DNA of 64,000 nucleotides from a virus, in the IMG/VR virus record IMGVR_UViG_3300016657_000126, positions 24,885-88,884 of that record; one strand, given 5' to 3'. Shown piece by piece: positions 1 to 64,000 of the stretch. The first letter of the stretch is position 1; each line of letters starts with the position of its first letter. The notes beneath the pieces are model-generated. The model was not told the origin of the DNA and did not search any database. It saw nothing but the letters and a program-made list of their open reading frames with translations. The position numbers and the translations under genes are program-made.

Positions 1-91
1 CAGATGGCCTCCTGCCCGGGCGTGAAGACAGGATCCTTCCAAAGGGCGGAGGGATCAACCGGCGGTATAGGTGAGATCTTGAGTGCTTCGC

Positions 92-463
92 TCATGCGCG
101 AATGGGAATGGTTTTCTTGGCCCACGCGAACAGCTCCGTCATCAGCTGCGTGTGGTGCTTCCATGAATCCTCGCCGCACAGATGCAGGTAGCCGTCTTGC
201 GCGCCGGCGGGCGCGACTCGCTCGCCGAACCAGACGTGGCAGCAACCGTCCCACTTCATGTAGTAGCGCAGGTAGAGCTCCTTGTCCACAGGCCGCCGCT
301 GATCGTCCCAGCCGGTGACTCGGTGCACCTCACCCTCGACGTAGTGCGGGGTCTGCGCCGCCGGCACGCGGATGAACTGCGCGAGCCCATCCTCGACCAC
401 CATCAGGTTTTCGTCCGGAGGTGGGGCAGGCGCCGGCGGCTCGCTGTCGTTACCCGAGAACAC
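92..463 (-). CDS. hypothetical protein
   Basis: ORF on the dominant coding strand, overlaps upstream neighbour; no motif recognised. Confidence 0.7.
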   Translation of the reverse strand: MFSGNDSEPPAPAPPPDENLMVVEDGLAQFIRVPAAQTPHYVEGEVHRVTGWDDQRRPVDKELYLRYYMKWDGCCHVWFGERVAPAGAQDGYLHLCGEDSWKHHTQLMTELFAWAKKTIPIRA

Positions 464-839
464 TGTTCCTCCCGGTCAGGCGTCCGCTCTCGGTCGCGCG
501 ATAGGATCCGCGGCGGTGCAGATCGAACATAAGGTAGAGCGCGGCCTCGCGCTGCGTCTTGCGGACGGCCGCCAAGGTCGGCGTGTGCGCCCCCGTGTGC
601 TGCGACGCCGGAGCCAGCGATACTTCGGCGCGCCAAGAATCGTTGACGAAGCTCCGGAGCGTCACCTCGTAGCTCAGCGACTCGAGCAAGTTGAGCAGCT
701 CTTCCAGCGACCGGTGCTCGTAGGTTGCCGCTGGCTGAAACAGGAAGTCGCGCCACTTGTGCACCAACTTCGGGGCGTGGTCGGTGGTGATGGCGACAGT
801 TGCGTGCTTGGTCAGATCGATCAGGACGTAGGCGGGCAT
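450..839 (-). CDS. hypothetical protein
   Basis: ORF overlapping both neighbours; GC3-rich codons. Confidence 0.7.
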   Translation of the reverse strand: MPAYVLIDLTKHATVAITTDHAPKLVHKWRDFLFQPAATYEHRSLEELLNLLESLSYEVTLRSFVNDSWRAEVSLAPASQHTGAHTPTLAAVRKTQREAALYLMFDLHRRGSYRATESGRLTGRNSVLG

Positions 840-1678
840 TCGGGTGCGGGGATGAGGGCTTGAGTCAGGCGGTTTCCGGCGGTCTCGCCATTCGCGATGG
901 CGCGCTCGACCAGCACGTCGTTGTCGAAGAACGTGCAGAGCTCGTTATCGACCATGCAGAGTCGCTTCAGGATGCCCGCGAAGAACAGCGCCATCTTGTC
1001 GTCGTAGGGCTTGATGGTCCAGGCGGGGCGTGTGTGTTCGCAGGTGGGGTCGTCGGGCGCGGACTTGAGCGGAGACCACAGGTGCAGCTGAGCGCGGGCC
1101 GACGCGTTTATCTGCTCGCGCGTCCATTCGCTCGGCAGCCACCACACCTTCCAGTGGACCTTCTCAATGCCCGGCCGGGTGTGAACCTCGCGGAGCATGT
1201 GGAAGGCCTGGAGACCGAACAGCCCGCCGTCGCGAGCCTCGCGCGCGGAATGGTCGTGCTTGCCGCGGCGCTCCTTCCACGTCCCGTGTTCGGTGTCGGC
1301 CGCCGGATCGCGCCCGCCGGCGGCGATGGAACCGTCGGGGTTCTGCCAGTAGCTGAGCGAAGACACGAACCGATAGACCAGATGCTCGGTCGTGGTGATC
1401 TCGCACTTGTGCAGGTCGTGAAGGAGCTGCCGGGTGGTCTGGACGGCGAGATAGAGCTCGCGCGCCTGGACCTGCCATAGATGCGCGGCGCGCTTCGACA
1501 TCGCGAGCAGGCCCTTGTTCTTCAGCGCTTGGAGGCTGCCATAGACCTCGTTGAACTCCGCCGGCAGGTCGATTGAGAACACGCCCTCGGCGCTGACCTT
1601 GGTCGGCAGCGACCAACCTTTCTTTTCACCTGTGATCTCGTTCTCGAAATGGATGTAGGTGTCGGGAAGCTTAGGCAT
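821..1678 (-). CDS. hypothetical phage protein, probable distant paralog of 8606..9730
   Basis: 285 aa; shares V..EG.F...LP, YRF and a FA.(I/V)LK helix pattern with 8606..9730. Confidence 0.75.
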   Translation of the reverse strand: MPKLPDTYIHFENEITGEKKGWSLPTKVSAEGVFSIDLPAEFNEVYGSLQALKNKGLLAMSKRAAHLWQVQARELYLAVQTTRQLLHDLHKCEITTTEHLVYRFVSSLSYWQNPDGSIAAGGRDPAADTEHGTWKERRGKHDHSAREARDGGLFGLQAFHMLREVHTRPGIEKVHWKVWWLPSEWTREQINASARAQLHLWSPLKSAPDDPTCEHTRPAWTIKPYDDKMALFFAGILKRLCMVDNELCTFFDNDVLVERAIANGETAGNRLTQALIPAPECPPTS

Positions 1679-1952
1679 GGGCGGTAGGTTTTACGGGGAC
1701 CCAAGTCACCTCGGTGGCGTCGTAGGTGGAAAGAACATTCCGCAGCAGGTCCGCCCAGAAGCTGTCCGGCTTTCTGAGATAATCGGCGGTGAACACCGGG
1801 CAAACAGCTTCGTTCCCGGGCAGGATGAAACTGACGCCCCAGCCGCGCACGGCCAGGCACCCAAGGTCGCGCACGTGCAGGAACGATCTCTCGGTGGGCA
1901 TCGCCACCTCGGTGTCCTCGAAGCGCTCGATGTCTTCTTTTTTAGCTATCAT
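1671..1952 (-). CDS. hypothetical protein (93 aa)
   Basis: Start moved to ATG at 1952 (MIAKKEDIERF); the upstream ORF-track extension runs through the non-coding array. Confidence 0.65.
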   Translation of the reverse strand: MIAKKEDIERFEDTEVAMPTERSFLHVRDLGCLAVRGWGVSFILPGNEAVCPVFTADYLRKPDSFWADLLRNVLSTYDATEVTWVPVKPTAHA

Positions 1953-1968
1953 GTGTTTAGAAATTGGT

Positions 1969-1990
1969 GCTCCCCATGACGGAGGGGAGC
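1969..1990 (-). terminator. 7-bp GC stem-loop closing the 3' end of the pentamer array
   Basis: GCTCCCC (1969-1975) pairs with GGGGAGC (1984-1990), 8-nt loop; followed on minus strand by ACCAATTTCT (weak U tract). Confidence 0.5.
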
Positions 1991-2005
1991 GGGCCGACCA
2001 TTTGT

Positions 2006-2258
2006 GCGAAGCATCTCGTGACTCCGCATTGCCGTAGCGAAGCTGTGACAGGCTTTGCCGCAGCTGTGCGGAACGACTCGTAGCTTTGCCTTCGCGGCGC
2101 GCGGAGGCGCCGGGCTCTTCCATGCCGAGGCAGGGCCTCGCCGGACCTTGCTTTGCCGCCGCTACGCGCCGCCGGGCTTAGCCATCGCCGATACGAGCGC
2201 AGAGGTGATGCGCCCCGCAGTGCCGTTGCTAAGCCAAGCATCGAACTGCTGCGCCGTC
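2006..2258 (-). ncRNA. Pentamer-periodic array, block 1 (putative guide-RNA units, VIPR-like)
   Basis: Parses as NNN+GC pentamers with GGC boundaries at plus-strand GCC 2031, 2057, 2088, 2124, 2155, 2181, 2222, 2253 (spacings 26,31,36,31,26,41,31). Confidence 0.8.
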
Positions 2259-2289
2259 GCTGTGTCCGGTATCTAACCCGGCTGCCATG
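2259..2289 (-). repeat. 31-bp direct repeat, copy 1 (array leader)
   Basis: gctgtgtccggtatctaacccggctgccatg, identical to 2603..2633; contains CCGG...CCGG inverted repeat. Confidence 0.95.
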
Positions 2290-2292
2290 TTT

Positions 2293-2602
2293 GCCATCGC
2301 GCCGTTTTGAGGGGCAGGGCATTGAGGTGCCTCCGCGATTCAGTGCTCAGCTTTGCCTTCGCCAGGCATCGCTGCGCAGCTCGAGGGCTCGCCACGCTAC
2401 GCCATCACCGAGGTCTGCTGGGCTGTTCAGTGCCCTGGCATCGCGGTGCGCGGGTGTGCGACGCATTGCGAAGCCGTCGCGACGATACGAAGCGCTTTGA
2501 TGAGCAATGCCATTGCGTGACACGGCCGCGCAGTGCCATGCCTTCGCGACGATACGCTGCGCTTTACCATGCCGTCACGGTGCCCAGGCGAGCTTTGCCT
2601 CT
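2293..2602 (-). ncRNA. Pentamer-periodic array, block 2 (putative guide-RNA units, VIPR-like)
   Basis: GGC boundaries at plus-strand GCC 2293, 2329, 2355, 2401, 2432, 2473, 2509, 2540, 2571, 2597 (spacings 36,26,46,31,41,36,31,31,26); all 50 internal linkers are GC or one substitution from GC (hand count). Confidence 0.8.
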
Positions 2603-2633
2603 GCTGTGTCCGGTATCTAACCCGGCTGCCATG
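2603..2633 (-). repeat. 31-bp direct repeat, copy 2 (array leader)
   Basis: Identical to 2259..2289. Confidence 0.95.
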
Positions 2634-2642
2634 GTTTTGGAA

Positions 2643-2671
2643 TTGAAACAACCGTTCCCTGAATTTAACTT
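2643..2671 (+). promoter_or_regulatory. possible sigma70-type promoter for the HNH gene
   Basis: TTGAAA (2643-2648)-N17-TAACTT (2666-2671) in an AT-rich gap, 10 nt before ATG 2682. Confidence 0.3.
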
Positions 2672-2681
2672 GCTAGGTTAT

Positions 2682-3221
2682 ATGCCCTACACGCCCCGCG
2701 CACCAAAGCAAAAGTTCTCATGCGCGCGCTGTGATAAACCTTTCGAGGTTCTGGCCTATGTAGCGCGCAAAAAACCTTGCCGGTTTTGCTCCACCGAGTG
2801 CTACCACGCCGACAAGAAAGGCCGCTATATCACCGTTCCTTGCACGCAGTGCGGGAAAGAATTCGAATCGGCTAATTGGCAGCGACGGCGCACCAAGATT
2901 GGGGTATTCTGCTCGCATAAGTGCTACGGGCGTTGGCGCAGCGCCAATCTAAAAGGAGCAGCGTGCCCGTGGTATAAAGGGCGCCCGGGAATAAAGCGTT
3001 ACGAGGGTGGTTGGAAACGTGCACGCCAAGCAGCCAAGGAGCGCGACAACTACACCTGCCGTGATTGCGGTGTGCAGCATCCTCCGAAGAGTCGAAAGCT
3101 CGACGTGCACCACATTGTCCCCTACCGGCGATTCAAGATTCCTGAGAATGCGAACCGCCTGGATAACCTGCTGACGCTGTGTCGCCCGTGTCACAACGGG
3201 CGCACGCACAAAAAGACCTAA
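2682..3221 (+). CDS. HNH endonuclease with N-terminal Zn-finger (CxxC...FCSxxC) repeats; probable free-standing homing endonuclease
   Basis: CRDCG...LDVHHIVP...NLLTLCRPCHN HNH core; two CxxCxKxF...FCS.xC repeats; opposite strand to all neighbours; start at ATG 2682. Confidence 0.9.
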   Translation: MPYTPRAPKQKFSCARCDKPFEVLAYVARKKPCRFCSTECYHADKKGRYITVPCTQCGKEFESANWQRRRTKIGVFCSHKCYGRWRSANLKGAACPWYKGRPGIKRYEGGWKRARQAAKERDNYTCRDCGVQHPPKSRKLDVHHIVPYRRFKIPENANRLDNLLTLCRPCHNGRTHKKT

Positions 3222-3925
3222 GTCCTTTCTTCCCAAGAAAATCTACCTTTTCCAGAGTTCCGCCACTGCCCTAGCCCCCTGAGGCGCCCGTAGTTGAGCA
3301 TCTCCTCGATCCACGGCCAGAGGTCCTCGGTGAGGTAGGTGATCTCGAAATCGAGCGTCGATCCCTCGGGCACCGTCTCGCTGCGGGCCAGCGCCACACG
3401 CTCGCCCTGCATCGTCTGGACGCGGAGCGGGCGCTCGCACACGCCGATGAAGCCGCCCTCGGGTAATTGGAAGCGCACCTTGCGCGGCGCCGGGAAGATA
3501 AGGCCGTCGATGTTCTTTTTGTAGGCCTTCACGCCCTTGGACTTCGTGCCTTCGACCACGCGCAGCGCTCCGCACGCATCTTTGAAGAAGCCCTTTAGCA
3601 TATAATCCCAGAACACCGGATGCCCGTGTTTGCGAACGGCCGCGACCTGCGGGTTGAGCACGTCGAGGGCCTTCGTGTCCTTCAGGCACCAGGCCTTGTG
3701 CTGGGCGAGGATCAGCGCCTTGTGCTCGGGTGCGTCGTAGTCGAGGTCGAAGATGCTGGTGCTCGCGTCCTCGATGTGCGCGGCCTGCAGCAGCTCCTCC
3801 TCGCGCGCCTCGTCCGGCACGTCGTTGGCCTTGGTCAGCACGTGCGTGGCGAGCAGGTCTTTGTTGGCGGACTTGGTTCCGAGGAGTTCCTCGATGAGAG
3901 TGATGCGAATCTTTTTGGTGTGCAT
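3218..3925 (-). CDS. stand-alone Cas7/RAMP-family RNA-binding protein (Vipr-like)
   Basis: RAMP hallmarks: N-terminal strand KIRITLIEELLG, PVFWDYMLKGFFKDA (cf. P.IPGSSLKG), RSETVPEGSTLDFEI, C-terminal Gly-rich loop GLGQWRNSGKGRF; no other cas gene in the window. Confidence 0.85.
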   Translation of the reverse strand: MHTKKIRITLIEELLGTKSANKDLLATHVLTKANDVPDEAREEELLQAAHIEDASTSIFDLDYDAPEHKALILAQHKAWCLKDTKALDVLNPQVAAVRKHGHPVFWDYMLKGFFKDACGALRVVEGTKSKGVKAYKKNIDGLIFPAPRKVRFQLPEGGFIGVCERPLRVQTMQGERVALARSETVPEGSTLDFEITYLTEDLWPWIEEMLNYGRLRGLGQWRNSGKGRFSWEERT

Positions 3926-3964
3926 ATCAGAGATGGAATGGAGCGATGATGGTTTCCTTCACGG

Positions 3965-4873
3965 TCAGAGCAGCGTCTTCAGGAACTGTTCAACGGACTG
4001 TGCGCAGCTGCCGAAGCCGCCGACCCAGCGGTAGCCGCGGTCGCCGTAGTGCGTCTTCACCTCGCTGTAGCGCTTGCTGGCGTTGTCGCCGACGAACACC
4101 GCGTCGAGGCCCTTGGGCAGCACGAACGGAAGCTCGACGTGGTCCAGCTGCTGGATGCGCAGGTTGAAGCCCTTCGACACCTCCAGCGCATTGATCTTGT
4201 CCTCGACGTGGCGCAGGTCTCGCTCATAGAGACCGACGATGCCGATGTGGATCTTGGGGCGGTCTTTCTTAGCCACCTTCACCGGCTCCTTCGACTTGAA
4301 GCCCGACACCATCGTCGCCAGGTCCCCCGGGCTTGCGGCCAGCACGATGGAGGCCAGGCGCTCGACGGCGTTGGACACCGCGCGCAGCTTGTCCTGGGAC
4401 TCGGTGGCATACATCGAGGCCAGCTCCATCGCCTCGGGATCCACTCGCTTCAGCAGGGCCGCCTGCGCATTCAGCGACTCGTTGATGCCGGCGATCTCCT
4501 GCCCGAACGCCTGTATGGCCTTGGCCGACTCCACCAGCATCTGCTCGGTGGCCGTGAGGCGGGTCTCGAGGCGCTTCATCCGCTCCTCTTCCTGGACCAG
4601 CCGTCGGCGCTCGAACAGCTGGTCGACGATCGTGGGGATGGGCTTCTCAGTCACCCAGTCGTAGCTTTGGTCGGCGCCGAACTCCAGGACCTCGATGGCC
4701 TGGAGTTCGGTGATGAGCGCTGCGTCGATGTCGAACGAATCGCGCAGGGATTTCAGCTTTGGGTCGGATCCTCTCTGCAGCGAGATCTTCAGGCAGTGCA
4801 GGAATGTCTCGATGTCGGATCGCGTGTCCTGGGGCGACGGAGCCTCGGCAGTTTCGGTGTTCACAGCTGTCAT
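3965..4873 (-). CDS. hypothetical coiled-coil protein
   Basis: Start moved to ATG 4873 (MTAVNTE); central heptad-rich helix. Confidence 0.75.
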   Translation of the reverse strand: MTAVNTETAEAPSPQDTRSDIETFLHCLKISLQRGSDPKLKSLRDSFDIDAALITELQAIEVLEFGADQSYDWVTEKPIPTIVDQLFERRRLVQEEERMKRLETRLTATEQMLVESAKAIQAFGQEIAGINESLNAQAALLKRVDPEAMELASMYATESQDKLRAVSNAVERLASIVLAASPGDLATMVSGFKSKEPVKVAKKDRPKIHIGIVGLYERDLRHVEDKINALEVSKGFNLRIQQLDHVELPFVLPKGLDAVFVGDNASKRYSEVKTHYGDRGYRWVGGFGSCAQSVEQFLKTLL

Positions 4874-5010
4874 AGTTTCTTTTTGTAGGCTTTTCTCCGG
4901 CGCAGGTTCTTCACCGCGCGGTCGAACTCGGCGTTCTCTCTGTCCATCCGATCCAGCTTGTTTTGGTGGATCACCAGTGCGCGCGGCACTTTTGGTTTTG
5001 ATATGCTCAC
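4870..5010 (-). CDS. small basic hypothetical protein (46 aa)
   Basis: MSISKPKVPRAL...KAYKKKL; GTGA and ATGA overlaps with both neighbours; absent from the ORF track. Confidence 0.5.
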   Translation of the reverse strand: MSISKPKVPRALVIHQNKLDRMDRENAEFDRAVKNLRRRKAYKKKL

Positions 5011-5354
5011 GGGTATTTTCTCGGTTTGACGTCGCTGGCGAACATCCACGGGCCGACCTGCACGACGAAGACTCGCCCGTAGTCATCTCCGCTTGTCACC
5101 CGGCTCTCGCGAATGTCCTTCGCGAATTCCTCGGCCGCCTCCCGCGTAGGGAACGGGTGCGCGTTCCATTTCGGGTAGACCAGGTTGAATAGGAACAGCG
5201 GGTGCTCCATGGAGCTGCCTGTGTAGGCCGGCTCCGGGCGCCGAGGGAGATTACACGGCAGGCAGAAACCTTCGCGAAATCCGCTACCGAAGCTGACGTC
5301 CTCGAAGAACGCGCGGAATGCGTCGCCCAGCGCTTCGGCGCTCACTCCAGGCAC
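5007..5354 (-). CDS. hypothetical protein
   Basis: ORF overlapping neighbours on coding strand. Confidence 0.6.
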   Translation of the reverse strand: MPGVSAEALGDAFRAFFEDVSFGSGFREGFCLPCNLPRRPEPAYTGSSMEHPLFLFNLVYPKWNAHPFPTREAAEEFAKDIRESRVTSGDDYGRVFVVQVGPWMFASDVKPRKYP

Positions 5355-5719
5355 TGAAGGAGGTCTTTCATCTGCCAGGCGCGTAGCTTCTCCTTGGACT
5401 CGGGCGAGGCGCGCAGCGGGGTAATCTCCTCTTCCGGCGCGTCATCCGAATCGTCTACTCTGTCGGGGTCTCCGAAAACAGCGTCCCTGGTATGCGCAGC
5501 CATGGCGTCAGGTCCGCGCGCGGTCAGATCGGCGATGTCTTCTTCCAGCGCCTGCGCGTTCACGGCGATGTGATAAGCGCAGTCGCCGTCGTCATCCACG
5601 CGAATGCGCAGGAACGGCCCGTTCTCTCCGAGGTCGAATATGTGGATCAGCTCGTGCGCGCCGACGCTGATAGTGGCGCCGTCTTCCGGCAGAGAACCGA
5701 ACAGCTTGGTGATGTTCAT
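5342..5719 (-). CDS. hypothetical protein
   Basis: Start moved to ATG 5719 (TGATG overlap). Confidence 0.65.
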   Translation of the reverse strand: MNITKLFGSLPEDGATISVGAHELIHIFDLGENGPFLRIRVDDDGDCAYHIAVNAQALEEDIADLTARGPDAMAAHTRDAVFGDPDRVDDSDDAPEEEITPLRASPESKEKLRAWQMKDLLQCLE

Positions 5720-5985
5720 CAGTTCTCCAAATCGATGTAGCCGGCGCCGGCCACTTCCATGTCCTCCTTCACCTGCTCCCAGGCGGCGGCGATCTGCAGC
5801 CATACACTGGTCTGCGCGAGCGTCTCCTCGAAGCGCTCCGGGGTGATCATCGTGCGGTTGGCGTCGCCGTAGGACGTCGCGCACGCGTCGCTGAAGTCTT
5901 CCTTCAGCTGCTCGGCGTTGTGGGAAGCCAACGTGGTGAACACCGACGAGGCGGTGACAAACTTACAGGTCTCGAAACTAAGCAT
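5719..5985 (-). CDS. hypothetical protein
   Basis: ORF overlapping both neighbours. Confidence 0.65.
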   Translation of the reverse strand: MLSFETCKFVTASSVFTTLASHNAEQLKEDFSDACATSYGDANRTMITPERFEETLAQTSVWLQIAAAWEQVKEDMEVAGAGYIDLEN

Positions 5986-6913
5986 GGGAATTGGAACGTG
6001 GTCTGATTACGAACTTCCATCTGATACCTTCGGGCGGCGCGATAGGCGGGATCCATTTCCACGTGCCCCGGACGTTCTTGTAGAACTCGGAGTTGAAGTG
6101 TCGGATGTGCCCGATGCGCCCCTTGAACTCGCGCTTAACGCCCGTCGGCTCGTCTCCTTCAGAGCGCTCGGCGCTCGCCACGCGCGGTAGCGTCCGAACG
6201 TGCCATACATTGCCGTTCGTCGGAGCGCCCTTGCCCCGCGCCAACACGCCAGCGCTCTTCCGCTCCGCGTGGGTATTCAACCGCTTCACACTGTCGCGCA
6301 CCTCGGGCACGGCGGCGAATGCCAGCACCTTCAGCGCCAGCACGGTCATGTAGGACAACGCCGCCGCCTCGTCGGGTGTCAGACCCTCGTCGAAGGGCAT
6401 CACGCGCGGCAGGGTGGCTTCCGACAGAAACTCCCCGCGCATGAGCTCGTCGAGCTTGTGGTCGGGGAAGTTCATGACCACGCCCGCGCGCTCACCAGTA
6501 ACCGGGTGCTCAGGCTGCTGGAGCATCGCCACCGTGACCTTCTGCCCGGACACGTTCTCCTCCGGCGCTATGAGGTGAATGAGCATGTTGGGTAGCGTCG
6601 AATCCTCCCAAGCGATCTCCAGCCTTTGTGCGGGCCACGGAATCGCGCTGAGTGACTCGACGGATATCTTGCTGGCCTCCAGCGCGGCGCTCACCTCCTT
6701 GGACACCATCACCAGGCTGCCGTCAGCCAGCTGCGACGTGGTCATCATGGCGCACAGTCCGGTGGGTCCGCCTAGCGCGGTCATCCGACGGGCCATCGCG
6801 AGGACTTCTTTCACAGGCTTTCCTTTGATCATGTCCACGTAACGCTCGCCGTGTGCGGAAAGCCACGCCAGGTTCTTGCAGAACGATGAGAGATCGGGCC
6901 GTGTGATTGTCAT
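5978..6913 (-). CDS. hypothetical phage protein with C-terminal GHxR...W.WI.P motif
   Basis: 311 aa; KGRIGHIRHF...WKWIPP resembles a recurrent uncharacterised phage C-terminal motif (recalled). Confidence 0.75.
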   Translation of the reverse strand: MTITRPDLSSFCKNLAWLSAHGERYVDMIKGKPVKEVLAMARRMTALGGPTGLCAMMTTSQLADGSLVMVSKEVSAALEASKISVESLSAIPWPAQRLEIAWEDSTLPNMLIHLIAPEENVSGQKVTVAMLQQPEHPVTGERAGVVMNFPDHKLDELMRGEFLSEATLPRVMPFDEGLTPDEAAALSYMTVLALKVLAFAAVPEVRDSVKRLNTHAERKSAGVLARGKGAPTNGNVWHVRTLPRVASAERSEGDEPTGVKREFKGRIGHIRHFNSEFYKNVRGTWKWIPPIAPPEGIRWKFVIRPRSNSHA

Positions 6914-7617
6914 AAGGGTTGAGACGAGTAGGTTGCTGCGGATGTGCGAGCGACTCGCGCGCGAGCCAGGCTCTGTCGAACCTTGGCGCGCCAGTGCGTG
7001 TTTCTTTGAGCCTTCGGGTGTCGCCGGACGGCCGCGTAAATGTCAGTGAGCGAGACCGGCCCGCGGCGCTCCCTGAGGATGCGCACGACGAGTTCGGTCC
7101 AGCTTTCCTCCGCCACGATCAACCAGCTGCGCGGGAAGCGGAGCGGCACGAACTGCCCGGGCAGCTGGCAGGCCTCGAGCGTGTCCAGTTCCTCGGCGCC
7201 GTAGCCGATGAGCACGGACGGCGCGCCGGCGTTGGCCTCGGCCCTGGATCCGTCCGGTAGATGGAAGTGCAGCCGTCCGCGGAGGAACCGCAGGGCATGC
7301 GCACGCTCCCACACGTGGCGGAAGAAGGCGTCGGTCTCCGTGCGGGCGAAGATCAGCGCCACGCCACGACCATGCCGCCACAGGCGTTCGAGCCAGGCGC
7401 CGATCACCGTCTTTTCATACGGTGGATTCAGAAATACGCGCCCGAACCAAGGCAGCGCCAGCCCGTCCTGCGGCAGGCAGTAGCGGGTGGCCGCCGTTGG
7501 CCATGCCGGATGGCCGCAGGGGTCCAGGTCGAAGTGCCCGAGGGCCTCGAGCACCGCCGGCGGTGTCAGCCACGTCTGCGTCTTCGGCAGGGGCGACTGG
7601 TGACCGCCGATGCTCAC
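6910..7617 (-). CDS. phage Dam-type DNA N6-adenine methyltransferase with C-terminal winged-helix-like tail
   Basis: TWLTPP, FDLDPC, VFLNPPY, ALIFARTET; tail SWTELVVRILRERRGPVSLTDIYAAV. Confidence 0.88.
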   Translation of the reverse strand: MSIGGHQSPLPKTQTWLTPPAVLEALGHFDLDPCGHPAWPTAATRYCLPQDGLALPWFGRVFLNPPYEKTVIGAWLERLWRHGRGVALIFARTETDAFFRHVWERAHALRFLRGRLHFHLPDGSRAEANAGAPSVLIGYGAEELDTLEACQLPGQFVPLRFPRSWLIVAEESWTELVVRILRERRGPVSLTDIYAAVRRHPKAQRNTHWRAKVRQSLARARVARTSAATYSSQPL

Positions 7618-7919
7618 TTCAACAGCGCGACCACGCGCTTGATGGCCGGCAGATCGATCTTTCCGCCGCAGGCCTTGATGTAGTTGGCCTGGTCACTGAC
7701 GCGCGAAAGGTCGCCGGCGATGATCCGGTTGGCGAGCGCCTTGCAGCTGAAACCGTTCGGGTGCTCAGCCAGCTCCTCGTCGTCGAAGAACAGCTTGTGC
7801 GTGTCGAGCTTCGGCAGCGCGCGCACTTCTAACGTGTGGTTGCCGACCTTAACCGGCGTCAGGATTTCCGGATCGTTTGACGGCAGCAGAGAGCCGCCGA
7901 TGTGACGTTGCTTTGGCAT
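7614..7919 (-). CDS. hypothetical protein
   Basis: ORF overlapping MTase start (GTGA). Confidence 0.65.
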   Translation of the reverse strand: MPKQRHIGGSLLPSNDPEILTPVKVGNHTLEVRALPKLDTHKLFFDDEELAEHPNGFSCKALANRIIAGDLSRVSDQANYIKACGGKIDLPAIKRVVALLK

Positions 7920-8264
7920 GGGTGGGTTTCGGGTTACCGCCGAGTTCTTCCGGGATCAAGGTGAGGGCGCGCTTCGCGGACACCGGCATGTAGGCGTCGC
8001 CCGGCGTCGCGGCCTGCACGCGCATCAAGCTTCCCTGAATGTAGACGCTGAACTTGGTGCTGCCTGCGCGCTGGACGATGAACGTGCCGTTGCCGAGCAC
8101 GACGTCGGTGTTCGCGCGGAACGCCCAGTAGCGATCTTGCGGCGCCGACTGCATCATGCGCGCTTGATCGGGAGCGGACCTCCGGACGGACGCTTGCTCA
8201 GCCCGAGTAGCGCCGGCGCTCGGTTGACCGGGACCGTCGCACTGTTCGCGTTCCTGGGTGGGCG

Positions 8265-8606
8265 TCACCGGCGCTTCCTTTGCTTGATCGATCGTGAGCC
8301 TACGAACCAGAGGTGCCGCGCTGCGATGTCGGCACGCGCGCGAAACTCTGTCGGGCGTCCAGGCATGTCGGTGCGGCGCTTCAGCTTTCCGCAGGCGGTC
8401 GACCACACCATGAACAGGCCCCACCGTTTGTGGTGTGTCTGCATCTGCGCCGACAGCGCCCAGGCCAGTGATGGCGAGTCCGAGAAGCATATGTAGGGCG
8501 CCTTCCACACGCCATCGCGCGACCGCCGACCCACACGCAGACCGCGGCGCTTGATGGACGCACACCGGCTCAGAGGCGCCCAGTGGTAGAGGATGAACGG
8601 GCGCAT
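8265..8606 (-). CDS. putative ADP-ribosyltransferase-fold protein
   Basis: LYHWA...SIKRRGL...YICFSDSP pattern resembles ART/Tpt1-like H-x-S scaffold; start at ATG 8606. Confidence 0.5.
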   Translation of the reverse strand: MRPFILYHWAPLSRCASIKRRGLRVGRRSRDGVWKAPYICFSDSPSLAWALSAQMQTHHKRWGLFMVWSTACGKLKRRTDMPGRPTEFRARADIAARHLWFVGSRSIKQRKRR

Positions 8607-9730
8607 CAGGCGACGCTCACCTCGCACGCCAGGTAGAACTGGTCAGCCGATATCTGGTCCGGCAGCCCGGTGCCTGCCAACGCGTAGTGTTCGCGGATCG
8701 CTTTGACATCGTCCAACACCACCACGTTCGAGCCCTTGAGGTAACTGCAGTCGAAGCGTCCGTCGTCGCGCCCAAGGCAGACGATGTCGGGCGTCATATG
8801 CGTGAACCCGCCCGGGCGATTGATGTCGACGCTGGCGGAACCGCAGGAGACGTAACGGCGCACGGCGTGCCCGACGACAAGCACCGAACGGCCGATGCGG
8901 AACGGGCCGCCGTGCTTCTCCGCCAACCGATGTTGGGCGCTCTGCTCGCGCGCTGCGATTGCGAATGCCGTGATTGGTGTGTCGGCGTCGAACTTCATCA
9001 CCATACCGCGTTCGACAATGTCTCCGGTGATGGACGCCACGCCGGCGGTCGGATTGGCGACGAACCTCGACACGCTGACGCCCAGCTCGCGCACTGCCTT
9101 CAGCACCGCGGCGAAGGCCCGCGCGTTTTCGGGCGTCGCCGGAACGAACTCGTAACCTACGCCGATCGCCAGGTCCTCAGGAAACTCGGTGTTGTTTTCC
9201 TTCAGCTGCTCCATCAGCTCGGGCCACTGCGCGTAGGCCTCGGGCGAGCAGAGTTTCGTGGCGGTGAACTCTTCGCGCCCGTCGACGCTACGCACGGTGG
9301 TGCGCGCCACCAGGAACACGTCGAAAGCGTAGCCGCTGGTGATGCCCGCCTTGATGAAGCGGTAGGCGATCATCGTCTCGGTCTTCTGGTCCGACTCCTC
9401 AAGCGCGCGCTCGGCGATCTTGCGCACGATCTTCCGCACGCTGGACAGCCTGTCCGAGAACACCACGGGCCTGGCCTCGGAGCTGAAGCCGATGCCTGAC
9501 AGGCTTCCGTCCACGGTCTCCGCGTGCACCCCGACGACAGGAAGCGGGAGTCCGTTGTTGTGCGCCTTCGGGTTGTTCAACCCGGGATAGGCGGCACGGG
9601 CGGCGTTGGTCCATGAGATCGGAAGCACGGCACGAAAGATACCTTCTTCGACGACCTGCGTCTCGAACTTGAACGTGCGCGTCTGCCCGTCGCAGGTGAC
9701 ATGCGTGATGGTGGTGGGTATGGTGGTCAT
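8606..9730 (-). CDS. hypothetical protein (374 aa)
   Basis: Long GC3-rich ORF; N-terminal half resembles 821..1678. Confidence 0.8.
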   Translation of the reverse strand: MTTIPTTITHVTCDGQTRTFKFETQVVEEGIFRAVLPISWTNAARAAYPGLNNPKAHNNGLPLPVVGVHAETVDGSLSGIGFSSEARPVVFSDRLSSVRKIVRKIAERALEESDQKTETMIAYRFIKAGITSGYAFDVFLVARTTVRSVDGREEFTATKLCSPEAYAQWPELMEQLKENNTEFPEDLAIGVGYEFVPATPENARAFAAVLKAVRELGVSVSRFVANPTAGVASITGDIVERGMVMKFDADTPITAFAIAAREQSAQHRLAEKHGGPFRIGRSVLVVGHAVRRYVSCGSASVDINRPGGFTHMTPDIVCLGRDDGRFDCSYLKGSNVVVLDDVKAIREHYALAGTGLPDQISADQFYLACEVSVA

Positions 9731-9740
9731 TGCTCGCTGA

Positions 9741-10436
9741 TTAGTTCTTCAGTCCTCCGAGGTCGCCGATCAGCTTGCGCATGATGCGCTCCCACTCGAG
9801 CTCCGTCTTCATCGGGTGCGCCTCGAGCTCCTTGTCGATGATGTTGGAGTCGACGCCCTCGCCGCCATCCACCGTGTTCTGCGCGAGGAAACACGCGATC
9901 ATGTGCCCGGTGCACTGCAGCAGGTGCGGACGCTCGTGCTTCTCCCAGGCCCGCGGATCGTCGATGTGGTCCTGCGCGTAATGGCAGGCCTGTGCCATGA
10001 ACTTGATCAGGCACTCGCCGCGGTCGACCGGCAGCGGCGCTTCTTCGCGCTCACTCTTTTCCTCCACGAGCAGCGCCAGCGCCCGACGGACACAATCAAC
10101 CTCCGGCTCGTCGTGGCCGGATCTATTGAGCAGGTCGATCGCAGACCGCAGGCGCCAGTCTTCGTCCTCTACCGCGAGAGCAGCCGGGTGAAGTGGCGCA
10201 GCGGTCGGGTCCGTTTCTTCCAGCACTGTGATGCGCGATATGGCGAGCGAGCCGCCCACCGCGAGAACGTGCGTGCCGGCTGGTGGCTGTTCGAATGGAA
10301 GGGAGTGCAGCGCGCACAGGTGACGCACGAGAAACTCGGCTGCGGTGGAGTCCAGCTTGGTGGCGGGGATTTCGACCAAGGCCGTGGCCATGTCGTGACC
10401 GGCGGCGAGGTGTTGGTAGGATACGAGAACTCTCAT
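9741..10436 (-). CDS. hypothetical protein
   Basis: Start moved to ATG 10436 (ATGA overlap). Confidence 0.7.
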   Translation of the reverse strand: MRVLVSYQHLAAGHDMATALVEIPATKLDSTAAEFLVRHLCALHSLPFEQPPAGTHVLAVGGSLAISRITVLEETDPTAAPLHPAALAVEDEDWRLRSAIDLLNRSGHDEPEVDCVRRALALLVEEKSEREEAPLPVDRGECLIKFMAQACHYAQDHIDDPRAWEKHERPHLLQCTGHMIACFLAQNTVDGGEGVDSNIIDKELEAHPMKTELEWERIMRKLIGDLGGLKN

Positions 10437-10846
10437 TTGAGTGCTTCGGCTATGTCGCGTTTGAAGGTGCCGGCCACAGTGGGAACTGTCGGCGGCGTGT
10501 CCCAGAAGTTCCACAGCTCCGTCCAGCACACTTTCAGCGCGTGGTCCACGGCGTGGGTGCCGGCGCTGGTGTAGATGGCGTAGACCGCGAAGCCCAGTGG
10601 GACGTCCGAGTGCGTGAAACCCGGGTCAAGCAGCACGGTCGGCACCGGCCACTTGTCGCCGTACGAGTTCTTTGTCCAGTTGGACCTGGCCTTCGGAAAC
10701 TCGCGCGGGATGCGGCTGGGTTTGTTCAGCGACTTCAGGTCGCGCTGCACCTTATCGTATTCCTCGGACGTCGGGCGCTGCTTGAAGCGTTTCATCACTT
10801 CTCGCAGCGCGGCCTTCTGTTCATCGGTGAGGTTGAAATACATCAT
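10433..10846 (-). CDS. hypothetical protein
   Basis: ORF overlapping both neighbours. Confidence 0.7.
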   Translation of the reverse strand: MMYFNLTDEQKAALREVMKRFKQRPTSEEYDKVQRDLKSLNKPSRIPREFPKARSNWTKNSYGDKWPVPTVLLDPGFTHSDVPLGFAVYAIYTSAGTHAVDHALKVCWTELWNFWDTPPTVPTVAGTFKRDIAEALK

Positions 10847-11004
10847 GGGAGTGGATCGATGATCTGCACGTTGAAGACGCGGGACCGCACAAACGGCGTG
10901 ACCTGCGGTAGCGTGAGCGGATCGGTGCCGGCGACGAACGGGCCGACATACAGCCGCCCATGGCCGCCGTCGGCGTTGGTGTAGAAGATGAGCGCGGCTT
11001 TCAT
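10843..11004 (-). CDS. small hypothetical protein (53 aa)
   Basis: MKAALIFYTNADGGHGRLYVG...; fills the gap, ATGA overlap; absent from the ORF track. Confidence 0.55.
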   Translation of the reverse strand: MKAALIFYTNADGGHGRLYVGPFVAGTDPLTLPQVTPFVRSRVFNVQIIDPLP

Positions 11005-11007
11005 TTT

Positions 11008-11445
11008 TTAGCTATCAGCACTCGCCTTCGCCTTCGCAATTCGACGGTTGGTCAGCACGCGCAGCTTGTTCCACGCGCGCCAATACTTGCTCGGGTGCCG
11101 CGGATCCACGTCCGTCGTGCACGAGATGAACTCGTCGCGCCCGCAACCCTCGTTGGCCAAGTAGAGGTCCAGCAGATCTCGCGCGGCCTTCACCAGCGGG
11201 TCGAGCTTCGGCGTCTGCACCGCCACCAGGTAGTAGCAGTGCGCGAGACCCCGCGGCGAACCCTTGCCCGCGCCGAAAACGAACCAACCCTCGATCTCAC
11301 CGTCAGGCTGGCGTGTGACGTGCGCCCACGGGGCCGGCGAACGCTTCGTCTTGTAGCCGCCCCAGCCCATGCGCTCCCACCGCAGGTAGCCGGCAGGCAC
11401 CGGTGGATCCTTGGGCAGCCGCTTCCGATTGTGACGCGCGCTCAC
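11008..11445 (-). CDS. hypothetical protein
   Basis: Start moved to GTG 11445 (GTGA overlap with upstream stop). Confidence 0.7.
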   Translation of the reverse strand: MSARHNRKRLPKDPPVPAGYLRWERMGWGGYKTKRSPAPWAHVTRQPDGEIEGWFVFGAGKGSPRGLAHCYYLVAVQTPKLDPLVKAARDLLDLYLANEGCGRDEFISCTTDVDPRHPSKYWRAWNKLRVLTNRRIAKAKASADS

Positions 11446-12794
11446 GACTTGGGCTCCTCCCCGAAACCAGTGCACAGGCGCCACAGCACGTCAGCCGGGT
11501 GAATGGCCGACGCCGCGACCAGCTTCTCGGCCTCGAAGAACACCTCGCCGACCAGCGCCTGACTGACGGGCACCGATGCGTAGGACCACGAATGCACGAA
11601 GCGGTCCCAGTTGCGCGGGTGGCTGAGGCGCGGCGGTGCGTAGCGCCAGGCCGACCCTTCTCCAATCTCCTGGGCCAAAATTCCGGCCAAAATTCCGGCC
11701 GGAACGACATCTTTTACAGTCACGTCCACGACCGACCCGTCCGGTGCCCGGAGCAGGGCATGAAACGTGGCGTCCCGGTAATGGGCGCCGGCGCGCAGCG
11801 ACACGCGGTAGGGGGCGGCGGGCGACCCCTGCTTGAATTCGTCCGGCGGATTGTTGGTGCTGGTCCAGCAGGGCGTGTTCGGCAGGTCGGCGTAGGGCAC
11901 GGCCACCAGCTTGGGGTGGTAGCGCTCCCAGCGGCCCAGGGAGGCCTCGCAGGGTGTCCAGCCGAGTTCCCGCAGCACGTTGAGGTAGGTGCGGGCCATG
12001 GCCAGGTCCGAGCCCAGGTTGAGGGTGGCATCGGGCTGGAGGCGTGCGCGGTCGGGTGCCCGGTTCAGGGTGAGGCCGGAGGGCGGCTCGGCCAAGGGGC
12101 CCAGGAGGGCGGCGTCCTTCCGCTGCTGGTGGCGGGCCTTCAGGCGGTCGATGTTCTCCTTCAGCATCTCCCTGGTCGCGGTCGGGTGATCGGCGAGCAG
12201 CTGCCGGAGCAGGGCCATGCACTCTTCCTCCTCGGTGGGCTTGGCCACGTGGGTGGTGGAGGCGCGGGCGGTGCGTGCGGCGTTCAGCTCGACGATGTCC
12301 GCGGCCAGCTGCGGGGCGGGGAGCTGGTGTCGCACCTGAAGGGGTAGGAGCTGACAGCCAGGTGCGGTGGAGACCAGGACCTCGCCTTGGGCCATCTGCG
12401 CGTCTATAAGCAGGGCGAAGAGGCTCAGGGCGCGGCCTACGGTGCGGACATTGGCGTCCGGGTCGTCGGCGCGCCGGCCGAGGAGGCGTTGGAGCTTGGC
12501 GAAGGCGTCGGCCGACGACCCCTCCATCCGCATGTGGATCTCGATCGGTCGGCTGTCGGATTTGTCGGACGTGTCGGACTTGGGTTCGTCGGGCATGGTT
12601 GGGATGCGGTAGCAGGCCGCGCACTGTTCGGCGCGCGGCGGGTAGGTGTCCTTGGTGCTGATGATCCGGCTCTCGGCGGCCGCGCACTCGGCGAGGGACG
12701 TCGGGCGACCGCAAACCCAGGTGGGTGGGCTGGAGGTGTGGGCGGGGAGGTGGAATAGTCCGTCGCCCAACCGGAAGGTGCGCATGATGGGCAT
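11442..12794 (-). CDS. multidomain hypothetical protein with Cys-rich N-terminus and a ribbon-helix-helix-like segment
   Basis: Start moved to ATG 12794; segment IEIHMRMEG...RTVGRALSLFALL...GEVLVSTAPG is similar to 12797..13120. Confidence 0.7.
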   Translation of the reverse strand: MPIMRTFRLGDGLFHLPAHTSSPPTWVCGRPTSLAECAAAESRIISTKDTYPPRAEQCAACYRIPTMPDEPKSDTSDKSDSRPIEIHMRMEGSSADAFAKLQRLLGRRADDPDANVRTVGRALSLFALLIDAQMAQGEVLVSTAPGCQLLPLQVRHQLPAPQLAADIVELNAARTARASTTHVAKPTEEEECMALLRQLLADHPTATREMLKENIDRLKARHQQRKDAALLGPLAEPPSGLTLNRAPDRARLQPDATLNLGSDLAMARTYLNVLRELGWTPCEASLGRWERYHPKLVAVPYADLPNTPCWTSTNNPPDEFKQGSPAAPYRVSLRAGAHYRDATFHALLRAPDGSVVDVTVKDVVPAGILAGILAQEIGEGSAWRYAPPRLSHPRNWDRFVHSWSYASVPVSQALVGEVFFEAEKLVAASAIHPADVLWRLCTGFGEEPKS

Positions 12795-12796
12795 GG

Positions 12797-13120
12797 TCAG
12801 CCGCCCTTTCGCTTCAGGCGCTCGGCGTTGAGGCGCTGGACGTCGTCGGCCGGCGGTGTGACGCTCTCGGGGCTGAGCGGCCACACGGCGGTGGGGTTGA
12901 GGCGGCCGAGGGAGGCACCTGGGCCCGGCGACACGTAGATCTCGCCGCCGCGCTTGGTGAGCTCCGCCAGCAGGTGGAGGAGGGAGACCGCCTGGCCGAT
13001 GGTCTGGTTGTTGGCGGCGTTGTCCGTCGGGTCGCGGCCAAGGGCATCCTGGGCGTGGACGATCTTGGAGGCGGTGGCATGGTCGACCTCGATGATGAGG
13101 CGATCGGGGACGTTGGGCAT
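12797..13120 (-). CDS. ribbon-helix-helix (CopG-like) putative DNA-binding protein
   Basis: beta strand RLIIEVD, two helices, QTIGQAVSLLHLL...GGEIYVSPGPG. Confidence 0.6.
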   Translation of the reverse strand: MPNVPDRLIIEVDHATASKIVHAQDALGRDPTDNAANNQTIGQAVSLLHLLAELTKRGGEIYVSPGPGASLGRLNPTAVWPLSPESVTPPADDVQRLNAERLKRKGG

Positions 13121-13123
13121 GGG

Positions 13124-13786
13124 CTACTGGACTTGTTGGATGGAGGAGGCCGACTGGTAGATGTGGTGGATGGTCACGACCGGCTGACCGCGTCCCTTCC
13201 ACTCCCTGAACTTCCGCTCGAGCTCCCGGGTGAAGCGGCGGACGGCGTGCGCGCGGGAGCGGGCCTGGTATTCGACGGCGCGGTTGCAGGCCACCGCCGG
13301 GTCGCCGCTGGTGCTGGCCAGGCTGCCGACCACCATGTAGTGGGTGCGCCCTCGATGGGCGGCGAAGTCCCGCAGCATGCGCTCGACCGTGAAGTGGTTT
13401 GCCCAGCACCAGCGGTTGGCCGACTCGTCCATCTTGCTGGGGAGGATTCCGGAGCGCGTGTAGTAGCGATGCAGGAAGTCGCCCATCTCCGTGCCATAGG
13501 CCTTCTCGTTGACCGTCAGGTCGAATTCGCCGCGGCTGTTGATGTAGGGCTTGTGCGCCAGCGTCAGCCCGTAGAAGGCGAACAGTTGGTGCAGGCCCTC
13601 GCGCAAGTAGTCCTCGCGCCGGCGCCCGGCAAACGTCGGTCGCATGGCAGCGCGGTCCTTCTCCAGCTCATCCAGGTGCTGCACGACGCGCTTGATGGCC
13701 TCGTGCTGTTCGACGTTGGCGGCCGTCAGCGGGCGGATCGGCGGGAGCTCAGTCTTTCTGATATTCGCGGGTTTCTTGGTTGGCAT
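13124..13786 (-). CDS. hypothetical protein
   Basis: Start moved to ATG 13786 (MPTKKPAN). Confidence 0.7.
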   Translation of the reverse strand: MPTKKPANIRKTELPPIRPLTAANVEQHEAIKRVVQHLDELEKDRAAMRPTFAGRRREDYLREGLHQLFAFYGLTLAHKPYINSRGEFDLTVNEKAYGTEMGDFLHRYYTRSGILPSKMDESANRWCWANHFTVERMLRDFAAHRGRTHYMVVGSLASTSGDPAVACNRAVEYQARSRAHAVRRFTRELERKFREWKGRGQPVVTIHHIYQSASSIQQVQ

Positions 13787-14171
13787 GGTCTTCGATGAGT
13801 TCGATGAGCAGTTGCAGTCCGATGATCCGGGCACTGAGGCATTCGGGGTCCAGGGGCGTGCCGAACCAGTAGGCGCACAGATGCCCGCCGTCCGACTGCC
13901 GCAGCCCGTGGTAGGCGAGGGCGTCGGCGTGAAAGACCGCGTAGAGGAAGCGATCGAGGTTCCGGGCCTCCGACACATACTCGGCGGCGCCGTAGACGTG
14001 CCCGTGGTTCTCGTAGAAATCCAGTCGTCCTTCGACCAGCGCGAAGCAGCAGCTCTGTTGTGTCTCCGCCTCCAACGCCTCAATGGCTGACTCAAGGACT
14101 TCGATGGCGTGGCCTTTTATGGACGGGTCGGCGAGCGCCTCGAGGTGCTCTTCAATCGTTGTCTTCGGCAT
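13749..14171 (-). CDS. tandem paralog family, copy 3
   Basis: CCFAL...AYWFGTPLDPECLSARIIGLQLLIELIED. Confidence 0.8.
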   Translation of the reverse strand: MPKTTIEEHLEALADPSIKGHAIEVLESAIEALEAETQQSCCFALVEGRLDFYENHGHVYGAAEYVSEARNLDRFLYAVFHADALAYHGLRQSDGGHLCAYWFGTPLDPECLSARIIGLQLLIELIEDHANQETREYQKD

Positions 14172-14652
14172 CTTCGATCAGGTGGGCTAGGAACATCAGA
14201 CCAAGGATCCGGGCTTCCCGACACTCGGGGTCGGCGCGGTCGCCATACCAGTAGGCGTGCAGCTCGAATTTGTCGGGCGCCTGCCTCAGCAGCTCGAACG
14301 TGCAGAGTGGCAGCCCGTGAAACCGGAGCGAGTCGACACGGTAGACCTCGTCGAGCAGGCTCTTCAGCTGCCGACACACGATGCTGAGGTGGTCGAATCT
14401 CGCTATCCGCTCCCGCGCGTCTGGCCCGAGGGGAATCTTGATCGGCTTCGCCAGCTTTTGGCGCGCATTCCGAATGGCCTGGCAGCAGGTGTGCGACACG
14501 CAAAGGAAATCCTCGGCAATAGGGTCCCCGATCGGGCTGGTGGATGACGCATCGAGCAGGTCCACCGCCAGGTCCAGCATCTCCAACGCGTCCTCCACCT
14601 GCGCGGGGGCGGCGAGAAACTTGAGCGCGCGCTCGAGGTTGGCCTCAGACAT
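14152..14652 (-). CDS. tandem paralog family, copy 2
   Basis: AYWYGDRADPECREARILGLMFLAHLIED. Confidence 0.8.
   Translation of the reverse strand: MSEANLERALKFLAAPAQVEDALEMLDLAVDLLDASSTSPIGDPIAEDFLCVSHTCCQAIRNARQKLAKPIKIPLGPDARERIARFDHLSIVCRQLKSLLDEVYRVDSLRFHGLPLCTFELLRQAPDKFELHAYWYGDRADPECREARILGLMFLAHLIEDAEDND
14219..14257. repeat. 39-bp identical repeat shared by paralog copies (second copy 14700..14738)
   Basis: cgacactcggggtcggcgcggtcgccataccagtaggcg occurs twice. Confidence 0.9.
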
Positions 14653-15046
14653 CGCGGATCAGATGGATTAGAAACATGAGTCCGAGGATGCGGGCTTCAC
14701 GACACTCGGGGTCGGCGCGGTCGCCATACCAGTAGGCGGCGAGCGATCCTCCGCTCGTGTAGTGGAGACCGTTGAAAGCAAAGGCGTCCGCCTCGTAGAC
14801 AGTGCTGAGGAGGATATCGACCTTCTCCAGCAAGTCTTCGCAATGCAGGTGCCGCTCCGTGGTCGGATCGGTTAGAGTGTCCTCGAGCGCGTCTTTGCCC
14901 TTGATGAGCGCGAAGCAGCAACAGTCGGTGCGGTTTTCTTCCAGCGCCAGCGCCGCCTGCTCCAACAAGAAGATGGTGTCGGCGAGCATGGCCTTGGATC
15001 GGACGTGGCGAAGCTGCTCCGCCAGCGTGAAGACGGTGGCGGGCAT
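14645..15046 (-). CDS. tandem paralog family, copy 1
   Basis: CCCFAL...AYWYGDRADPECREARILGLMFLIHLIRD; start at ATG 15046. Confidence 0.8.
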   Translation of the reverse strand: MPATVFTLAEQLRHVRSKAMLADTIFLLEQAALALEENRTDCCCFALIKGKDALEDTLTDPTTERHLHCEDLLEKVDILLSTVYEADAFAFNGLHYTSGGSLAAYWYGDRADPECREARILGLMFLIHLIRDV

Positions 15047-15047
15047 T

Positions 15048-15707
15048 CTAGGACGAGGCTCCCTGCGTCGGGTTGTGGATGTCGAAGCGCTCAATGGAGC
15101 CGTTGGGCGCGAAGCACGCCATCACCCGCCGCCCGGTAAGGCGCTCCGTCATTCCATTGATCACGCCGAGCATTCCGACGACCACCTCGTTGTCCTTGGT
15201 CATCGTCACCTGAACCGTCGGATGTTTGGCGAGGTCCTCGTTGCAAAGCACGCGATGCGAACAGAGTTCGGCGATGGCCTTTGGGTCGGCTGCGTTCGCT
15301 TCGTTCAGCAGGCGGATGATCAACTCGAGGACGATGTTCGGCACGTCCTGCGGCTTGGCCAATTCGAGGATCGAGACCTCGCGAGCCTGCTCCTGAGTCA
15401 GCTCCTCGCGCGCGGTCTTGATCACCACCGAGCAGATGCGCAGCAGGTAATCGAAACTCTGCTTCGTGCGCTTCACGTCGCTGTTCCAAAGGCGGCTGGC
15501 CAGATAGTCGGCATCGCAAGAGGCGACGAACTGGCGAACGGTCTTGTTGCCCATGCCGCCCCAGCCGGCGGACCAGGCTTTGCCATAGCACTCGATGGTC
15601 AGACCTCCTTGACCAGGTCCTACATCACGGAACACGACGCCGATTGAATCCAGATTTGGGGCGCCGGTAATGACCAGCATCTCGGAGAGAGGGCGTTCGA
15701 TCTTCAC
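15048..15707 (-). CDS. hypothetical two-domain phage protein
   Basis: N part GQGGLTIECYGKAWSAGWGGMG and C part ADPKAIAEL...VGMLGVING each resemble recurrent phage hypothetical motifs (recalled). Confidence 0.75.
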   Translation of the reverse strand: MKIERPLSEMLVITGAPNLDSIGVVFRDVGPGQGGLTIECYGKAWSAGWGGMGNKTVRQFVASCDADYLASRLWNSDVKRTKQSFDYLLRICSVVIKTAREELTQEQAREVSILELAKPQDVPNIVLELIIRLLNEANAADPKAIAELCSHRVLCNEDLAKHPTVQVTMTKDNEVVVGMLGVINGMTERLTGRRVMACFAPNGSIERFDIHNPTQGASS

Positions 15708-15753
15708 GAGAACAGCTTCCTGAGGGTTTCGCGGTCTTGTTTGGTGAGAGGCA

Positions 15754-16023
15754 TCAGGTGGGAATGGCAGTGGGTGGACGCGGAGCGCCGGTAAGGCCTA
15801 CGCGTTCGAGGGGGAAGTCCGGGCAGCCGATCACGGCGCCCTTTCGGTTTCGGGCGGTCCAGTAGGCGTTCTCGCCCTGCCACCAAAGCGCGTCGCCCGG
15901 TGAGATGCAGCGCGCGGCGTCCGTGTTGTCGACGTAGAGCGTGCAGGTGTCGGTGCCGTCTCGCACCTCAACCCACACGCGCTCGCCGAACACCACCGTA
16001 TCTACGACCTCACCGCCGACCAC
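15754..16023 (-). CDS. hypothetical protein, paralog of 37723..38001
   Basis: VVGGEVV...RVWV...ARCISPGDALWWQG...WT; start GTG 16023. Confidence 0.7.
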   Translation of the reverse strand: MVGGEVVDTVVFGERVWVEVRDGTDTCTLYVDNTDAARCISPGDALWWQGENAYWTARNRKGAVIGCPDFPLERVGLTGAPRPPTAIPT

Positions 16024-16261
16024 GAGGCTCCGCCTTCTTCTCGGCGATCTCCCACCATCCTCGATAGACAATCGGTTTGTGGGCGCCGACGTCGTCCGGG
16101 TAGATCGTCTCGTCCAGTCCACCGCACGTCATTCCACCGAGGACGCATTTGCGCACGCGGCGCACGGCGTTCGCCTGCAGCGTTTCTTTGTCCTGCTTGC
16201 GCGCGCGCTTTTTATCGGAGCGCCACCAGCGGATGCTGATGTTCAGTTCGAATTGGCTCAT
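16010..16261 (-). CDS. hypothetical protein
   Basis: ORF overlapping both neighbours. Confidence 0.55.
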   Translation of the reverse strand: MSQFELNISIRWWRSDKKRARKQDKETLQANAVRRVRKCVLGGMTCGGLDETIYPDDVGAHKPIVYRGWWEIAEKKAEPRGRR

Positions 16262-16620
16262 TATGCTTTGTCGAATTCTTTGAGCTTATCCATGATCTTC
16301 GCGAACAGCTGATGGTCGTTCTCATGCGTTCCGAGCTCGTAGAGCGTATCCGGGCGGATCGGCATCACCGCGTCCCAAGCGTCGTAGAAACGCTCGTGAA
16401 GCAGGTAGGGCCAGACGTTGCACAGGAAGTCGAACTCGACGTTCGCGCAGGCCCAGGCCTCGAAGTTGCGCCCGATCGCCATGCAGTGTCGCATGAACTG
16501 GTCGGCGCCCTGGAATGGACCGGAGACGTCGGTGATCCGTTTGTGCGCCTCGTCGTAAAGGTTAGCGGCAATGGCAAACTCGGCCGCAGGATCCGACTGC
16601 GGCAGCGGACGGTCTAGCAT
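16261..16620 (-). CDS. hypothetical protein
   Basis: ORF overlapping both neighbours. Confidence 0.7.
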   Translation of the reverse strand: MLDRPLPQSDPAAEFAIAANLYDEAHKRITDVSGPFQGADQFMRHCMAIGRNFEAWACANVEFDFLCNVWPYLLHERFYDAWDAVMPIRPDTLYELGTHENDHQLFAKIMDKLKEFDKA

Positions 16621-16937
16621 GGTTCGGTCATCTGTGATTTGTGGAGCGCTTCGACCATCTCGCGGGTCAGCACGTCGGCCGACAGCGATCCGATCTTCGT
16701 CGCGATTGTCTTTCCGTCACGCAGCAGGATGACGTGGGGAACGCTGCGCACGCCGAACTGGGTGACCAGCTCCGGCTTCTCATCAACGTCGACCAGCTCC
16801 ACCTGCAGGCCCGGGAACTGAGCTTGGAGGTCGGTGGCGCTTTTCTCGAAGTGCGACTTGAATCCCTTGCAGGGGCCGCACCAGCCGGCGCTGAACTTGA
16901 CGAGAGTGAGACCGGAGGTCAGAGACGAATTGCTCAT
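16614..16937 (-). CDS. trxA: thioredoxin
   Basis: VKFSAGWCGPCK active site, VDVDE, FGVRSVP; start ATG 16937. Confidence 0.92.
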   Translation of the reverse strand: MSNSSLTSGLTLVKFSAGWCGPCKGFKSHFEKSATDLQAQFPGLQVELVDVDEKPELVTQFGVRSVPHVILLRDGKTIATKIGSLSADVLTREMVEALHKSQMTEPC

Positions 16938-16962
16938 GGGCTGAAGATGCTGCGCGCCCGCC

Positions 16963-17412
16963 TCAGTATTCGCAAGGCGAGCCGACCACACCGAGATGCT
17001 TCTCCGCCTGCTCGTAGATGTCGGCGAGCTTGATGGTCTGAGTCATCCCCGAGGCGTTCACAGCTACGGCGTATCCGTGAAGGAAGCGTAGGTGATCGGC
17101 GGAGAGCTCCATGAACACGGCGACCTCTCCGTCCGCCAGGTGCTCCGACAGCTCGGAGGGGAAATCGATCTCGCGACGTTTCTCCATCCATTCCTCGGTG
17201 GTCCATTGCTTTGAGTCCGAGGCCTCGCTCTGGATCTCTGCTTCGGGAATCCCGCGCCCGCTCAGACCGAGCAGGCAGACCTTGCCCGCCTGGTTGTGGT
17301 TCGCCGGAGCCGGAAAGACCTGGAAGTCCTGCTTGAAGCGCTGCGCAAATGCGTAGAACGCGTCGGGGTCCTTAACCTTGAAGTAATTCGAGCGGAACGA
17401 TTGGAACGTCAT
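16963..17412 (-). CDS. hypothetical protein
   Basis: 149 aa; MTFQSFRSNYFKVKD...GEVAVFME resembles a recurrent mobile-element family (recalled). Confidence 0.75.
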   Translation of the reverse strand: MTFQSFRSNYFKVKDPDAFYAFAQRFKQDFQVFPAPANHNQAGKVCLLGLSGRGIPEAEIQSEASDSKQWTTEEWMEKRREIDFPSELSEHLADGEVAVFMELSADHLRFLHGYAVAVNASGMTQTIKLADIYEQAEKHLGVVGSPCEY

Positions 17413-18281
17413 TTGAGTTTGTTTAGGTTGATTTCACCATCCTCCATCAACGTCTCGGACGCGAGGAATCCAAAGCGCGGAACCTGGCCAAGCACGGAAG
17501 CCGCACACAGGAACTTGCGACACAGCATCGGCCGGCGATCATAGGCGGTGCAGCGCGACTTCTCGCGATCAAATGCGCGACAGGTGAACAGGGAACGAGA
17601 CTCGTCGAGCGTGACCAGATTCTCGCGGAAGAACTCCATCGTCTCGAGTTCGATTCGATCCGCTTCCATCCGAGCGCGCTCATACTTCAGGCGCGCAGCC
17701 TCGTCTTCGGGTGACTGAGGAACCAGCGCCTGCTCGTTTGTGCGCGCGTCCATGACGCTGACCGGAATCATGCGGTCTCGCAGCATTTTGATCTGGTCGT
17801 CGAGCGACTGCCCGCGGGGCCAGCGTGGTAGATGAAATGCGCGACAACAGTGACCCGGGCAACTGGCGCAGGCCTTCTGGGCGTTGGCCCGCATGCGTTG
17901 CGCCTGCTCGCTGTTGTCGTCCACCGCCACCTGAAAGTCGGCTGTGCTCTGCGCGTCGCGATCAGAGAACAGCTCCTCGGGTTTTGGAAAAGCAGGCTCG
18001 CGCTGCAGGCTTGTGACGCCGTCGAGCTCGGGCTCGCTCTCTTCCTCTACCAAAAGCTTTGGTCGCACTGCTTCGACCGGATCAACAGGATAGTATTTTG
18101 CCTTCTCCGCCCGCGCGTCGAACGCGTATTTCTCGTCAGCCAGTGCGCAGGCGGACTCTATCTCCTCCAGCGGTGTCAGCTTAGACGGATCAAAGGCCGG
18201 ATCGTCGGCGCCGAACTTACGATCGCGGATGAAGAAGCGGGCCGCCGGATCAGGCGCCATCGGGGATAGGAGTTTGGACAT
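17409..18281 (-). CDS. YkgJ-like Cys-cluster (Fe-S/Zn) protein
   Basis: CASCPGHCC and CRAF...CTAYDRRPMLCRKFLC. Confidence 0.8.
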   Translation of the reverse strand: MSKLLSPMAPDPAARFFIRDRKFGADDPAFDPSKLTPLEEIESACALADEKYAFDARAEKAKYYPVDPVEAVRPKLLVEEESEPELDGVTSLQREPAFPKPEELFSDRDAQSTADFQVAVDDNSEQAQRMRANAQKACASCPGHCCRAFHLPRWPRGQSLDDQIKMLRDRMIPVSVMDARTNEQALVPQSPEDEAARLKYERARMEADRIELETMEFFRENLVTLDESRSLFTCRAFDREKSRCTAYDRRPMLCRKFLCAASVLGQVPRFGFLASETLMEDGEINLNKLK

Positions 18282-18906
18282 AGAGGGAGATGCAGTTTGC
18301 GATATCCTTGGTCAGGACCCCGAGGAGCTCTTCGGCAGACTTCCAGCTGTCACCCACATAGTCGCCGCCCCAGAAGCCGCGGTGCTTTATACGCCGCGGG
18401 CTGTCCAGGCGCAGCAGCTCTTCGCCGGCGGGATTCTTCAAGACGACCCAACCGCCCCAGCCACGACCGCTGGTGCGCACGATGGCGATGGTCAGCTCGT
18501 TCTTCGACTGCGGGAACCGCACATGGCGCTCCACGATGAAATCCTCGTCCACACACCCGCAGACCCACGGATGCGTGGATGTGTTCTCTGGTTTGCAGAC
18601 GCCGAGACCTACCCCGAAGAGCGTGATGTGCGAGCGCTCCAGACTGCCGGTCAGCTCGTGCGTGTGGCCGCGCAGCTTCGGCACGAGCAGCCGATCAAGC
18701 GACTCCTCGAAAACTTCCGGAGGAGACTCGAACAGCTTGGCGGCTTCCTGCACGCTGACGGACCGCGTGGGTGCGGCGGACTTGGTCCACTCCAAAAGCG
18801 TCGGGTGATTGTCGTCCCGGGTGTTCGACATCAGGTCCATCCAACCATCGCTGCCGTGTGGGACCGCCAGAAGAACGGTCACTATGTCTACGAGTTTTTC
18901 GCTCAC
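18250..18906 (-). CDS. hypothetical protein
   Basis: Start moved to GTG 18906 (GTGA overlap). Confidence 0.65.
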   Translation of the reverse strand: MSEKLVDIVTVLLAVPHGSDGWMDLMSNTRDDNHPTLLEWTKSAAPTRSVSVQEAAKLFESPPEVFEESLDRLLVPKLRGHTHELTGSLERSHITLFGVGLGVCKPENTSTHPWVCGCVDEDFIVERHVRFPQSKNELTIAIVRTSGRGWGGWVVLKNPAGEELLRLDSPRRIKHRGFWGGDYVGDSWKSAEELLGVLTKDIANCISLYVQTPIPDGA

Positions 18907-19397
18907 TGGTATTCTTCTCCGGTCAGCGCTTTCAGGGCCGCGCACAGTTTGGTGCGCGTGGGGTAGTAGACCTTGGTGCAGCGGTCGACGTGCCAGGCGC
19001 GATGCTCGGGCGAAAGTTGATCGCGGCGCTTCAGGCAGATATTGTCGGTGTTGTCCGCCAACTTGACGTAGAGCGGTCCAGGATCACCCATCGTGATCAG
19101 ACGGTCGATGTATTCGTCATAAGACATTTCCGGCTCGTGGGTGAGTGCTTTCACCATCAGCACCGTCTGCGGCGAGTAACCCAGTCCCAGCAGCGTGCTG
19201 ATGCTGATCATGGGGAAGTCCTCGAGCGTGTCGTGATGTGCGGCCGCTGCCCGAACATGGTAGCCCACGTGGGGAGGAAGGTTTCCGACCACGCGGGCGC
19301 AGTGCGCCGCCTTAGGCTGACCTCCGCGGTCCAGCTTTCCGTTATACAACGCGGCGACCAGCGCCAGCGAAGCTTCTACAGTAGGGAATTGATTCAT
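18903..19397 (-). CDS. HD-domain phosphohydrolase (SpoT/Mesh1-like)
   Basis: DRGGQP...H...AAAHHDTLED, ALTH...YDEYIDRL, VKLADNTDN. Confidence 0.85.
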   Translation of the reverse strand: MNQFPTVEASLALVAALYNGKLDRGGQPKAAHCARVVGNLPPHVGYHVRAAAAHHDTLEDFPMISISTLLGLGYSPQTVLMVKALTHEPEMSYDEYIDRLITMGDPGPLYVKLADNTDNICLKRRDQLSPEHRAWHVDRCTKVYYPTRTKLCAALKALTGEEYQ

Positions 19398-19735
19398 TCA
19401 GTTTTTCGGTTGGTTATTTCTTTCGCGAATTTGCGGGCCAGTGTTACGACGTGACGCGCGCTAAAGCGCTGATGGAATGTCCGCGTGTGCAGCTTTCCAG
19501 CGCACGCGAAGTCCATCCTAGTCAGCTTCATGTCGCTGTTGCTTCCCTGCATCATCACGGTGACGATGCCTTGCGGAGTAATTACATCTCCGTCCTCCCA
19601 AGCGCCGCGGTTCTCGATTCGAGAAAGAGCGCGATTGTTAAGCCGGTAGCTATCGTCGCGCGGAGGTATGCGCAGCAATTTTATTGGCATGGATATCTGA
19701 ATAAGTTCTGACGTATTCGGCCGCGGATTTTTCAT
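19394..19735 (-). CDS. hypothetical protein (start uncertain)
   Basis: ORF with ATGA overlap downstream. Confidence 0.5.
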   Translation of the reverse strand: MKNPRPNTSELIQISMPIKLLRIPPRDDSYRLNNRALSRIENRGAWEDGDVITPQGIVTVMMQGSNSDMKLTRMDFACAGKLHTRTFHQRFSARHVVTLARKFAKEITNRKTE

Positions 19736-20072
19736 CCAGCCTGGTCAGTATCCGGATCTGCGCTGGCTCGTAGACCTTCAACTCAATGCGTCCACCTACA
19801 CGGGCGAACACCGAGTCATAATCCTTCGAGCGAGGAAAACCGCGGTAGACGAAATCGTCCCACTGGAACCGGCTGCGAAGATTGACCCTTCGCGGACGTT
19901 CAAATGTGACCTCGCATATCAGCAGCCCGGGCTCAGCGTTTTCGACGTGCGCGGCTTTCGTTTGCGCGAAACCCCACGCATACACTGGGTCCTCTGCGAA
20001 GTAGAACCCGTCGGGGGAGTAGATGAACTCGGTGAACTTTCGTGGAGTTCCGTGAAACAGGATCAGTCGCAT
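19650..20072 (-). CDS. putative ADP-ribosyltransferase-fold protein
   Basis: LFHGT...GFYFAED...A motif typical of phage ART-like domains. Confidence 0.55.
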   Translation of the reverse strand: MRLILFHGTPRKFTEFIYSPDGFYFAEDPVYAWGFAQTKAAHVENAEPGLLICEVTFERPRRVNLRSRFQWDDFVYRGFPRSKDYDSVFARVGGRIELKVYEPAQIRILTRLDEKSAAEYVRTYSDIHANKIAAHTSARR

Positions 20073-20201
20073 GCGGATATTAGGCGGCAGGCTTCGCGCA
20101 GCTGCTCGACTGTCTCGTCGCCATCGAGTGTCTCGAACCCGTTACGGTCGTTCTCCTTGATGAATACCAAGCAGTCACGCGCGCTGTAATCGGAGAATTT
20201 A

Positions 20202-20477
20202 TCAACGACGCCCATCACGGGCGTCGCGCGTGCGGAGGGTGATCGGGGCTGGGTCACTCAGAACATAGATAATGTTGTTGGGCGTGGGCTTGGCGCGCAC
20301 GCCGCGCGATATGTCCCGCATCAGCTGATGCGCTTCTTGGTCCCGTTTTTTGATCAAGCAGTCCGCGTGATTGAGGGCGAGGTGAGCGTAGTCCGCCGGC
20401 GATCCACCGTAGCGCTTCACGCGCTCGGCTATGGACGGCGCCAATGTGACCGGCGCGCCGCAGATGGAGCAGCTCAC
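20202..20477 (-). CDS. hypothetical Zn-binding protein
   Basis: CSICG...HADC; GTG 20477 overlaps upstream stop. Confidence 0.6.
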   Translation of the reverse strand: MSCSICGAPVTLAPSIAERVKRYGGSPADYAHLALNHADCLIKKRDQEAHQLMRDISRGVRAKPTPNNIIYVLSDPAPITLRTRDARDGRR

Positions 20478-20776
20478 GCCAGCACCCCTAGCTCTTTTTG
20501 AATGCGCGCGCGGAGGGTCCTGATGTCCTCGTGATCCGCGGGAATGGTGGCAGGCGCCTCGGGCCATTGCTTGAGGTCACCCGCCGAGAGCGAGGTAAGC
20601 AGATCTGCCGACACCGTCACGCCCCACCCGGAGGCCCAGCGCACGCGCGGATTCCTTTTGCGATGAACACCGTGATGAAACACGATAACACCATGCACCA
20701 TCTGGTGCTGATGTTCGGTCGGATTCTTCAACTTAACCCGGTCGCCTATGACGAACACTGGTTTCTGGTCACTCAC
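20474..20776 (-). CDS. hypothetical protein, SH3/KOW-like
   Basis: FVIGDRVKLK...GVIV...VRWASG. Confidence 0.65.
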   Translation of the reverse strand: MSDQKPVFVIGDRVKLKNPTEHQHQMVHGVIVFHHGVHRKRNPRVRWASGWGVTVSADLLTSLSAGDLKQWPEAPATIPADHEDIRTLRARIQKELGVLA

Positions 20777-20848
20777 GTGAAACGAATGGTCAGGAGTTTT
20801 CGCTGGTCGGGCGGCATGGCCTCGATCAGCGCAATCGAAAGTCCGGAG

Positions 20849-20881
20849 TAAAACGCCAGCTGCCGGGAAGACAGCTGGCGT
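20849..20881 (-). terminator. rho-independent terminator-like hairpin
   Basis: Perfect 10-bp stem ACGCCAGCTG/CAGCTGGCGT, 9-nt loop, then TTTA on minus strand. Confidence 0.6.
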
Positions 20882-20896
20882 GGCTGGTCTCGCTTT

Positions 20897-21100
20897 TCAG
20901 CGGTGAACCCGTTCGCCGTCTTGGAACTTCCACGGCTCGTCATCATCGTCATCGTCGTCATCCGATTCGTCGGAAGATTCGCCGAGGTAATCAAACAACC
21001 GCAGGGCCACCATCATTATGGATATGGCGGCCAGCGAGAAGCACAGCAGGCAGAAGAGTGTGGCCAGCTGAACGATCGTGGTAAGAGAGGCGATGATCAC
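20897..21100 (-). CDS. small membrane protein with poly-Asp tail
   Basis: Hydrophobic N-terminus, then SSDESDDDDDDDDE. Confidence 0.55.
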   Translation of the reverse strand: MIIASLTTIVQLATLFCLLCFSLAAISIMMVALRLFDYLGESSDESDDDDDDDDEPWKFQDGERVHR

Positions 21101-21106
21101 GTGAGA

Positions 21107-22165
21107 TCAGTCGGAGGACAGGGGAACGATGTTGGCGAGCAGGAGCAGCTTGGTCAGGTAGACCATCTGCTGATTGCTGAGTTTGTTGCCGGTCAGATCC
21201 ACAGTCACGTTCGAACTGACCGCCTGCCCGCCGACCTTCACGTCCTTGTAGGTGATGGAGCCGGTGAGCGCGGACACCGACGTGTCCACGGCAAAGAACG
21301 CGGCCTCGGCATCGGCGTTGGATTCGGTGGTCGCCGGGCTGAAGACCGCTGCCTCGCCGCCGGCGGACTGTCCCTCGTTCAGCCGCACGTCCAACTCGTA
21401 GCGCCCGGTTTTCTCGGACCAGCGGATGTTGCCGGACACGCGATCGCGCTGCAGCACGCCGTTCGGCTGGGAGTAGGTGACGGTGATCCCCTGCAGATAC
21501 CAAGCGGAGCGATCGTAGTCGTAGAGCAACGTGCCTTCGACGGTGGCTTCGCTGTAGAGCGCCACGGGGCCGGCGGGGAGCACGAGACGAACGAAGTCCA
21601 TGCGGTCGTAGTTGCTGACGACGATGGCGGTCTGGCTGGTTCCCGAGCCGCGGGTGAGGCTGATGCGCTCCTTGGCCTTGTCCATCAATGAGCGGACTCC
21701 GCTCTTCGCCGGCGGCTTGGCCGCGGATTGTCCGGACATCTTGCTCTCAAATCCCTTGGCTTTGCCGATCGGGAAGACCGCGGCTTTGACCGTGCCCAAG
21801 CTGTAGTCGTAGATGTTGGACTCGTTGATCGGCACGACGCCGGAGACCTTGCCGACGTTGAGCGATTGCTTGGGGTTATCGGGATTCACCACGGACAGGG
21901 CGACGTCGTAAGTGATCTGCTGGGCCTGGTTGGCGCTGAAGGTATTCGAGATGAACGGACGATGCGCCAGCGTGCCCGTGAAGAGCGCGCGGTTGGCGAC
22001 GTTGAGGTTCAGCGAATACACATCCTCGACCCCGGCCTGCGGGAAATCGCCGTCGCGTTTGGTGCGCGTGGCGAAGTTGATGGCGATGTCGCCGGTGATG
22101 GTGCTCGGCGCTTGGCCGAACAGCGAGCTGATGAACAGGAACAGAAGAAGGAACAGTTTTTTCAT
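21107..22165 (-). CDS. secreted beta-rich protein
   Basis: Signal peptide MKKLFLLLFLFISSLFG-Q; 352 aa. Confidence 0.8.
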   Translation of the reverse strand: MKKLFLLLFLFISSLFGQAPSTITGDIAINFATRTKRDGDFPQAGVEDVYSLNLNVANRALFTGTLAHRPFISNTFSANQAQQITYDVALSVVNPDNPKQSLNVGKVSGVVPINESNIYDYSLGTVKAAVFPIGKAKGFESKMSGQSAAKPPAKSGVRSLMDKAKERISLTRGSGTSQTAIVVSNYDRMDFVRLVLPAGPVALYSEATVEGTLLYDYDRSAWYLQGITVTYSQPNGVLQRDRVSGNIRWSEKTGRYELDVRLNEGQSAGGEAAVFSPATTESNADAEAAFFAVDTSVSALTGSITYKDVKVGGQAVSSNVTVDLTGNKLSNQQMVYLTKLLLLANIVPLSSD

Positions 22166-22188
22166 GATGGGTGATGGTTGAGGGTGAA

Positions 22189-23013
22189 TTAAGCGTTGGT
22201 CCGACCGGGAATGCGGCGAGGGAGATCGTCACGACCCGGAGGCATGCGACCTTCGACGAGCTGCGCCGGCTTGGGTGGAGTGACATCGATCGCGGCCGTC
22301 GCACTGGCGGGAAGCGTGCGCTGCCGAGCGGCGCGGGCGGCCTCGAGCTTCATGCGGTCGACCGTGGCGCCGGCCAGGCCCTGATCGAAGCGCTGGCGGA
22401 TGGTGTCGAACGCCACTTCCGTCTTCAGGCGAGCCTGCCACTCTTCCTCGGAGAGCGCCGACTTTCCGCGGGCTTTGGCCAGCGCCAGGGCCGAGGCCCA
22501 GACGCGCTTGGCGCGCTCGACGCCGCGGGCGAACTCCTCGCGCTGGGCATACGAGACCTTCCAGGACGCCTCGGCCTCGGCGACCGCCGCCTCGAGCTGA
22601 GCATAGTCGTCACGCATCTGCGGAAGTTGCGGATCGTCGGGGAAGTCGCGCGCGAGACTCTCGATGGTGGTGAGGAACTCGCGGTTGGCCGCGTGCTGCT
22701 CCTGGATACCCTTCGAGCGCTCGTCGAGCTGCACTCCCCAGCGACGGTGCTCCTCCTGGAGACTCTCGACGGGGTTTATGGCGGCCGCCTCTTTGATCAG
22801 CTTGATGCGGAGGTTGGCCGCCAGCGTGAAGACGGCCGGGCGCACCATCCAAGCGCCGAGCGCGATGGCGACAAACAGAATGAGTCCGAGAAGTCCGCCG
22901 ACGGCGATCCAGATGAACGGCGCGAACACCGCGCACGAGACGATGAGGAAGCCCCATTTGGCGAGCTTACCCCAGAACTGGGCGCGCGGATCAGTGATAG
23001 ATGAATTTTGCAT
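22189..23013 (-). CDS. membrane-anchored coiled-coil protein (PspA-like architecture)
   Basis: Two N-terminal TM helices then long heptad region; start ATG 23013. Confidence 0.75.
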   Translation of the reverse strand: MQNSSITDPRAQFWGKLAKWGFLIVSCAVFAPFIWIAVGGLLGLILFVAIALGAWMVRPAVFTLAANLRIKLIKEAAAINPVESLQEEHRRWGVQLDERSKGIQEQHAANREFLTTIESLARDFPDDPQLPQMRDDYAQLEAAVAEAEASWKVSYAQREEFARGVERAKRVWASALALAKARGKSALSEEEWQARLKTEVAFDTIRQRFDQGLAGATVDRMKLEAARAARQRTLPASATAAIDVTPPKPAQLVEGRMPPGRDDLPRRIPGRTNA

Positions 23014-23064
23014 GAGTGGTTTGAAAACGAGAGATTGATTTTCCGGCAGTCCTAACAAGCAAGA

Positions 23065-23373
23065 TCAGTTCGCGGCGTAGCCTTCGATTGGCGGTGCGTC
23101 CCATTGGTATGGCTTGAAATTTTCGCCGTAGCGTTTCTGGCAGTATTCGTAGGCCGCCACGACGAATTCTGCGCTGATCTGGGGATGATGCGCGCCCTCC
23201 ACGTCGATACTCCAGCAGCCCGGTGTGAAGTTGGGCGTCATCGGAGGCCGCACGAACACCAGCGTCCGCGGCACGCGTCCGAAGAATCCCCGCGACTCGG
23301 TGAAGATCACCTGCTCGTCGGCCACCTCAACGAAGTATCCACAGCCAGCGAGAACGATTTCTTCTTTAGCCAT
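23065..23373 (-). CDS. hypothetical protein
   Basis: ORF with TGATG overlap. Confidence 0.65.
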   Translation of the reverse strand: MAKEEIVLAGCGYFVEVADEQVIFTESRGFFGRVPRTLVFVRPPMTPNFTPGCWSIDVEGAHHPQISAEFVVAAYEYCQKRYGENFKPYQWDAPPIEGYAAN

Positions 23374-23879
23374 CAGTGATGGCTGCTGCTGACGCAGCCT
23401 CCCGAATCGCAGCTGCTGCTGTCGTGGTGCCCTGAGTCGTAGCTCCCGCCGCTATCATGATGATGCGACCCGCTGTCGTGGTGCGACGAGGCGTCATGAT
23501 GGTTATGGTGAGATGCTTCGGGTGTCGGGTCGGACACGTGGTGCGCGCGCTTCGAGTCCTCATCCTCGCGGAATGCGAACTCGTCGAATATCAGACCAGC
23601 CGAAGCCGCGCCGCGTATCTCGTGGGGCCGCGGATCCGAAGGGGTCACGACATCCGCCGTCTGCGGTGTCTCCCGCCGGCCGGGTGGAATGAAGCGAGGG
23701 GTCGCGCGCTTCTTGGCGTCTTCGGCGTAGCGTCCAGAGAGCCGGTCGTAGGCCTCCTGCCGCGCGCGGAGCTGGCGTTTGCGTTCAGCCCGGGCGGATA
23801 GCCAAAGCCACACGACCAGCGCTATGGCGGGTGACACGATGATCAGGAATTCCAGTGCCTTGAAGAATTCAGCGGGCAT
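23373..23879 (-). CDS. single-pass membrane protein with His/Ser/Asp/Gly-rich tail
   Basis: TM helix then HHDSGSHHHDSGGSYDSGHHDSSSCDSGG. Confidence 0.75.
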   Translation of the reverse strand: MPAEFFKALEFLIIVSPAIALVVWLWLSARAERKRQLRARQEAYDRLSGRYAEDAKKRATPRFIPPGRRETPQTADVVTPSDPRPHEIRGAASAGLIFDEFAFREDEDSKRAHHVSDPTPEASHHNHHDASSHHDSGSHHHDSGGSYDSGHHDSSSCDSGGCVSSSHH

Positions 23880-23882
23880 GTT

Positions 23883-24056
23883 TCAGGGTTTGTTGGGCGG
23901 GTTTCGCCCGATGAGAACGGGAGGTCTGTCGGTTTTCCAATGCTTCCACCAAGAGCCGTCGTATGTCGAGCGCCGGAAGACCGCGCGACCGTTGCTGGCT
24001 GGTATGTCCGGAACCTTCGGGTAGTTGCCAGCCGGGTCGAAGGAGACTGCACGCAT
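23883..24056 (-). CDS. small hypothetical protein
   Basis: Start ATG 24056 (TGATG overlap). Confidence 0.5.
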   Translation of the reverse strand: MRAVSFDPAGNYPKVPDIPASNGRAVFRRSTYDGSWWKHWKTDRPPVLIGRNPPNKP

Positions 24057-24355
24057 CAGACCGGCTCGGCGGGATGCACGACGACCTCGACCTTCTTGTG
24101 AATCACAACCGGCGTGCTTCCTGGAATCTGGAACATGACGCCGGTTGTTAGGCACACCGCCTTGTAAGAGCCGTCGGGGACGTGATCCGCTCCGTGCGCG
24201 ACGCGCATCAGAAATCCCTCACCTGGCTTGGTGCTGGTGGCCGCCGCCAGATACGAGAACTCCGGCTTTCTGAACACCGCGCCGGCGGGAACCTGTTGAA
24301 TCTCCCACTGCGGGTCAGCCGGTGGTGGCTTCGGCGGGGGAACGGTAATTTTCAT
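24056..24355 (-). CDS. hypothetical protein
   Basis: ATGA overlap. Confidence 0.65.
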   Translation of the reverse strand: MKITVPPPKPPPADPQWEIQQVPAGAVFRKPEFSYLAAATSTKPGEGFLMRVAHGADHVPDGSYKAVCLTTGVMFQIPGSTPVVIHKKVEVVVHPAEPV

Positions 24356-24603
24356 GCTTCGTCTACGAGTTCGAAATCGGTCAATTCCACATCATCCAGA
24401 GACACTGCCTCGATCACCTCACCAACCTCTTTCAGGTCGGACACGCGGATGACTTTACCGCTGGTGATGGAGGTTGCCCACTCACCTTTCGCGAGCTTTG
24501 CGACAACCTCTTCACCCGGCGTCTCGGAGAACTCTGGATGAAGCGCGATTGTCTGCCGGACGTTGCCGGATACCGCCATGTCTACACGCACTTCGCGACT
24601 CAT
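24352..24603 (-). CDS. hypothetical protein
   Basis: ATGA overlaps on both sides. Confidence 0.65.
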   Translation of the reverse strand: MSREVRVDMAVSGNVRQTIALHPEFSETPGEEVVAKLAKGEWATSITSGKVIRVSDLKEVGEVIEAVSLDDVELTDFELVDEA

Positions 24604-24803
24604 GAGATCCGCTCCACGCGGGTTTCGATTTCGTCCACAACAGCTTCGCCAGGCCCGGTTATCTGTCCATTGTCGTAGGCCCGATGAACGATCGAATCCA
24701 GCTGCTTCTTTATGCGCTCTACGGACTCGCTCTCCGGTGTGATTAGCACATCCACGGTGAGACGCAGATGAACCTGCTCGGGCGACGGAAAACTCACCGG
24801 CAT
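24600..24803 (-). CDS. small hypothetical protein
   Basis: Start ATG 24803 (TGATG overlap). Confidence 0.55.
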   Translation of the reverse strand: MPVSFPSPEQVHLRLTVDVLITPESESVERIKKQLDSIVHRAYDNGQITGPGEAVVDEIETRVERIS

Positions 24804-25294
24804 CAGGCGGCCGCCTCCTGCGGTGTCGGTTTGCTGAGCTTCTCGAGGGCCTCGATCAGCTCCTTCATCTGAGGGCATTCGCGCTTCAAGCGGGCGAGCT
24901 GCGCCACTGCCGCGTCGATGTGAGGGCGATCCAGCGACTTCAGGTCGCAGATGTCCGGGTAGATGGACAGCAACTGACCGACGGGCTCGATGTGACACAG
25001 CCCGAACTGGTGCGCGGCGATGACCAGATCGCGCCCGCTGCACGAGAGCTTCAGCTTCAGATGCTCCTTGTGGCTGTCGATGGTTTTCACCGACAAGCCG
25101 AGTTCCTTGGCGATTGTTGAAGAAGCCACTCCGTAGCCGACATATTTGAGAACCTCCGCCTCACGCCGAGACAGAAGAGGCCGCACTTTGACGTGCGAGG
25201 GCACCTTGGACAGGCGCTGAACGATATTTGTTAGCACTGAATTTGAACTATGACTTAACGAAAACATTCCAGTCCGATGGATCTGTGTCCGCAT
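24803..25294 (-). CDS. LuxR-type helix-turn-helix DNA-binding protein (start uncertain)
   Basis: LSRREAEVLKYVGYG...IAKELGLSVKTIDSHKEHLKLKL. Confidence 0.88.
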   Translation of the reverse strand: MRTQIHRTGMFSLSHSSNSVLTNIVQRLSKVPSHVKVRPLLSRREAEVLKYVGYGVASSTIAKELGLSVKTIDSHKEHLKLKLSCSGRDLVIAAHQFGLCHIEPVGQLLSIYPDICDLKSLDRPHIDAAVAQLARLKRECPQMKELIEALEKLSKPTPQEAAA

Positions 25295-25571
25295 ACTCTG
25301 CGATCAAGTCGCCCTTCTGAAGAGACGGCGGGAAGAAACCAGGGAATAGTTCGCGCAGTTTTCCTATCGCGCGAATGTCCCATTTGTCTATCACCGCGCA
25401 GGCCGCATCCGCATACTTGGCAACCATCTGCTCACGGGTAGCTCCTTTCGCAGCTTCCCAATCAGTCCCAATCAGATCGATCAGAATGCGCTCCGCGAAC
25501 GGCGGGTTTATGCACGTTATCTGCCCGCGGAGGTCTTCCTTAACCCGCTGTTTTATTTTCGACCAGAGCAT
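25248..25571 (-). CDS. hypothetical protein
   Basis: ORF on coding strand. Confidence 0.6.
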   Translation of the reverse strand: MLWSKIKQRVKEDLRGQITCINPPFAERILIDLIGTDWEAAKGATREQMVAKYADAACAVIDKWDIRAIGKLRELFPGFFPPSLQKGDLIAEYADTDPSDWNVFVKS

Positions 25572-26080
25572 CAGAGTAGGCGCTCGGATCGCGGCAAAGA
25601 TTTGAGTTCCTCATCCAGCTCCGCAAACTTCCCTTTCTGTCCGCGGCTCGCATCCGCCTCGTCGTCGCGGTCGAGCAACTTGAATACCACCTCGATATTC
25701 AAGTTGCTGCGAATCTCGCTTATCACGCCGCCCGACGTCTCGATTATCACGGTAGCCTTCTTCGGTGGCGTCTTTTTAACCGGCTCCGCGGGAAGAGGCG
25801 GGTGGGGCTCTAGGCCTGATAGCTGCTCGAAGTCGCGCGCCAGAGTTCTCCCCCACACCGAGCGCACCTCAGACATGTCGTAGAGAAATTTATTCCCCGC
25901 TACGACCGTGCCCATGGCGAGCTCCACGCGGTGGCGCCCAGGGTAGCCGACCACCATGTATCGACGCTGCGAGCGCGTGTCCTTCCAAACGTCACCGACC
26001 TTGGTCGCGCGTGCCTTCTCCAGCTGAGCGCGGAATCCGAATACGGTCCCCGATGGGACCGTGGGAAGAGGCTTACTCAC
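25571..26080 (-). CDS. hypothetical protein
   Basis: Start moved to GTG 26080. Confidence 0.6.
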   Translation of the reverse strand: MSKPLPTVPSGTVFGFRAQLEKARATKVGDVWKDTRSQRRYMVVGYPGRHRVELAMGTVVAGNKFLYDMSEVRSVWGRTLARDFEQLSGLEPHPPLPAEPVKKTPPKKATVIIETSGGVISEIRSNLNIEVVFKLLDRDDEADASRGQKGKFAELDEELKSLPRSERLL

Positions 26081-26559
26081 AGGTGGAACGCCTTCGGCAT
26101 CGCCGCGGGAACCAGCCCAACGAATGACGCGCTGCAGCAGCAGGACACTTGGAGCAGGCGCCCGTCGCTGGCAAACTGCCATACGAAGTCGACCTTCGGC
26201 GGATGGGCGAAAGCAAAGCCCTCCGAGGCGCCGTGAGCCCGCCCGAGCAGACGCCCGACGTAACGCGCGACGAATGCGGGGGCCTTGGTAAGGAAATCGT
26301 CGGCGCGAAAAACTTCACGTTGCTGGAGCATGTAGACCGTGACGCGCGCGTTCGTCGTGAATGTCCGCCCCGATATGGCGTCGCGCACGTTGCTTCCTTC
26401 GTCCAACTCCACTTCGACGAACGGAGGGACTTGCGGGTCGTCCGCGATACCCTGCAGCTCGGGCAGCACTTGGTATGCGGAGAACTGTTCCTTGATTTGC
26501 TGGCTCAACAACTCGGCTTTCTCGGCAATGGCGGACGGAATAATGAAGGGGGCGATCAT
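26077..26559 (-). CDS. hypothetical protein
   Basis: Start moved to ATG 26559. Confidence 0.6.
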   Translation of the reverse strand: MIAPFIIPSAIAEKAELLSQQIKEQFSAYQVLPELQGIADDPQVPPFVEVELDEGSNVRDAISGRTFTTNARVTVYMLQQREVFRADDFLTKAPAFVARYVGRLLGRAHGASEGFAFAHPPKVDFVWQFASDGRLLQVSCCCSASFVGLVPAAMPKAFHL

Positions 26560-26561
26560 GG

Positions 26562-26774
26562 TCACTTTACGGTTACGGCTTTTGCGATGGCTTCCGCCGC
26601 GGCCGCCCTCCACCACTCCCGGTTCTGCGGGCGGTAGGGAATGGCGATCGCGGCCAACTGATTTCCTCTTCGCATCTCCACTGTAGTCGGAAAAGCAGTG
26701 AGCACCCAATCAGGCGATATCCCAAGAAACTCCGCGGTGGTCTCCACCGGGGTGGATGGCTCAGGACTCTTCAC
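26562..26774 (-). CDS. small hypothetical protein
   Basis: Fills gap between neighbours. Confidence 0.5.
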   Translation of the reverse strand: MKSPEPSTPVETTAEFLGISPDWVLTAFPTTVEMRRGNQLAAIAIPYRPQNREWWRAAAAEAIAKAVTVK

Positions 26775-27432
26775 TGGGGAGTCCGATCTTGGCTAGGATC
26801 TTGGTGAGCACCATTTGGCGCTCTTCCAAACTCAGGCTGGCGAGCCCTATCCGCTGCGGCTTGCAGGTAAGAAAAGGTCCGGGGAAAGAGAGCCGGATCT
26901 TCGGCGCTACGCTATCTCGGATGTCCAGTTCCACGCGCAGAGTTTTGCCAGAGAATGAGAGATCCAGCGGCAGGCTCACACCCCACTGCAAGCGCTCAAT
27001 CGTGCGACGCTCGAGAGACTCTAGTTCGCTCGTCAGACGCGTGATCAGCGCGCGCGACTCACCCCCAGTTACTTGATCGAGCAGTTCAACGCCGCGCTTC
27101 ATAATGCGGAATCCGATCAGCAGCATTCGTATCTGGTGTTTATCGATCCGGAACCACTGCCTGCCTTCGACGACGGTTTTCGCCGCCTCCAGCGTGTTGG
27201 ATAACTCGGCGGTCTTTTCGGATAACTGGCGCACCGTGTTTTGAACACCCACGTCGGGCAGCAGGTATTTCTCTTTCACTCGCCCGACCAAGTCCGCCAC
27301 CTGATTTATATCCTCCACCCAGATGGAGCCGTCGTAGAGCTCGCCTAGATTACTCCTTAAACCTTCGGCGGCGGTCGAAAGCACGATCTCAGAGCGCGTC
27401 AACCGGGTGTGCAGCACCTGCAGAGGCGTCAT
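26761..27432 (-). CDS. hypothetical helical protein
   Basis: 223 aa, ATGA overlap. Confidence 0.7.
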   Translation of the reverse strand: MTPLQVLHTRLTRSEIVLSTAAEGLRSNLGELYDGSIWVEDINQVADLVGRVKEKYLLPDVGVQNTVRQLSEKTAELSNTLEAAKTVVEGRQWFRIDKHQIRMLLIGFRIMKRGVELLDQVTGGESRALITRLTSELESLERRTIERLQWGVSLPLDLSFSGKTLRVELDIRDSVAPKIRLSFPGPFLTCKPQRIGLASLSLEERQMVLTKILAKIGLPSEES

Positions 27433-27671
27433 GCTATCTCGATCTCCGTTATGCTGTGAATTTTGATCTTCTTCTTGGTGACGCCATCCTGCAGCCGAAC
27501 GACCAGCTGCTTCGCGCGCACCATGTGCTTTGGGTTGTCCTCGGGCTCGATGGAACCATCGATAGTTTTTCTGCGTGTGCGCACGGTGACGACCAGATGC
27601 CCGTAGTGGCGGAGCATGCCTTCCAAAGCCGCCAGAGGAATGGTGACCAGGTTTTTAACGACTAGATCCAT
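27429..27671 (-). CDS. hypothetical protein
   Basis: ORF in operon-like run. Confidence 0.6.
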   Translation of the reverse strand: MDLVVKNLVTIPLAALEGMLRHYGHLVVTVRTRRKTIDGSIEPEDNPKHMVRAKQLVVRLQDGVTKKKIKIHSITEIEIA

Positions 27672-27673
27672 GA

Positions 27674-28144
27674 TTATTTGGAACCGCCGAAGCGGTGCTG
27701 AGCTCTCTCATTTTCGAGATTTCGTGAAATGTCTGCCGAGAATTCCGCCCAACTGAAGCCGAGCTTCTGCGCTTCAACAAATAGGCGTTTCTTCACCGCG
27801 TGCGCATTCTTGGAGCACAGCAGCATCTCGTGCCCATTCGCAGGCATGATGCCGCCGTTGCGGATAGGCCCGTGACACACCGTGCGATCGTAGGCTTCCG
27901 TTTCCTGCTGATACCGCTCAGACAGCTCGCGCAGCTTCACTCGCCTGGGATCTGGCGGCACGCCCAGAGTCTTCGGTAGGAACTGGCTCACAACGCAGAT
28001 GGCGCCCATAAACTCGCCAAGGACGCCGTCACCTTCGCATGCGGCTTTCACCTGTTCGGGTGTGAACGGGTGACCGACTTTGGCCTTCACCTCCGCGTCG
28101 CTCCAGTAGGAGGCTGAGAAAACAGCGAAGGGTTTTTCGTTCAC
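27674..28144 (-). CDS. hypothetical protein
   Basis: GTGA overlap. Confidence 0.65.
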   Translation of the reverse strand: MNEKPFAVFSASYWSDAEVKAKVGHPFTPEQVKAACEGDGVLGEFMGAICVVSQFLPKTLGVPPDPRRVKLRELSERYQQETEAYDRTVCHGPIRNGGIMPANGHEMLLCSKNAHAVKKRLFVEAQKLGFSWAEFSADISRNLENERAQHRFGGSK

Positions 28145-28731
28145 GACACGCTCACCCTGAACGGGAGTTGTTTCTGGTCGAGCATGAGGAAAGCCGCCGC
28201 GAGCAGGTTGTCGCTGGTAACCGGTGTCCAGCGCGACACCATGCCCTTGTCACTCCCCGCCAGCTGAAGGAACGCCTGGCGCCTGAGCGCCGCCTGCCAA
28301 GTCCCCCAAACGGCAACGACCGAAGCCTCCGAATCCTGCACCTTGTCGAGCGCATGCTCACCATGCTGCCACACCCGGATAGAGGTCAGAAAATTGTCCG
28401 CAGTGATAGGCTTCCTGCGCGTGTAAGCGGCGAGCCACTGCCGCATGTAAGCAGTGCCCGACACATTCCGACCGCCGGGCTTGATGTTGCCGCCGTCTGC
28501 ATCGGCTGCCGCGAGCCAGAGATCCAAGGGCATCATTGGACGCCCGTCCCAGGTGGACACGAGACCCACGGTCATGACGTTCCACTTGGGTTCTCTGGGA
28601 TAGAGGTTGTTGCAGCAAACCTTGCGACAGAACAGCGTGAGCTCCTTATCACGCGAAGTCGGGAAGCGAGGATCATCCTTTGGGATCTCCAGCGTAGCGC
28701 AGCGCTTCTCTGTCTCGATATCGTAGCTCAT
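28141..28731 (-). CDS. hypothetical protein
   Basis: Start moved to ATG 28731 (ATGA overlap). Confidence 0.65.
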   Translation of the reverse strand: MSYDIETEKRCATLEIPKDDPRFPTSRDKELTLFCRKVCCNNLYPREPKWNVMTVGLVSTWDGRPMMPLDLWLAAADADGGNIKPGGRNVSGTAYMRQWLAAYTRRKPITADNFLTSIRVWQHGEHALDKVQDSEASVVAVWGTWQAALRRQAFLQLAGSDKGMVSRWTPVTSDNLLAAAFLMLDQKQLPFRVSVS

Positions 28732-29054
28732 GCCTTGGATTCTCCGGCGGATAGGCAGGCGCGAGCGCACGCGAGAATTTTCTTCAACGCGCGCCCGCGA
28801 TCGAAGAATCTGGGACTCGACGCTATCGTGACGATGTCGCACATGGCGGCGTAGTAGGCCCCTTGGTTTATGGCGTGCGGAGTGTGCTGCGCATCGGCAA
28901 CGGCAATCACGTCGACGAACATGGCGACGTCCACGTGGCCTTTGTTGAAGGTGACGTCGGTTTTTCCGTCATTACGCGGGATCCTGGTAAAACCGTCCGC
29001 CACAATAGTGACAGGCCTGTCGCGATGATTCAGGAATACATTGAAAGTTGCCAT
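28728..29054 (-). CDS. hypothetical protein
   Basis: ORF in operon-like run. Confidence 0.65.
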   Translation of the reverse strand: MATFNVFLNHRDRPVTIVADGFTRIPRNDGKTDVTFNKGHVDVAMFVDVIAVADAQHTPHAINQGAYYAAMCDIVTIASSPRFFDRGRALKKILACARACLSAGESKA

Positions 29055-29057
29055 AGG

Positions 29058-29402
29058 CTATTCGGCGGATCGCCGATCAAGAAAGTTTTCGTATGACTCT
29101 GTCTCCAACGAAGGGAACTCGTAAGACCCTTCGTCCATGCTGGCGAGCGCATCATGCTCTTCTGGAGACAGCGCGCAGTGCTCCTTTAGATAGGCAAAAG
29201 CATCCTCGCGCTCCAGGAATTTACCTGTCTGATCCACGAATCCATCCGTGACCGTGCGCAGATCTGAACCAAACAGACCGTGCCGCATGGCATATTCCCA
29301 GATCAAAGCGTGCAGGACTCCCGGATAAGCGGCCACGAGGATCTGGTCCCCGAACATGACGGCCGTCCTCAGCCGCCGGTCTGGTCCTTGCTGATTCGCC
29401 AT
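29058..29402 (-). CDS. hypothetical phage protein
   Basis: H...W...DGFVDQTGKFLEREDA motif (recurrent in phage hypotheticals, recalled). Confidence 0.7.
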   Translation of the reverse strand: MANQQGPDRRLRTAVMFGDQILVAAYPGVLHALIWEYAMRHGLFGSDLRTVTDGFVDQTGKFLEREDAFAYLKEHCALSPEEHDALASMDEGSYEFPSLETESYENFLDRRSAE

Positions 29403-29508
29403 CCCTTGGGTTTGTGCTGCCTCGGGCCGGTGTAGAAGATGCGCTCCTTGAAGCCGCGCGAGGTGCGGCGCTCGATGAAGAATCCGCAGCGGACCGTGGC
29501 CCGTGCGC

Positions 29509-29694
29509 TCAAACGAAGTTTCCTCCAGGATGGGCGGGCGCGGCGGGCTTGGCAGGAGCTGCCGACGGAGGGTTGTCGAAGTCGATAGGCGGCCATCCGC
29601 GTAGAGCCCGGATGTAGTTCACGACTAGAGGAAACATCCCCCAGGTGAGCCACGCCATCAGGATGGCGAACCACAGGCGAAGGAAGAGTCTCAT
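29509..29694 (-). CDS. small membrane protein
   Basis: Hydrophobic N-terminus, Pro-rich tail, ATGA overlap. Confidence 0.55.
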   Translation of the reverse strand: MRLFLRLWFAILMAWLTWGMFPLVVNYIRALRGWPPIDFDNPPSAAPAKPAAPAHPGGNFV

Positions 29695-30086
29695 GCTTTT
29701 TTATTTTTCTTGAATGAGGCCAGGATCTGCTGGCGCGTGGTCTCCCCGCGCATGGTCGGCATGAGCAGCTCGCGCTCATCTTCTCCACGCCCGGAGAACA
29801 GTCGAATCAGGGCGACCCGCTCCTCCATCTCTTCAGACAACGGATCGCCGACTCGGTGATGAATATTGCGGTGCTCACAGGCGCCGGCGCTGACAGTCAT
29901 GACGATCCCTGAATGGTATCCGGCCGTCATCTGCATGCCGTCACGCCGGCGAAACCAGAAGCCATCGCGAGTCCAGCAAACCGGCTCAGGATAGGTCGCC
30001 TGCAGCTCGGCCTTGATTGTGCCCTCAACCTGGCGCGTGTGGCCTTGCCAGACGAACCGATCGCCATCCTCAAGAGGTAGCTTCAT
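29691..30086 (-). CDS. hypothetical protein
   Basis: ATGA overlaps. Confidence 0.65.
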   Translation of the reverse strand: MKLPLEDGDRFVWQGHTRQVEGTIKAELQATYPEPVCWTRDGFWFRRRDGMQMTAGYHSGIVMTVSAGACEHRNIHHRVGDPLSEEMEERVALIRLFSGRGEDERELLMPTMRGETTRQQILASFKKNKKA

Positions 30087-30565
30087 AGGTGAGACCGCGC
30101 AAAGCCTTCCGGCCGCGGATCGACGTAATTTTTATGGTAAAAGATGTCCACAGCCATAGCCAAAGACTTTGCCGCCAGGCAGCCGGGCACGCAGGGCGAG
30201 ACAGGCTGGATCACCCACTCCTGGTCTTCGCGATCCCAGTCCATCGCCCAAACTACAGTTGCGTCTCGGAGGCGCATAGCCGCGTCGCGAGAATCGGGCG
30301 TCAGCAAGTTATCCTCCGCCAGCAACCAGTCCAGCAGCACCGTGAACTCGGCCGGCGACGGCGTGTCGCTCATGAACCAGTGGTCCATGTCCGTGTCGCT
30401 CTCCATATCCTCAACCTCGCGCTCGGTCATGAACACCGTCAACTGGCAGCCGACGCGTTCCCCGTGAAAGCTCACTAGAGATGGATCCGGTCCGTGGCGC
30501 ATCTCGATGTCCAGATCGCGCAATTTATCGGCCTCGACCGTCGAGATTTCGATGACCTTATTCAT
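30083..30565 (-). CDS. hypothetical protein
   Basis: ATGA overlaps. Confidence 0.65.
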   Translation of the reverse strand: MNKVIEISTVEADKLRDLDIEMRHGPDPSLVSFHGERVGCQLTVFMTEREVEDMESDTDMDHWFMSDTPSPAEFTVLLDWLLAEDNLLTPDSRDAAMRLRDATVVWAMDWDREDQEWVIQPVSPCVPGCLAAKSLAMAVDIFYHKNYVDPRPEGFARSHL

Positions 30566-30846
30566 GACCGGCGAACGCCTGCCATGGCGAACTTCTTGTG
30601 CACGCGCTCGCCCTTGGCAGCCGCCTCGCGCAGCAGTTTCGCGGCGGTCTTCGAGCGCCAGCTGAGCGCCGCCAGGTAGGCCTCGTATTCGCCCAGCCTG
30701 TTGACCGAGAAGTGACGGAGCATCTTCTTCCCCTTCCAGGTGATGTGCCCGGAGAAGTAGGGCTTGGCCGGGAGATGAGGAGAGGCTCCGGAGCGGAGCA
30801 TCGCTCGACTAACCCCGACTGGTAGTTTCTTGGGAACTGACGGCAT
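30562..30846 (-). CDS. stand-alone AP2-like DNA-binding domain protein
   Basis: GVSR...YFSGHITWKGK...RHFSVNRLGEYEAYLAALSWR. Confidence 0.7.
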   Translation of the reverse strand: MPSVPKKLPVGVSRAMLRSGASPHLPAKPYFSGHITWKGKKMLRHFSVNRLGEYEAYLAALSWRSKTAAKLLREAAAKGERVHKKFAMAGVRRS

Positions 30847-31192
30847 TGGACTCTTTCTCGTTAGTAGGAAGCCCGACCTTTATCCACACACTGTCTGGGA
30901 CAAACGCGAATCGGGATGTCACGGCGACGCACGTCGGACCGAAGATGCGCTTAACCGCCTCGTCCCTCACCACGACCATTTTGCCGGTTCTGTAGGGGTT
31001 GTCGCCCTGCTCGCCGTCACGCACGCTGACCAGCATCACGCCCTGGCGCATGAGATCCGCGCACTTCGGGCAAGGTTCCTTGTACACGACCTTCTTGTGC
31101 AGATGCGATATGTCGCGGAGGCGTTGGTTGATTAAGATATCCTTACCTTCGTTGCAGAAATAGCAGTGGGTAAGGGCTACGAAGTTATTCAC
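30809..31192 (-). CDS. hypothetical Zn-binding protein
   Basis: CYFC...EPCPKC...GVMLVSV. Confidence 0.7.
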   Translation of the reverse strand: MNNFVALTHCYFCNEGKDILINQRLRDISHLHKKVVYKEPCPKCADLMRQGVMLVSVRDGEQGDNPYRTGKMVVVRDEAVKRIFGPTCVAVTSRFAFVPDSVWIKVGLPTNEKESNAVSSQETTSRG

Positions 31193-32346
31193 AGGATGTG
31201 CGCAACGAGTGTCTCGAATGCCAAGTCCGTCGGCCTGCCACCGCGCTTCCAGCCGGCGTCCCAGGTCACGCCCTCAGGAATGCCTTTCGCCTGGAGCGAG
31301 CGCAGCACGCGCCCGGCCATTGACTCCATGATGTCCTTCACGCGGCGGGCGCCGCCGGTGACGGTGGTCCCCATCTGCCCTTCCTCGCCAGGTTTGACGT
31401 CCCACATGACGCAGGTGTGTCCCTCCTTGCTGACGTAGACTGTGCCTTGGCGCCCCTGCAGCCCGGAGCGCCCTGTCTCGATGACCCGCTCTCCGGGAAG
31501 CAAGCCATTGAGGTAGGTGATGAGCTGCTCGTTGGTGCGCGGCTCCATGAACGGGAGCTCGCCCATGATAACAGTCGCGCAGGCCTCCGCGAGCGCCTGC
31601 ATGGCGGCCTTCGCCTCGGCGCAGTTGGCATCCTGCTTCTCGTGCGCCACCTCGACGAGCTTCTTTGCACACAGGAATATCTGCATCAGGCGAGTGAAGT
31701 GTGGGCTGAGATCCATGCGCACCACCGCGAGATGCGCTACGCGCTTGGCCACCGCTATGTGCAGTTCCTTTCCGCGGTCGTCCATTTTTTCCCACTTCGT
31801 CATCCGGTTCGCTTCGCCCGCGTCACGGTAGAAATGCTTCACCGCCTGTGCGTAGGCCTCGCGACCGAGAACCTCGGAGATGTCCTGGTCGACCAGGCTG
31901 TGCTCCGGCGCGGAGAGCGGCGCGCTACGCGCGGACTCCGGCACATGCTTGAAAAATAACTCGAGGACGGCGTCGAGCGCTTCGGACGCGAGCAACAGCG
32001 GATTGTTGGTAGCGCCCGTCAGCGCGACACGCATCTTGTGAAACACCTCAAAATCGGACTCGCGGGCCGCGCGCAGCGCAGAGATCGTCTCGCTCTGCTT
32101 GGCGATCTCCCGCTCCTGACCGGCGATAAGCGCTGCAACGGCATCGCCGTCGATGACGCGCTTGAACAACTTGTAGCCATACTCGGATACGAGATGCCCG
32201 CCTGGCACGACAGCCGATCGGTAGCCTTTGGATGGATCCTTGTCGTCCACCTGCACAAAAATTTCGAACGTCCGTTGATGCGGATAAGTCGGGACGAAAA
32301 AGGTCGGATCAAGTTCTTCGAACTTGTAGGGAATTTTGTCACTCAT
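31189..32346 (-). CDS. multidomain hypothetical protein
   Basis: 385 aa; coiled coil plus C-terminal SH3-like strands. Confidence 0.75.
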   Translation of the reverse strand: MSDKIPYKFEELDPTFFVPTYPHQRTFEIFVQVDDKDPSKGYRSAVVPGGHLVSEYGYKLFKRVIDGDAVAALIAGQEREIAKQSETISALRAARESDFEVFHKMRVALTGATNNPLLLASEALDAVLELFFKHVPESARSAPLSAPEHSLVDQDISEVLGREAYAQAVKHFYRDAGEANRMTKWEKMDDRGKELHIAVAKRVAHLAVVRMDLSPHFTRLMQIFLCAKKLVEVAHEKQDANCAEAKAAMQALAEACATVIMGELPFMEPRTNEQLITYLNGLLPGERVIETGRSGLQGRQGTVYVSKEGHTCVMWDVKPGEEGQMGTTVTGGARRVKDIMESMAGRVLRSLQAKGIPEGVTWDAGWKRGGRPTDLAFETLVAHIL

Positions 32347-32824
32347 GCGTGGGTGCTAGTTCGGCGGCGTATTCAGCCACCAGTTTTGCGGTGCGATCCT
32401 TCAGAAGCGCCGAGCGCGCATACCAAGCGAAGCGCCAAGGGCTGTCGCCGGCCAGCTCTGGCCGCGCATGACGATAGACCTCGTAGCAGCGGCAACCGGC
32501 ACGATCGTAGGTGATGGTCCAGTCGGCGGTGCCTTCGACGCTGCGCACAACCTGGTCGAACAGGTAGTCGTAGACCTCGTAGACGGTCGAGAAAGTGCTC
32601 GATGTGTTGGGGGAGTTGAACGCGCGACGTCCGGGAAGATCAATGCCTGCGATGAGGTCGTATTCCGCATCGCCCAGGTCCATCAGAGCCGCTACCTCGG
32701 GTGAATCTTTGCGCGCCAGAAGCGTGGCGTAGGCGGTCTTCGCCCGTTCTTTGAAGCACACATCCGCGCCGTGATAGATGGCGATAGGCGCAACTAAGTC
32801 GAACAGCTCCTCAGTGCTCAGCAC
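32339..32824 (-). CDS. hypothetical protein
   Basis: Start moved to GTG 32824. Confidence 0.6.
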   Translation of the reverse strand: MLSTEELFDLVAPIAIYHGADVCFKERAKTAYATLLARKDSPEVAALMDLGDAEYDLIAGIDLPGRRAFNSPNTSSTFSTVYEVYDYLFDQVVRSVEGTADWTITYDRAGCRCYEVYRHARPELAGDSPWRFAWYARSALLKDRTAKLVAEYAAELAPTHE

Positions 32825-33279
32825 AGGAGGTTGGCATACTTTTTTCTGGCTTCGAGCCATGCGTAGTAAGGGTCGTCGGGTTTGATTTTCGGAGACGTCA
32901 CGCAGACATATCCGTCTGCGAACTGAACCAGCGCGCGCCAGCAGTTGAAGGTCGTGGACATGACCCACTCCTTAACTTCCGCCGGCTCCCACGAATAGTT
33001 TCGCGAGAAGAGCGTGGCGTAAGTTGGCTTCGGTGGGTATCCGCGGATGTAGGCTAGGAGCGCGCACCGCTCGCGATAAGGCGCCACATTCACTCCCCGC
33101 TCCTCGAGCTTTTCCACCACGCCTTCGATACCACCGAGCTCACGCAGATCAGACCCCATGTAGATTTGCTTTCCGCACTCCATGATCGCCTGCACGAAAC
33201 CCGGATAGGTGCGCCATCCGGTCGACGGACCCATGCGGGATCCGTGCACCTCGATGCTACGCAGGATCCAGTGACTCAC
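32818..33279 (-). CDS. hypothetical protein
   Basis: Start moved to GTG 33279 (GTGA overlap). Confidence 0.6.
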   Translation of the reverse strand: MSHWILRSIEVHGSRMGPSTGWRTYPGFVQAIMECGKQIYMGSDLRELGGIEGVVEKLEERGVNVAPYRERCALLAYIRGYPPKPTYATLFSRNYSWEPAEVKEWVMSTTFNCWRALVQFADGYVCVTSPKIKPDDPYYAWLEARKKYANLLC

Positions 33280-33794
33280 AGCCGGGTCTGAAGGTTGTTC
33301 TTTACCGACGTGGCGTTGAACTTGTCGCGCACGGCGCGGGCCAGATTGAAACCGATGGAGGAGGCCAGCTTGTCGCAGCAGATGACGACGTCCGCGATCT
33401 CGCTCGCGACCTTCGGCAGGAAGTCTTCGGGAGGCGTTCCGCCGACTACACCCATGCGGTGACGCTCGAACTTCTTCACCTCGTTCAGCGCCTCGCCCGT
33501 CTCGCCGCCGAGCTCCAGCGCATTGAATCCGATCATGGCGTCGCCGTTCGGTCGGCCCATCCATTCCATCCAGCGAATGTTTCCGGCTTCGGTCAGCGCG
33601 GAGAACGTCAGGTCGGTCCAGTCCGCGCCCAGCTTACACTTATCGATAATGCTGGGGCGGATGTTTTCTACCCGCACGCAGAACGAGGGGTTCAGTGGAT
33701 TCAGCGGGATGACGCTGAACGCGACGTTCTCCTTGGCTAGAATGGCAACGACGCGGACAAGCGAGTCAGCGTTTACGTGAAGTTCTGTGGTCAT
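33276..33794 (-). CDS. MazG-like nucleotide pyrophosphohydrolase
   Basis: LELGGETGEALNEVKK...VASEIADVVIC...AVRDKFN. Confidence 0.88.
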   Translation of the reverse strand: MTTELHVNADSLVRVVAILAKENVAFSVIPLNPLNPSFCVRVENIRPSIIDKCKLGADWTDLTFSALTEAGNIRWMEWMGRPNGDAMIGFNALELGGETGEALNEVKKFERHRMGVVGGTPPEDFLPKVASEIADVVICCDKLASSIGFNLARAVRDKFNATSVKNNLQTRL

Positions 33795-33796
33795 TT

Positions 33797-34384
33797 TTAT
33801 ATGCCCGAGCCGTCCTCGTGGGTGAGGCGGTAGTCGGGCGGAGTGGAGGCGGTTCTGTATTCGTTGTGGAGCCGGTAGTAGGCTGTCCCGCGGACGTAGT
33901 TGGACATGCCCCTTGAATCGGCAAACTTCTCTCTGTGCAGATGCGGGGCTTCCTTCACCTGCACGACCGAGACGTAGCTACCTCGAAAGTTGGTCGCCGG
34001 GTGCACGATGATGTGCCCGGCCCACTCTGGGATCTCGGCGTCCGAAAGCAGATCGGGAGGGGTGACGAACCAGAACTGCGAAGGTCCCCGGACGTCCGCC
34101 ATCTGCAGCATGGAGTGTTTCGTGCGACCTGCGGGCACTGTCCACACGCCATCCACGAAGCGCCCGAAGGTGGCCTCGGCTTTCTTAGCGTCCTTTTGGA
34201 AATCAGCCCGCGTGCGCTTGATCTCGTATTCGCGAAAGAAGCCGGCGGCTGTCAGCTCAAACACGTCGCACTCGAACCAATCGGGCGGCGTGAAGTTGGG
34301 CATGCAGAAGTGCCGCTGGAAGCGGTCGCGCATCAACGCCTGCTGGATACTCCAGGCGTCTGGGATGAAGTCTTTCTTGGCCAT
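33797..34384 (-). CDS. PD-(D/E)XK nuclease-like protein (MmcB-like)
   Basis: FECDVFELT...REYEIKRTRADFQKD...QFWFVTP...IPEWAG. Confidence 0.75.
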   Translation of the reverse strand: MAKKDFIPDAWSIQQALMRDRFQRHFCMPNFTPPDWFECDVFELTAAGFFREYEIKRTRADFQKDAKKAEATFGRFVDGVWTVPAGRTKHSMLQMADVRGPSQFWFVTPPDLLSDAEIPEWAGHIIVHPATNFRGSYVSVVQVKEAPHLHREKFADSRGMSNYVRGTAYYRLHNEYRTASTPPDYRLTHEDGSGI

Positions 34385-34449
34385 GCCCCTTTCTAATCAG
34401 GAGTCTCAATCAAGCCGAGCAGTTATTGCGCAGTGATCGCAGTTCGCTG

Positions 34450-34692
34450 TTAGCAGGACTCGGGACGGCTCGCGCGCGCGCAGGTGCGCATGCAGTTTGT
34501 GCATACGCGCGATGTCGGAAACCGTTTCTTCAGCTTGTCGACTAAACGATATGCGTGGTCGGCGGCCCTGTCCCACTTCTTCCATCGACGGTCGTCGAGA
34601 TACTTGGAATGCCGCCCCACCCGATCACGACGGAGCATGCAAGCTAGGTGCTTTCGCCAGGCTCGATCGAACTCCGGATTTACTTTTTCCAC
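34450..34692 (-). CDS. small basic hypothetical protein
   Basis: ORF on coding strand. Confidence 0.45.
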   Translation of the reverse strand: MEKVNPEFDRAWRKHLACMLRRDRVGRHSKYLDDRRWKKWDRAADHAYRLVDKLKKRFPTSRVCTNCMRTCARASRPESC

Positions 34693-35294
34693 GCGAAGAA
34701 GTGGCGCCGCATGGTGGTCTTCTTCAAAAGGCCCAGGCGAATGGCGCGATCAACGAGAAGTGCAGAGAGCCTGTCCAACACCGGCTCGTTCTTGTCGTTC
34801 AGGCGTGGTATGCCCAGCTGATAGACAAAGTGCTTCAGCTCGAGGAGCGTGAATCGCTTTTCGCTCTCCATGAAACTCAGCGCCGGCTCGATCGTGCGCT
34901 GGTCGTATCTGCGGCCGAATAGTGTGATCGGCGTGGACCACCCGTCGGGTCGGTTGTCGGCCTTTTCAGAAGGCAGCGCTACACCCAGCCCGGCACGCCC
35001 GAAGCGCTCGGCCATGTCTATGAGAAGCGGTAGGTTATCGCTGGCCGAATTAGTCGATATCTCGACGTTGCGAGACTTCTTCGTGACCGGGTCCACTGTG
35101 CTGACCGTCAGGCGATAGAATTTCGACGGCATGCTCATGGTGGAGATGGTCGTCGAGACGCCGTCGACACACAGCGCCGGAAAGTGGGCGATGACCGTCC
35201 ACTCACCATGAGGATAGTAGCGCGAGGGCCCTTTCCAAGCGTCGCCCAGCTGCTTTTTGTCGGCGGCTACGCTGTAGAGCGAGAGTATGCTCAC
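34680..35294 (-). CDS. hypothetical protein
   Basis: Start moved to GTG 35294 (GTGA overlap). Confidence 0.6.
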   Translation of the reverse strand: MSILSLYSVAADKKQLGDAWKGPSRYYPHGEWTVIAHFPALCVDGVSTTISTMSMPSKFYRLTVSTVDPVTKKSRNVEISTNSASDNLPLLIDMAERFGRAGLGVALPSEKADNRPDGWSTPITLFGRRYDQRTIEPALSFMESEKRFTLLELKHFVYQLGIPRLNDKNEPVLDRLSALLVDRAIRLGLLKKTTMRRHFFAWKK

Positions 35295-35776
35295 GTGGGC
35301 GTCTCCGGCTTCGGCAGCACAATGCTGCATGCGTAGACACTATAGGCGCCGAACTTCGTTTGCTTGGTCTCGATGAGGTCGCCAGGCCAGACGCCACCCG
35401 CCGCCGACAACACCGCGGACATCAGCGGGCGATCGGCGCGCGCGAAGTGCGCCCAGCGATGCTTCACCACGCGCACTGCCGGATCCTTCAAGTCGACTCT
35501 GCCAGCCGCATGCACGACTATGCTGCATGTGTGCGCGAGCGCCCGCCTCCCGAGGATGGCGTCGAAGTCTTCCGACGGACCGTAGGCGCTGGCAAACTCA
35601 GCAGCCTTAACCAGGTCGTAAGTGGTCCCCTCGGGCGTGCGCACGACCATCACCAAAGTGCGCCCACGCTTCTGTGGAGAAAGAGGCGCCTCGCCAACAG
35701 GCTGTGCTTCGGCCCGTTTAACCAGCGGCCACGCGAAGAGCGCGCCGAGCCCGACGATAAAATTACGCCGTTTCAT
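35291..35776 (-). CDS. hypothetical protein with twin-arginine (Tat)-like signal
   Basis: MKRRNFIVGLGALFAWPLVKRAEA-Q; start ATG 35776. Confidence 0.65.
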   Translation of the reverse strand: MKRRNFIVGLGALFAWPLVKRAEAQPVGEAPLSPQKRGRTLVMVVRTPEGTTYDLVKAAEFASAYGPSEDFDAILGRRALAHTCSIVVHAAGRVDLKDPAVRVVKHRWAHFARADRPLMSAVLSAAGGVWPGDLIETKQTKFGAYSVYACSIVLPKPETPT

Positions 35777-36113
35777 TTTTCGTGAATTTTGAAGTTTTGC
35801 GAAGGGCGTCGGCGCTGGAGGATAGCTCTTCCAGCAGACCGCGCGCTTCCGCGCAGAGATTTTCCGATCCGCCGGCGGCCGCTTTCTTGACGACATCCAC
35901 CAGCCGGTCGTAGCTGTTCACGGCGTGTGTGATCGCCGCCATGTTGTCCGCATTCTGCGCGGCCATCTGAGACACGGATGTCCCGGTAGTGATGACGATC
36001 GAGCGCTGCCCGGGCTTGGTGACTCCGTCGTGACAGAAGATGGTCGGGTGCTCGTCCCGGTGGATCGCCCAAGGCTGCTCGGAGCAGCGAGGGAATAGCT
36101 TGGAGAGATGCAT
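35763..36113 (-). CDS. hypothetical phage protein
   Basis: N(A)...I..AVN.YD.L motif common in phage hypotheticals. Confidence 0.65.
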   Translation of the reverse strand: MHLSKLFPRCSEQPWAIHRDEHPTIFCHDGVTKPGQRSIVITTGTSVSQMAAQNADNMAAITHAVNSYDRLVDVVKKAAAGGSENLCAEARGLLEELSSSADALRKTSKFTKNETA

Positions 36114-36116
36114 GGG

Positions 36117-36605
36117 TCAGTTGGAGTTGAGTAGACGGACGATGCGCCGCATCAGGCGGACCGCGCGAGAATGAGTCATGCGCGTGACGAAACCTGCACC
36201 AGGTTCGACGGTGACCGCGAGAATCTCCAGCTCCTTCTCGTCGGTGCGGCGTAGCTGCACCGCTCCGAAGGTCTTCTCGTAAGTATGAAATTCTCCGCTA
36301 CCTTCGGCGTGACCGAACATCCGGACTCGGACTTGGCCACCCATCCGCTCAACACGCACCTTCTCCGACGGCGCCTTCCGCCGTTTCACCTTCGGGTCTA
36401 CCGGGTAGAAGGTGTGCCTGAACGTGGGACCAGACAGGCTCTCGCAGACCAGCACCACCGGCAGGTTGTGGAAGTTGGCCCAGCACTGGCACTCGGCTGC
36501 GACGGCCGCTGGGTTGGTCTCCGATTTCTTCGGGTGCGCCATGATGTTTACCTGCGACACCGGTCCGAAGTTGGTGAACTTATCCGACAGCGGCATTCGG
36601 CTCAT
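36117..36605 (-). CDS. hypothetical protein
   Basis: ORF in operon-like run. Confidence 0.6.
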   Translation of the reverse strand: MSRMPLSDKFTNFGPVSQVNIMAHPKKSETNPAAVAAECQCWANFHNLPVVLVCESLSGPTFRHTFYPVDPKVKRRKAPSEKVRVERMGGQVRVRMFGHAEGSGEFHTYEKTFGAVQLRRTDEKELEILAVTVEPGAGFVTRMTHSRAVRLMRRIVRLLNSN

Positions 36606-36831
36606 CCTTCTTCGTTTGAATCGCTTTCAGCACAGCTTCCGCCTCGATGAAATCCAGCGTGACGGACTGCGTGCCTCCTGTGCGCTGATTCCAGCTTACG
36701 CACCGCTCCAGCTTCTCGCGGGCGCGCAACAGCGTGTTAGGATGCAGAGGAATGGGGCGAACAGGACGTCGCGTATGGGCCAGCATCGAGCCGAGCAGAA
36801 TTCCGATTACGAAGAGTAGCGGACTAATCAT
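36580..36831 (-). CDS. small membrane-anchored protein
   Basis: N-terminal hydrophobic helix. Confidence 0.55.
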   Translation of the reverse strand: MISPLLFVIGILLGSMLAHTRRPVRPIPLHPNTLLRAREKLERCVSWNQRTGGTQSVTLDFIEAEAVLKAIQTKKDEPNAAVG

Positions 36832-37054
36832 TGTCAGTGAGCTTAGCTGGATCGACAGGCACTCCGGTCTCCGTCACGCGTGCCACGGTGACAGCGAACT
36901 CAGGCGCGGGGAAAGCCGCTTTGATCGCCTCGTAGACTTTCTTCACCTTGCCCCCGAGATTAAGGCTGCGCGGATGAGTGGCGAAGAAGTGCTCGTATTT
37001 TCCAACAGACCCGGCGCGCTTTGAAAGCTGCGCTACGTTAATTTCGAACGGCAT
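36824..37054 (-). CDS. hypothetical protein
   Basis: FEINV...HFFAT motif; overlaps neighbours. Confidence 0.65.
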   Translation of the reverse strand: MPFEINVAQLSKRAGSVGKYEHFFATHPRSLNLGGKVKKVYEAIKAAFPAPEFAVTVARVTETGVPVDPAKLTDND

Positions 37055-37526
37055 TTGCTGGGTCGTTTACAACGACCTTTATGTAGTGCTTTAAGAGATA
37101 CATTTCCTTCACCTGTCTAGACAGCGGAAAGTCGCGGTTGGACAGACAGACGCGGCAGCTATCAATCTCTGGCGCGTCCGAGTTGCATGCTGGACACAAG
37201 TTCCAGAACATCCGCCAGCGCCCGATGAACAGGCGCATCCGAGTCAGAATACCTGGCGCGCGGCGGCGGAAGCTCTCGACTACGTGTTCGTCGCCGAGAC
37301 TGATGAAAGAGAATCTGTCCGGGCTCGTTGTGGTGTATATCCTGGCGCCGGGCGGGAGAGTTTGCGTGCGGTCTGGGATCGCGCCGGTAATCTCTACGCA
37401 ATAGGCGCGAAACACGTGCCGAGAAAGGCACACCAAGTCCACCAGACTGGGGTCGGCCGCGGCCGGCAGCGCTGCTAGGAGGCGGAAGCCGTAGACGTCG
37501 TCGGCGACGTAGATGATTTTTCGCAT
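37038..37526 (-). CDS. hypothetical protein with CPAC...CRVC Zn site
   Basis: Cys pairs near C-terminus. Confidence 0.6.
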   Translation of the reverse strand: MRKIIYVADDVYGFRLLAALPAAADPSLVDLVCLSRHVFRAYCVEITGAIPDRTQTLPPGARIYTTTSPDRFSFISLGDEHVVESFRRRAPGILTRMRLFIGRWRMFWNLCPACNSDAPEIDSCRVCLSNRDFPLSRQVKEMYLLKHYIKVVVNDPANAVRN

Positions 37527-37723
37527 GCTTTGTTTTTGCGCAGCAGGAGATGCTTGAGCAACTTGTTCGCGGTCAGGTTAACGCCGAAGATGAAGTAGGC
37601 ATCGCCTAGCTGCTGCCAGGTGAACGTGAGATCCTTGTGGCCTGCTTTGGCAGCCAACTTGGCTGTGGCCCGCAGAAGATTGCGGGTCTTTTGAAGCGGG
37701 ACTGGCGGGCGAGTGCGGGGCAT
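37475..37723 (-). CDS. hypothetical protein
   Basis: TAATG overlap. Confidence 0.5.
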   Translation of the reverse strand: MPRTRPPVPLQKTRNLLRATAKLAAKAGHKDLTFTWQQLGDAYFIFGVNLTANKLLKHLLLRKNKACEKSSTSPTTSTASAS

Positions 37724-38001
37724 TATGTGTTTGCGGTAGAGGGGCGTCGGACACCGATTGCACCGATGCGGCGAATGCGGACGTCCTTGGGGCCGATGAT
37801 CCGCCCGCGGCGATCGCGGGGAGTCCAGAGGGCCATCTCACCACTCCAGCGCAGGTCGTCTCCTTCGGAGATGCACCTGGCGGGGGCGGTGCTGCAAACG
37901 TAGAGAGCGCGAGCAGAGGCCGGATCGCCTGCTGCGCTCTCTACGTTCACCCACACTTTGTCGGCTAGGATTATGGCTTCGGTAACGCGACCTCCGGTCA
38001 T
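37723..38001 (-). CDS. hypothetical protein, paralog of 15754..16023
   Basis: MTGGRV...KVWV...ARCISEGDDLRWSG...WT. Confidence 0.7.
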   Translation of the reverse strand: MTGGRVTEAIILADKVWVNVESAAGDPASARALYVCSTAPARCISEGDDLRWSGEMALWTPRDRRGRIIGPKDVRIRRIGAIGVRRPSTANT

Positions 38002-38043
38002 ACCGAGAGTCTTCCTACTCCGTGTCTCCGCGTAAGCGTATTC

Positions 38044-38244
38044 TCAGCGCCGCGCCGACTTTCTGGCCTTACGTGCTGCCTTGGCCTTCTTGCGCCGAGC
38101 AGCGACCTTGCGCTGAAAGAGCTCCGGATCATGAAAGCCGCGCGGCAGCACGACCTGCCGCTTAGGATCGAATGTTTCGCAAGACGTCTTGTGCGGGTCT
38201 ACGTCGTTGCTCGATGTGATTTCGTGGCGGGTGGATTCTTCCAT
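38044..38244 (-). CDS. small basic hypothetical protein
   Basis: Lys/Arg-rich C-terminus. Confidence 0.5.
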   Translation of the reverse strand: MEESTRHEITSSNDVDPHKTSCETFDPKRQVVLPRGFHDPELFQRKVAARRKKAKAARKARKSARR

Positions 38245-38245
38245 G

Positions 38246-38458
38246 TTACTGTCGTGGTTTCGGCATGAATGAAGGCGCGGGGTTGGATAACCCGGGACCC
38301 GGAATGTGGGTCACCAGAAATCCTCCGTCGAAAGTCCACATCAGGCGCCCGTGGCCGTCACGCTCGGATTTCTTTATGCGCGAAACGCGACGCCGCGCCC
38401 AAGCCACGGCCGCGGCGTCGCGATGTATCGTATTTCCGTTTACGTCGATGACCGTCAC
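38246..38458 (-). CDS. small hypothetical protein
   Basis: GTGA overlap. Confidence 0.5.
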   Translation of the reverse strand: MTVIDVNGNTIHRDAAAVAWARRRVSRIKKSERDGHGRLMWTFDGGFLVTHIPGPGLSNPAPSFMPKPRQ

Positions 38459-40188
38459 GCGGATTCCTCCTGCGGCGTGAGCGTGAGGCCTTGCACTTCT
38501 CCGGTGGAGCTAAGTGTGAAAGAGCAGCTAACCGGCTTTCCAACCTGGCGCGCGCCTGTCCTGATGTTGTAGTCAGTGAGCTGGCGACGCACCGCATTCT
38601 CAAGCGCAGCGAGCGGTCCGCCAAAAAGATTACTCAGGAAGTCCGACACGTCGCTGCGGAATGACTCCCGCTGCTCTTCTTCGGACGGGGCGTCGGAGTC
38701 GTCGCTCGGGTTGAGGAAAAGATATTCGAGCAGATCCACCGAGTAGAAACCATCGGGCACCCCAGCTACGCGCGCCCAATGCCCCGTCGCCTTCTCGTGG
38801 TCGCCGTCCCAGTTGTCCGGGTCGCAGAGCGGCACGATGGGAAGGTTAACACGGATGCGTTCGGCGCCTTCGACCGCGCGCAGTTCGCCGTCCAAACGCG
38901 CAAGTTCAAGCCAGCACTCGGCGAACACCTTCTCTGGAGAAATGAGGCCCTCGTGAACTGCGTTCAGAACGTCGACTGGCTCGGAATCGGCGGTCAGCTT
39001 CGCGAATATGGCGGTGGCCGTCAGGCGCTCTTTCGGAAACCAAGAGTAGCCCTCGCACGACGAGTTGTTTTCCAGCACCAGCGGAATCGACGCGTCCTTG
39101 GAAAGGTGCATCAGCGTTACGACTGTGTCGTCCAACATGCTGACGTAGTGCGGATCGTCCGGAATATCGCGGCTACGCTGTTCGATCGCGCGCCAGTGCT
39201 TTTCTTGAGAAGGGTGTATCCTCGCCACGTCTATTTCACCGGAGGCGCTGTGAGGCGTTTCCATGCGGGCGAAGAAAAGGGGCTCCGGAACTTTCATACC
39301 GCGGGAGAGACCCCAGGCGCGGTCTGCGAACGAGAGACGATGCCGGAGGCCATCGTGGGCTACAACCGTTTCGATGGCCAGCTCCGCCAGCTTTTCCTGC
39401 AGAAAAGAAAGCTTCTCATTTTCCACCACCTGCAGGCGAGCAGGCGGCACCAGATCGAGCTCGCGACCACGAATGAGCGCCACGCGGTAATTAAACTTTC
39501 GAGCGACGAACGGTAGATTGGCGCTTCGGCTGATGAAAGTGTGGAGCCAGCGGCCAAGGACATCCAGGTTGATGCGGGCGTCACCGTGCTGAACAGCTTC
39601 AGCCCGGAACAGGTGATTTCCATCGGCGTCCAATATCACTTCTGCGTGCGCGGGAACCAGAGGAGAATACGCGATGTGTTCTCCGTTGAGAGTGCAGGTC
39701 AGCTGAAAGCGCGCCAAGACCTGCCGACACGATGAGAAGATCGTAATGGCTTTGGCCGGGTTATCGATGATGACTTCGATGCGCGTGCCAGTCTCAGGTC
39801 CGTCGTTCGCCTCTTCGACCTCCACGTCGCGCTTACCCTTGAAGGCCTCCATGTCCAGAGTCACGCGGCGACCGCGGCTGGTCACAGTCACCTTACCAAG
39901 AGGCGCCAGCGCGTAGAAGCCCATCCCCGCAGGCAGCTCGTTGGACTGCACGTTCTCATCCCATCCTGTGTCGCTGAGACCGAGCAGGTGCTGCATGTCC
40001 TCCACGCCGCACCCGTCGTCGGTGATGGTCAGCTTGGAACCGCCGGTGGTAACCTCCACGCGCTTTGCGCCGGCGCGGCGGGCGTTTTGCAGCACTTCCG
40101 TCAGCACGCCGTCAGCAGATTGGTCGAACAGAAATTCGACATACTCAAGGAGCCGCTGGGATACGAATGCGCGAATGGTCTTACTCAT
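38455..40188 (-). CDS. GHKL (HSP90/MORC-like) ATPase domain protein
   Basis: EVLQNARRAGA (N box), ITDDGCGV (G1), AGMGF (G2), GTRIEV; start ATG 40188. Confidence 0.85.
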   Translation of the reverse strand: MSKTIRAFVSQRLLEYVEFLFDQSADGVLTEVLQNARRAGAKRVEVTTGGSKLTITDDGCGVEDMQHLLGLSDTGWDENVQSNELPAGMGFYALAPLGKVTVTSRGRRVTLDMEAFKGKRDVEVEEANDGPETGTRIEVIIDNPAKAITIFSSCRQVLARFQLTCTLNGEHIAYSPLVPAHAEVILDADGNHLFRAEAVQHGDARINLDVLGRWLHTFISRSANLPFVARKFNYRVALIRGRELDLVPPARLQVVENEKLSFLQEKLAELAIETVVAHDGLRHRLSFADRAWGLSRGMKVPEPLFFARMETPHSASGEIDVARIHPSQEKHWRAIEQRSRDIPDDPHYVSMLDDTVVTLMHLSKDASIPLVLENNSSCEGYSWFPKERLTATAIFAKLTADSEPVDVLNAVHEGLISPEKVFAECWLELARLDGELRAVEGAERIRVNLPIVPLCDPDNWDGDHEKATGHWARVAGVPDGFYSVDLLEYLFLNPSDDSDAPSEEEQRESFRSDVSDFLSNLFGGPLAALENAVRRQLTDYNIRTGARQVGKPVSCSFTLSSTGEVQGLTLTPQEESA

Positions 40189-40210
40189 GAAAGATTGATG
40201 TGTTGAAATG

Positions 40211-40241
40211 AAAAAGCGCCGACTCCGTGAAGAGTCGGCGC
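40211..40241 (-). terminator. rho-independent terminator
   Basis: 10-bp stem GCGCCGACTC/GAGTCGGCGC, loop TTCACG, then TTTTT. Confidence 0.8.
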
Positions 40242-40291
40242 CACCCCTTAAAACCCCTGAAAAGAACAACCCTTGCGGGCACCCCTAATCG

Positions 40292-40759
40292 TCAGGAAGA
40301 CGTCGGCGACGTCAACGGAGGCGCCGATTTTATTTCGATGAGGTCCGGTTCCAGGAGGAAGTCCATGACGCTGTTCTGCGCCACGAGGAACGCCCCCTCC
40401 AAAATGACTTCCGGCTGCCCGTAATGACGGATGACTGCGCGGACGTCCGGAGGGTTATCTTTCTCCAAGGTCGGATAAAGAACGTCCACCGTCAGGTAGG
40501 AATCCATGCGCTGTATTTCGAGCCGCCGGGACTCCAAGTTTTCAGGGACCCAGTATTCGAAGGCGCTAAGCTCGGGTTTAACGGCGGCGAGCATCCTCTT
40601 CAAATCAGCCAGCTGCGCGATCGTTTGTCCGAACCGCGCGTCACGCACATCCTTCAAGGCCGCGCGCTCTTTTCTGCGCTTGGTCATCAATGCGGCGAAC
40701 TTATCCCGAGGGGGTTGCTCGCAGGCTTTTCCTGGTCGTTTTATGGGGTCTGCGCTCAT
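40292..40759 (-). CDS. hypothetical protein
   Basis: Start moved to ATG 40759 (ATGA overlap). Confidence 0.65.
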   Translation of the reverse strand: MSADPIKRPGKACEQPPRDKFAALMTKRRKERAALKDVRDARFGQTIAQLADLKRMLAAVKPELSAFEYWVPENLESRRLEIQRMDSYLTVDVLYPTLEKDNPPDVRAVIRHYGQPEVILEGAFLVAQNSVMDFLLEPDLIEIKSAPPLTSPTSS

Positions 40760-41205
40760 ACGTCGTAGAGAGACTCGTAGGCGGCGCCGCGGGCTTCTGC
40801 GAAGGCGCACAGCAGTCGCGCGTCCTTGGTCTCGTCAAATTGCACCACCCGGATCCAGACATGGTCCAGGTTTATGGGCTTCCCTTCGTTACCCGCGCGC
40901 GAGACTTCCGCAGCCTCGCTTGAGTCCATCTGCTCCATGTCCTCGTCGGAAATCAACTGCGCGTCGAGGAAGCCTTGGTCCACCGCCTCGTCCAAGACGT
41001 CCTGGTCGCAGCTGCCCCAGATGGCGCAAACCGCCCCGAACTCGTTACCGATGACGTGGAGCTTATCACGGGTTGCGAAGCTCTCCCATGGTAGCGTGAT
41101 GTCGTTGCAAAGAATGCGACGGGCGTCGACTTCCACTTCCTCCGCAGGCCGGCACATGAATGGTCCGCGATCTAGCGCAGGGAGACGGAGCTTGTAGGCC
41201 TTCAC
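40756..41205 (-). CDS. hypothetical protein
   Basis: VIGNEFG...A...QDVLDEAVD motif; GTGA overlap. Confidence 0.7.
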   Translation of the reverse strand: MKAYKLRLPALDRGPFMCRPAEEVEVDARRILCNDITLPWESFATRDKLHVIGNEFGAVCAIWGSCDQDVLDEAVDQGFLDAQLISDEDMEQMDSSEAAEVSRAGNEGKPINLDHVWIRVVQFDETKDARLLCAFAEARGAAYESLYDV

Positions 41206-41831
41206 GAAGAGATTTCCAAGCCCACAGCTTTGGCCATCAATGGCCAGGCGGCTTCAAACGTGGTTTCCTCGATGAGCTTCAAAGGAACCTCCCGGGCCAG
41301 AAGCTGCTGCTTCACCACAGACCAGTTAACCTGCGCGCGCGGTCGCGTAAGCTTCAGAGACACCAGCTCTCCTTTCGGATTAGTCGCGAACAGCATATTA
41401 TCCCAGTTGCGCTTGAGATTACGCTTCAGGCGATCGCCCTCGCGGCGATCGATCTCCTTGGCCGCGAGGTCGCTGATGAACAGTTCCACGTCCATAGTCA
41501 GCGGCGGGCAGTTTTCGTATCCGGATGGCTTGGGCGGGAGCGTGGCCACATAGGTCTCAAGTTTGGCCATGGCCGTTTTGAACTTCTCATCCACCTTATT
41601 CACCTTGTCCCGCTCGGGATTGCCCGTCCATGCCGGCGTGTAGTGGTCACATCCGCCGTTGCCGTCGTTTTTGGCGTGGATGGAGCGGATTCCGTCCACG
41701 CGGACAATCGCGGAATAGCAGTTCGTCTCCTCCGACATGTCCGGATGGAACTTGAAGTCGACCAACTCGACTTTCGGCACGTGGACTTTGGCAGGCGCTA
41801 CGGGCGCCGAAGTTTCGGTAGATTTGGACAT
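41202..41831 (-). CDS. hypothetical phage protein
   Basis: MSEETNCYSA...NDGNGG motif (recurrent phage family, recalled); start ATG 41831. Confidence 0.7.
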   Translation of the reverse strand: MSKSTETSAPVAPAKVHVPKVELVDFKFHPDMSEETNCYSAIVRVDGIRSIHAKNDGNGGCDHYTPAWTGNPERDKVNKVDEKFKTAMAKLETYVATLPPKPSGYENCPPLTMDVELFISDLAAKEIDRREGDRLKRNLKRNWDNMLFATNPKGELVSLKLTRPRAQVNWSVVKQQLLAREVPLKLIEETTFEAAWPLMAKAVGLEISS

Positions 41832-41836
41832 GGGTG

Positions 41837-42178
41837 TCAGGCGGTGATCCGCACGTGACCGGAGTGGCGGATGAACTTCTGTGGTATGGTGTGAGTCCAC
41901 TGCTTCAGCGCAGTCAGTTTGGCGAACTTTGCTTGCTGCAGCGCATTCACGTCGATGAGCCCGGCGTTGATGGCTACATCGAGCACGGCTAGCAGGTCGC
42001 CGAGCTCGCGTGTGAGCAGTTCGCGGTTGTCCTGAAGGGGCGTCCGGGGATGACGGCTGTCGAGACCGTGGCGGTTAGATTTTCCGACTGCTTGCACGAT
42101 CTCGCCGCACTCCTCGGAAAGAATGTCGAGGATCTCGCGCAGCGGGCGCCGAGGATAGTTAACTTTGGCTTTGGCCAT
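41837..42178 (-). CDS. MazG-like nucleotide pyrophosphohydrolase
   Basis: LSEECGEIVQAVGK...HG...LTRELGDLLAV. Confidence 0.85.
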   Translation of the reverse strand: MAKAKVNYPRRPLREILDILSEECGEIVQAVGKSNRHGLDSRHPRTPLQDNRELLTRELGDLLAVLDVAINAGLIDVNALQQAKFAKLTALKQWTHTIPQKFIRHSGHVRITA

Positions 42179-42181
42179 GGC

Positions 42182-42487
42182 TCAGGCTTTCGCTTGGTGC
42201 GCGCGGCCGGCGGGAATCCAGCGACCGTTCCACGAGATGAAAATCCGGTGCTTGGAAGACTTCTTCGGACGCCCGAGGAAGTTTGTCCTGCCGCTGGGCA
42301 CGGAGGCCACCACCTTAACGGTAGCGGTGACCTCGGGGCACTTTGGCGACCGCAGCTTTATGGTCGCGGGCCCGATGTAGGTGAAGTTGGCAGGCATCTT
42401 GTCCTTGCCGCAAAGCGCGACGCGCAGGTCGCGCATCTGCACACTGGTGGGCGTTGGAATGGTGATAGCAGGAATGGTGTTCGACAT
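42182..42487 (-). CDS. hypothetical protein
   Basis: KSSKHRIF...GRWIPAGRAHQ. Confidence 0.65.
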   Translation of the reverse strand: MSNTIPAITIPTPTSVQMRDLRVALCGKDKMPANFTYIGPATIKLRSPKCPEVTATVKVVASVPSGRTNFLGRPKKSSKHRIFISWNGRWIPAGRAHQAKA

Positions 42488-42488
42488 G

Positions 42489-43673
42489 TTAGGCGGCGTT
42501 CACTCGGAACTTTCCCCCTTCGAGATAATCTCTGCGCCGCTCGATCACGATGAACCGGCGGTCGCGTTTCAGACAGGCCTCGGCGAGCTTCGCGCTTCCG
42601 CCGAAAGGATCCATGACGATGTCGCCTGGCTCGGTGGTGAGCTCAACGAAGAACTCGGCGAGCTTCAGCGGCATCATCGCCGGGTGAGCAGGCAGACCCC
42701 GCCGAGCACAGAACGCGCGGTAGGCGGTGTCCTTGTCGTGACTGAAGACGTGCACATTGGACGGTATGCTTCCGCCGTTGTCGGCGGAGTAGCGGAGCCC
42801 AGGCCAGCACATCGCACTCGGGCTCAGCTCCGTCTGCAGCTCTCCGCCGGCGGCGATTACCCGCCGGTGCCGGTTTGAGTAAGGAGTCAACACGCGCAGG
42901 TTGCAGCACTTGGTCTTCCCGGTGGGCGAGAGGATGAACACGGGCTCGACTTGGTTGACGCAGTGCGTGCGCCACTTGGTCACCTGAGGCGACGCGCGGG
43001 GCTTCGCTGGATTTATCCAGAAATGCTCGTCGATCAGCCGCCATCCGAGGTTGTCGACCAGCGCCTGCAGCAGCTGGTGCTGGAACGGATTTCTGTTCGG
43101 TGTCCCGGCGAGAAACGCAGGTCCGAGGTTGAGGACCAAGGAACCGTCGTCCGTCAGCTTCGGTCGGAGTGCCTGGATGTGCTCCACCAGCGTGCGGAGG
43201 TAGTTCTCGGGACGCCATGCGCTGTTGTCGCGATCGTATTCTCGCGCCACCACCAGCGGATAAGGCGGCGACGTGATGACTGCCGAAACGCTGTCGTCGT
43301 CGACATACTGGAGCGCACTTTGCGCATCAGCCCAGATGAGGGACCCGCTGGGCGACACGAACACCGAGATAACGACTCCGCTCTTGGCTGAGTTGCTTTG
43401 CGCCCTGCCCTCGTCGGTGAGCGACCACCAGCCGCGGCGAGAATCATCGATCAGCCCCGTCATCACTGCCGTCTGCCGGGTCCAGCGCACGCGACGGGCG
43501 AACAGCCGCACGGACTGCCCGCCGGGTAACCTGGCGATCTCCTCACGTGCCTTTGCGTCCAGGGCCAGTGCGTCGGCAACCGCCGTCACCGCATCGGAGG
43601 CCTTCATGCCGCCGGTGCCGAGGGCCTTCAGCAAAGGTCCGATGATGGCGCTCTGCGGAGGGAGCGGGGTCAT
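42489..43673 (-). CDS. beta-class N4-cytosine DNA methyltransferase with N-terminal Mrr_N-like winged helix
   Basis: VITSPPY (motif IV) before DPFGGS (motif I); N-terminus RRVRWTRQ...GLID...RGWWSLTDEG. Confidence 0.88.
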   Translation of the reverse strand: MTPLPPQSAIIGPLLKALGTGGMKASDAVTAVADALALDAKAREEIARLPGGQSVRLFARRVRWTRQTAVMTGLIDDSRRGWWSLTDEGRAQSNSAKSGVVISVFVSPSGSLIWADAQSALQYVDDDSVSAVITSPPYPLVVAREYDRDNSAWRPENYLRTLVEHIQALRPKLTDDGSLVLNLGPAFLAGTPNRNPFQHQLLQALVDNLGWRLIDEHFWINPAKPRASPQVTKWRTHCVNQVEPVFILSPTGKTKCCNLRVLTPYSNRHRRVIAAGGELQTELSPSAMCWPGLRYSADNGGSIPSNVHVFSHDKDTAYRAFCARRGLPAHPAMMPLKLAEFFVELTTEPGDIVMDPFGGSAKLAEACLKRDRRFIVIERRRDYLEGGKFRVNAA

Positions 43674-44011
43674 CCGACGAATCCGACGGTGTCGGCCTCC
43701 ACAGCCAGACCCAGCGGATACTGCGGGTCGAGCGCCAGGGCGCCTTCGACTAAGACCGTCTGCCCCGCCTTGAATTTGTCCATGATCTCGGCCGTCTTTC
43801 CGTAGCCGTCCACACGCACCCGCACATGTCGGCGTTCGACTGAAGTGCTACCGTAGACCTGCACGGGTAGGTGGACGTTTAGGTATATCGTGGTGAAGGC
43901 CGAGCCACCAAAACGCTGCTGGGACAGCGGTATGGTTTCCAGCTGCCCCACCAGCACGACGCGGTTGACGGCCGGCTTTGCGTCCGGCGGATTGCTCGCC
44001 CTGAAGGGCAT
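43670..44011 (-). CDS. ssb: single-stranded DNA-binding protein (OB fold, no acidic tail)
   Basis: VNRVVLVGQL...P, VRVDGYGKTAE...KAGQTVLVEGAL. Confidence 0.75.
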   Translation of the reverse strand: MPFRASNPPDAKPAVNRVVLVGQLETIPLSQQRFGGSAFTTIYLNVHLPVQVYGSTSVERRHVRVRVDGYGKTAEIMDKFKAGQTVLVEGALALDPQYPLGLAVEADTVGFVG

Positions 44012-44012
44012 T

Positions 44013-44489
44013 CTATCGAGAGACCGACGCCGGCCCGTAGTTTAGATCGTAGGTGGGAAGCGTGGGCGCCAGCCGCTCGCTGCGCATGCCCCTATCCGAG
44101 ATGCTCGCCAGCCACTTCTCGAGGACGGTGAATGGGGCGTGTCCCTCTCCGTGCGTCTTCTCCAGCGCCATGAGCTGCCCGTAGGACTTGTCGACTCGCA
44201 TGACCTCTCGGTGTTCTTGGCGGTCCCAGAGGATGGTGTCGTCACAATCGCGGACGCTGGATGGGATGTCGGGGAACTGCTCGTGAAAAGCGCCGACGCA
44301 CCAGACGAAGCGCTGACCCTTGAATTCTTTCTGGTCGATCTTGGAGATGGTAAAGCCCTGCACGGCTCCGTGCGTTTTGTGGCAAGTGACCCGGAGAACC
44401 TCGGCGAGATCTTCGGAGGTCAAAACGGTGTCGACCGCCACGGTGACGCGGATTTCCACGAACTTGCGGGTGATGGGTTCTTGTTTCAC
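44013..44489 (-). CDS. hypothetical protein
   Basis: Start moved to GTG 44489. Confidence 0.6.
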   Translation of the reverse strand: MKQEPITRKFVEIRVTVAVDTVLTSEDLAEVLRVTCHKTHGAVQGFTISKIDQKEFKGQRFVWCVGAFHEQFPDIPSSVRDCDDTILWDRQEHREVMRVDKSYGQLMALEKTHGEGHAPFTVLEKWLASISDRGMRSERLAPTLPTYDLNYGPASVSR

Positions 44490-44782
44490 AGAATGATGGG
44501 AGTTGAGATGATTTCTTTGGGTAGCTTTTTCCACGTCGTAAGGCGCGGGCGGGTGAACACGCGGTCGCGCCGACAAAATACGTTGAATGCCAGATATCCG
44601 GGCGTGTAGTGGACGGCCGCAGGTAGCAGCCCCTTGGCGTGCAGTTCGCGCAGAACCTCGCTGTCCACGAGCAGCCCTTCTTCGTCCACCACATCGTAGC
44701 GATGCGTCTGCGGGAAATGCATTCCGTTGACCTGCTTCGCGGGGTTGGAGTCCATCCACCGCAGGAACAATTTTTGGCTCAT
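44486..44782 (-). CDS. hypothetical protein
   Basis: ATGA overlap. Confidence 0.6.
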   Translation of the reverse strand: MSQKLFLRWMDSNPAKQVNGMHFPQTHRYDVVDEEGLLVDSEVLRELHAKGLLPAAVHYTPGYLAFNVFCRRDRVFTRPRLTTWKKLPKEIISTPIIL

Positions 44783-44976
44783 GAATCTGGGACGAGGGGA
44801 AGGTAGAACGCATCGCAGTCGAGACGGTCCGCCTCGTCCGTCAGCTGCTTTGCCGAGGCCTCAGCCTCGCACATGGAAGGTCCGTTCTTTCTGTGCGGGC
44901 TTCGGAGGTATTCCGCCTGCTCTCTTAAAGCGCGCGCCCTCTCCGTCATCGTCTTGGTCAGTGTGGAAACTCGCAT
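44779..44976 (-). CDS. small hypothetical protein
   Basis: Start ATG 44976 (TGATG overlap). Confidence 0.5.
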   Translation of the reverse strand: MRVSTLTKTMTERARALREQAEYLRSPHRKNGPSMCEAEASAKQLTDEADRLDCDAFYLPLVPDS

Positions 44977-45569
44977 CAGGCTATGTAGCGCCACACACCG
45001 TGTGTTGGCGGAAACCAATCGCGAAAATAAGTGAGAACGCGTTGGTCGCATTCGTCCGAAACCGGAGGCGCTATCCACTGCACACCGCCTTCCCGGTCGT
45101 TGATGATGGCGTCGGAAAGGTAAGCCAACGCGCAGCCGATGTGATCCTCGCGCCAGCTTTCTGTGTTTCGGTAGGCTGTGGCCAGCACTTCTCGAAGCAG
45201 ACGACTGCGGTAGATTGGGTCGTTGAAGTCTCCTGGCTCAAGGCCTACTACGAACTCCTGCTTCAGCAGTTTTGTCAGCCGGCGCGCGTTCTCCGACAGC
45301 GTCGCTTCGGAGGTGGTCGCCGGCAGCTTGAAGTTGAAGTGGTGCTCGAAGTTTGAGCCTAACGCATAGAGGCGATCCGACGATCCTCCATGGTGCGCGG
45401 CCCAGAACAACGAGAAGGCTTCTAGAACGTCCCACAGCTGAGGCGAAGAATCTGCCGTCCTCAGCGCCTGAACAAACGAAGGATCCATGCGCAAAATAGC
45501 GCGCCCGAGCTCCGTCGAGTAGTCGACGAGGCGGTGAAGCCACGCGGCTTCAGTTTTCTCCGATGGCAT
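44976..45569 (-). CDS. hypothetical phage protein
   Basis: EAF..FWAAHHGG...LYAL motif. Confidence 0.7.
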   Translation of the reverse strand: MPSEKTEAAWLHRLVDYSTELGRAILRMDPSFVQALRTADSSPQLWDVLEAFSLFWAAHHGGSSDRLYALGSNFEHHFNFKLPATTSEATLSENARRLTKLLKQEFVVGLEPGDFNDPIYRSRLLREVLATAYRNTESWREDHIGCALAYLSDAIINDREGGVQWIAPPVSDECDQRVLTYFRDWFPPTHGVWRYIA

Positions 45570-45876
45570 GATCGCCTTTGGAAAGTTTTACGACTTCGGG
45601 CGGAGCCACGTTGTCGATGATGAGTTCCGCTACGCGTTGAGCCAGCCCGCGAGACAGGGTTTCGGCCATCGCGACATCATCCACGCCCGGCGCGTGGGTG
45701 ACAAAAATCCAGTGAACCGGAACGCCCTCGGAATTATGCATCGGTAGCCGGCTGCCGGGCATGACGATGCATTGCCGCCCGCGGGCAATCAGCTCCTTCG
45801 ACAGAAAGTCGGATATCACTGACAGCGCTTTTACGACTTCAGGCGTCGGCGTGATCGGAATCTTTTGTGAGTCCAT
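45550..45876 (-). CDS. hypothetical protein
   Basis: Start ATG 45876. Confidence 0.55.
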   Translation of the reverse strand: MDSQKIPITPTPEVVKALSVISDFLSKELIARGRQCIVMPGSRLPMHNSEGVPVHWIFVTHAPGVDDVAMAETLSRGLAQRVAELIIDNVAPPEVVKLSKGDHAIGEN

Positions 45877-45878
45877 GC

Positions 45879-46256
45879 TCACCACACCCCCAGCTGCTTC
45901 AGCGAGTGCATGTCGGCGTCGAGCGACGAGGGCCAACGGAAGTTGGACAGCTCAACCAGGAATTTCTTCTGCTCCGGATTCAGCATCATGGAGGCGCCGA
46001 ACTGCACTTTGTAGCCGTTGGGTTGGAGACCGTTCCAGGCCGCGACCGCCCAGGGATCGGCTTTCTTGCCGAACGATGGCGGGCATCTGACCAACAGCCT
46101 GCCCGCGTTCCGGCCATTCCCGCAAAGCGCGCGATTTATAGCGTCCGAGCGTTCCTGCGTGATCTCGACTTTCAGCTTCCCGAGAAGCTCGATTATCCGC
46201 GCGTGGGTCTGCGCTTTCTTCTGCTTCCCGATGGATAACTTCACTTCTTCTGGCAC
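45879..46256 (-). CDS. hypothetical protein
   Basis: DPWAVAAWNGLQ...DMHSLKQLGVW. Confidence 0.7.
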   Translation of the reverse strand: MPEEVKLSIGKQKKAQTHARIIELLGKLKVEITQERSDAINRALCGNGRNAGRLLVRCPPSFGKKADPWAVAAWNGLQPNGYKVQFGASMMLNPEQKKFLVELSNFRWPSSLDADMHSLKQLGVW

Positions 46257-46558
46257 GGTGGTATGAAAAAATTCGGCTCTGCGATTTCAGCGTCTACGGT
46301 GCGCATGAAGGCTGTGGCCAGCCGACGCGCCTTCGCCTCAAGCACTTGGTGGAATTCCTCCCCGACTGCGACGAACACGGGGTCGCCGGGCTCGTCGCTC
46401 CAGCCTATCAGCCAAGCGTCGTCGGGGGTGCTTATGTCACGCCCCTTGCGCAGGTGCCCTTCCGCGTCCAGCCGGTAGAGCACCCAGAGCAACGCCCGCT
46501 GGCGCGTGATACGCCGCTCTCCCCCGAGTTGGAGGTCGAGCTGGCCGAATCCGCTCAC
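46241..46558 (-). CDS. hypothetical protein
   Basis: GTGA overlap. Confidence 0.6.
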   Translation of the reverse strand: MSGFGQLDLQLGGERRITRQRALLWVLYRLDAEGHLRKGRDISTPDDAWLIGWSDEPGDPVFVAVGEEFHQVLEAKARRLATAFMRTVDAEIAEPNFFIPPCQKK

Positions 46559-46863
46559 GTCGGGTCGCCGTCTTCGGAGTCTTCGCTTACGCCATCCTCG
46601 CCATCCGCCTCGTCGCGCGGGAGCGCGTTGCCGAGCGCGATGTAGGTCTCGGCCGCGCTCTCGAACCAGAGATCTAGCAGCTGCTCGTGCGTGAGCCTGG
46701 CGAGGGCCGCGTCGAGCAGCGCCTCACGGGCGGGAACAGCGATCGACTCGGGGGCGTCGGGCTGACGCAGCATGCGGAGCAGTGCGGGGAAGTGATGCTC
46801 GCGCGGCGCGGGCGGAATTTCGACGGCGGGCGTTTGGGTGGGGGCGGTAGCTTGATCGGACAT
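46555..46863 (-). CDS. hypothetical protein
   Basis: Start ATG 46863; acidic tail. Confidence 0.6.
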   Translation of the reverse strand: MSDQATAPTQTPAVEIPPAPREHHFPALLRMLRQPDAPESIAVPAREALLDAALARLTHEQLLDLWFESAAETYIALGNALPRDEADGEDGVSEDSEDGDPT

Positions 46864-46877
46864 GATGGGTGAGGGTT

Positions 46878-46912
46878 GAAATGAAGACGCCGACGAGTAT
46901 CCCCGCCGGCGT
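46878..46912 (-). terminator. terminator-like or processing hairpin after thyX
   Basis: 9-bp stem ACGCCGGCG/CGTCGGCGT (one G-U), then CTTCATTTC. Confidence 0.5.
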
Positions 46913-46937
46913 AGAATGCGCAAATCCTTTAGCCCGG

Positions 46938-48251
46938 TTACTCGGGCTCGGCCTGGCCAAGATTGATGCGGCGGGCGAAACCGGAGTGGGGCGTCTCGTA
47001 GAGAGACGCCACGGCCGCGCGCAGGTGCTGCGCGTAGCGGAAATGGGCGCCGGGTCCGGTGCGCAGCTCTGCCTCGTAGGCGAACTTCGCGGCCGCCATC
47101 GTGTGCGAGAACGGAACGGTCGTGCCAAGGGGCATCAACCACGGAAGCTCCGTCCTGAACTCGTGCTTACGCAGTATCCGCGCCGCCTCTTGGACGAAGG
47201 CACCCGCCTCCTTCGGCATGAGCTCGGTGATCTCCTCGCAGAGCTCGAGGCCGCGTGCTTGGCGTAGGTCCACGCGCTTGGAGCCGGTCCGGTGGCGGTT
47301 AAGGTCCCGCAACTCGGCGATGGCGAGCGACGGGATGTGCAGACCGACCACGGCATCCTGGATATCGGGCGGGCACTCGTCGTAGCGATTCTCGCGCAGC
47401 TCCATACCGTCGCCGGTCAGCTGCTCGAGGGACAAGACGGTAGCGAACGCCCGCTGGTTGGGTGACACGCGGCCGGCGACTTTCGGAACACCCTTGTGCC
47501 AATGCTCGGAGCAGCCGCGCTTGAACTTGGCGTGCTTGGCCAGACGGGGTGCCATGCGGGCGAGCGCCTGCTCGATCTCGATGGCCATGTGTAGCAACTC
47601 GGGGGCGCCGTAGCTGCGCAACTTGGACGATGTCTCGCACCAAGCCCGGGCCGACTGCATGACTGCGACGTTGGTCTTCAGCGCGAACGGGAGGAAGTTG
47701 CGGGCGCGGTCGAGGGCGAAGTTCTTCAACATGCGATCACGGACCTTCTCCGGCATGTTGGTCGGAATGCGGGTCTTCTCCGGAGTCTCGCGCGCGATGG
47801 CGTCGAGCTTCTCGTAGGCGATCTGATACAGCTCGAGACCGCGCTTCCACACGCCCTGCGCATCGTCGAAAAGCAAGTCGCTCAGCCCGCACTCGGCCTG
47901 CGACGGAAGCGACGACTCGTCCATCTTGATGTAGCGCGTGGAGCTCTCCTGCCCCGCGCCGTAGGGAGCCGCGGCGAAAAGGAAGTAGGCGCCGACCATG
48001 GTGACGCCATCGAACGCTAGCGTCAGGGCGCCGGTCATATCGCCGATGGACGCGTGCCCGTAGTCGGTGAATTTGAATATGCGGTCGACGGCCGAGGCGC
48101 TGCCGGCCTCCGACGACAGATCGAGTGATTCGATCAGCTTGTGGATGCCCGTGTTGTTTCTGGAGTAGCGCGCCAAGGTGGCGGCCAAGAGTTCGGGAGA
48201 GAGCGAAGGCGTGTCACCGGGACACGAGGATGAGACGATGGTTACTTTCAT
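46938..48251 (-). CDS. thyX: FAD-dependent thymidylate synthase, tandem two-domain type
   Basis: LARYSR, DYGHASI, QESSTRY, RDLNRHR, ELRTGPGAHFRY. Confidence 0.85.
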   Translation of the reverse strand: MKVTIVSSSCPGDTPSLSPELLAATLARYSRNNTGIHKLIESLDLSSEAGSASAVDRIFKFTDYGHASIGDMTGALTLAFDGVTMVGAYFLFAAAPYGAGQESSTRYIKMDESSLPSQAECGLSDLLFDDAQGVWKRGLELYQIAYEKLDAIARETPEKTRIPTNMPEKVRDRMLKNFALDRARNFLPFALKTNVAVMQSARAWCETSSKLRSYGAPELLHMAIEIEQALARMAPRLAKHAKFKRGCSEHWHKGVPKVAGRVSPNQRAFATVLSLEQLTGDGMELRENRYDECPPDIQDAVVGLHIPSLAIAELRDLNRHRTGSKRVDLRQARGLELCEEITELMPKEAGAFVQEAARILRKHEFRTELPWLMPLGTTVPFSHTMAAAKFAYEAELRTGPGAHFRYAQHLRAAVASLYETPHSGFARRINLGQAEPE

Positions 48252-48674
48252 TTACAGGAAGAATTTTGGGTTGGAGTTCCAGATGTCGCGGACGTGGTCG
48301 AGCTGCGTTTCCAGCTCTTCTTCGTCGACGAATCCGACTCGATAGACTCTGCGCGGCGCCGCGCGCGAGCGCAGCTGTTTTATTATCCCGCGGCAGTGGA
48401 CATAAGAGGGGTCCGAGTCTTTGGAAGCGGAGTTTATGAAGTCGTCCAGCTTCTCTTGGATTGCGTCCGGCGTGTCGGGTTTCGGCACGACGTAGTCGCC
48501 CATAGACCAGAGGGTGAAGCTTGGCGTCACCTCGCAGCAATGCGTCACTTCCGCGCGGTTGAAGGCGTAGACGCCGACAACCTTGTCCACGAACGGTAAT
48601 AGATCCTTGTCGAAGTTCCAGAAGCGGGTCTCAACCCGCCCGATCAGCCACCAGTCCTGGTGCTTCTTCTTCAC
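48252..48674 (-). CDS. hypothetical protein
   Basis: GVYAFN...HCCE.TPS motif. Confidence 0.65.
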   Translation of the reverse strand: MKKKHQDWWLIGRVETRFWNFDKDLLPFVDKVVGVYAFNRAEVTHCCEVTPSFTLWSMGDYVVPKPDTPDAIQEKLDDFINSASKDSDPSYVHCRGIIKQLRSRAAPRRVYRVGFVDEEELETQLDHVRDIWNSNPKFFL

Positions 48675-49656
48675 GTTGCTTTGCTCGAAGTTTGTCGCGG
48701 AGTAGCCGCGCTAGTTCATAACCGCCCACGGCCCCGCCCGCCGTCAGGATCAGCGGCAGACCCGCCGCCACCGAAAAGTGCGAGGGGCCGGTTGAGCTGA
48801 GACCAGGGAAACTGCGCTGGAGGGCGCCAGCGAGCTGGTTGCCCGCCACGAGCCCGGCGGCGCCGCCGGCCACTGCGCCGCCGGTCGGAATGTCGCGAGA
48901 TGCGCCGGCAGCCAACGCACCCAGAAGCAGCGAGGCCCCCGCCGTGTGCGCAATGCGCTCCGGGCCGAAGGATTGCGGCTCGGACACGGCGCGGGCCCAT
49001 GGTTTGAAGCGTCGGCGCAGCCGCGTCTCTGTGAGCTGTTGATCGAACGTCCGCCCACCCGAGAGGCCGCCGGCGATGTAGTTGATGTAGCCCGGAACGC
49101 CCTCGAACAAGACGTGCGGGATGCCCTCAGTGAGCGTGCGACGGGCGACGCGAGAAGCGAGCTGCATGCCGGAGGCATTCGGATCCTTGAGGCGTTCGGC
49201 TTTGGACAGCATGGCGATCGAGGGCCACTTGTCCTCGTGCAGCATCCAGTCCTTGCTGTGACGGTGAATATGGACGCCGAAGTTGGGATGGCGCCACGTG
49301 GTCAATGCGCTCTGTCCGCGCTCGGGCACCGCCACCAAACTCGGAGAGAAACCCATGCCCCTGATGTCGTCCTCGGAAAGCTGCTCCAGCGGAATGGCTG
49401 TGCGCGTCAGCGGAGAGCCGAGCGGAACAACGTCAGGGTTGTCACGGTTTCGGCTCACCGCGTGGGACAGCACCATCGACGGCCGCACACCCTGCACCGA
49501 ATAGGGGTCGAGCCCTTTGCTGGCGTTGTAGCGCTCGCGCAGCATCGTGCCCATCTCATCCTCGTTCAATACTTGGTGGGCGCCGACGAACATGCGCTCG
49601 AGAAGGCTTGCGGCCTTGATCAGGCTATAGGTGACGGCGGGTTGCGCGCTACGCAT
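48631..49656 (-). CDS. putative virion-associated protein with C-terminal Gly/Ala-rich hydrophobic helices
   Basis: Start ATG 49656; early IKAA; three glycine-zipper-like helices. Confidence 0.65.
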   Translation of the reverse strand: MRSAQPAVTYSLIKAASLLERMFVGAHQVLNEDEMGTMLRERYNASKGLDPYSVQGVRPSMVLSHAVSRNRDNPDVVPLGSPLTRTAIPLEQLSEDDIRGMGFSPSLVAVPERGQSALTTWRHPNFGVHIHRHSKDWMLHEDKWPSIAMLSKAERLKDPNASGMQLASRVARRTLTEGIPHVLFEGVPGYINYIAGGLSGGRTFDQQLTETRLRRRFKPWARAVSEPQSFGPERIAHTAGASLLLGALAAGASRDIPTGGAVAGGAAGLVAGNQLAGALQRSFPGLSSTGPSHFSVAAGLPLILTAGGAVGGYELARLLRDKLRAKQREEEAPGLVADRAG

Positions 49657-49675
49657 GGACGAATCTTCCACTGAC

Positions 49676-49684
49676 GCGCGTGTT
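49676..49684 (-). promoter_or_regulatory. AACACGCGC motif 19 nt upstream of ATG (copy 1)
   Basis: Same 9-mer at the same distance precedes 51588..52064. Confidence 0.4.
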
Positions 49685-49702
49685 TTGTTCAAGGCTGGGA
49701 AC

Positions 49703-49733
49703 AAAAAGCCCCAGGGAGTGAACCCCCTGGGGC
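49703..49733 (-). terminator. rho-independent terminator downstream of the sigma factor
   Basis: 9-bp stem GCCCCAGGG/CCCTGGGGC then TTTTT. Confidence 0.8.
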
Positions 49734-49816
49734 CGAGCCCTACTCACTCCGATACGCGGCTTTCAAGCTCTCCGGTTACCGCCATAAGAACGCACTTTGG
49801 CATGCGTGCAAGAAAT

Positions 49817-51217
49817 TTATGAATCCTGCACCATGCGCATGCGGCCCGGGTGACGAATCTTCTTCAACGCTTTCGCTTCGATTTGGCGGATGCGCTCGCG
49901 TGTCACGTTGTAGCGCTGCCCGATCTCTTCTAACGTAAGTTCCTCTTGTTCAGGACCAAGACCGTATCTGAGAATGAGCACGCGGCGCTCGCGCTCGGAA
50001 AGGGTGTTGAGCATCCCCATGATACGGTCGCGCGTGATCGACGCGCCGGCCACGAGCATGGGGTCTGACGCCGTTTCGTCGGCAATGAACTGCCCTACTG
50101 TCGCGCCATCCATCTCGTCCGACGCCGGCGCGTCGAGCGACACCGTGGTCTGCGCCAGCTGCTGCACGCGCGCGACGCGATCCTCGTCCCAACCAAGTTG
50201 CTCGGCTATCTCCGCCGTTGTCGGCTCGCGCCCCAACTCCTGCGCCAGCTCGCGACTGGTGTGGGAAATACGGGCGATGACTTCGGTCATGTGCACCGGC
50301 ACGCGAATCGTGCGACTCTGGTCACAGAGCGCCCTGGATATCGACTGCCGGATCCACCAGGTGGCGTAGGTCGAGAACTTGAAGCCGAGGCGGTAGTCGA
50401 ACTTGTCGACCGCGCGGAGGAGTCCCAGGTTACCTTCCTGGATCACGTCCAAGAATTGAAGCCCGCGATTCACGAACTTCTTCGCCATGCTGACCACAAG
50501 ACGAAGATTTGCGCGGACCATGTGATCGCGCGCTTTGATGATGGCGCGATAGTGCCCGTCGGCGCGCGCCAGCACCGCCTGAAGCTCGGAGGCTGGTAAC
50601 CCGTAGGCGGAGACAACCCGCGAGTCCCGGGTATCGAGCTTTGTGATGGTCGCGCGATGAGCGGCCATCCAGTCGGCGTAGGTGCTGTAGCTGAGGCGGC
50701 AGTTGATCGCTAGGCGGCGCGCTTCGGCGAAGTAAGAGCTCGGCTGTCGACGCGACCCGAACAGAGCGTTGGCCTTGCTCGTGGCGTCCTTCAGCGCGCG
50801 GAGTTGCTCGCCCTTCTTGACCGCCCGGCGCTCGGATAGCATGCGCAGCGTGCGCCCGTCGCCGGTGAGGGCCTTGTCCGCGATTACGATGGCCAGCCGG
50901 ACAACGAGCGGGATGTTGCAGAGCTCCTCGGAAAGCGCGTCTTCGCCCGCGATCATCGCCTTCGCCAACTCCTGCTCCTGCTCTCGATCCAGAAGCGGGA
51001 CTTCCCCCAGCTTGGAAAGGTAGCAGCGAAGCGAGTCATGTGTGTCGACTTCCACCTCCTCGTCCACCACGCCGCCGAGTTCGTTCACCACCCAGTCAAC
51101 TTCCGCCATTGAGGCGTGCTCGGGGAGCGCAGCGACTACGTCCGATTCCGATACCTTGCGGCCGGCGGCAATCTGGCCCCGCAAGGTTTCAAGCGCAAAG
51201 CTGGCGGCGGCGTTCAC
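49817..51217 (-). CDS. rpoD: RpoD-type (group 1-like) sigma70 factor
   Basis: DSLRCYL (1.2), [46 protein letters not shown]...[20 protein letters not shown]. Confidence 0.95.
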
Positions 51218-51226
51218 GCGAGTGGT

Positions 51227-51349
51227 TCAAGGGTTTTCGTCATCTTCAGAGGAATCGACCTCGTCCTCCACCTTCCGGTGACAGCGACGGGCCAGACAGC
51301 CAAGGATAAAAAGCACGGCGATACCGACGCCGATGAATATGGAATCCAC
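51227..51349 (-). CDS. small membrane protein with acidic tail (40 aa)
   Basis: IFIGVGIAVLFILGCL then EDEVDSSEDDE. Confidence 0.45.
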   Translation of the reverse strand: MDSIFIGVGIAVLFILGCLARRCHRKVEDEVDSSEDDENP

Positions 51350-51351
51350 GG

Positions 51352-51588
51352 TTAGAATTTAAGGTTAACGACCGGACCTTCCGCAGGCGTCACTCCGGCA
51401 CCGGAGTACAGCCGACAATAGCGTTGAAAATTAACGCTTCCGGGCTGCTCGACGAACACGCGTCCATCGGCTTCAAAAATCAAAAGCCCCACCTTCTTGT
51501 CGGAGGTGAGGACTTCAATGTAGACCTGGCCCGGCGGTAGGGGAATTTCCACGCCGTTCCCGGCGCGCAGACGCACGTTGCCAGCCAT
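51352..51588 (-). CDS. hypothetical protein
   Basis: TGATG overlap. Confidence 0.6.
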   Translation of the reverse strand: MAGNVRLRAGNGVEIPLPPGQVYIEVLTSDKKVGLLIFEADGRVFVEQPGSVNFQRYCRLYSGAGVTPAEGPVVNLKF

Positions 51589-52064
51589 CAGACGGGAGCG
51601 CCCACGGGTGTGCGCAGCGCGGTCTCAATGTGGCGGAACTGCTCCTGGAGGCGGATCATCTCCTCGCGCTCGCGCGCACGTTCAGCGCGCTCTTTCTCCA
51701 TCTGGTCGCGCAGCGACGAGAGTTCCTGCGCGGTGCGACCGCTGTGGTCGGCCACCTGCTTCAGACCATCCAACAGCTGGAGCATGACCTCTTCCTGAGG
51801 ATTCCCTTGCTGAGGGGCGTTGGGGTCCATCGGAGGAGCGCCGGCGGCAGCAGGATCCATGGGGGCGGCGGGAGCCGCGGGGGCACCAGGCATGCTTCCG
51901 GGAGGGGGCATGCCACCGCCCGCGGCCACCATCGCCGGATCCGGTTGCTGGGGCTGCGCGGCCGGAGGCTGCGGCGGGGTCGCGGCCGGCGGTTGGAACG
52001 CCGCCTTGATGAGCGCAGTGGCTTCGGCGGCCTCTTTCAGGAGATCTTGGATGCGCGATGACAT
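51588..52064 (-). CDS. Pro/Ala-rich plus coiled-coil protein, putative virion protein
   Basis: Start ATG 52064; LLKEAA...IKAAF followed by Pro-rich stretch and C-terminal heptads. Confidence 0.7.
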   Translation of the reverse strand: MSSRIQDLLKEAAEATALIKAAFQPPAATPPQPPAAQPQQPDPAMVAAGGGMPPPGSMPGAPAAPAAPMDPAAAGAPPMDPNAPQQGNPQEEVMLQLLDGLKQVADHSGRTAQELSSLRDQMEKERAERAREREEMIRLQEQFRHIETALRTPVGAPV

Positions 52065-52083
52065 GTCTGGATGATTCACGCGT

Positions 52084-52092
52084 GCGCGTGTT
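52084..52092 (-). promoter_or_regulatory. AACACGCGC motif 19 nt upstream of ATG (copy 2)
   Basis: See 49676..49684. Confidence 0.4.
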
Positions 52093-52101
52093 GCGGCAAT
52101 C

Positions 52102-52692
52102 CTAGCCTCGCACCAGCTTCCACCCGCGCTGAACAGCCGCCGTGAGCGGCATCGTCCGCCACTTCGCCAGGCCTGCGAGCAACTTGGCGGCGCCGGAGAC
52201 ATCGCCTTGGTCGATGCGTTTTTTGACGCTCTCGAGGACCGCGGCGTCAACCTGAACCAGCATGCTGGCCGTGAAGCTGTCGAGCAGCACACCGCCGCTC
52301 TTTGTTTCAGGAATGACTTCGTTGGTGAGTCGATGAACCCGGAGGTATCCCTCGCGGGCCACCCGCTTCGCCGCGTCCAACCAAGAGATGCGTTCTCCGG
52401 GCTTGAAGACGTCTTCGTCGATCCACTCCTTCGGCACGATCAGGAAGTCGACCGTAGCCACGTCGTCGCGCCCACGTAGGTCGTGCTCGGCGGCTTGGCG
52501 CTGATCCTCCGTCGTTTCGTCGGTGCAGAATATCGTGAAAGACATTCCGGCCGACGAGTAGAGCTCGCCGTGAAATTCCAACTCCGCCGCGTGCGTAGCG
52601 GTGAACTTGGATGTGCGCCGAGAAAATATTTCTCGCATCCACTGCTGCTGTTCGGGCGGCATGTCGGCCACCCGCGGTATTGTCTGAGTCAT
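52102..52692 (-). CDS. hypothetical two-domain phage protein
   Basis: Start ATG 52692; GVLLDSFTASMLVQV motif. Confidence 0.7.
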   Translation of the reverse strand: MTQTIPRVADMPPEQQQWMREIFSRRTSKFTATHAAELEFHGELYSSAGMSFTIFCTDETTEDQRQAAEHDLRGRDDVATVDFLIVPKEWIDEDVFKPGERISWLDAAKRVAREGYLRVHRLTNEVIPETKSGGVLLDSFTASMLVQVDAAVLESVKKRIDQGDVSGAAKLLAGLAKWRTMPLTAAVQRGWKLVRG

Positions 52693-53129
52693 GGTAGACC
52701 TGGGAACATGCTTGGTGTGCAATTTCCGTAGCCGCGGATGAGCGCGGCTATGTCCTTGGGCGGCGCCACCTGCACGGCGCACAACAGGTCGACACGCCAG
52801 CTGCCGTCGCTGGCCCACATGGCCGGACGCAGAGACGGCAGCTTGTCGCGGAGCGCGCGTCCGCACTGCAACGCAGGGAATAGGGGCAGCCCCAGCTTGT
52901 CGCGCAACGTGTAGGGAACGCCGTGCCCGCACCCGTCGATGGCTATGAACTCGCGGTGGCCGGCGCTCACCAACTCGAGCCGCTTGGGCGGCAGATCCCT
53001 GAGCAGAGGCCAGAGGACGCCCGGCACGAATCCGCGGGGCGACACTTCGGCATTGTAGCTGACGCAGAGCTGCGGTGCCTTTTCGACCTCTGCCGCCCAG
53101 CGCTCGCGCGTAGCAGCCGAGATACTCAT
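52689..53129 (-). CDS. hypothetical protein
   Basis: ATGA overlaps. Confidence 0.65.
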   Translation of the reverse strand: MSISAATRERWAAEVEKAPQLCVSYNAEVSPRGFVPGVLWPLLRDLPPKRLELVSAGHREFIAIDGCGHGVPYTLRDKLGLPLFPALQCGRALRDKLPSLRPAMWASDGSWRVDLLCAVQVAPPKDIAALIRGYGNCTPSMFPGLP

Positions 53130-54133
53130 CGCGGAACTGGAACGCGCCGCCGCAGCTGGCTCACGGGAAACGCCGCCTCTAGCGTCTGGACCAGGCGCGC
53201 CATGTCTGCGGCCGCCTCCGAAGATTCTTCGAGACCCCAGTGCTCCCCGTAGAAACCATCCAGCACGCCGCTGAAATCGATAGCCTTGCTGGCGCGGAAA
53301 TCGTCAGCGCGCACCGGGCGATGGAAGACCGCCGGCGTGAGCCAGACGTTGGATAGATTGTGCGAGTTGAACTGATCGCGGAACATCGGGTTGTTGGCGT
53401 GACTCTTTGCCCACGCCTCCTGCACGTGCTGCGCGGTCGGTGCCAGTTCCCGCAGCGTGCGCGCCAGCCAGGTCCAACACTTGTCCAGCGGGTAGGCGGA
53501 AGACATGAGCGACTCGCGCAGGTTGGGATGAATCTCGAAGCCGACAGGCTTGTCTCGCGCCGCGTTCATGGCGGCGACAATTCGCACGGAGTCACGCGCT
53601 ACCAACTCCTCGAGTTCCCTGAAGTCGATCTGCGCGAGACCTGCTTTCAGGCGCACCGGGCAGCGGAGGAATCGCCCTTCGTCTCGGCAGCGGACTATGG
53701 CGTCCGGACACCCGCGGGAAAGCGCCACCAACGAGTAGAATACCCACAGGGCGTTCAGCTCGTTACCTTCCACCTTGCAGTAGCCGGAGAACAGGCTTGA
53801 GCGCGGACCGTGCCGGTGCTGCCACGTGGCTAGTCCGTCCGCCACCAGAGTGGTGTGCGCGTGGTCCTGCGGCCCCTGCCGCCAGTATTTTCGGTAGATG
53901 GCTGTCCACTGCGCGAGCTTCGTCTTGCGCGCGGAGTCGGGAATCGCTGCGAAGTTCGGGTGGATCGCGTAGGGATTTAGATCGAACGATTCGCACGTCC
54001 ACTTGAACTTCTTGGGGTCGTAGCCGAGCGTCTTCACGCTTTGCGCCCCGTCACCCAGGCGGACCAGCAATTCCAACTCCTCAACCGTGGGGCTACGCCC
54101 GAAGTCGACTTCAAAACTCAGGGATCTTCCCAT
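53126..54133 (-). CDS. hypothetical protein (335 aa)
   Basis: SGYCKVEGNE...DEG...GFYGE motifs. Confidence 0.75.
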   Translation of the reverse strand: MGRSLSFEVDFGRSPTVEELELLVRLGDGAQSVKTLGYDPKKFKWTCESFDLNPYAIHPNFAAIPDSARKTKLAQWTAIYRKYWRQGPQDHAHTTLVADGLATWQHRHGPRSSLFSGYCKVEGNELNALWVFYSLVALSRGCPDAIVRCRDEGRFLRCPVRLKAGLAQIDFRELEELVARDSVRIVAAMNAARDKPVGFEIHPNLRESLMSSAYPLDKCWTWLARTLRELAPTAQHVQEAWAKSHANNPMFRDQFNSHNLSNVWLTPAVFHRPVRADDFRASKAIDFSGVLDGFYGEHWGLEESSEAAADMARLVQTLEAAFPVSQLRRRVPVPR

Positions 54134-54134
54134 G

Positions 54135-54251
54135 CTAAGTCAGATTGAAAATAGAAACGAAATCAGGGTCCTTCTGAAGAGCCCGGATTGAATCCTTGTC
54201 CAGCCGCTTCAGCGCCTGCTGATCGGCGTCGAGGTCGCCGAGATCAGGCAT
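54135..54251 (-). CDS. small hypothetical protein (38 aa)
   Basis: MPDLGDLDADQQALKRLDK...; ATGCCTGA overlap with the displaced gene end. Confidence 0.45.
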   Translation of the reverse strand: MPDLGDLDADQQALKRLDKDSIRALQKDPDFVSIFNLT

Positions 54252-54336
54252 CCTGGAGCTTGCCGCGGCGGCTCTTCTTTTCCGACTTCTCCATGGGGAT
54301 CTCGTTGTTCGTCGTCACCATGAAGACGGGGGCCTT
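54244..54336 (-). repeat. diverged duplicate of the 3' ~31 codons of gene 54884..55360
   Basis: KAPVFMVTTNNEIPMEKSEKKSRRGKLQDA vs KVPVFVVTTNNEIPMETSDKKSRRGKLEDA. Confidence 0.92.
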
Positions 54337-54891
54337 CCGGGACTTAAAACTGCAGATCATACTTATGTTTGATTCGCTGGTGTTGAATTGACTGGCCAGT
54401 AATTTTATGGACGTGCGCTGCTCGGCGCGCTGTCGTCGAATTGAATCAATCTCCGCATCCGACAGCTTGTGGAAGTGAGGCTTCTTTTTTCGCGGAGGTT
54501 TACGCGTGTAAACGCGACGTGCTGCGTAGAGCCTACCCTGCTCACGCTTGATTTCCGGATACTGCTGATCGAACGCTCGCAGCTTTGTGCGGCAATCGTT
54601 CAGGTTGTCCGCCTGCGTTCCGAGGCTGAGATGCGCGGGGTTCACACAGGCCCTACAGTCGCAAGAATGCATCACCACCATACCTGCAGGCACGGGGCCT
54701 TTGTGCGCAGCGTAGGCCGCTCGGTGCGCGCGATGCAATTTTCCGCCAACAGATATAAGGGCGTATCCGTGCGAGCGTGCACCGTCTAAAACAAGACAGC
54801 TACCGTGAGGTGACACGCGCGCCGCTAGGCGCGAGACCACATCAGCTGCTGTGGTCTCGCTAAACGAAAGCGCTGGATAATGCTCACGCAT
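54244..54891 (-). CDS. HNH homing endonuclease fused to the displaced original 3' end of the upstream gene
   Basis: GYALI...RAHRAAY...VMHSCDCRACVNPAHLSLGTQADN; start ATG 54891; last ~30 aa duplicate 54884..54976. Confidence 0.88.
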   Translation of the reverse strand: MREHYPALSFSETTAADVVSRLAARVSPHGSCLVLDGARSHGYALISVGGKLHRAHRAAYAAHKGPVPAGMVVMHSCDCRACVNPAHLSLGTQADNLNDCRTKLRAFDQQYPEIKREQGRLYAARRVYTRKPPRKKKPHFHKLSDAEIDSIRRQRAEQRTSIKLLASQFNTSESNISMICSFKSRKAPVFMVTTNNEIPMEKSEKKSRRGKLQDA

Positions 54892-55360
54892 CTTCGAGCT
54901 TCCCGCGACGAGACTTCTTATCCGAAGTCTCCATGGGTATTTCGTTATTTGTGGTAACCACAAAAACCGGCACCTTCGTGCGAACCCAGACCTGCTGCTC
55001 CTTGAAGTGTTTCGCGGGGACGTTCTCAATGGCGTCGGCCATGGTTTTGGCCGGCATCATGCGTCCCTTCTTGGTCGTGTTGAACTCGTAGGCGGCCTTG
55101 TGAATGCGCTCGGGCGCGCTGGTCACGGAGGCGTCCTCGGGGATCTGCAGCACCCAGCCGGTGAATTCGCCGGAGGGCAGCTTGCCGTCCGGGTCGGAGA
55201 TCAGGATGGAGAACTGCTTTTTGACCGCGGGTGGCTTTTCTTCGTCGACCTCGGGCTGCGCCATGAGGTTGAGCTCTTCGATGATCTGACACAGGAGCGC
55301 CGGATCGAGATCTTTCCGTTTAAGAACTTCGGCTACTTTATCGACTTTGACTTTAGACAT
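54884..55360 (-). CDS. conserved hypothetical protein, recalled as Opitutae-like
   Basis: KKQFSILISDP...GWVLQIPED...AAYEFNTTKKGR...AIENVPAKHFKE. Confidence 0.8.
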   Translation of the reverse strand: MSKVKVDKVAEVLKRKDLDPALLCQIIEELNLMAQPEVDEEKPPAVKKQFSILISDPDGKLPSGEFTGWVLQIPEDASVTSAPERIHKAAYEFNTTKKGRMMPAKTMADAIENVPAKHFKEQQVWVRTKVPVFVVTTNNEIPMETSDKKSRRGKLEDA

Positions 55361-55577
55361 GCTTGGACAGGTTGATGAGTTTTAGGGATGCACGGACGTG
55401 ACCTATGTTTTCCTTGGCTTCTGCTTCCAGGACCGCTGCGCCGGCTTCGATCATCGCGGCGCGCACACTCGGCGCCACAACTTTCGCCAGCATCCGAGCT
55501 TCGCGCACAGATAGGTTCTGCGAGCGCACTACCGACGACAGCGAGAGCGTCGCTTTTATCCTTGGTGCGGCTGCCAT
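55353..55577 (-). CDS. small hypothetical protein
   Basis: Overlaps neighbours. Confidence 0.5.
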   Translation of the reverse strand: MAAAPRIKATLSLSSVVRSQNLSVREARMLAKVVAPSVRAAMIEAGAAVLEAEAKENIGHVRASLKLINLSKHV

Positions 55578-55580
55578 GCG

Positions 55581-56387
55581 TTACGACTTGGCGATCGCAC
55601 CGAACTCCACGCAGAGCTTCGCGAACTCTGCCCGACTGCCCGGAATCTGAGCATACTGATTCGCCCCTTCCCGCGTTTCACGGAAAAGCAGCGTGATGCC
55701 TGGGCGCATCGCACTCTCCGAGAGGTAGGCGTAGAAACGCTTGTGCTCGCAGTAGACCTCACCCGAGCAGGCGATTCCAGCTGGATTCGCCGACACCCGA
55801 GTCTCGGACGTAGGCCAGTTGTTGTGCTTGGCCATCTTCCTCCAGAACAATTCGGCATGCTCCAGGAACAACGCCTTTCCGTCAGCATTGTATCCGAGCG
55901 GGACGGTTTTCCGGAGTGTGCGTAGCACGGCGGTCAGGGACGGCTCCTTGACCTTCATTCCTTTCGGCACCCACACAGGTCGCGTGGCGCTGGTGACTTT
56001 CAACCCCTCCATGAACCCACCCTTGAATCGGCAGTTCGTTTCCGCCGTGATCTCGGCCTCGAACTGCGCAGGTGTCATCCGGCGCCACTCCTGGAATCTC
56101 GCGAGCGTCGCGCGGTAGAGACGCTCGTCGATGCCGCCGCTACCCTGACACAGAAGCCCGTCGACAATCACCTGGCCGGCGTCCAAGTCGACGATCGCCA
56201 CGCCATTCTGCTCGGGGGCCGTCCATCCGCCCGGGCTGTAGGCGGTGTAGGCCATCACGCGGAAGTGCCGCTGATGCGGCAGCCCTGCGACAGAGAAGTC
56301 TAGGTTATGATCGAAGCACAGTCCCATGTAAGGGCGTGCGTCGTGGGAGGTGGATTGCGGAACCTCCAGTGTTTCTGTTTTCGGCAT
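55581..56387 (-). CDS. hypothetical two-domain phage protein
   Basis: RVMAYTAY...EQNGV and RVSANPAGIACSGEV motifs. Confidence 0.75.
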   Translation of the reverse strand: MPKTETLEVPQSTSHDARPYMGLCFDHNLDFSVAGLPHQRHFRVMAYTAYSPGGWTAPEQNGVAIVDLDAGQVIVDGLLCQGSGGIDERLYRATLARFQEWRRMTPAQFEAEITAETNCRFKGGFMEGLKVTSATRPVWVPKGMKVKEPSLTAVLRTLRKTVPLGYNADGKALFLEHAELFWRKMAKHNNWPTSETRVSANPAGIACSGEVYCEHKRFYAYLSESAMRPGITLLFRETREGANQYAQIPGSRAEFAKLCVEFGAIAKS

Positions 56388-56388
56388 G

Positions 56389-58209
56389 CTAGTTTAGCGC
56401 GGCGGGGCACCGCAGCGCTTGGATGATGTCGGGTCGCTGCGACACGGCTGCGGCGGTCAGCGCTCGCACCATGTTGACGGGGACCCCGTTTCCGATTCCT
56501 GCGATGGCCTGCGTCTTCGTTCCGACGAACTGGTAGTCGTCAGGCAGGCCCTGCGCGGCGGCGAGCTCCTTGACCATGAACATGCGGAAGAGGATATCGA
56601 TCTCGGCCGAGTATTTTCCTACGTGAAGGATGGGGCGGCCTTTGCCTCCGGGAGCCAAGCCGTTGAGCTCAAGGATGACCTCCCCGCTCCCCTCGAGCGC
56701 CTTCATCTTGTAGGAGACTATCGCGCTGTCTCCTCGAGTGCCGGCCACCGTCGGTATCGGCTGCTTAACCGAGCGCACGCGCGACCGGTCGGCGCCGGAA
56801 TACGCGGTCTGCACTACGCAGTGAGTGACCGCGTGCCGCTCCTTCGTGGTGATCGCGCCGATCGGTGTGTGCGCGCTCAAAGGAGCGCCTACGCTGGACT
56901 GGTTGTCGATCGTGGTCACGAACGTCGTCTGCAGCCCGAACCGAGACTTCGATGTGACGGTGTCGAGCGGGCGGTTGGTTCCGACCGCCGTGCCGGTTCC
57001 GTAGAACTTCACCACGTTGGTGGACATGAGCCCGTGGTGCTGCCCGCCGGCCTCGATAGTCGACACCGGAGCTTTCAGCGACTCCACAGTCGACGTTCCC
57101 TTGAACCGCACCACGGCCAGAGCTTCGGCGCCTGTCTGCGTGAGCGGGCTCACCGGGTCCTTGACCGACTTCACCGGAGCACCGCCCTGCTGTTGCGGTA
57201 GGATGAATGGCACGTGCTTCGCCAAAATATCGGGGTCGTTCCGCTCCAGAAGCGGGCGGATGACGAAGCGCTCGAAGCCGATGAGAATCCGGCGGAGCGT
57301 CTTCGGCGCCAGCGGCTTTGGGCGCTCGAAAATCGACTTACCTAGATTGCTGTGATCGATGATGTCCCAGGCTGTGCGCCAGGGAAGCAACCCTTCTGGA
57401 ACGCTACCATCCGGCCCCGGCTGCGCATGCGTGGGTTTCGGCCACACGATCTTGAAACCGCGGTCGCGCTTGGCGAACTGGATGAACAGCCGCTTGCGCG
57501 TCGTCGCGTCACCGTAATCGGCCGCGACGAACACCTTTGCCTCGGCGTCGTAACCCATGGCGCGTGCCGCATCCAGCCACTGGTTGAACAGCTCGCCTAG
57601 CCGCGTCTTGTCCTGCACGAGGCACACCTCGTAGCCCTCCTGCGCCAGCAGCGAGCACCAGAACACGAAGTCCATGTTTCCCTGCGGAATCGGAACGTCC
57701 GTCGTAGTGACTTTTCTCTTACCGATTTTACGTTGGAAAACGAACTTCCCCGTGCGCTTGTCGCGCTTCGGTATGAGATGCGTCCACTGACGAAACTCCG
57801 GCACGTTCTCGACGATGACGACGTCGGTGTCCGTTACACGCATCCACTCCAGGATCTCTTCGGGACCTACGCGGTCCTCCTTGTCGATCGGAACTCCGCC
57901 CTTGGCCGCCGAGTGCGTGCGACAGCTGGGAGAGCCCCAACCGAACAGCGCCTTGCGACCACCGAATAGTTTAGACGGATGAGCATCCGGGTCTTGGACG
58001 CTCATCCGCTTGAACTCGTGCTCGGGGTGGTTCTGCTTGCTGGTGGCGACGGCGTTCTCCTTGTGGTTGATGCCGATCGAGAATCCGCCGTGGAGGCCCA
58101 GCAACTTGAACGCCTGCTCGACACCCGTTCCGGCGCAGGAGATTCCGCAGAACAGGTCCCACCGGTTGGCGGGCGCAGCCGGAAACGGCAACTTAACTTT
58201 CCGACTCAT
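56389..58209 (-). CDS. DNA (cytosine-5) methyltransferase, long variable region, atypical motif I
   Basis: DLFCGISC (motif I), SPSC (IV), ENVPEF (VI), TRKRLF (VIII), ELAAAQGLP (IX), IGNGVP (X). Confidence 0.9.
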   Translation of the reverse strand: MSRKVKLPFPAAPANRWDLFCGISCAGTGVEQAFKLLGLHGGFSIGINHKENAVATSKQNHPEHEFKRMSVQDPDAHPSKLFGGRKALFGWGSPSCRTHSAAKGGVPIDKEDRVGPEEILEWMRVTDTDVVIVENVPEFRQWTHLIPKRDKRTGKFVFQRKIGKRKVTTTDVPIPQGNMDFVFWCSLLAQEGYEVCLVQDKTRLGELFNQWLDAARAMGYDAEAKVFVAADYGDATTRKRLFIQFAKRDRGFKIVWPKPTHAQPGPDGSVPEGLLPWRTAWDIIDHSNLGKSIFERPKPLAPKTLRRILIGFERFVIRPLLERNDPDILAKHVPFILPQQQGGAPVKSVKDPVSPLTQTGAEALAVVRFKGTSTVESLKAPVSTIEAGGQHHGLMSTNVVKFYGTGTAVGTNRPLDTVTSKSRFGLQTTFVTTIDNQSSVGAPLSAHTPIGAITTKERHAVTHCVVQTAYSGADRSRVRSVKQPIPTVAGTRGDSAIVSYKMKALEGSGEVILELNGLAPGGKGRPILHVGKYSAEIDILFRMFMVKELAAAQGLPDDYQFVGTKTQAIAGIGNGVPVNMVRALTAAAVSQRPDIIQALRCPAALN

Positions 58210-58496
58210 TCTTTGCGAGCGATCTGCTGGGCCGCGGCTGCGGTGATGGCGGTGGCTTCGTCCTCAGAGAGTGCGTCGGACTGCACGCTCAGATTTTTGA
58301 CCACCGACAAGTGATCGCCCGCGAAACGCGGTTTGTCGGTGAGGATCTGAGGCGCGGACGGGTCACACAGCTCCTGCTCATCGCCGATGACGAGCATGGT
58401 GTCCGGAGGCAGCGCGTTGCGTAGAGCCTCGGACATGTAGGCGCCGTGGAACGCGCCTCCTTGCATGTCCAGGAAAAGGACTTTTGGTTTGTTCAC
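58206..58496 (-). CDS. hypothetical protein
   Basis: Start moved to GTG 58496; between the Dcm and PAPS-reductase-like genes. Confidence 0.55.
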   Translation of the reverse strand: MNKPKVLFLDMQGGAFHGAYMSEALRNALPPDTMLVIGDEQELCDPSAPQILTDKPRFAGDHLSVVKNLSVQSDALSEDEATAITAAAAQQIARKE

Positions 58497-58500
58497 TTTG

Positions 58501-59469
58501 TCAGAAGGAATTGGATACGCAGTGCCCGTGGGACATGCGGTATTCTTCAAGTTGTTCATCCGTCAGGTGTCCATGCTTAGTCTGCGCCAGCTTCAGCTCC
58601 TCGGGCAGCGAGCGCTTCCCGAACACACCCAGGTTCTTTTCTTCGGAGCGGCCGAGCTCGCGATATTTCTTCTTTTTGGCCTCTTCGATCTCGACCCACT
58701 CGGCGAAGGCCTTCGGGTGGTTTCTGGATAGCCACAGCAACTCCACCGGACCGCGGAAATGACAGCGCAGGCAGTTCGAAGGAACCGGGACGGGTAGGCC
58801 GAGGCGACGCATGACGGACTGGCTTTCGGCCCGGTTCCAATTCGTCTTCGGGTCGTCGATTAGCGGAAACAGCGGGACGAAGTTGTTTCTCCGCCAGGCC
58901 GGAAGCGCCTTCGGATTCTGCATCGTCGCGCGGGTCTTCGCGGCGCGCCCCTCTTCCCCGCGCGCGAACCCGAGGATGATGCCTATGCGCTGTTTGGTGC
59001 GCGCGAAGTAGTTGTCGAACACCTTGCGCGCAGGCTCCCCGCGCGCACCGCCGATGATAGAAGCCAGCGCGCGGTAAAAGGGGCCGATTTTAACATTATC
59101 TGTGCAAGTCCTTGAAAATAACTTAGATCCGAAAGAACTGTTGCGCCGGTATTGGTGGATGATCGACATCCAGGCCTCGGAGTGAAATCCGCTGATGACC
59201 CAGCTGGCGTTACCGAAACGCTCGGGGAAGGCGGTGACCCAAAGGAACAGGATCTTCTTCTTTTCCGCGTATTCAGCACACCACTTCAAATGCGCGTAGG
59301 TCTCGGGGTGCTCATCGCCCGTGTCGCAGCCGACCACGATGAGCGTGCCCGGCGCCCAGCGCGCGCGGAACTCGGCGTCCTCTGCCAGCAGGTAGAATAG
59401 GAGGGTGCTTTCTTGGCCGGCGCCGAATGAGAGGACAGTCAGGTCCCGCGGAGCTTCTTCACTGTTCAC
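58501..59469 (-). CDS. PAPS-reductase (adenine nucleotide alpha-hydrolase) family protein
   Basis: VLSFGAGQES (PP-loop), DTGDEHPETY, CT...KI, GFARGE..R, PVPSNCLRCHF; start GTG 59469. Confidence 0.85.
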   Translation of the reverse strand: MNSEEAPRDLTVLSFGAGQESTLLFYLLAEDAEFRARWAPGTLIVVGCDTGDEHPETYAHLKWCAEYAEKKKILFLWVTAFPERFGNASWVISGFHSEAWMSIIHQYRRNSSFGSKLFSRTCTDNVKIGPFYRALASIIGGARGEPARKVFDNYFARTKQRIGIILGFARGEEGRAAKTRATMQNPKALPAWRRNNFVPLFPLIDDPKTNWNRAESQSVMRRLGLPVPVPSNCLRCHFRGPVELLWLSRNHPKAFAEWVEIEEAKKKKYRELGRSEEKNLGVFGKRSLPEELKLAQTKHGHLTDEQLEEYRMSHGHCVSNSF

Positions 59470-60124
59470 AGAGTAGGGGAATCTTTTTGCTGATGGCGTC
59501 CACCCAGCCAGCGGCCGTCGGAACGAGGAATGTCCAGTAGCGCTTGTCGGCCTTCGCCTGCGCCTGCTCATTGATCAGACAGCGGACTTTGAAGTCGATG
59601 TCGAACATATGGTCGACGCCGGGTATCTCGCCGTCGCGCAGAGCGGACATTGCCTCCGCGAGCGTTGCCCGCTTTACGCGCTTGGCCTCCGTCCCGTTCC
59701 AGATGTGCACGACAATTCCGTCGGGGTCCTTTGTGACGTGTGATACGACGTAGTCGAACTCCACCTCGACGCGACCTCCGGCGCGCGGCTTGAAGTCGCG
59801 CTTGGCCGCAGCCAGAAACTTCTCGAACGAGTCGAAGCGATGGATGGGGTAGCGCTTGAACCAGTTGAATGAGAAGCAGCCCACCTCGAGCGCAGCGAAC
59901 GATTTCGCCTTTGGCATGACAGCGGCGGGCTTCACCTTAAAGTCCCAGTCGGCGCGAGGCGAAGAATCGCCTAAACCACCGCTCGGCTTGTCGAACTTCA
60001 CCACGATCGTGGCGACCAACGCTCTCACAGTCCATGGATGCCGGTAGGCATCCTCAAGAGTAGCGTGCTCAGAGAAGCCGTTGCCGGCGAAACTGAGCAC
60101 GCTACGACGCGATTTTTGCAGCAT
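59459..60124 (-). CDS. hypothetical protein
   Basis: 221 aa ORF overlapping the downstream gene. Confidence 0.7.
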   Translation of the reverse strand: MLQKSRRSVLSFAGNGFSEHATLEDAYRHPWTVRALVATIVVKFDKPSGGLGDSSPRADWDFKVKPAAVMPKAKSFAALEVGCFSFNWFKRYPIHRFDSFEKFLAAAKRDFKPRAGGRVEVEFDYVVSHVTKDPDGIVVHIWNGTEAKRVKRATLAEAMSALRDGEIPGVDHMFDIDFKVRCLINEQAQAKADKRYWTFLVPTAAGWVDAISKKIPLLCEQ

Positions 60125-60129
60125 TAAAT

Positions 60130-61047
60130 TTGGCGGGTCACCCGCCGATTGACACAGAGTTTTTGACCACCGAGTATTGTTTCGTGTTTAACGAACTCAT
60201 AGCCATCAGTGCGCTACGCTTTGCTTTCGCCGCGAAGCTGCCGGAGGGGCTCACAAGGCCCGGGATCTATGCGATCAGGCACATACCCAGCGGCCGGATT
60301 TACATCGGGTCTGGGTGCGGCGTGAACGGGATCCGTGCGCGCTTCTACAGTCACCGCAAGACGCTGGAAGCTGGAAGGCACAAAAATAAAATCCTTCAGA
60401 ACTTCTACGACAAATACGGCGCCGCTACGTTCGAGTTTGTTGTAGTCGGTTTATGCGAGCGCGCCAAAGCACGCGCACTGGAGACTGAGGCGATTCGCGG
60501 GGTTGGTTCAATCCATCCGAGAGGATTCAACATAAATCCGGAGGGCATCGAAAAGTGGGGACAGCGACTTTCTGATAGCACCAAGAAACACCTAGCGCGA
60601 ATTAACCAAAAACCGTTCCGCCTACAGTTCGGTGAAAAAGTGTTCGAAGGCGAAAACCTCACCCAATTCTGCCGCGAGCGCGGTTTGCATCAGGGGGCGA
60701 TGACCCAAGTTAATCTGGGGAAGAAGCATCAATTCAAGGGGTGGACGCGCGCGGGGGAACGCGTGCGCCACAGCCTAGTGATAGGCCCGGACAATATGCT
60801 CCACGAGATCCCGCACCATCGCATGGCGGAGTTCGCGAGAAAGCACGGCATCCGACCTGGAAGTTTCACTCAGTTGTGTGGTGGACGTCTACGTTACCTC
60901 AAGGGGTGGCGCAGCGCATTGCGTGAGACGACACACGCGGAGGCGCTGGAATACGTCGGGCTGAATAAGGCAGACGTAGCTCGAAAAAACGGAGTCAGGA
61001 GCCGAATTCGATTTCGTCGTCCGGATCAATCTTTCCCTGCTCAATAG
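60130..61047 (+). CDS. GIY-YIG homing endonuclease with two C-terminal KGW-type DNA-binding repeats (true start probably near 60184 or later)
   Basis: PGIYAIRH...RIYIGS...ARFYSH...L..G.H.N..LQ..Y; repeats ending QFKGW and YLKGW; opposite strand to neighbours. Confidence 0.92.
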   Translation: MAGHPPIDTEFLTTEYCFVFNELIAISALRFAFAAKLPEGLTRPGIYAIRHIPSGRIYIGSGCGVNGIRARFYSHRKTLEAGRHKNKILQNFYDKYGAATFEFVVVGLCERAKARALETEAIRGVGSIHPRGFNINPEGIEKWGQRLSDSTKKHLARINQKPFRLQFGEKVFEGENLTQFCRERGLHQGAMTQVNLGKKHQFKGWTRAGERVRHSLVIGPDNMLHEIPHHRMAEFARKHGIRPGSFTQLCGGRLRYLKGWRSALRETTHAEALEYVGLNKADVARKNGVRSRIRFRRPDQSFPAQ

Positions 61048-63577
61048 CTTTCAGCGCCGTAGCTTCGTCTTTTACGCGCCACTTTTTTAACGCAGGTCGT
61101 TCTTTAGCAGCGAAAAGTCCCATTATAGCCTCATGTTTTGGCTGGGGCATCACCTTGTCCGGATCGCGAATGGTGAAGAGCATCTTGCTCGGCATGAGTT
61201 TCTCGTGCGCTTCCTCCACAGCATCGCTCGTGGCCGGAACGTGGAAGTTCATCGTGTCTCCGTCGTGGTCGGCGTTGAGACCGGTGCCGACGAAAGGGTT
61301 GATGGCGATGGCGTCGCCGTCGATGAGCTGAGGGCGCCCGGACAGGACCGAGAACTTGTGCCAGGCCGGCGCGCGCGAGTAGACCACGGGGCGCTCGGCG
61401 GCTTCCTGCAGGAGTGCGCGTGTGGCCAGATCAGAGCGCTGCTCGATGTGCTTGAGCGCGTCGCCGGGCGCCATGCCGTTGCGGACGAGCCGGCGCTGCA
61501 CGTGCGGCGCGTAGGCGACCCAAGCCTGGGATTTCGGGATGCCGACCTCATCCAGCCCCAGCGTGGGATCCACGACGATGACGGCGCGGCCGACGTTGTC
61601 CTGCGGCTTACCGATCAGCTTTCGAAGCGGGAAAGAGAACTTTGGGGAACCAGGACCCGTGATCTTCTTCAGGAACCCACTGACGCTGCGCGCGCGGAGC
61701 TTGTGGTTGGTCGGCTCTCCGTAGCCGTAGAGAGCGCGCTGCGCGTCGTAGAGCGCGAGGCGTGCGTCGCCCGCGGCTTGGTCTCCGAGCGCCTCGCGCG
61801 TCTCCTGGAGGATGCGCCGGTGCTCGAACAGGTCGCGGTAGAGCTCGTTAGCGTCACCCGGAATGAACGTGTCACCGGCGACAGAGAATGGACGAAAGGC
61901 CGGCGGAACGATGGGCACCGAGCGGACCATCAGGTCCTCGGGGCGCAGGTTGTTTCGGCGGAGTCCGTTGATCGCGGCCAGCCGCTTGATGGCAGGGCCT
62001 CGGCGCGTGGCTTTGCCTGACGCGAGGTCGGCACGGGCCTGCGCCTCGAGCGCGTCGAGGTCGATCGCAGCGAGCATGTCACGCAGTTTGCTGCTCGGCA
62101 TGGCGGCGGCCTGCTTCTCGCTCTCGGGCGCCTTGGGCCCCATCTGAAGCATCCACTCTGCTTGGATCTCGGCTGGTGTCTCGGGCTCGCGCAGGTCGCC
62201 GGGCTGAGGGCCGACGTAGAGCGGGTGATCGAGGTCGGACATCACCAGCGTCACCTTCTCGTCGGGATCGTTGGACGCCTGGAACTTGGCAGGGGAAAGC
62301 CCGTGATCGGTCATCTCGAACAGCGCACAGTCCTTGTATTCGCCGTCTTTGATAAAACCGAGCAGACGAAGACGTTCGTCGCAGAAGGCGGGCTCAAGCC
62401 CGAACTCCTCACCCAGCTCGCGGATGATGGTGTGGCGCAGAGTTTCGTCGCCGTCGTCCTTTCCGCCGCCGGCGGGACGCAGCTTACCTTTGGCGGGGCC
62501 GTCGGTGTTGAGCTGCAGTAGGACGGTGTCGTCTTCATTGCGGAAGAGGACGCCGGCGCCGAGACGCGACGAGCCCTGCTTCTGCATGACAGGCTCGATG
62601 AACGAGGACCACCAGGCGGCGTTGCGGCGGGTCAGTGGGATCTTTTCGCCGCCGGCACCGGTCGTGTAGCGAGTCGACTCACGCCGGATGCCTTCGGCGT
62701 CGTTCTTGACCATGGCGGCGGCCAGGCGCGGTGCCGGCACACCGTTGTAATAAAAGTCGGTCAGGCCCCAGCGGTAGCTCTCGGGCAGTTTGTCCCAAGC
62801 GCCGGCGCCGTGAGCAGCCTCGACGGCCGCGCGGGCCTTGGCGGCATGCGAGTCAATCTGCGCGCGCAGCATGCTCTGCACCTGGGCGTCGCTGTAGCTT
62901 CCGGCCCGGGGAACGCGAATGCCGGGTCCGACGGCGGGGTGACCGCGGTCGTCGTAAGTCTTCCAAGTCGAGGTAGCTTGGGAGAAGCCTTTGCGCGCGG
63001 CGTTCTCCTGCTGCCAGAGGAACTGAGCGTAGGCATCGGCGGTCGACTTGCGCGCGCCGGCCGCGGTAGCGACGGGCGGCGCGCCGCGGGGCGCTGCTAC
63101 ATGCGGGGGCGCGGGCGGGCGGAGAAGCGCGGGCTTCTTTGTCACCGGCGTAAACGTGACCGTCGCCTGCGGGGCCTCGAAATTCGCCGCCTTCTCCTGC
63201 GCGCGACGGGTCTCGAGGAAAGCGTCGAGGCGCTTCTTGAACTCGTCGCGCTTGGCCTCGGGCAACAGCTGCACCGGGTCGATGGCCCAGCTGCGAAGAG
63301 CCAGCCCGCGCCGCGGTGACGGATTCTTGGCGAACAGCGCGCCGTGCCGCTGACGGAACAGCCACCAACGACGCTTCTGCTTCTCATCATCTGCGCCGCG
63401 CCGCCCCGCGGAGTATTGCTGATACCACTGGAGGAATCCGAGCGGATCGTGCGGGCTGGTCCAGTCGTCCGGCCAGTAGTTGAGCGACTTCTTGTTGGAC
63501 GCGTGCAACCCCGCCAGCTCCTCGTGGAGCTCTTCGGGTTTAAGGTCTGGCGCGAACGGAACCTCGATGTGCGGCAT
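60995..63577 (-). CDS. polyprotein: unknown Trp-rich domain + GH24-like lysozyme + Nudix hydrolase + RNA polymerase beta' catalytic fragment
   Basis: beta': VPIVPPAFRP, LIGKPQDNVGRAVIV, RAPAWH, NADHDGD (61256-61276); Nudix box GKDDGDETLRHTIIRELGEEFGL; lysozyme E...TYDDRGHPAVGPG...LTDFYYNG...LTRR. Confidence 0.9.
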   Translation of the reverse strand: MPHIEVPFAPDLKPEELHEELAGLHASNKKSLNYWPDDWTSPHDPLGFLQWYQQYSAGRRGADDEKQKRRWWLFRQRHGALFAKNPSPRRGLALRSWAIDPVQLLPEAKRDEFKKRLDAFLETRRAQEKAANFEAPQATVTFTPVTKKPALLRPPAPPHVAAPRGAPPVATAAGARKSTADAYAQFLWQQENAARKGFSQATSTWKTYDDRGHPAVGPGIRVPRAGSYSDAQVQSMLRAQIDSHAAKARAAVEAAHGAGAWDKLPESYRWGLTDFYYNGVPAPRLAAAMVKNDAEGIRRESTRYTTGAGGEKIPLTRRNAAWWSSFIEPVMQKQGSSRLGAGVLFRNEDDTVLLQLNTDGPAKGKLRPAGGGKDDGDETLRHTIIRELGEEFGLEPAFCDERLRLLGFIKDGEYKDCALFEMTDHGLSPAKFQASNDPDEKVTLVMSDLDHPLYVGPQPGDLREPETPAEIQAEWMLQMGPKAPESEKQAAAMPSSKLRDMLAAIDLDALEAQARADLASGKATRRGPAIKRLAAINGLRRNNLRPEDLMVRSVPIVPPAFRPFSVAGDTFIPGDANELYRDLFEHRRILQETREALGDQAAGDARLALYDAQRALYGYGEPTNHKLRARSVSGFLKKITGPGSPKFSFPLRKLIGKPQDNVGRAVIVVDPTLGLDEVGIPKSQAWVAYAPHVQRRLVRNGMAPGDALKHIEQRSDLATRALLQEAAERPVVYSRAPAWHKFSVLSGRPQLIDGDAIAINPFVGTGLNADHDGDTMNFHVPATSDAVEEAHEKLMPSKMLFTIRDPDKVMPQPKHEAIMGLFAAKERPALKKWRVKDEATALKAIEQGKIDPDDEIEFGS

Positions 63578-63616
63578 GCGTGAACCTTAGCGCCGCCGGC
63601 CCCCGCGCGACAAGCC

Positions 63617-64000
63617 TCAGCCGCGCTTGAGCGCCATGCGGATCAACGCAGACACCGACGCACCAGGCTCAGCCTTCATGGCGCGGAGCACGGCCGCGCG
63701 CGCTTCCGTGGCCTTCTCTCCGAGAGCCATCAGCGCAGCGACGGCGTCAGAGTTCGGGATGATCTCGGGCGCAGCGGGTGGCGCCTCGACCGCGCCTTTC
63801 GCCACCAGCTCCTGGCGTGCCTTTGGCGGGAGGCCCGGCAGCGCCAGCATATTGGATGGCGACGGGTCGAGGACGGCAACGCGAAGGACGGTCGGAGATG
63901 CGCGTTGCATGCACAGCACAGCTTTTCCTGGACCGACGCCAGTAAGCGTCAACAACTCCTCGAACAGCACCAGGGACTCGAGCGAAGAAAAGGCGTAGGT
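63617..64000 (-). CDS. ruvA: Holliday junction DNA-binding protein RuvA (5' end beyond window)
   Basis: TYAF...LFEELLTLTGVGPGKA (HhH) and DAVAALMALG...A...V...LIRMALK (domain III). Confidence 0.88.
   Translation of the reverse strand, partial: TYAFSSLESLVLFEELLTLTGVGPGKAVLCMQRASPTVLRVAVLDPSPSNMLALPGLPPKARQELVAKGAVEAPPAAPEIIPNSDAVAALMALGEKATEARAAVLRAMKAEPGASVSALIRMALKRG

What the first reader, a model, noticed from the sequence alone, without database searches (positions are those of the whole stretch)
2006..2602. Grammar of the array: variable triplets interleaved with GC linkers, units bounded by GGC
On the minus strand each unit reads GGC-(NNN-GC)k-NNN. By hand count 61 of 91 internal linkers are GC and 90 of 91 are within one substitution of GC; all 16 boundary-to-boundary spacings are 5n+1. 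Removing linkers gives, from 2596 downward: AAATCGTGGACCGAC; ATGAAAGCAGTAGTCGAA; ATGACTGCGCGTCACAAT; ATTTCAAAAGCTGTAGTCGAC; TTCAATGTCACACGCACCGATCAG; ACTACACCAAGATCGGAT; GTAGTGGAGCTCGCTGCAGATCTGGAA; AAATGAACTATCGGA; ACCAATCCTCCCAAAGGCGAT; then in block 1 GCAAGTGATTTGTTAAAC; ACTGGGGCAACCTGCTCGTCGGAT; TAACCGGGCGTAGGC; AAAAAGCCGGAGCCTCTC; ATGAGACCGGCCCGCGCCGAA; AAATACGTCTCCACATGC; AAACTGACATTCTAC; AATGGACACGATTTCACA. 13 of 17 start with A, about half end in GAN, and three start with ATG. Inference: each unit stores a 15-27-nt target cut into triplets, read either as full triplets or as NN with every third base skipped, which would ignore codon wobble.
Basis: partly seen in the sequence, partly recalled or inferred. 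Interest (0 to 1): 0.85.

Follow-up and report, generated by a model that had tools for sequence, protein, structure and literature searches.

The report
Phage VIPR guide-RNA array
This 600-base stretch is the guide-RNA array of a phage VIPR system, a CRISPR-like RNA-guided DNA-silencing system first described in 2026. One of its 17 guides spells the conserved core of a bacterial ParE-like toxin gene, which hints that the phage aims it at a toxin-antitoxin module.

Summary
On the minus strand there are 17 units of GGC-(NNN-GC)k-NNN. 61 of 91 linkers are GC and 90 of 91 are within one change. All 16 spacings are 5n+1.

It is a known kind of element: a VIPR guide (vrRNA) array (bioRxiv 10.64898/2026.04.26.720920 and .720927). 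This scan has already noted more than 100 such loci on other DNA.

- The 235-aa gene at 3218-3925 folds as a Cas7-type RAMP.
- It belongs to a family of over 5,000 proteins.
- In 76 of 80 related viral loci the same grammar sits beside the gene on the same strand, with different variable letters.
- The HNH gene between gene and array is a later insertion. A wastewater relative lacks it.

One result here supports it. Unit 2475 matches 16/16 read bases, antisense and in codon phase, to the W-S-V-R-V-T-L-N motif of ParE-like toxin genes. At least 24 of 120 metagenome hits fall there.

The other units gave no target above shuffled controls. The 'A' starts and 'GAN' ends are boundary signals shared by the whole family.

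Verdict: a new member of a known kind, with one new target lead.

The parts
3218..3925 (-). vipr-like gene: a 235-aa minimal Cas7-type RAMP protein
   Evidence: The AlphaFold2 model built on 46 homologues has pLDDT 80.9. All of the top 50 Foldseek PDB hits are Cas7/Csm3/Cmr4 subunits, best E 4.5e-6. The family has more than 5,050 members. Its G-loop G-x-G-Q-W-R-N-S-G-K-G-R-F aligns to the SUSP1 Vipr G-loop. The last 25 codons have GC3 of 0.56 against 0.89 for the rest, so the gene end looks recoded.
2631..3221 (+). HNH homing-endonuclease gene inserted between the vipr gene and the array; not part of the system
   Evidence: Pfam HNH, E 3e-8. Contigs of a wastewater relative join 2636 to 3233, skipping 596 nt, with 20 other letters between. 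Orthologous loci have the array directly beside the vipr gene. HNH relatives elsewhere carry no array.
2645..2665 (-). Remnant of the original vipr 3' end, left on the far side of the HNH insertion
   Evidence: It translates to NSGNGCF, against NSGKGRF in the gene.
2602..2631 (-). 30-nt motif, copy 1, heading block 2. In the HNH-less relative it starts a few bases after the vipr stop codon.
   Evidence: There are two exact copies in the genome and none elsewhere. It is not found in 90 orthologous loci at up to 8 mismatches. It holds a weak CCGG/CCGG hairpin. Its function is unknown.
2296..2599 (-). Array block 2: nine guide units of 5 to 9 triplets
   Evidence: Parses. It is about 99% identical in the wastewater relative.
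2435..2475 (-). Unit 2475: 8 triplets, the guide with a candidate natural target
   Evidence: Its NNx pattern matches the WSVRVTLN codons of ParE-like toxin genes (Pfam PF24732), antisense and in codon phase, in at least 24 of 120 metagenome hits with 15 distinct site sequences. The best site is 23/24 identical to the decoded unit.
2258..2287 (-). 30-nt motif, copy 2, heading block 1
2006..2255 (-). Array block 1: eight guide units of 5 to 8 triplets
   Evidence: Parses. In the wastewater relative the units around 2131-2184 are replaced, including a net 5-nt insertion.
1965..2000 (-). Hairpin that closes the array, terminator-like
   Evidence: RNAfold gives -17.4 kcal/mol with a 7-bp G+C stem, followed by a weak U tract. 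Orthologue L036 ends its array with a clear intrinsic terminator.

Best explanation
The stretch is the guide-RNA (vrRNA) array of a VIPR system carried by a 197-kb phage from a freshwater metagenome.

Shown here:
- A minimal Cas7-like RAMP gene (3218-3925, minus strand) lies upstream of a non-coding array of 5-nt repeats on the same strand.
- The same gene-plus-array arrangement and the same grammar recur in hundreds of viral contigs, with different variable letters.
- Each repeat is N1 N2 N3 G C. Units of 5-9 repeats are separated by one extra G (GGC), which shifts the phase by +1.
- The boundary signature is R-A-N / G-G-C / A.
- An HNH homing endonuclease has since been inserted between gene and array.

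Inferred from the published VIPR mechanism:
- The array is transcribed on the minus strand.
- RAMP protomers coat the RNA, one per pentamer. They bury the G-C, which corresponds to G2-Y3 of the canonical GGY, and present N1N2.
- N1N2 pairs with double-stranded DNA while every third target base is skipped. Binding blocks transcription.
- In this clade the first G of GGY is free (N3). This fits the G-loop, where SUSP1 D177, the residue that reads G1, is Q here, while W178 and R179, which hold G2 and Y3, are kept.
- Each GGC-bounded unit is probably a separate short guide of 10-18 read bases. This is likely the 'staggered array' architecture that the preprint mentions but did not test.

Lead, about 50% likely: unit 2475 is aimed at the WSVRVTLN core of ParE-like toxin genes. 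In these operons the antitoxin comes first and the toxin second. A roadblock inside the toxin gene would lower toxin but not antitoxin synthesis, which would disarm the module of a host or of a rival element.
For: Grammar and its significance.

RAMP fold. There are also weak sequence hits to the Cas7 and Csm4 G-loops.

Family size and context:
- More than 5,050 homologues and at least 577 IMG/VR loci.
- 76 of 80 loci have an array beside the gene on the same strand. Across 981 units the boundary is GGC 67% and GGA 27%, the linker is GC 61.5% and GA 21.5%, the last triplet has A at position 2 in 76%, and the first base is A in 65%.
- The array starts directly after the stop codon in L036, L038, L076 and L080-L082.
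- Two contigs that encode the identical protein (L081, L082) differ by whole units and by point changes.

Published class, rule, alternative YNNNG repeats and staggered arrays.

The SUSP1 Vipr was identified in NC_028808.2 with the paper's residue numbers. The profile alignment of the G-loop gives D177->Q220, W178=W221 and R179=R222.

HNH-less relative.

ParE lead:
- At least 24 of 120 exact NNx hits in metagenome contigs fall in Pfam ParE_like genes (E 1.4e-9). All are antisense and all are in codon phase.
- There are 15 different site sequences from several subfamilies.
- The antitoxin ORF lies directly upstream.
- No other scan gave a family cluster above about 5% of its hits.
Against: There is no RNA evidence. 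The runs that hold the array are probably DNA, and contigs cannot show ends. No promoter was found by the consensus scan.

Sequence similarity to the experimentally studied Vipr is limited to 26 G-loop columns (E 0.0026, probability 12%). There is no vap accessory gene and no conserved 3' tail after each unit.

Sixteen of the 17 units have no target above chance.
- Own genome.
- IMG/VR: 31 hits for the real unit 2403 against 20 for its permuted version.
- A local 1.5-Mb set of related loci.
- Co-hit tests.

Among species-representative genomes only 1 of 66 exact hits is ParE-like. The other units do not converge on these loci.

Units of 5 repeats read only 10 bases, which is very little specificity for a free-standing guide.
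Confidence: 0.85

Rival explanations
1. Full-triplet code. In this clade all three variable bases of each pentamer pair with the target. The target is then a contiguous 15-27-nt string with no skipped base.
For: N3 is as unconstrained as N1 and N2 (0.03 bit). It changes between related units at a similar rate: 9.0% against 6.5% and 7.8%. The G-loop residue that reads G1 in SUSP1 is replaced, so N3 could be free to pair. The best ParE-like site agrees at 7 of 8 N3 positions, 23/24 overall; permuting the N3 vector gives P(max>=7) = 0.02. ParE-like sites average 3.58 of 8 N3 matches, against 2.40 for the other hits.
Against: The solved complexes show one target base extruded per protomer by a thumb-bundle pocket. 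N3 is 49% G+C while codon position 3 in this genome is 75%. The guide's T at N3 position 7 disagrees with all 15 ParE site variants, and most N3 agreement falls on the C-rich wobble consensus; P for the mean is 0.2. The two paralogous units 2573 and 2511 differ only at N3. Searching the own genome with full triplets gives no excess: 79 mismatches against 81.5 in shuffles.
Confidence: 0.12
2. Each block is one long vrRNA of about 50 repeats. The GGC 'boundaries' are only phase slips that the filament tolerates, not ends of separate guides.
For: No conserved tail, hairpin or ribozyme separates the units. Only two 30-nt motifs and one terminal hairpin punctuate the array. Ten read bases seem too few for a guide.
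Against: The boundary has its own conserved signature, R-A-N/GG[C/A]/A, over 981 units. Unit length is tightly distributed at 4-8 repeats. Related arrays differ by whole units. The ParE match covers exactly one unit from its first doublet to its last, and the neighbouring units do not continue the match. The preprint describes staggered arrays whose processed vrRNAs end where the next one begins.
Confidence: 0.12
3. The ParE-like match of unit 2475 is a coincidence: a 16-base gapped pattern that happens to equal the read bases of an abundant, conserved 8-residue motif. The true targets of the array are unsampled rival phages or satellites.
For: Only one unit shows it, and no other unit converges on these loci. 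Only 1 of 66 hits in species-representative genomes is ParE-like. In 401 genomes of the Bryobacterales MAG's phylum, hits with up to one mismatch are 20 against 9 for the backwards control. No shuffled control was possible in the metagenome collection. An earlier claim of this type in this scan partly fell on later checking.
Against: At least 24 of 120 hits fall in one family, with 15 distinct sequences. All are on the same strand and in the same codon phase, on the family's most conserved motif. My rough estimate, which is inference and not a computation, is that a random 16-base pattern would do this less than about once in a thousand. Aiming guides at codon-determining bases of a conserved core is the behaviour published for SUSP1 vrRNA4.
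Confidence: 0.45
4. The stretch is not a guide array. It is a structural or decoy RNA, or a DNA-level element such as a protein-binding array, an origin or a decayed repeat, whose variable positions carry no information.
For: No target was found for 16 of the 17 units. There is no RNA evidence.
Against: It is always beside a Cas7-like RAMP gene on the same strand. The linker positions are conserved, while the variable positions are near-random and differ between orthologues. It has no Rfam match and no ORF spans it. Closely related systems have been shown experimentally to be guides.
Confidence: 0.03

Closest known systems
VIPR systems with alternative YNNNG repeats and 'staggered' vrRNA arrays (bioRxiv 10.64898/2026.04.26.720920, methods and figs S17-S18)
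   Same: A lone minimal RAMP gene is flanked by a long non-coding tract of 5-nt repeats. Only part of GGY is kept: here x-G-C, which is C-N-N-N-G when written from the pyrimidine. Successive units abut without spacer, tail or ribozyme, and the phase steps by one base at each junction. The carrier is viral.
   Different: I could not see the figures or tables, so identity with the preprint's staggered type and the type number (I-VII) are unverified. The preprint says only the ribozyme-interspersed and single-vrRNA architectures were confirmed by small-RNA sequencing, so this architecture is untested. The R-A-N/GGC/A boundary signature, the two 30-nt motifs and the HNH insertion are described here from this locus and its relatives.
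Type II VIPR of Escherichia phage SUSP1 (Vipr = NC_028808.2 28474-29061, minus strand; structures in bioRxiv 10.64898/2026.04.26.720927)
   Same: The protein is a RAMP of similar size, and the G-loop G-x-G-x-W-R...G-R-F keeps the W and R that hold G2 and Y3. One protomer per pentamer is expected. Guides lie next to the gene on its strand. NN is read with the wobble base skipped, as seen here for unit 2475.
   Different: SUSP1 repeats are strict GGY-NN; here the first G is free, and D177, which reads G1, is Q. SUSP1 vrRNAs are about 100 nt with 9-16 repeats and a conserved 3' pseudoknot tail; here units have 5-9 repeats and no tail. SUSP1 has vap1; no accessory gene was recognised here. Outside the G-loop there is no detectable sequence similarity.
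SUSP1 vrRNA4 against the satellite recombinase core (bioRxiv 10.64898/2026.10.15.759431)
   Same: A guide footprint falls entirely on codon positions 1-2 of a conserved protein core, with the skipped bases on wobble positions. The target cannot escape by synonymous change.
   Different: That target is a satellite's excision recombinase and was tested experimentally. Here the candidate is a ParE-like toxin of a toxin-antitoxin operon. It rests on sequence matches only, and neither the papers held nor earlier notes of this scan name this target class.
Class 1 CRISPR crRNA-Cas7 filaments (types I, III, VII)
   Same: The protein has the Cas7 fold. It is expected to polymerise along the guide with a fixed footprint and a thumb that breaks pairing periodically.
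   Different: The period is 5 nt with 2 read bases, not 6 nt with 5. There are no repeat-spacer array, no cas1/cas2 and no other cas genes. The specificity of each unit is spread over many tiny 'spacers'.

Membership tests
VIPR system | Vipr protein: a minimal single-RRM RAMP with a glycine-rich loop and a thumb | tested here: met
   The model has pLDDT 80.9. The top 50 PDB matches are all Cas7/Csm3-type subunits. An invariant G-loop GxGQWRNSGKGRF sits at the C-terminus.
VIPR system | vrRNA region: tandem 5-nt repeats with a conserved GGY-like part and hypervariable bases, next to vipr on the same strand | tested here: met
   The form is relaxed to x-G-C + NN, the YNNNG type allowed by the preprint's classification. 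There are 108 repeats. The same holds in 76 of 80 related loci.
VIPR system | Minimal locus without a CRISPR array or other cas genes; mostly viral carriers | tested here: met
   No tandem or CRISPR-type repeats in 1-8000. The neighbouring ORFs have no Pfam or PHROG hit except a Dam-like methylase. The genome is a 197-kb virus record.
VIPR system | Target recognition by the NN bases with one skipped target base (1-nt skip rule), skip bases on wobble positions | tested here: inconclusive
   One unit fits perfectly and in phase on ParE-like genes. All other tests were at chance.
VIPR system | Expressed, processed vrRNAs that co-purify with Vipr and repress bound genes | not testable with these tools
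   Only contigs of runs that are probably DNA hold the array.
VIPR system | Detectable homology of the protein to a validated Vipr | tested here: inconclusive
   hhalign of the family profile against SUSP1 Vipr aligns 26 G-loop columns, E 0.0026, probability 12%. tblastn of the 235-aa protein against GenBank phage records returned only four uncultured faecal phage records, not SUSP1. No Vipr structure appeared among the listed Foldseek hits against PDB entries released up to 2026-04-08.
VIPR type II (SUSP1 clade) | Strict GGY-NN repeats, 9-16 per vrRNA, each capped by a conserved 3' tail or pseudoknot; vap1 accessory gene | tested here: not met
   The first G is not conserved. Units have 5-9 repeats with no tail between them. 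No accessory gene is conserved among orthologous loci. The SUSP1 array was read for comparison.
CRISPR-Cas | Array of 25-40-nt direct repeats separated by unique spacers, with cas genes | tested here: not met
   No such repeats were found. The only repeated element is the 30-nt motif, present in two copies.

The most novel reading that the evidence does not exclude
Unit 2475 is a working guide against the conserved WSVRVTLN core of ParE-like toxin genes. The phage would then use RNA-guided, wobble-blind silencing to disarm a toxin-antitoxin module of its host or of a rival element. That would be a target class not reported for VIPR. A further possibility is that in this clade the freed first base of GGY also pairs, giving a 3-of-5 code.
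Probability: 0.35. Interest if true: 0.7.

Novelty: new member of a known kind. Interest (0 to 1): 0.4.

Why it matters
The class is already in print, and this scan has met it many times, so the array itself is not a discovery. Three points are still useful.

1. This family is very large: more than 5,000 proteins and at least 577 viral loci. It uses the least-studied VIPR architecture, with short abutting units and only G-C conserved. The data here give a concrete grammar, R-A-N/GG[C/A]/A boundaries with a +1 phase step. They also give a residue-level rationale, the G-loop change from D to Q, that can be tested directly.

2. Gene callers misread these arrays as ORFs. A 335-aa 'gene' was called on the L081 array, so the grammar helps annotation.

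3. If the ParE-like target is real, VIPR would be a counter-measure against toxin-antitoxin modules as well as a weapon against satellites and prophages. The antitoxin-first gene order suggests a simple way this could work.

Tried and rejected
- **HNH as an accessory nuclease (vap).** Rejected. An HNH-less relative exists, the vipr gene end is recoded and a remnant of the old end survives, and 33 HNH relatives carry no array.
- **Plus-strand reading.** Rejected. The boundary would then be GCC, and all orthologues have the array on the vipr strand.
- **Known RNA families, promoters and terminators.** There is no credible Rfam match: one hit, snoZ206, E 0.33, far below its gathering score. No sigma-70-like promoter was found.
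- **Single-sequence fold.** It was useless, pLDDT 39.
- **Self-targeting.**
  - Only unit 2126 has a perfect 14/14 NNx site, at genome 106857-106837. It is in codon phase in a 394-aa membrane-protein gene outside the window.
  - The permutation P is about 0.01.
  - Family-wide, 143 seven-triplet units gave 1 perfect hit against 1.2 expected.
  - None of the 80 listed IMG/VR hits (117 in all) for that pattern lies in a homologue of the gene. I treat it as chance.
- **The sibling note's match of unit 2542 to the gene start at 11445.** It scores 10 of 12 NN, below the best chance hits elsewhere in the genome.
- **IMG/VR exact scans.** Unit 2403 gave 31 hits against 20 for a permuted control. The hits were heterogeneous and N3 agreement was 21%. 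Unit 2475 gave 6 hits from two redundant groups, none in an open frame.
- **Co-hit ('convergence') tests on all fetched loci.** These were at the level of shuffles.
- **N3 substitution rates as a test of 'N3 unread'.** Not discriminating.
- **Doublet composition against codon phase.** Close to a uniform model, so it is weak evidence.
- **Words shared between this array and about 1,000 other units.** At chance.
- **Unit 2157's 11/12 site in L303 and L334.** It lies in a non-coding, repeat-like stretch at different distances from the toxin gene, so I treat it as chance.
- **A 22/24 sense match of unit 2475 in another genome (L496, sampled from the Bryobacterales MAG's phylum).** The site is the last codons of a 128-aa ORF upstream of an overlapping 462-aa ORF. 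It has one NN mismatch and is within what 20 hits would give by chance.
- **RNA evidence.** The runs labelled RNA-Seq are probably DNA, and their contigs cover the neighbouring genes as well.
Full report
**1. The observation**

Read on the minus strand, 2599-2006 parses without remainder into 17 units of GGC-(NNN-LL)k-NNN.
- 108 triplets and 91 linkers, of which 61 are GC and 90 are within one substitution;
- 16 spacings of 26, 31, 36, 41 or 46 nt, all 5n+1;
- 13 of 17 units start with A, 3 start with ATG and 8 end in GAN.

The signal is far beyond chance.
- Lag-5 autocorrelation is 0.41, against 0.19-0.29 at lags 1-4 and 6-9.
- This is the strongest 5-nt-periodic stretch of the whole 196,897-bp virus record.
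- A grammar HMM run over both strands of the genome finds no second array.
- The three variable positions carry 0.09, 0.06 and 0.03 bit. The linker positions carry 1.10 and 1.23 bit.

Two exact copies of a 30-nt motif (2631-2602 and 2287-2258) head the two blocks and occur nowhere else in the genome. A G+C-rich hairpin at 2000-1965 closes the array.

**2. The surroundings**

Most genes in this part of the window run on the minus strand.

The plus-strand ORF 2631-3221 is an HNH endonuclease with two zinc-ribbon modules (Pfam E 3e-8). The minus-strand 'ORFs' 2718-2918 and 2949-3236 are its antisense.

Upstream on the minus strand lies a 235-aa gene (3218-3925) with no Pfam or PHROG hit. Folded on an alignment of 46 homologues, it gives a confident model (pLDDT 80.9). 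All of its 50 best PDB matches are Cas7-family RAMP subunits of type VII and type III CRISPR complexes, best E 4.5e-6. A note of this scan on the same genome had called the pair 'VIPR-like', and that led me to the papers.

**3. What is known**

VIPR systems pair a minimal RAMP, Vipr, with vrRNAs built of GGY/NN pentamers. They are described in bioRxiv 10.64898/2026.04.26.720920, .720927 and 10.64898/2026.10.15.759431.
- One protomer binds each pentamer. It buries GGY and presents NN.
- NN pairs with double-stranded DNA while one target base per repeat is skipped.
- Natural targets are mostly coding, with the skipped base on the wobble position.
- Binding silences transcription.
- The classification methods list alternative NNNGG, YNNNG and NNNNG repeats.
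- The text mentions 'staggered arrays with overlapping vrRNAs'. These were not among the architectures confirmed by small-RNA sequencing.

**4. Membership**

The 235-aa protein belongs to a family of more than 5,050 proteins of about 195-200 aa, with at least 577 loci in IMG/VR.

In loci fetched through single homologues, the array begins a few bases after the stop codon on the same strand, with the same grammar (L036, L038, L076, L080-L082).

In 76 of 80 IMG/VR loci an array of at least four abutting units lies next to the gene, either just upstream or just downstream. Over 981 units:
- the boundary is GGC 67%, GGA 27%, GGT 4%;
- the linker is GC 61.5%, GA 21.5%, GT 8%;
- units mostly have 4-8 triplets;
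- the inner triplets are uninformative;
- the last triplet is R-A-N, with A at position 2 in 76%;
- the first base is A in 65%.

The variable positions differ between loci. Two contigs that encode the identical protein (L081, L082) differ by whole units and by point changes.

The strand is fixed by co-orientation with the gene and by the asymmetric GG[C/A] boundary.

**5. Why the first G is free**

I located the SUSP1 Vipr in NC_028808.2 at 28474-29061, minus strand. It is flanked by canonical GGY-NN tracts. Its residues H17, K33, R39, K82, R138, D177, W178 and R179 match the numbering of the structure paper.

The family profile aligns to it only over the G-loop (E 0.0026, 26 columns).
- W178, which stacks on G2, corresponds to W221.
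- R179, which holds Y3, corresponds to R222.
- D177, which hydrogen-bonds G1, is Q220, a nearly invariant residue in the family.

By the preprint's own notation the repeat is C-N-N-N-G, so the read doublet is N1N2. This step rests on a short alignment and is inference.

**6. The HNH gene is a later insertion**

Contigs of a relative in wastewater runs join 2636 to 3233. They skip 596 nt and carry 20 other letters at the joint.

In this phage the last 25 codons of the vipr gene drop from GC3 0.89 to 0.56. A remnant of the old gene end (NSGNGCF against NSGKGRF) survives at 2665-2645. This confirms the sibling note.

In that relative, block 2 is about 99% identical. The units around 2131-2184 are replaced and include a net 5-nt insertion, which is unit-level turnover.

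Those runs are probably DNA, so there is no expression evidence.

**7. Targets: negative results**

The own genome gives nothing convincing. Total NNx mismatches are 26, against 30.1 +/- 2.1 in shuffles, and another phase does as well. The single perfect site, for unit 2126, is compatible with chance once the family-wide control is applied.

Exact gapped scans of IMG/VR gave:
- 31 hits for unit 2403, against 20 for its permuted control;
- 6 hits for unit 2475;
- 117 hits for unit 2126.

The hits were heterogeneous, N3 agreement was at the chance level, and no contig was hit by several units beyond what shuffles give.

A local 1.5-Mb set made of the related loci plus this genome showed no excess of perfect hits for 738 units under any phase.

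**8. Targets: one positive lead**

I ran the NNx pattern of unit 2475 (2475-2435, eight triplets) against the metagenome collection.

At least 24 rows lie in one family of about 90-aa proteins that Pfam calls ParE_like toxin (PF24732, E 1.4e-9). In every case:
- the match is on the antisense strand of the gene;
- the eight read doublets are positions 1-2 of the codons for W-S-V-R-V-T-L-N;
- every skipped base is a wobble position.

This motif is the most conserved stretch of these proteins in the members seen here. The 24 sites comprise 15 different sequences from several subfamilies, so they are not redundant contigs.

In most of the loci with enough flank, a small ORF of 67-84 aa lies directly upstream of the toxin gene. 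In L334 it overlaps the toxin start by 4 nt, the usual antitoxin-then-toxin order.

No other scan produced a family cluster above about 5% of its hits.

The caveats are real.
- No shuffled control could be run in that collection.
- In species-representative genomes only 1 of 66 exact hits is ParE-like (L462, a Bryobacterales MAG).
- In 401 genomes of that phylum, hits with up to one mismatch number 20, against 9 for the backwards control.
- The other 16 units do not converge on these loci.
- The phage itself has no ParE_like gene.

I put the chance that this is a real target near one half. Neither the held literature nor earlier notes of this scan link VIPR to toxins. The principle of aiming at codon-determining bases of a conserved core is, however, already published for a satellite recombinase.

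**9. The third base**

The best ParE-like site (L303, L334) is identical to the decoded unit at 23 of 24 positions, including 7 of 8 third bases. ParE-like sites average 3.58 of 8 third-base matches, against 2.40 for the other hits.

Permuting the guide's third-base vector gives P = 0.02 for the maximum and 0.2 for the mean. Most of the agreement is with the C-rich wobble consensus, and one guide base disagrees with all 15 variants.

I record this as unexplained. It keeps the full-triplet reading alive at low probability.

**10. Verdict**

The object is a VIPR guide array of the relaxed, abutting-unit kind. It is a new member of a kind published in 2026 and already met many times in this scan.

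Four things are added here:
- the family-wide boundary grammar;
- a residue-level explanation for the lost G;
- proof that the HNH gene is an invader;
- a candidate target class, ParE-like toxins, that needs a proper control and an experiment.

Noticed in passing
window 2131-2184 (array block 1): In the wastewater relative this part of the array is replaced. It shows many differences plus insertions that sum to 5 nt, while block 2 and the motifs are about 99% identical. This looks like unit-level turnover between close relatives.
   Followed up: partly
window 2006-2599, linkers: This array uses TC as its second commonest linker (11 of 91, 12%). The 981 units of related loci use TC in 1.3% and GA in 21.5%. 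Here the C is the better-kept linker base; in the relatives it is the G.
   Followed up: no
genome C1:106837-106857 (outside the window), minus strand: Unit 2126 has a perfect 14/14 NNx match in codon phase, 18 codons before the stop of a 394-aa predicted membrane protein. The site starts at an internal ATG preceded by AAGGAG. It is nominally P about 0.01 but compatible with chance in the family-wide control.
   Followed up: yes
L081:3617-4624: The source's gene caller placed a 335-aa minus-strand 'gene' on what is a VIPR array of about 30 units. Such arrays can be mis-annotated as ORFs.
   Followed up: no
L496:1494-1880 (a genome sampled from the Bryobacterales MAG's phylum): The last codons of a 128-aa ORF that overlaps a downstream 462-aa ORF match decoded unit 2475 in the sense direction at 22 of 24 bases (15 of 16 NN). 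From memory, not tested, the pair resembles a ubiquitin-like protein with an E1-like enzyme. The match is within chance for the number of hits examined.
   Followed up: partly
window 6910-7617, minus strand: A Dam-like DNA N6-adenine methyltransferase (PHROG 111, E 2e-37). It is the only neighbour within 8 kb that has a family assignment, and its nearest DNA relatives are in Gordonia phages.
   Followed up: no
window 2258-2287 and 2602-2631: The two identical 30-nt motifs keep the 5-nt phase of the array with degenerate linkers. They are absent from 90 orthologous loci. Whether they are a promoter, a processing site or a fossil unit is open.
   Followed up: partly

Follow-up and report, generated by a model that had tools for sequence, protein, structure and literature searches.

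In the Salmonella phage Arash, Gp206 comprises β together with the N-terminal half of β′, Gp216 supplies the C-terminal half of β′, and Gp10 is the sigma factor; Gp206 ranks first by spectra (3516) in the proteome of purified particles, which also includes Gp216, Gp10, and a cell wall hydrolase. RNAP and sigma factor are abundant there, although the authors caution that abundant enzymes in particles may be carry-over (PMC10585845). In Bacillus phages of the phiKZ/AR9 group, an HD phosphohydrolase is fused to a β fragment (PMC7598289; PMC7824862). The β and β′ of mReC phages are recognizable by cellular COG models and are sister to bacterial RNAP, and their capsid protein is of the Gp23 type, PF07068 (PMC7481178). 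Fusions of Nudix domains with head proteins are proposed, in the excerpt of the source considered here, to be packaged and injected (PMC9503650). No paper describing the fusion reported below was found in the literature.

The window, i.e., the whole stretch of 64,000 nucleotides analysed here, belongs to a 197 kb phage from freshwater. On its minus strand, a single ATG-to-stop frame, with AAGG 9 nt upstream of the ATG, encodes an 860-aa protein (P0001) in which a catalytic fragment of RNAP is preceded by three further domains. The features of the gene and its surroundings are as follows, in window coordinates.

60995..63577, minus strand: P0001, consisting of N-domain, linker, GH24-like domain, Nudix domain, and β′ catalytic fragment (ORF, Pfam, PDB alignment, structure model)
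63173..63565, minus strand: Trp-rich helical N-domain, aa 5-135 (structure model with pLDDT 84; more than 100 homologous copies)
63185..63193, minus strand: junction motif 1, K129-A-A, a putative processing site
63053..63172, minus strand: disordered Pro/Ala linker, aa 136-175, with an extra K-x-A at K148 (pLDDT below 50)
62579..63052, minus strand: GH24 lysozyme-fold domain, aa 176-333 (by fold only, VIA-align)
62573..62581, minus strand: junction motif 2, K333-Q-G (K-x-A/G in 6/6 proteins with this joint)
62183..62572, minus strand: Nudix hydrolase domain, aa 336-465 (PF00293, box regex, fold Z ~10)
62108..62116, minus strand: junction motif 3, K488-Q-A, exactly at the onset of β′ homology
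60998..62107, minus strand: β′ fragment with the catalytic double-psi barrel, aa 491-860 (Pfam, PDB alignment)
60998..61177, minus strand: last 60 codons, a recoded 3′ end with GC3 ~0.5 vs 0.8-0.9 elsewhere (codon usage)
60130..61047, plus strand: GIY-YIG homing endonuclease gene, antisense, overlapping the last 53 nt of P0001
49817..51217, minus strand: full-length sigma-70-type factor with regions 1.2, 2, 3, and 4, syntenic in a related locus (L011)

The original prediction, an uninterrupted 860-aa frame with a Trp-rich domain and Pro/Ala linker, a Nudix domain with an intact box, and only the middle of β′ with the catalytic loop NADHDGD, is borne out on each of these points, and its domain coordinates are correct within a few codons.

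The joints of the fusion are supported by an independent Logan contig from the probable source run (second assembler, depth 33), which spans the whole stretch with zero differences, and by short identical pieces in other metagenomes that cross the lysozyme/Nudix joint. In addition, P0001 has two orthologues from other samples (849 and 851 aa, 59-60% identity), whose architecture is the same throughout and whose C-termini coincide with its own. The metagenomic nature of the record and the deviant codon usage of the last 60 codons might suggest an assembly chimera or a decaying pseudogene; however, the recovery of the contig by a second assembler, the identical pieces across the joint, and the retention of the whole frame at 60% identity make this explanation hardly credible, and the codon shift is accounted for by the adjoining homing endonuclease cassette. 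Despite the shift, the C-terminal end is collinear with that of the orthologues. Truncation of β′ by the endonuclease was also considered, and rejected because orthologues without the endonuclease end at the same residue. The order GNAT protein, β-C, small ORFs, P0001-type gene, methylase, and sigma is common to this locus and L011.

The N-domain recurs in at least 118 of 161 representative proteins gathered for this analysis, at any position in the chain, in company with SNF2, InPase, LigD_N, 2H/Acb1, or Nudix domains. It has zero Pfam matches at E up to 10, and the NCBIfam and PDB profile searches were equally empty. At the level of fold, the best match in the PDB-wide search reached only Z 5.6 (the C-terminal domain of mimivirus R596), the AlphaFold clusters gave E 0.007 or weaker with unnamed proteins only, and BFVD gave nothing below E 0.02. 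We make no claim of a new fold; the domain is a very common, unexplored phage module outside the Pfam models matched. Among candidate identities, none of the Atlas leads DUF6321, DUF3140, and DUF5824 reached a score of 0.9, and PF19846 had no match in the phage genome.

The second domain adopts a GH24 lysozyme fold in the model, its closest VIA-align matches being the phage endolysin 7m5i (Z 12.4, rmsd 2.7 over 135 residues), the SpmX muramidase domain 6h9d (Z 12.1), and P22 lysozyme 2anv (Z 11.6), followed by many T4L chains at Z 9-10. Membership in the GH24 sequence family was not recovered, with zero Pfam hits at E up to 10, an empty NCBIfam search, and zero GH24 chains in a PDB search with a profile of eight homologues. 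The catalytic residues of T4L are E11, D20, and T26. By alignment and model secondary structure, with no superposition, Glu191 lies at the end of helix 1 and is conserved in 7/8 homologues, and the equivalent of Thr26 is apparently Ala215; the alignment also places an Asp after the first strand in most homologues. The domain had originally been called a GH24-like muramidase: its fold stands, and muramidase activity is uncertain, given recognition by fold only and the apparent Ala at the Thr26 position.

The Nudix domain scores 30.5-34.2 bits with PF00293 (cut-off 21.1) and holds the complete box, G372-x5-E-x7-REUxEExGU (aa 372-394, window 62396-62464). Its nearest named kin in NCBIfam are MutT and NudI, far below their cut-offs, and its fold matches are spread across MutT, ADPRase, Dcp2, and RppH. 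The same subfamily, 45-55% identical, is fused to β′ or β fragments in many representative proteins of uncultured phages, in differing orders: it is C-terminal to β′ in P0053, and in P0004, P0005, and P0015 a lysozyme-Nudix pair sits on a β N-terminal fragment instead of β′. A standalone Nudix protein, P0028, lies on a short contig, and the contig of P0005 stops just past the gene.

The β′ part is recognized with confidence, since aa 488-825 align to E. coli β′ 178-512 at E ~1e-32 to 1e-39 (best PDB 2.6e-39) and Rpb1_2 (PF00623) reaches 70.8 bits (2e-19), its cut-off being 25.3. NADHDGD, at aa 768-774 (window 61256-61276), retains all three Asp of NADFDGD and has His in place of Phe, a position at which the relative P0061 also has His and two other relatives have Tyr. 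The piece spans E. coli β′ ~171/178-545 and is incomplete, being without the N-terminal clamp/zinc finger and the C-terminal bridge helix/trigger loop; neither Pfam nor tblastn revealed Rpb1_1 (the β′ N-terminus, positions 1-160) or Rpb1_3. Other fragments of the enzyme were located elsewhere in the phage genome, here in genome coordinates.

114972-116585: β-N fragment
~114.4 kb: β-mid (Rpb2_3)
89087-92104: β-C
1316-4762: β′-C

A partner β is thus encoded alongside β′, as the Rpb2_6 match in the phage genome (3.5e-50) indicates, and the RNAP is distributed over at least five ORFs. The short β′ N-terminus appears to be located at the tail of the preceding β-C ORF, which matches the segment just before the equivalent of β′ 171 in the β-β′ fusion of the relative L009, although PDB phmmer did not recognize β′ in this tail; phmmer likewise detected no β homology in the 843-aa GNAT protein. 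The β-N ORF bears a 2H/ThpR domain, and the RNAP has also been invaded by inteins and homing endonucleases. The sigma-70-type factor listed above is likely to be the specificity subunit of this enzyme. One RNAP set was found in the genome, and therefore no phiKZ-like pair of virion and non-virion enzymes. The original prediction had cited the split multisubunit RNAPs of jumbo phages as background; the closest RNAP is instead the bacterial-type, sigma-accompanied enzyme of Arash-like or mReC-like phages, and not the phiKZ-type enzyme of jumbo phages.

The repeated association of Nudix with RNAP fragments raises the possibility, which we regard as rather unlikely, that P0001 stays whole as a decorated RNAP subunit, packaged or not, with the Nudix domain tethered at the clamp side of β′. 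It would then work in cis, either on the 5′ ends of nascent RNA or on incoming NTPs, possibly by removing a pyrophosphate or NAD cap or by clearing damaged or chain-terminating NTPs, and 2H or PNKP-phosphatase domains would stand in its place in other phages. The varied fusions of one Nudix subfamily, the lysozyme-Nudix pair on β, and the 2H/ThpR domain on the β-N ORF of the same phage are in keeping with this arrangement, as is the start of the β′ part, which maps to E. coli 178 but to Thermus 449, where Thermus β′ bears a large extra N-terminal segment. However, simple co-packaging of the modules with RNAP would predict repeated fusion just as well, and it is not obvious what a lysozyme fold would do on an enzyme engaged in transcription. 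The intact chain is further opposed by its joints.

P0001 contains only five K-x-[AG] in its 860 aa. Three of them lie at domain borders and one lies in the linker, whereas the β′ part, 370 aa long, is free of the motif. Across 16 related proteins, K-x-[AG] occurs at 22/22 inter-domain joints tested, with a density per residue of 0.044 at joints vs 0.006 within domains, and K-x-A-[AS] is observed 20 times, whereas shuffles that preserve composition give 2.0 (8 at most among 2000). These statistics overstate independence, since the proteins counted are mutually related, and the motif itself is short. Some K-x-A matches (F-L-x-K-A-A-R-Y) are the first strand of the Nudix domain itself. Genome-wide, the motif is concentrated in head-module ORFs at 185-193 kb. 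The capsid protein, a homologue of Arash gp226, has K35-E-A-S at its N-terminus, where Arash has K27-E-A-G, and the Arash structural proteins gp220 and gp223 carry 6-7 copies each. Such sharing with capsid and scaffold-like proteins favours cutting over a chain that stays whole. Pfam detected no peptidase domain in P0001, and its models for S77/S78 prohead proteases, HK97-type capsids, and PF07068 gave no hits in the genome, searches in which the positive controls for S77 and PF07068 were themselves silent.

The motif could instead be a habit of linker composition, the linkers being Ala-, Lys-, and Glu-rich. P0001 would then be a normal RNAP subunit of the middle or late phase, absent from the virion, that has gathered N-terminal modules as passengers, inactive in some cases. 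The neighbours of its gene serve replication and nucleotide metabolism, with DNA methylase, HNH, GIY-YIG, and sigma close by, and the single RNAP set fits such a role. Nevertheless, we consider this reading improbable: the motif is tenfold above composition-matched shuffles and recurs at the capsid protein N-terminus of both this phage and Arash, RNAP and sigma are present in Arash particles, and conservation extends to the Nudix box, the Asp triad of the catalytic loop, and the lysozyme Glu.

The presence of K-x-A/G at each joint and on head proteins therefore suggests that the chain is probably cut into separate enzymes, which would be packaged in the capsid and carried into the next host. 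In our preferred reading, to which we assign a probability of about 0.55, P0001 is a head cargo precursor, i.e., a cargo polyprotein processed by the head protease. The chain would be taken into the prohead, where the head maturation protease would cleave it at K-x-A/G (aa 129, 333, and 488); the released β′ piece would assemble with the remaining fragments of the RNAP and with the sigma factor, and the set would be ejected along with the DNA and begin early transcription. The lysozyme-like piece may aid in crossing the wall, and the Nudix domain might clear nucleotide or RNA 5′-end species that would hamper infection. Cleavage, packaging, and ejection, together with all enzyme activities and substrates, are steps that we infer. 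The head-cargo reading also gains from the module partners found elsewhere (InPase, 2H, lysozyme, SNF2, and Nudix, with several unrelated effector domains per chain), because these are typical of polyvalent and head-packaged proteins in the excerpts of the published accounts (PMC5512222, PMC9503650). Counting against it are the position of the gene in its replication and nucleotide-metabolism neighbourhood, outside the head module and ~22 kb from the portal gene, the empty S77/S78 search for a prohead protease, the possible carry-over in Arash particles, the shortness of the motif and the relatedness of the proteins counted, the K-x-A matches that belong to the Nudix first strand, and a lysozyme-like domain with no GH24 sequence match and an apparent Ala for Thr26. 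The earlier notion of a virion-packaged polyprotein is thus strengthened, if indirectly, by kinship with Arash and by a joint motif shared with the capsid protein and head-module ORFs, whereas its coupling of activities in a single enzyme is not, since the joints look like cut sites and the domains are probably freed as separate proteins.

If this reading holds, a bacterial-type RNAP much nearer to the cellular enzymes than the phiKZ type works in at least five pieces, some of which are freed by proteolysis, and K-x-A/G would be a simple cleavage code that holds across a large set of phages, both uncultured and cultured (Arash-like), and would let head cargo be predicted from sequence. A dedicated Nudix subfamily would accompany phage RNAP in many arrangements, pointing to a nucleotide or RNA-end substrate important at the very start of infection. 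More tentatively, and with odds that we place against it, the capsid may hold an "infection starter kit", in which a sigma-dependent bacterial-type RNAP assembled from protease-released fragments is accompanied by Nudix, 2H, GNAT, and lysozyme-like enzymes, all freed by a head protease specific for K-x-A/G and so far undescribed. They would enter the host along with the DNA, and the RNAP fragments would be the vehicles by which variable enzymes of counter-defence or RNA-end processing reach the head.

The T4 gp21 prohead protease cuts after L/I-x-E, and phiKZ gp175 cuts after S/A/G-x-E. As in the head cargo of T4 and phiKZ, a short motif is common here to the capsid protein propeptide, scaffold-like proteins, and the candidate internal cargo; the motif of the present phage differs, being K-x-A/G at putative cleavage sites.

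According to the excerpt of their description, the polyvalent proteins of Iyer, Burroughs, Anand, de Souza, and Aravind (2017; PMC5512222) likewise combine several unrelated effector domains per chain, in a network that includes lysozyme, 2H, InPase, SNF2, and a virion polymerase, as around P0001. In the excerpts of PMC5512222 and PMC9503650, however, the polymerase is the N4-like vRNAP, a single-subunit enzyme, and a zincin peptidase within the chain is held responsible for processing, whereas P0001 has a multisubunit bacterial-type fragment and K-x-A/G joints without a peptidase domain; the same excerpts make no mention of a Nudix or lysozyme fusion to β′. The virion RNAP of phiKZ/AR9 resembles that of the present phage in its split β and β′, and its presence in the particle for early transcription is what we propose for P0001 (PMC7598289; PMC7824862). 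It is far more diverged from bacterial RNAP, with two paralogous sets and no sigma factor, whereas here β′ aligns at E 1e-39, the set is single, and a sigma-70-type factor is encoded nearby. The mReC phages (Weinheimer and Aylward 2020) are also uncultured tailed phages with β and β′, and their description makes no mention of Nudix, sigma, inteins, or splits (PMC7481178). Moraphages (PMC12619734) were dropped from the comparison, as those phages are without RNAP.

Judged by its sequences, the present phage is a distant relative of Arash, whose capsid protein, portal, gp222, Gp206, and Gp216 all match its genome. The RNAPs are homologous at 28-32% identity, and homology extends to the capsid, the portal, and further proteins of the head. 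Each phage has its own sigma factor, and in each K-x-A is found near the start of the capsid protein and within head proteins. In Arash the RNAP has been detected in particles. Arash differs in carrying β and the N-terminal half of β′ in one 1525-aa chain without Nudix, lysozyme, or N-domain, so that P0001 matches it by tblastn over query aa 485-859 only, whereas in the present phage this enzyme is spread over at least four further ORFs, of which two bear accessory enzymes, and has been invaded by mobile elements of the intein and homing endonuclease types.

The gene for P0001 (window 60995-63577, minus strand) is a single ATG-to-stop frame of 860 codons, as originally predicted, with an AAGG nine bases 5' of the start codon. 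It belongs to a 196,897-bp virus record of freshwater metagenomic origin, rated complete by CheckV, in which the window covers positions 24885-88884. The whole stretch is spanned with zero differences by a contig from a second assembler (probable source run), and short identical pieces out of wastewater runs cross the lysozyme/Nudix joint. Furthermore, the orthologues P0002 (849 aa) and P0003 (851 aa), from other samples, share 59-60% identity, keep the whole four-module layout and terminate at the same residue. Since two assemblies agree and the orthologues share modules and end, the frame is real and under selection. The genes around P0001 are as follows.

Window 49817-51217, minus strand: full-length sigma-70-type factor (regions 1.2, 2, 3, 4), 466 aa, syntenic in the relative L011
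Window 54244-55029, minus strand: HNH endonuclease gene, downstream
Window 56389-58209, minus strand: C5 cytosine DNA methylase, 606 aa, downstream
Window 60130-61177 region: GIY-YIG homing endonuclease gene, antisense, overlapping the end of P0001
Window 63617-64000, on to genome 89097, minus strand: 198-aa ORF with a RuvA C-terminal-type three-helix domain, between the beta C-half and P0001
L005:4104-6635, minus strand: 843-aa protein with a GNAT domain, adjoining the beta C-half, syntenic in L011

The HNH endonuclease and methylase genes are ordinary in such phages. The end of P0001 is natural, and orthologues without the downstream GIY-YIG gene stop at this residue as well. The GC3 of the last 60 codons is about 0.5 versus 0.8-0.9 elsewhere; thus, the homing endonuclease cassette apparently brought its own recoded gene end.

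The Trp-rich, helical N-domain (aa 5-135) is confidently modelled and gave no convincing match in structural searches; a disordered linker (136-173) follows. A Trp-rich domain and a Pro/Ala linker had been anticipated. The AlphaFold model of aa 1-480 (82-row alignment; mean pLDDT 86) was compared against 48,161 PDB representatives, which assigned aa 176-333 to the GH24 lysozyme fold (phage FAHEc1 endolysin, Z 12.4; SpmX muramidase domain, 12.1; DLP12 endolysin, 11.7; P22 lysozyme, 11.6) and mapped aa 336-462 onto Nudix enzymes (Z about 10). The predicted GH24-like muramidase is therefore upheld as a fold and not as a sequence match, the domain being unrecognised by Pfam and the PDB profile search. 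The Glu closing its first helix is kept in seven of eight homologues, and the position of T4 lysozyme Thr26 is apparently Ala, as judged from the alignment and the secondary structure of the model. Because of this substitution and the lack of sequence-level recognition, muramidase activity is only putative. The Nudix module exceeds the Pfam cut-off (aa 338-409), and its box (aa 372-394) is canonical, as foreseen.

The predicted middle fragment of beta' is likewise confirmed. Pfam places Rpb1 domain 2 at aa 656-792 (2e-19) together with a weak piece of Rpb1 domain 1, and aa 488-825 match bacterial beta' among solved structures (E up to 2.6e-39), corresponding to E. coli beta' 178-512 or cyanobacterial gamma 175-550. 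At the catalytic loop the sequence is NADHDGD, against ADFDGD in the orthologues; the relative P0061 likewise has His, and two further relatives have Tyr. In the Nudix-beta' relatives P0026 and P0082, several hundred residues interrupt the beta' match right behind the DFDGD loop, with Cys or Ser next, which looks like an intein at the catalytic loop. The remaining beta and beta' fragments are present elsewhere in the genome, which carries one RNAP set only, broken into pieces.

Genome 114972-116585 (L026), minus strand: beta N-terminal fragment with a 2H/ThpR/Acb1-like phosphoesterase (aa 380-499)
Genome ~114.4 kb: beta fork-domain piece
Genome 89087-92104 (L005:1087-4104), minus strand: beta C-half, 1005 aa, weak LAGLIDADG signal at aa 689-749
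Window 60995-63577, minus strand: P0001, beta' catalytic fragment
Genome 1316-4762 (L006), minus strand: beta' C-half, 1148 aa, with two Hint modules and a LAGLIDADG domain

Two inteins are probably inserted in the beta' C-half ORF, one of them bearing a homing endonuclease; the alignment of Gp216 of Salmonella phage Arash to this ORF falls into three blocks, interrupted at the Hint/LAGLIDADG places. The beta C-half probably holds an intein as well, since its L011 orthologue has merely 637 aa, and its last ~60 residues appear to be a reduced beta' N-terminus. In the relative L009, a 2062-aa chain continues from beta straight into beta', and the segment preceding the equivalent of beta' 171 matches these final ~60 residues, suggesting that an ancestral beta-beta' chain was split there and that the accessory modules now occupy the new N-terminus. 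The beta' match of P0001 starts at Thermus residue 449 versus E. coli 178, so the split coincides with the site of a large lineage-specific segment of Thermus beta'.

A HMMER scan with aa 1-480 over 1.84 billion representatives matched 345 proteins, which were mapped with the four modules. On its own, the N-domain turns up in over 100 proteins of 113-2184 aa, anywhere along the chain, with partners including SNF2 helicases, InPase, LigD 3'-phosphoesterase, 2H/Acb1, Nudix, GNAT and peptidases. At least 14 representatives have the Nudix subfamily joined to beta' fragments; a 2H or PNKP-type phosphatase domain is added in some of them, and one places Nudix behind beta'. In P0004/5/15, the lysozyme-like and Nudix pair sits after a beta N-terminal fragment. 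The Nudix-RNAP link is thus old and recurrent, whereas the lysozyme-like module has been added more narrowly.

The joints between modules share a K-x-[AG] motif, present five times in the 860 residues of P0001 and nowhere inside its 370-aa beta' part.

K129: C-terminal edge of the N-domain
K148: inside the linker
K333: border between the lysozyme-like and Nudix domains
K410: a further K-x-[AG]
K488: start of beta' homology

Across 16 related proteins, the motif occurs at 22/22 inter-domain joints, at sevenfold its density in domain interiors, although these proteins are kin, so the statistics overstate independence. The narrower K-x-A-[AS] occurs 20 times at joints versus 2.0 in shuffles preserving the composition of each joint (0/2000 reached 20). 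The motif also lies in the N-terminal region of the capsid protein (K35 here, K27 at the homologous place in Arash) and 6-7 times in each of two small Arash structural proteins. The 843-aa protein, whose GNAT domain is bracketed by K-Q-A-S (K18) and K-S-A-S (K150) with two more such sites further along, is probably another cargo polyprotein. Genome-wide, the motif concentrates in 185-193 kb ORFs beside the capsid gene; K-x-A-[AS] peaks at 5-9 per ORF in 185066-186520, 188187-189674, 190760-193156 and 147626-148678 (all minus strand), two of which are homologues of Arash structural gp222 and gp218. These ORFs may encode the scaffold, internal head proteins or the protease; Pfam S77 and S78 searches for a head protease gave nothing, the S77 control also being silent. 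This distribution is the pattern expected for a head-maturation protease site, with cleavage predicted from sequence.

P0001 is best read as a head-cargo polyprotein. Cutting probably releases four products from it: the N-domain, the lysozyme-like domain, a Nudix enzyme and a beta' catalytic fragment. These would be packaged together with sigma and the remaining RNAP pieces and enter the host along with the phage DNA. In the main rival, P0001 stays whole, and nascent RNA or incoming NTPs are the substrates on which its Nudix domain acts in cis. The original prediction is partly supported: its virion-packaged polyprotein gains indirect support from the kinship to Arash and from the junction motif shared with head proteins, while joints resembling cut sites speak against a coupling of the functions in one chain.

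The head-cargo reading fits the frames of phage polyvalent proteins (PMC5512222), head-packaged Nudix fusions (PMC9503650) and jumbo-phage virion multisubunit RNAPs (PMC7824862). The portions of these papers and of the mReC paper that were consulted contain neither a K-x-A/G junction code nor a multisubunit RNAP fragment fused to Nudix, a lysozyme fold or the N-domain, and a literature search for such a fusion found none, in line with the original impression of novelty. Arash is, by sequence, a true but distant relative: in tblastn, this genome is matched by its capsid protein, portal, gp222, Gp206 (1525 aa, beta plus the N-half of beta') and Gp216 (the C-half of beta'). The beta N-terminal fragment/2H fusion lies two genes off the portal gene, and the RNAP neighbourhood is the same in Arash. 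In purified Arash particles, Gp206 gave more spectra than any other protein, and Gp216, the sigma factor (Gp10), several phosphohydrolases and a cell wall hydrolase were detected too; the authors caution that abundant enzymes were possibly carried over (PMC10585845). Both phages encode a sigma factor, that of Arash having been found in particles.
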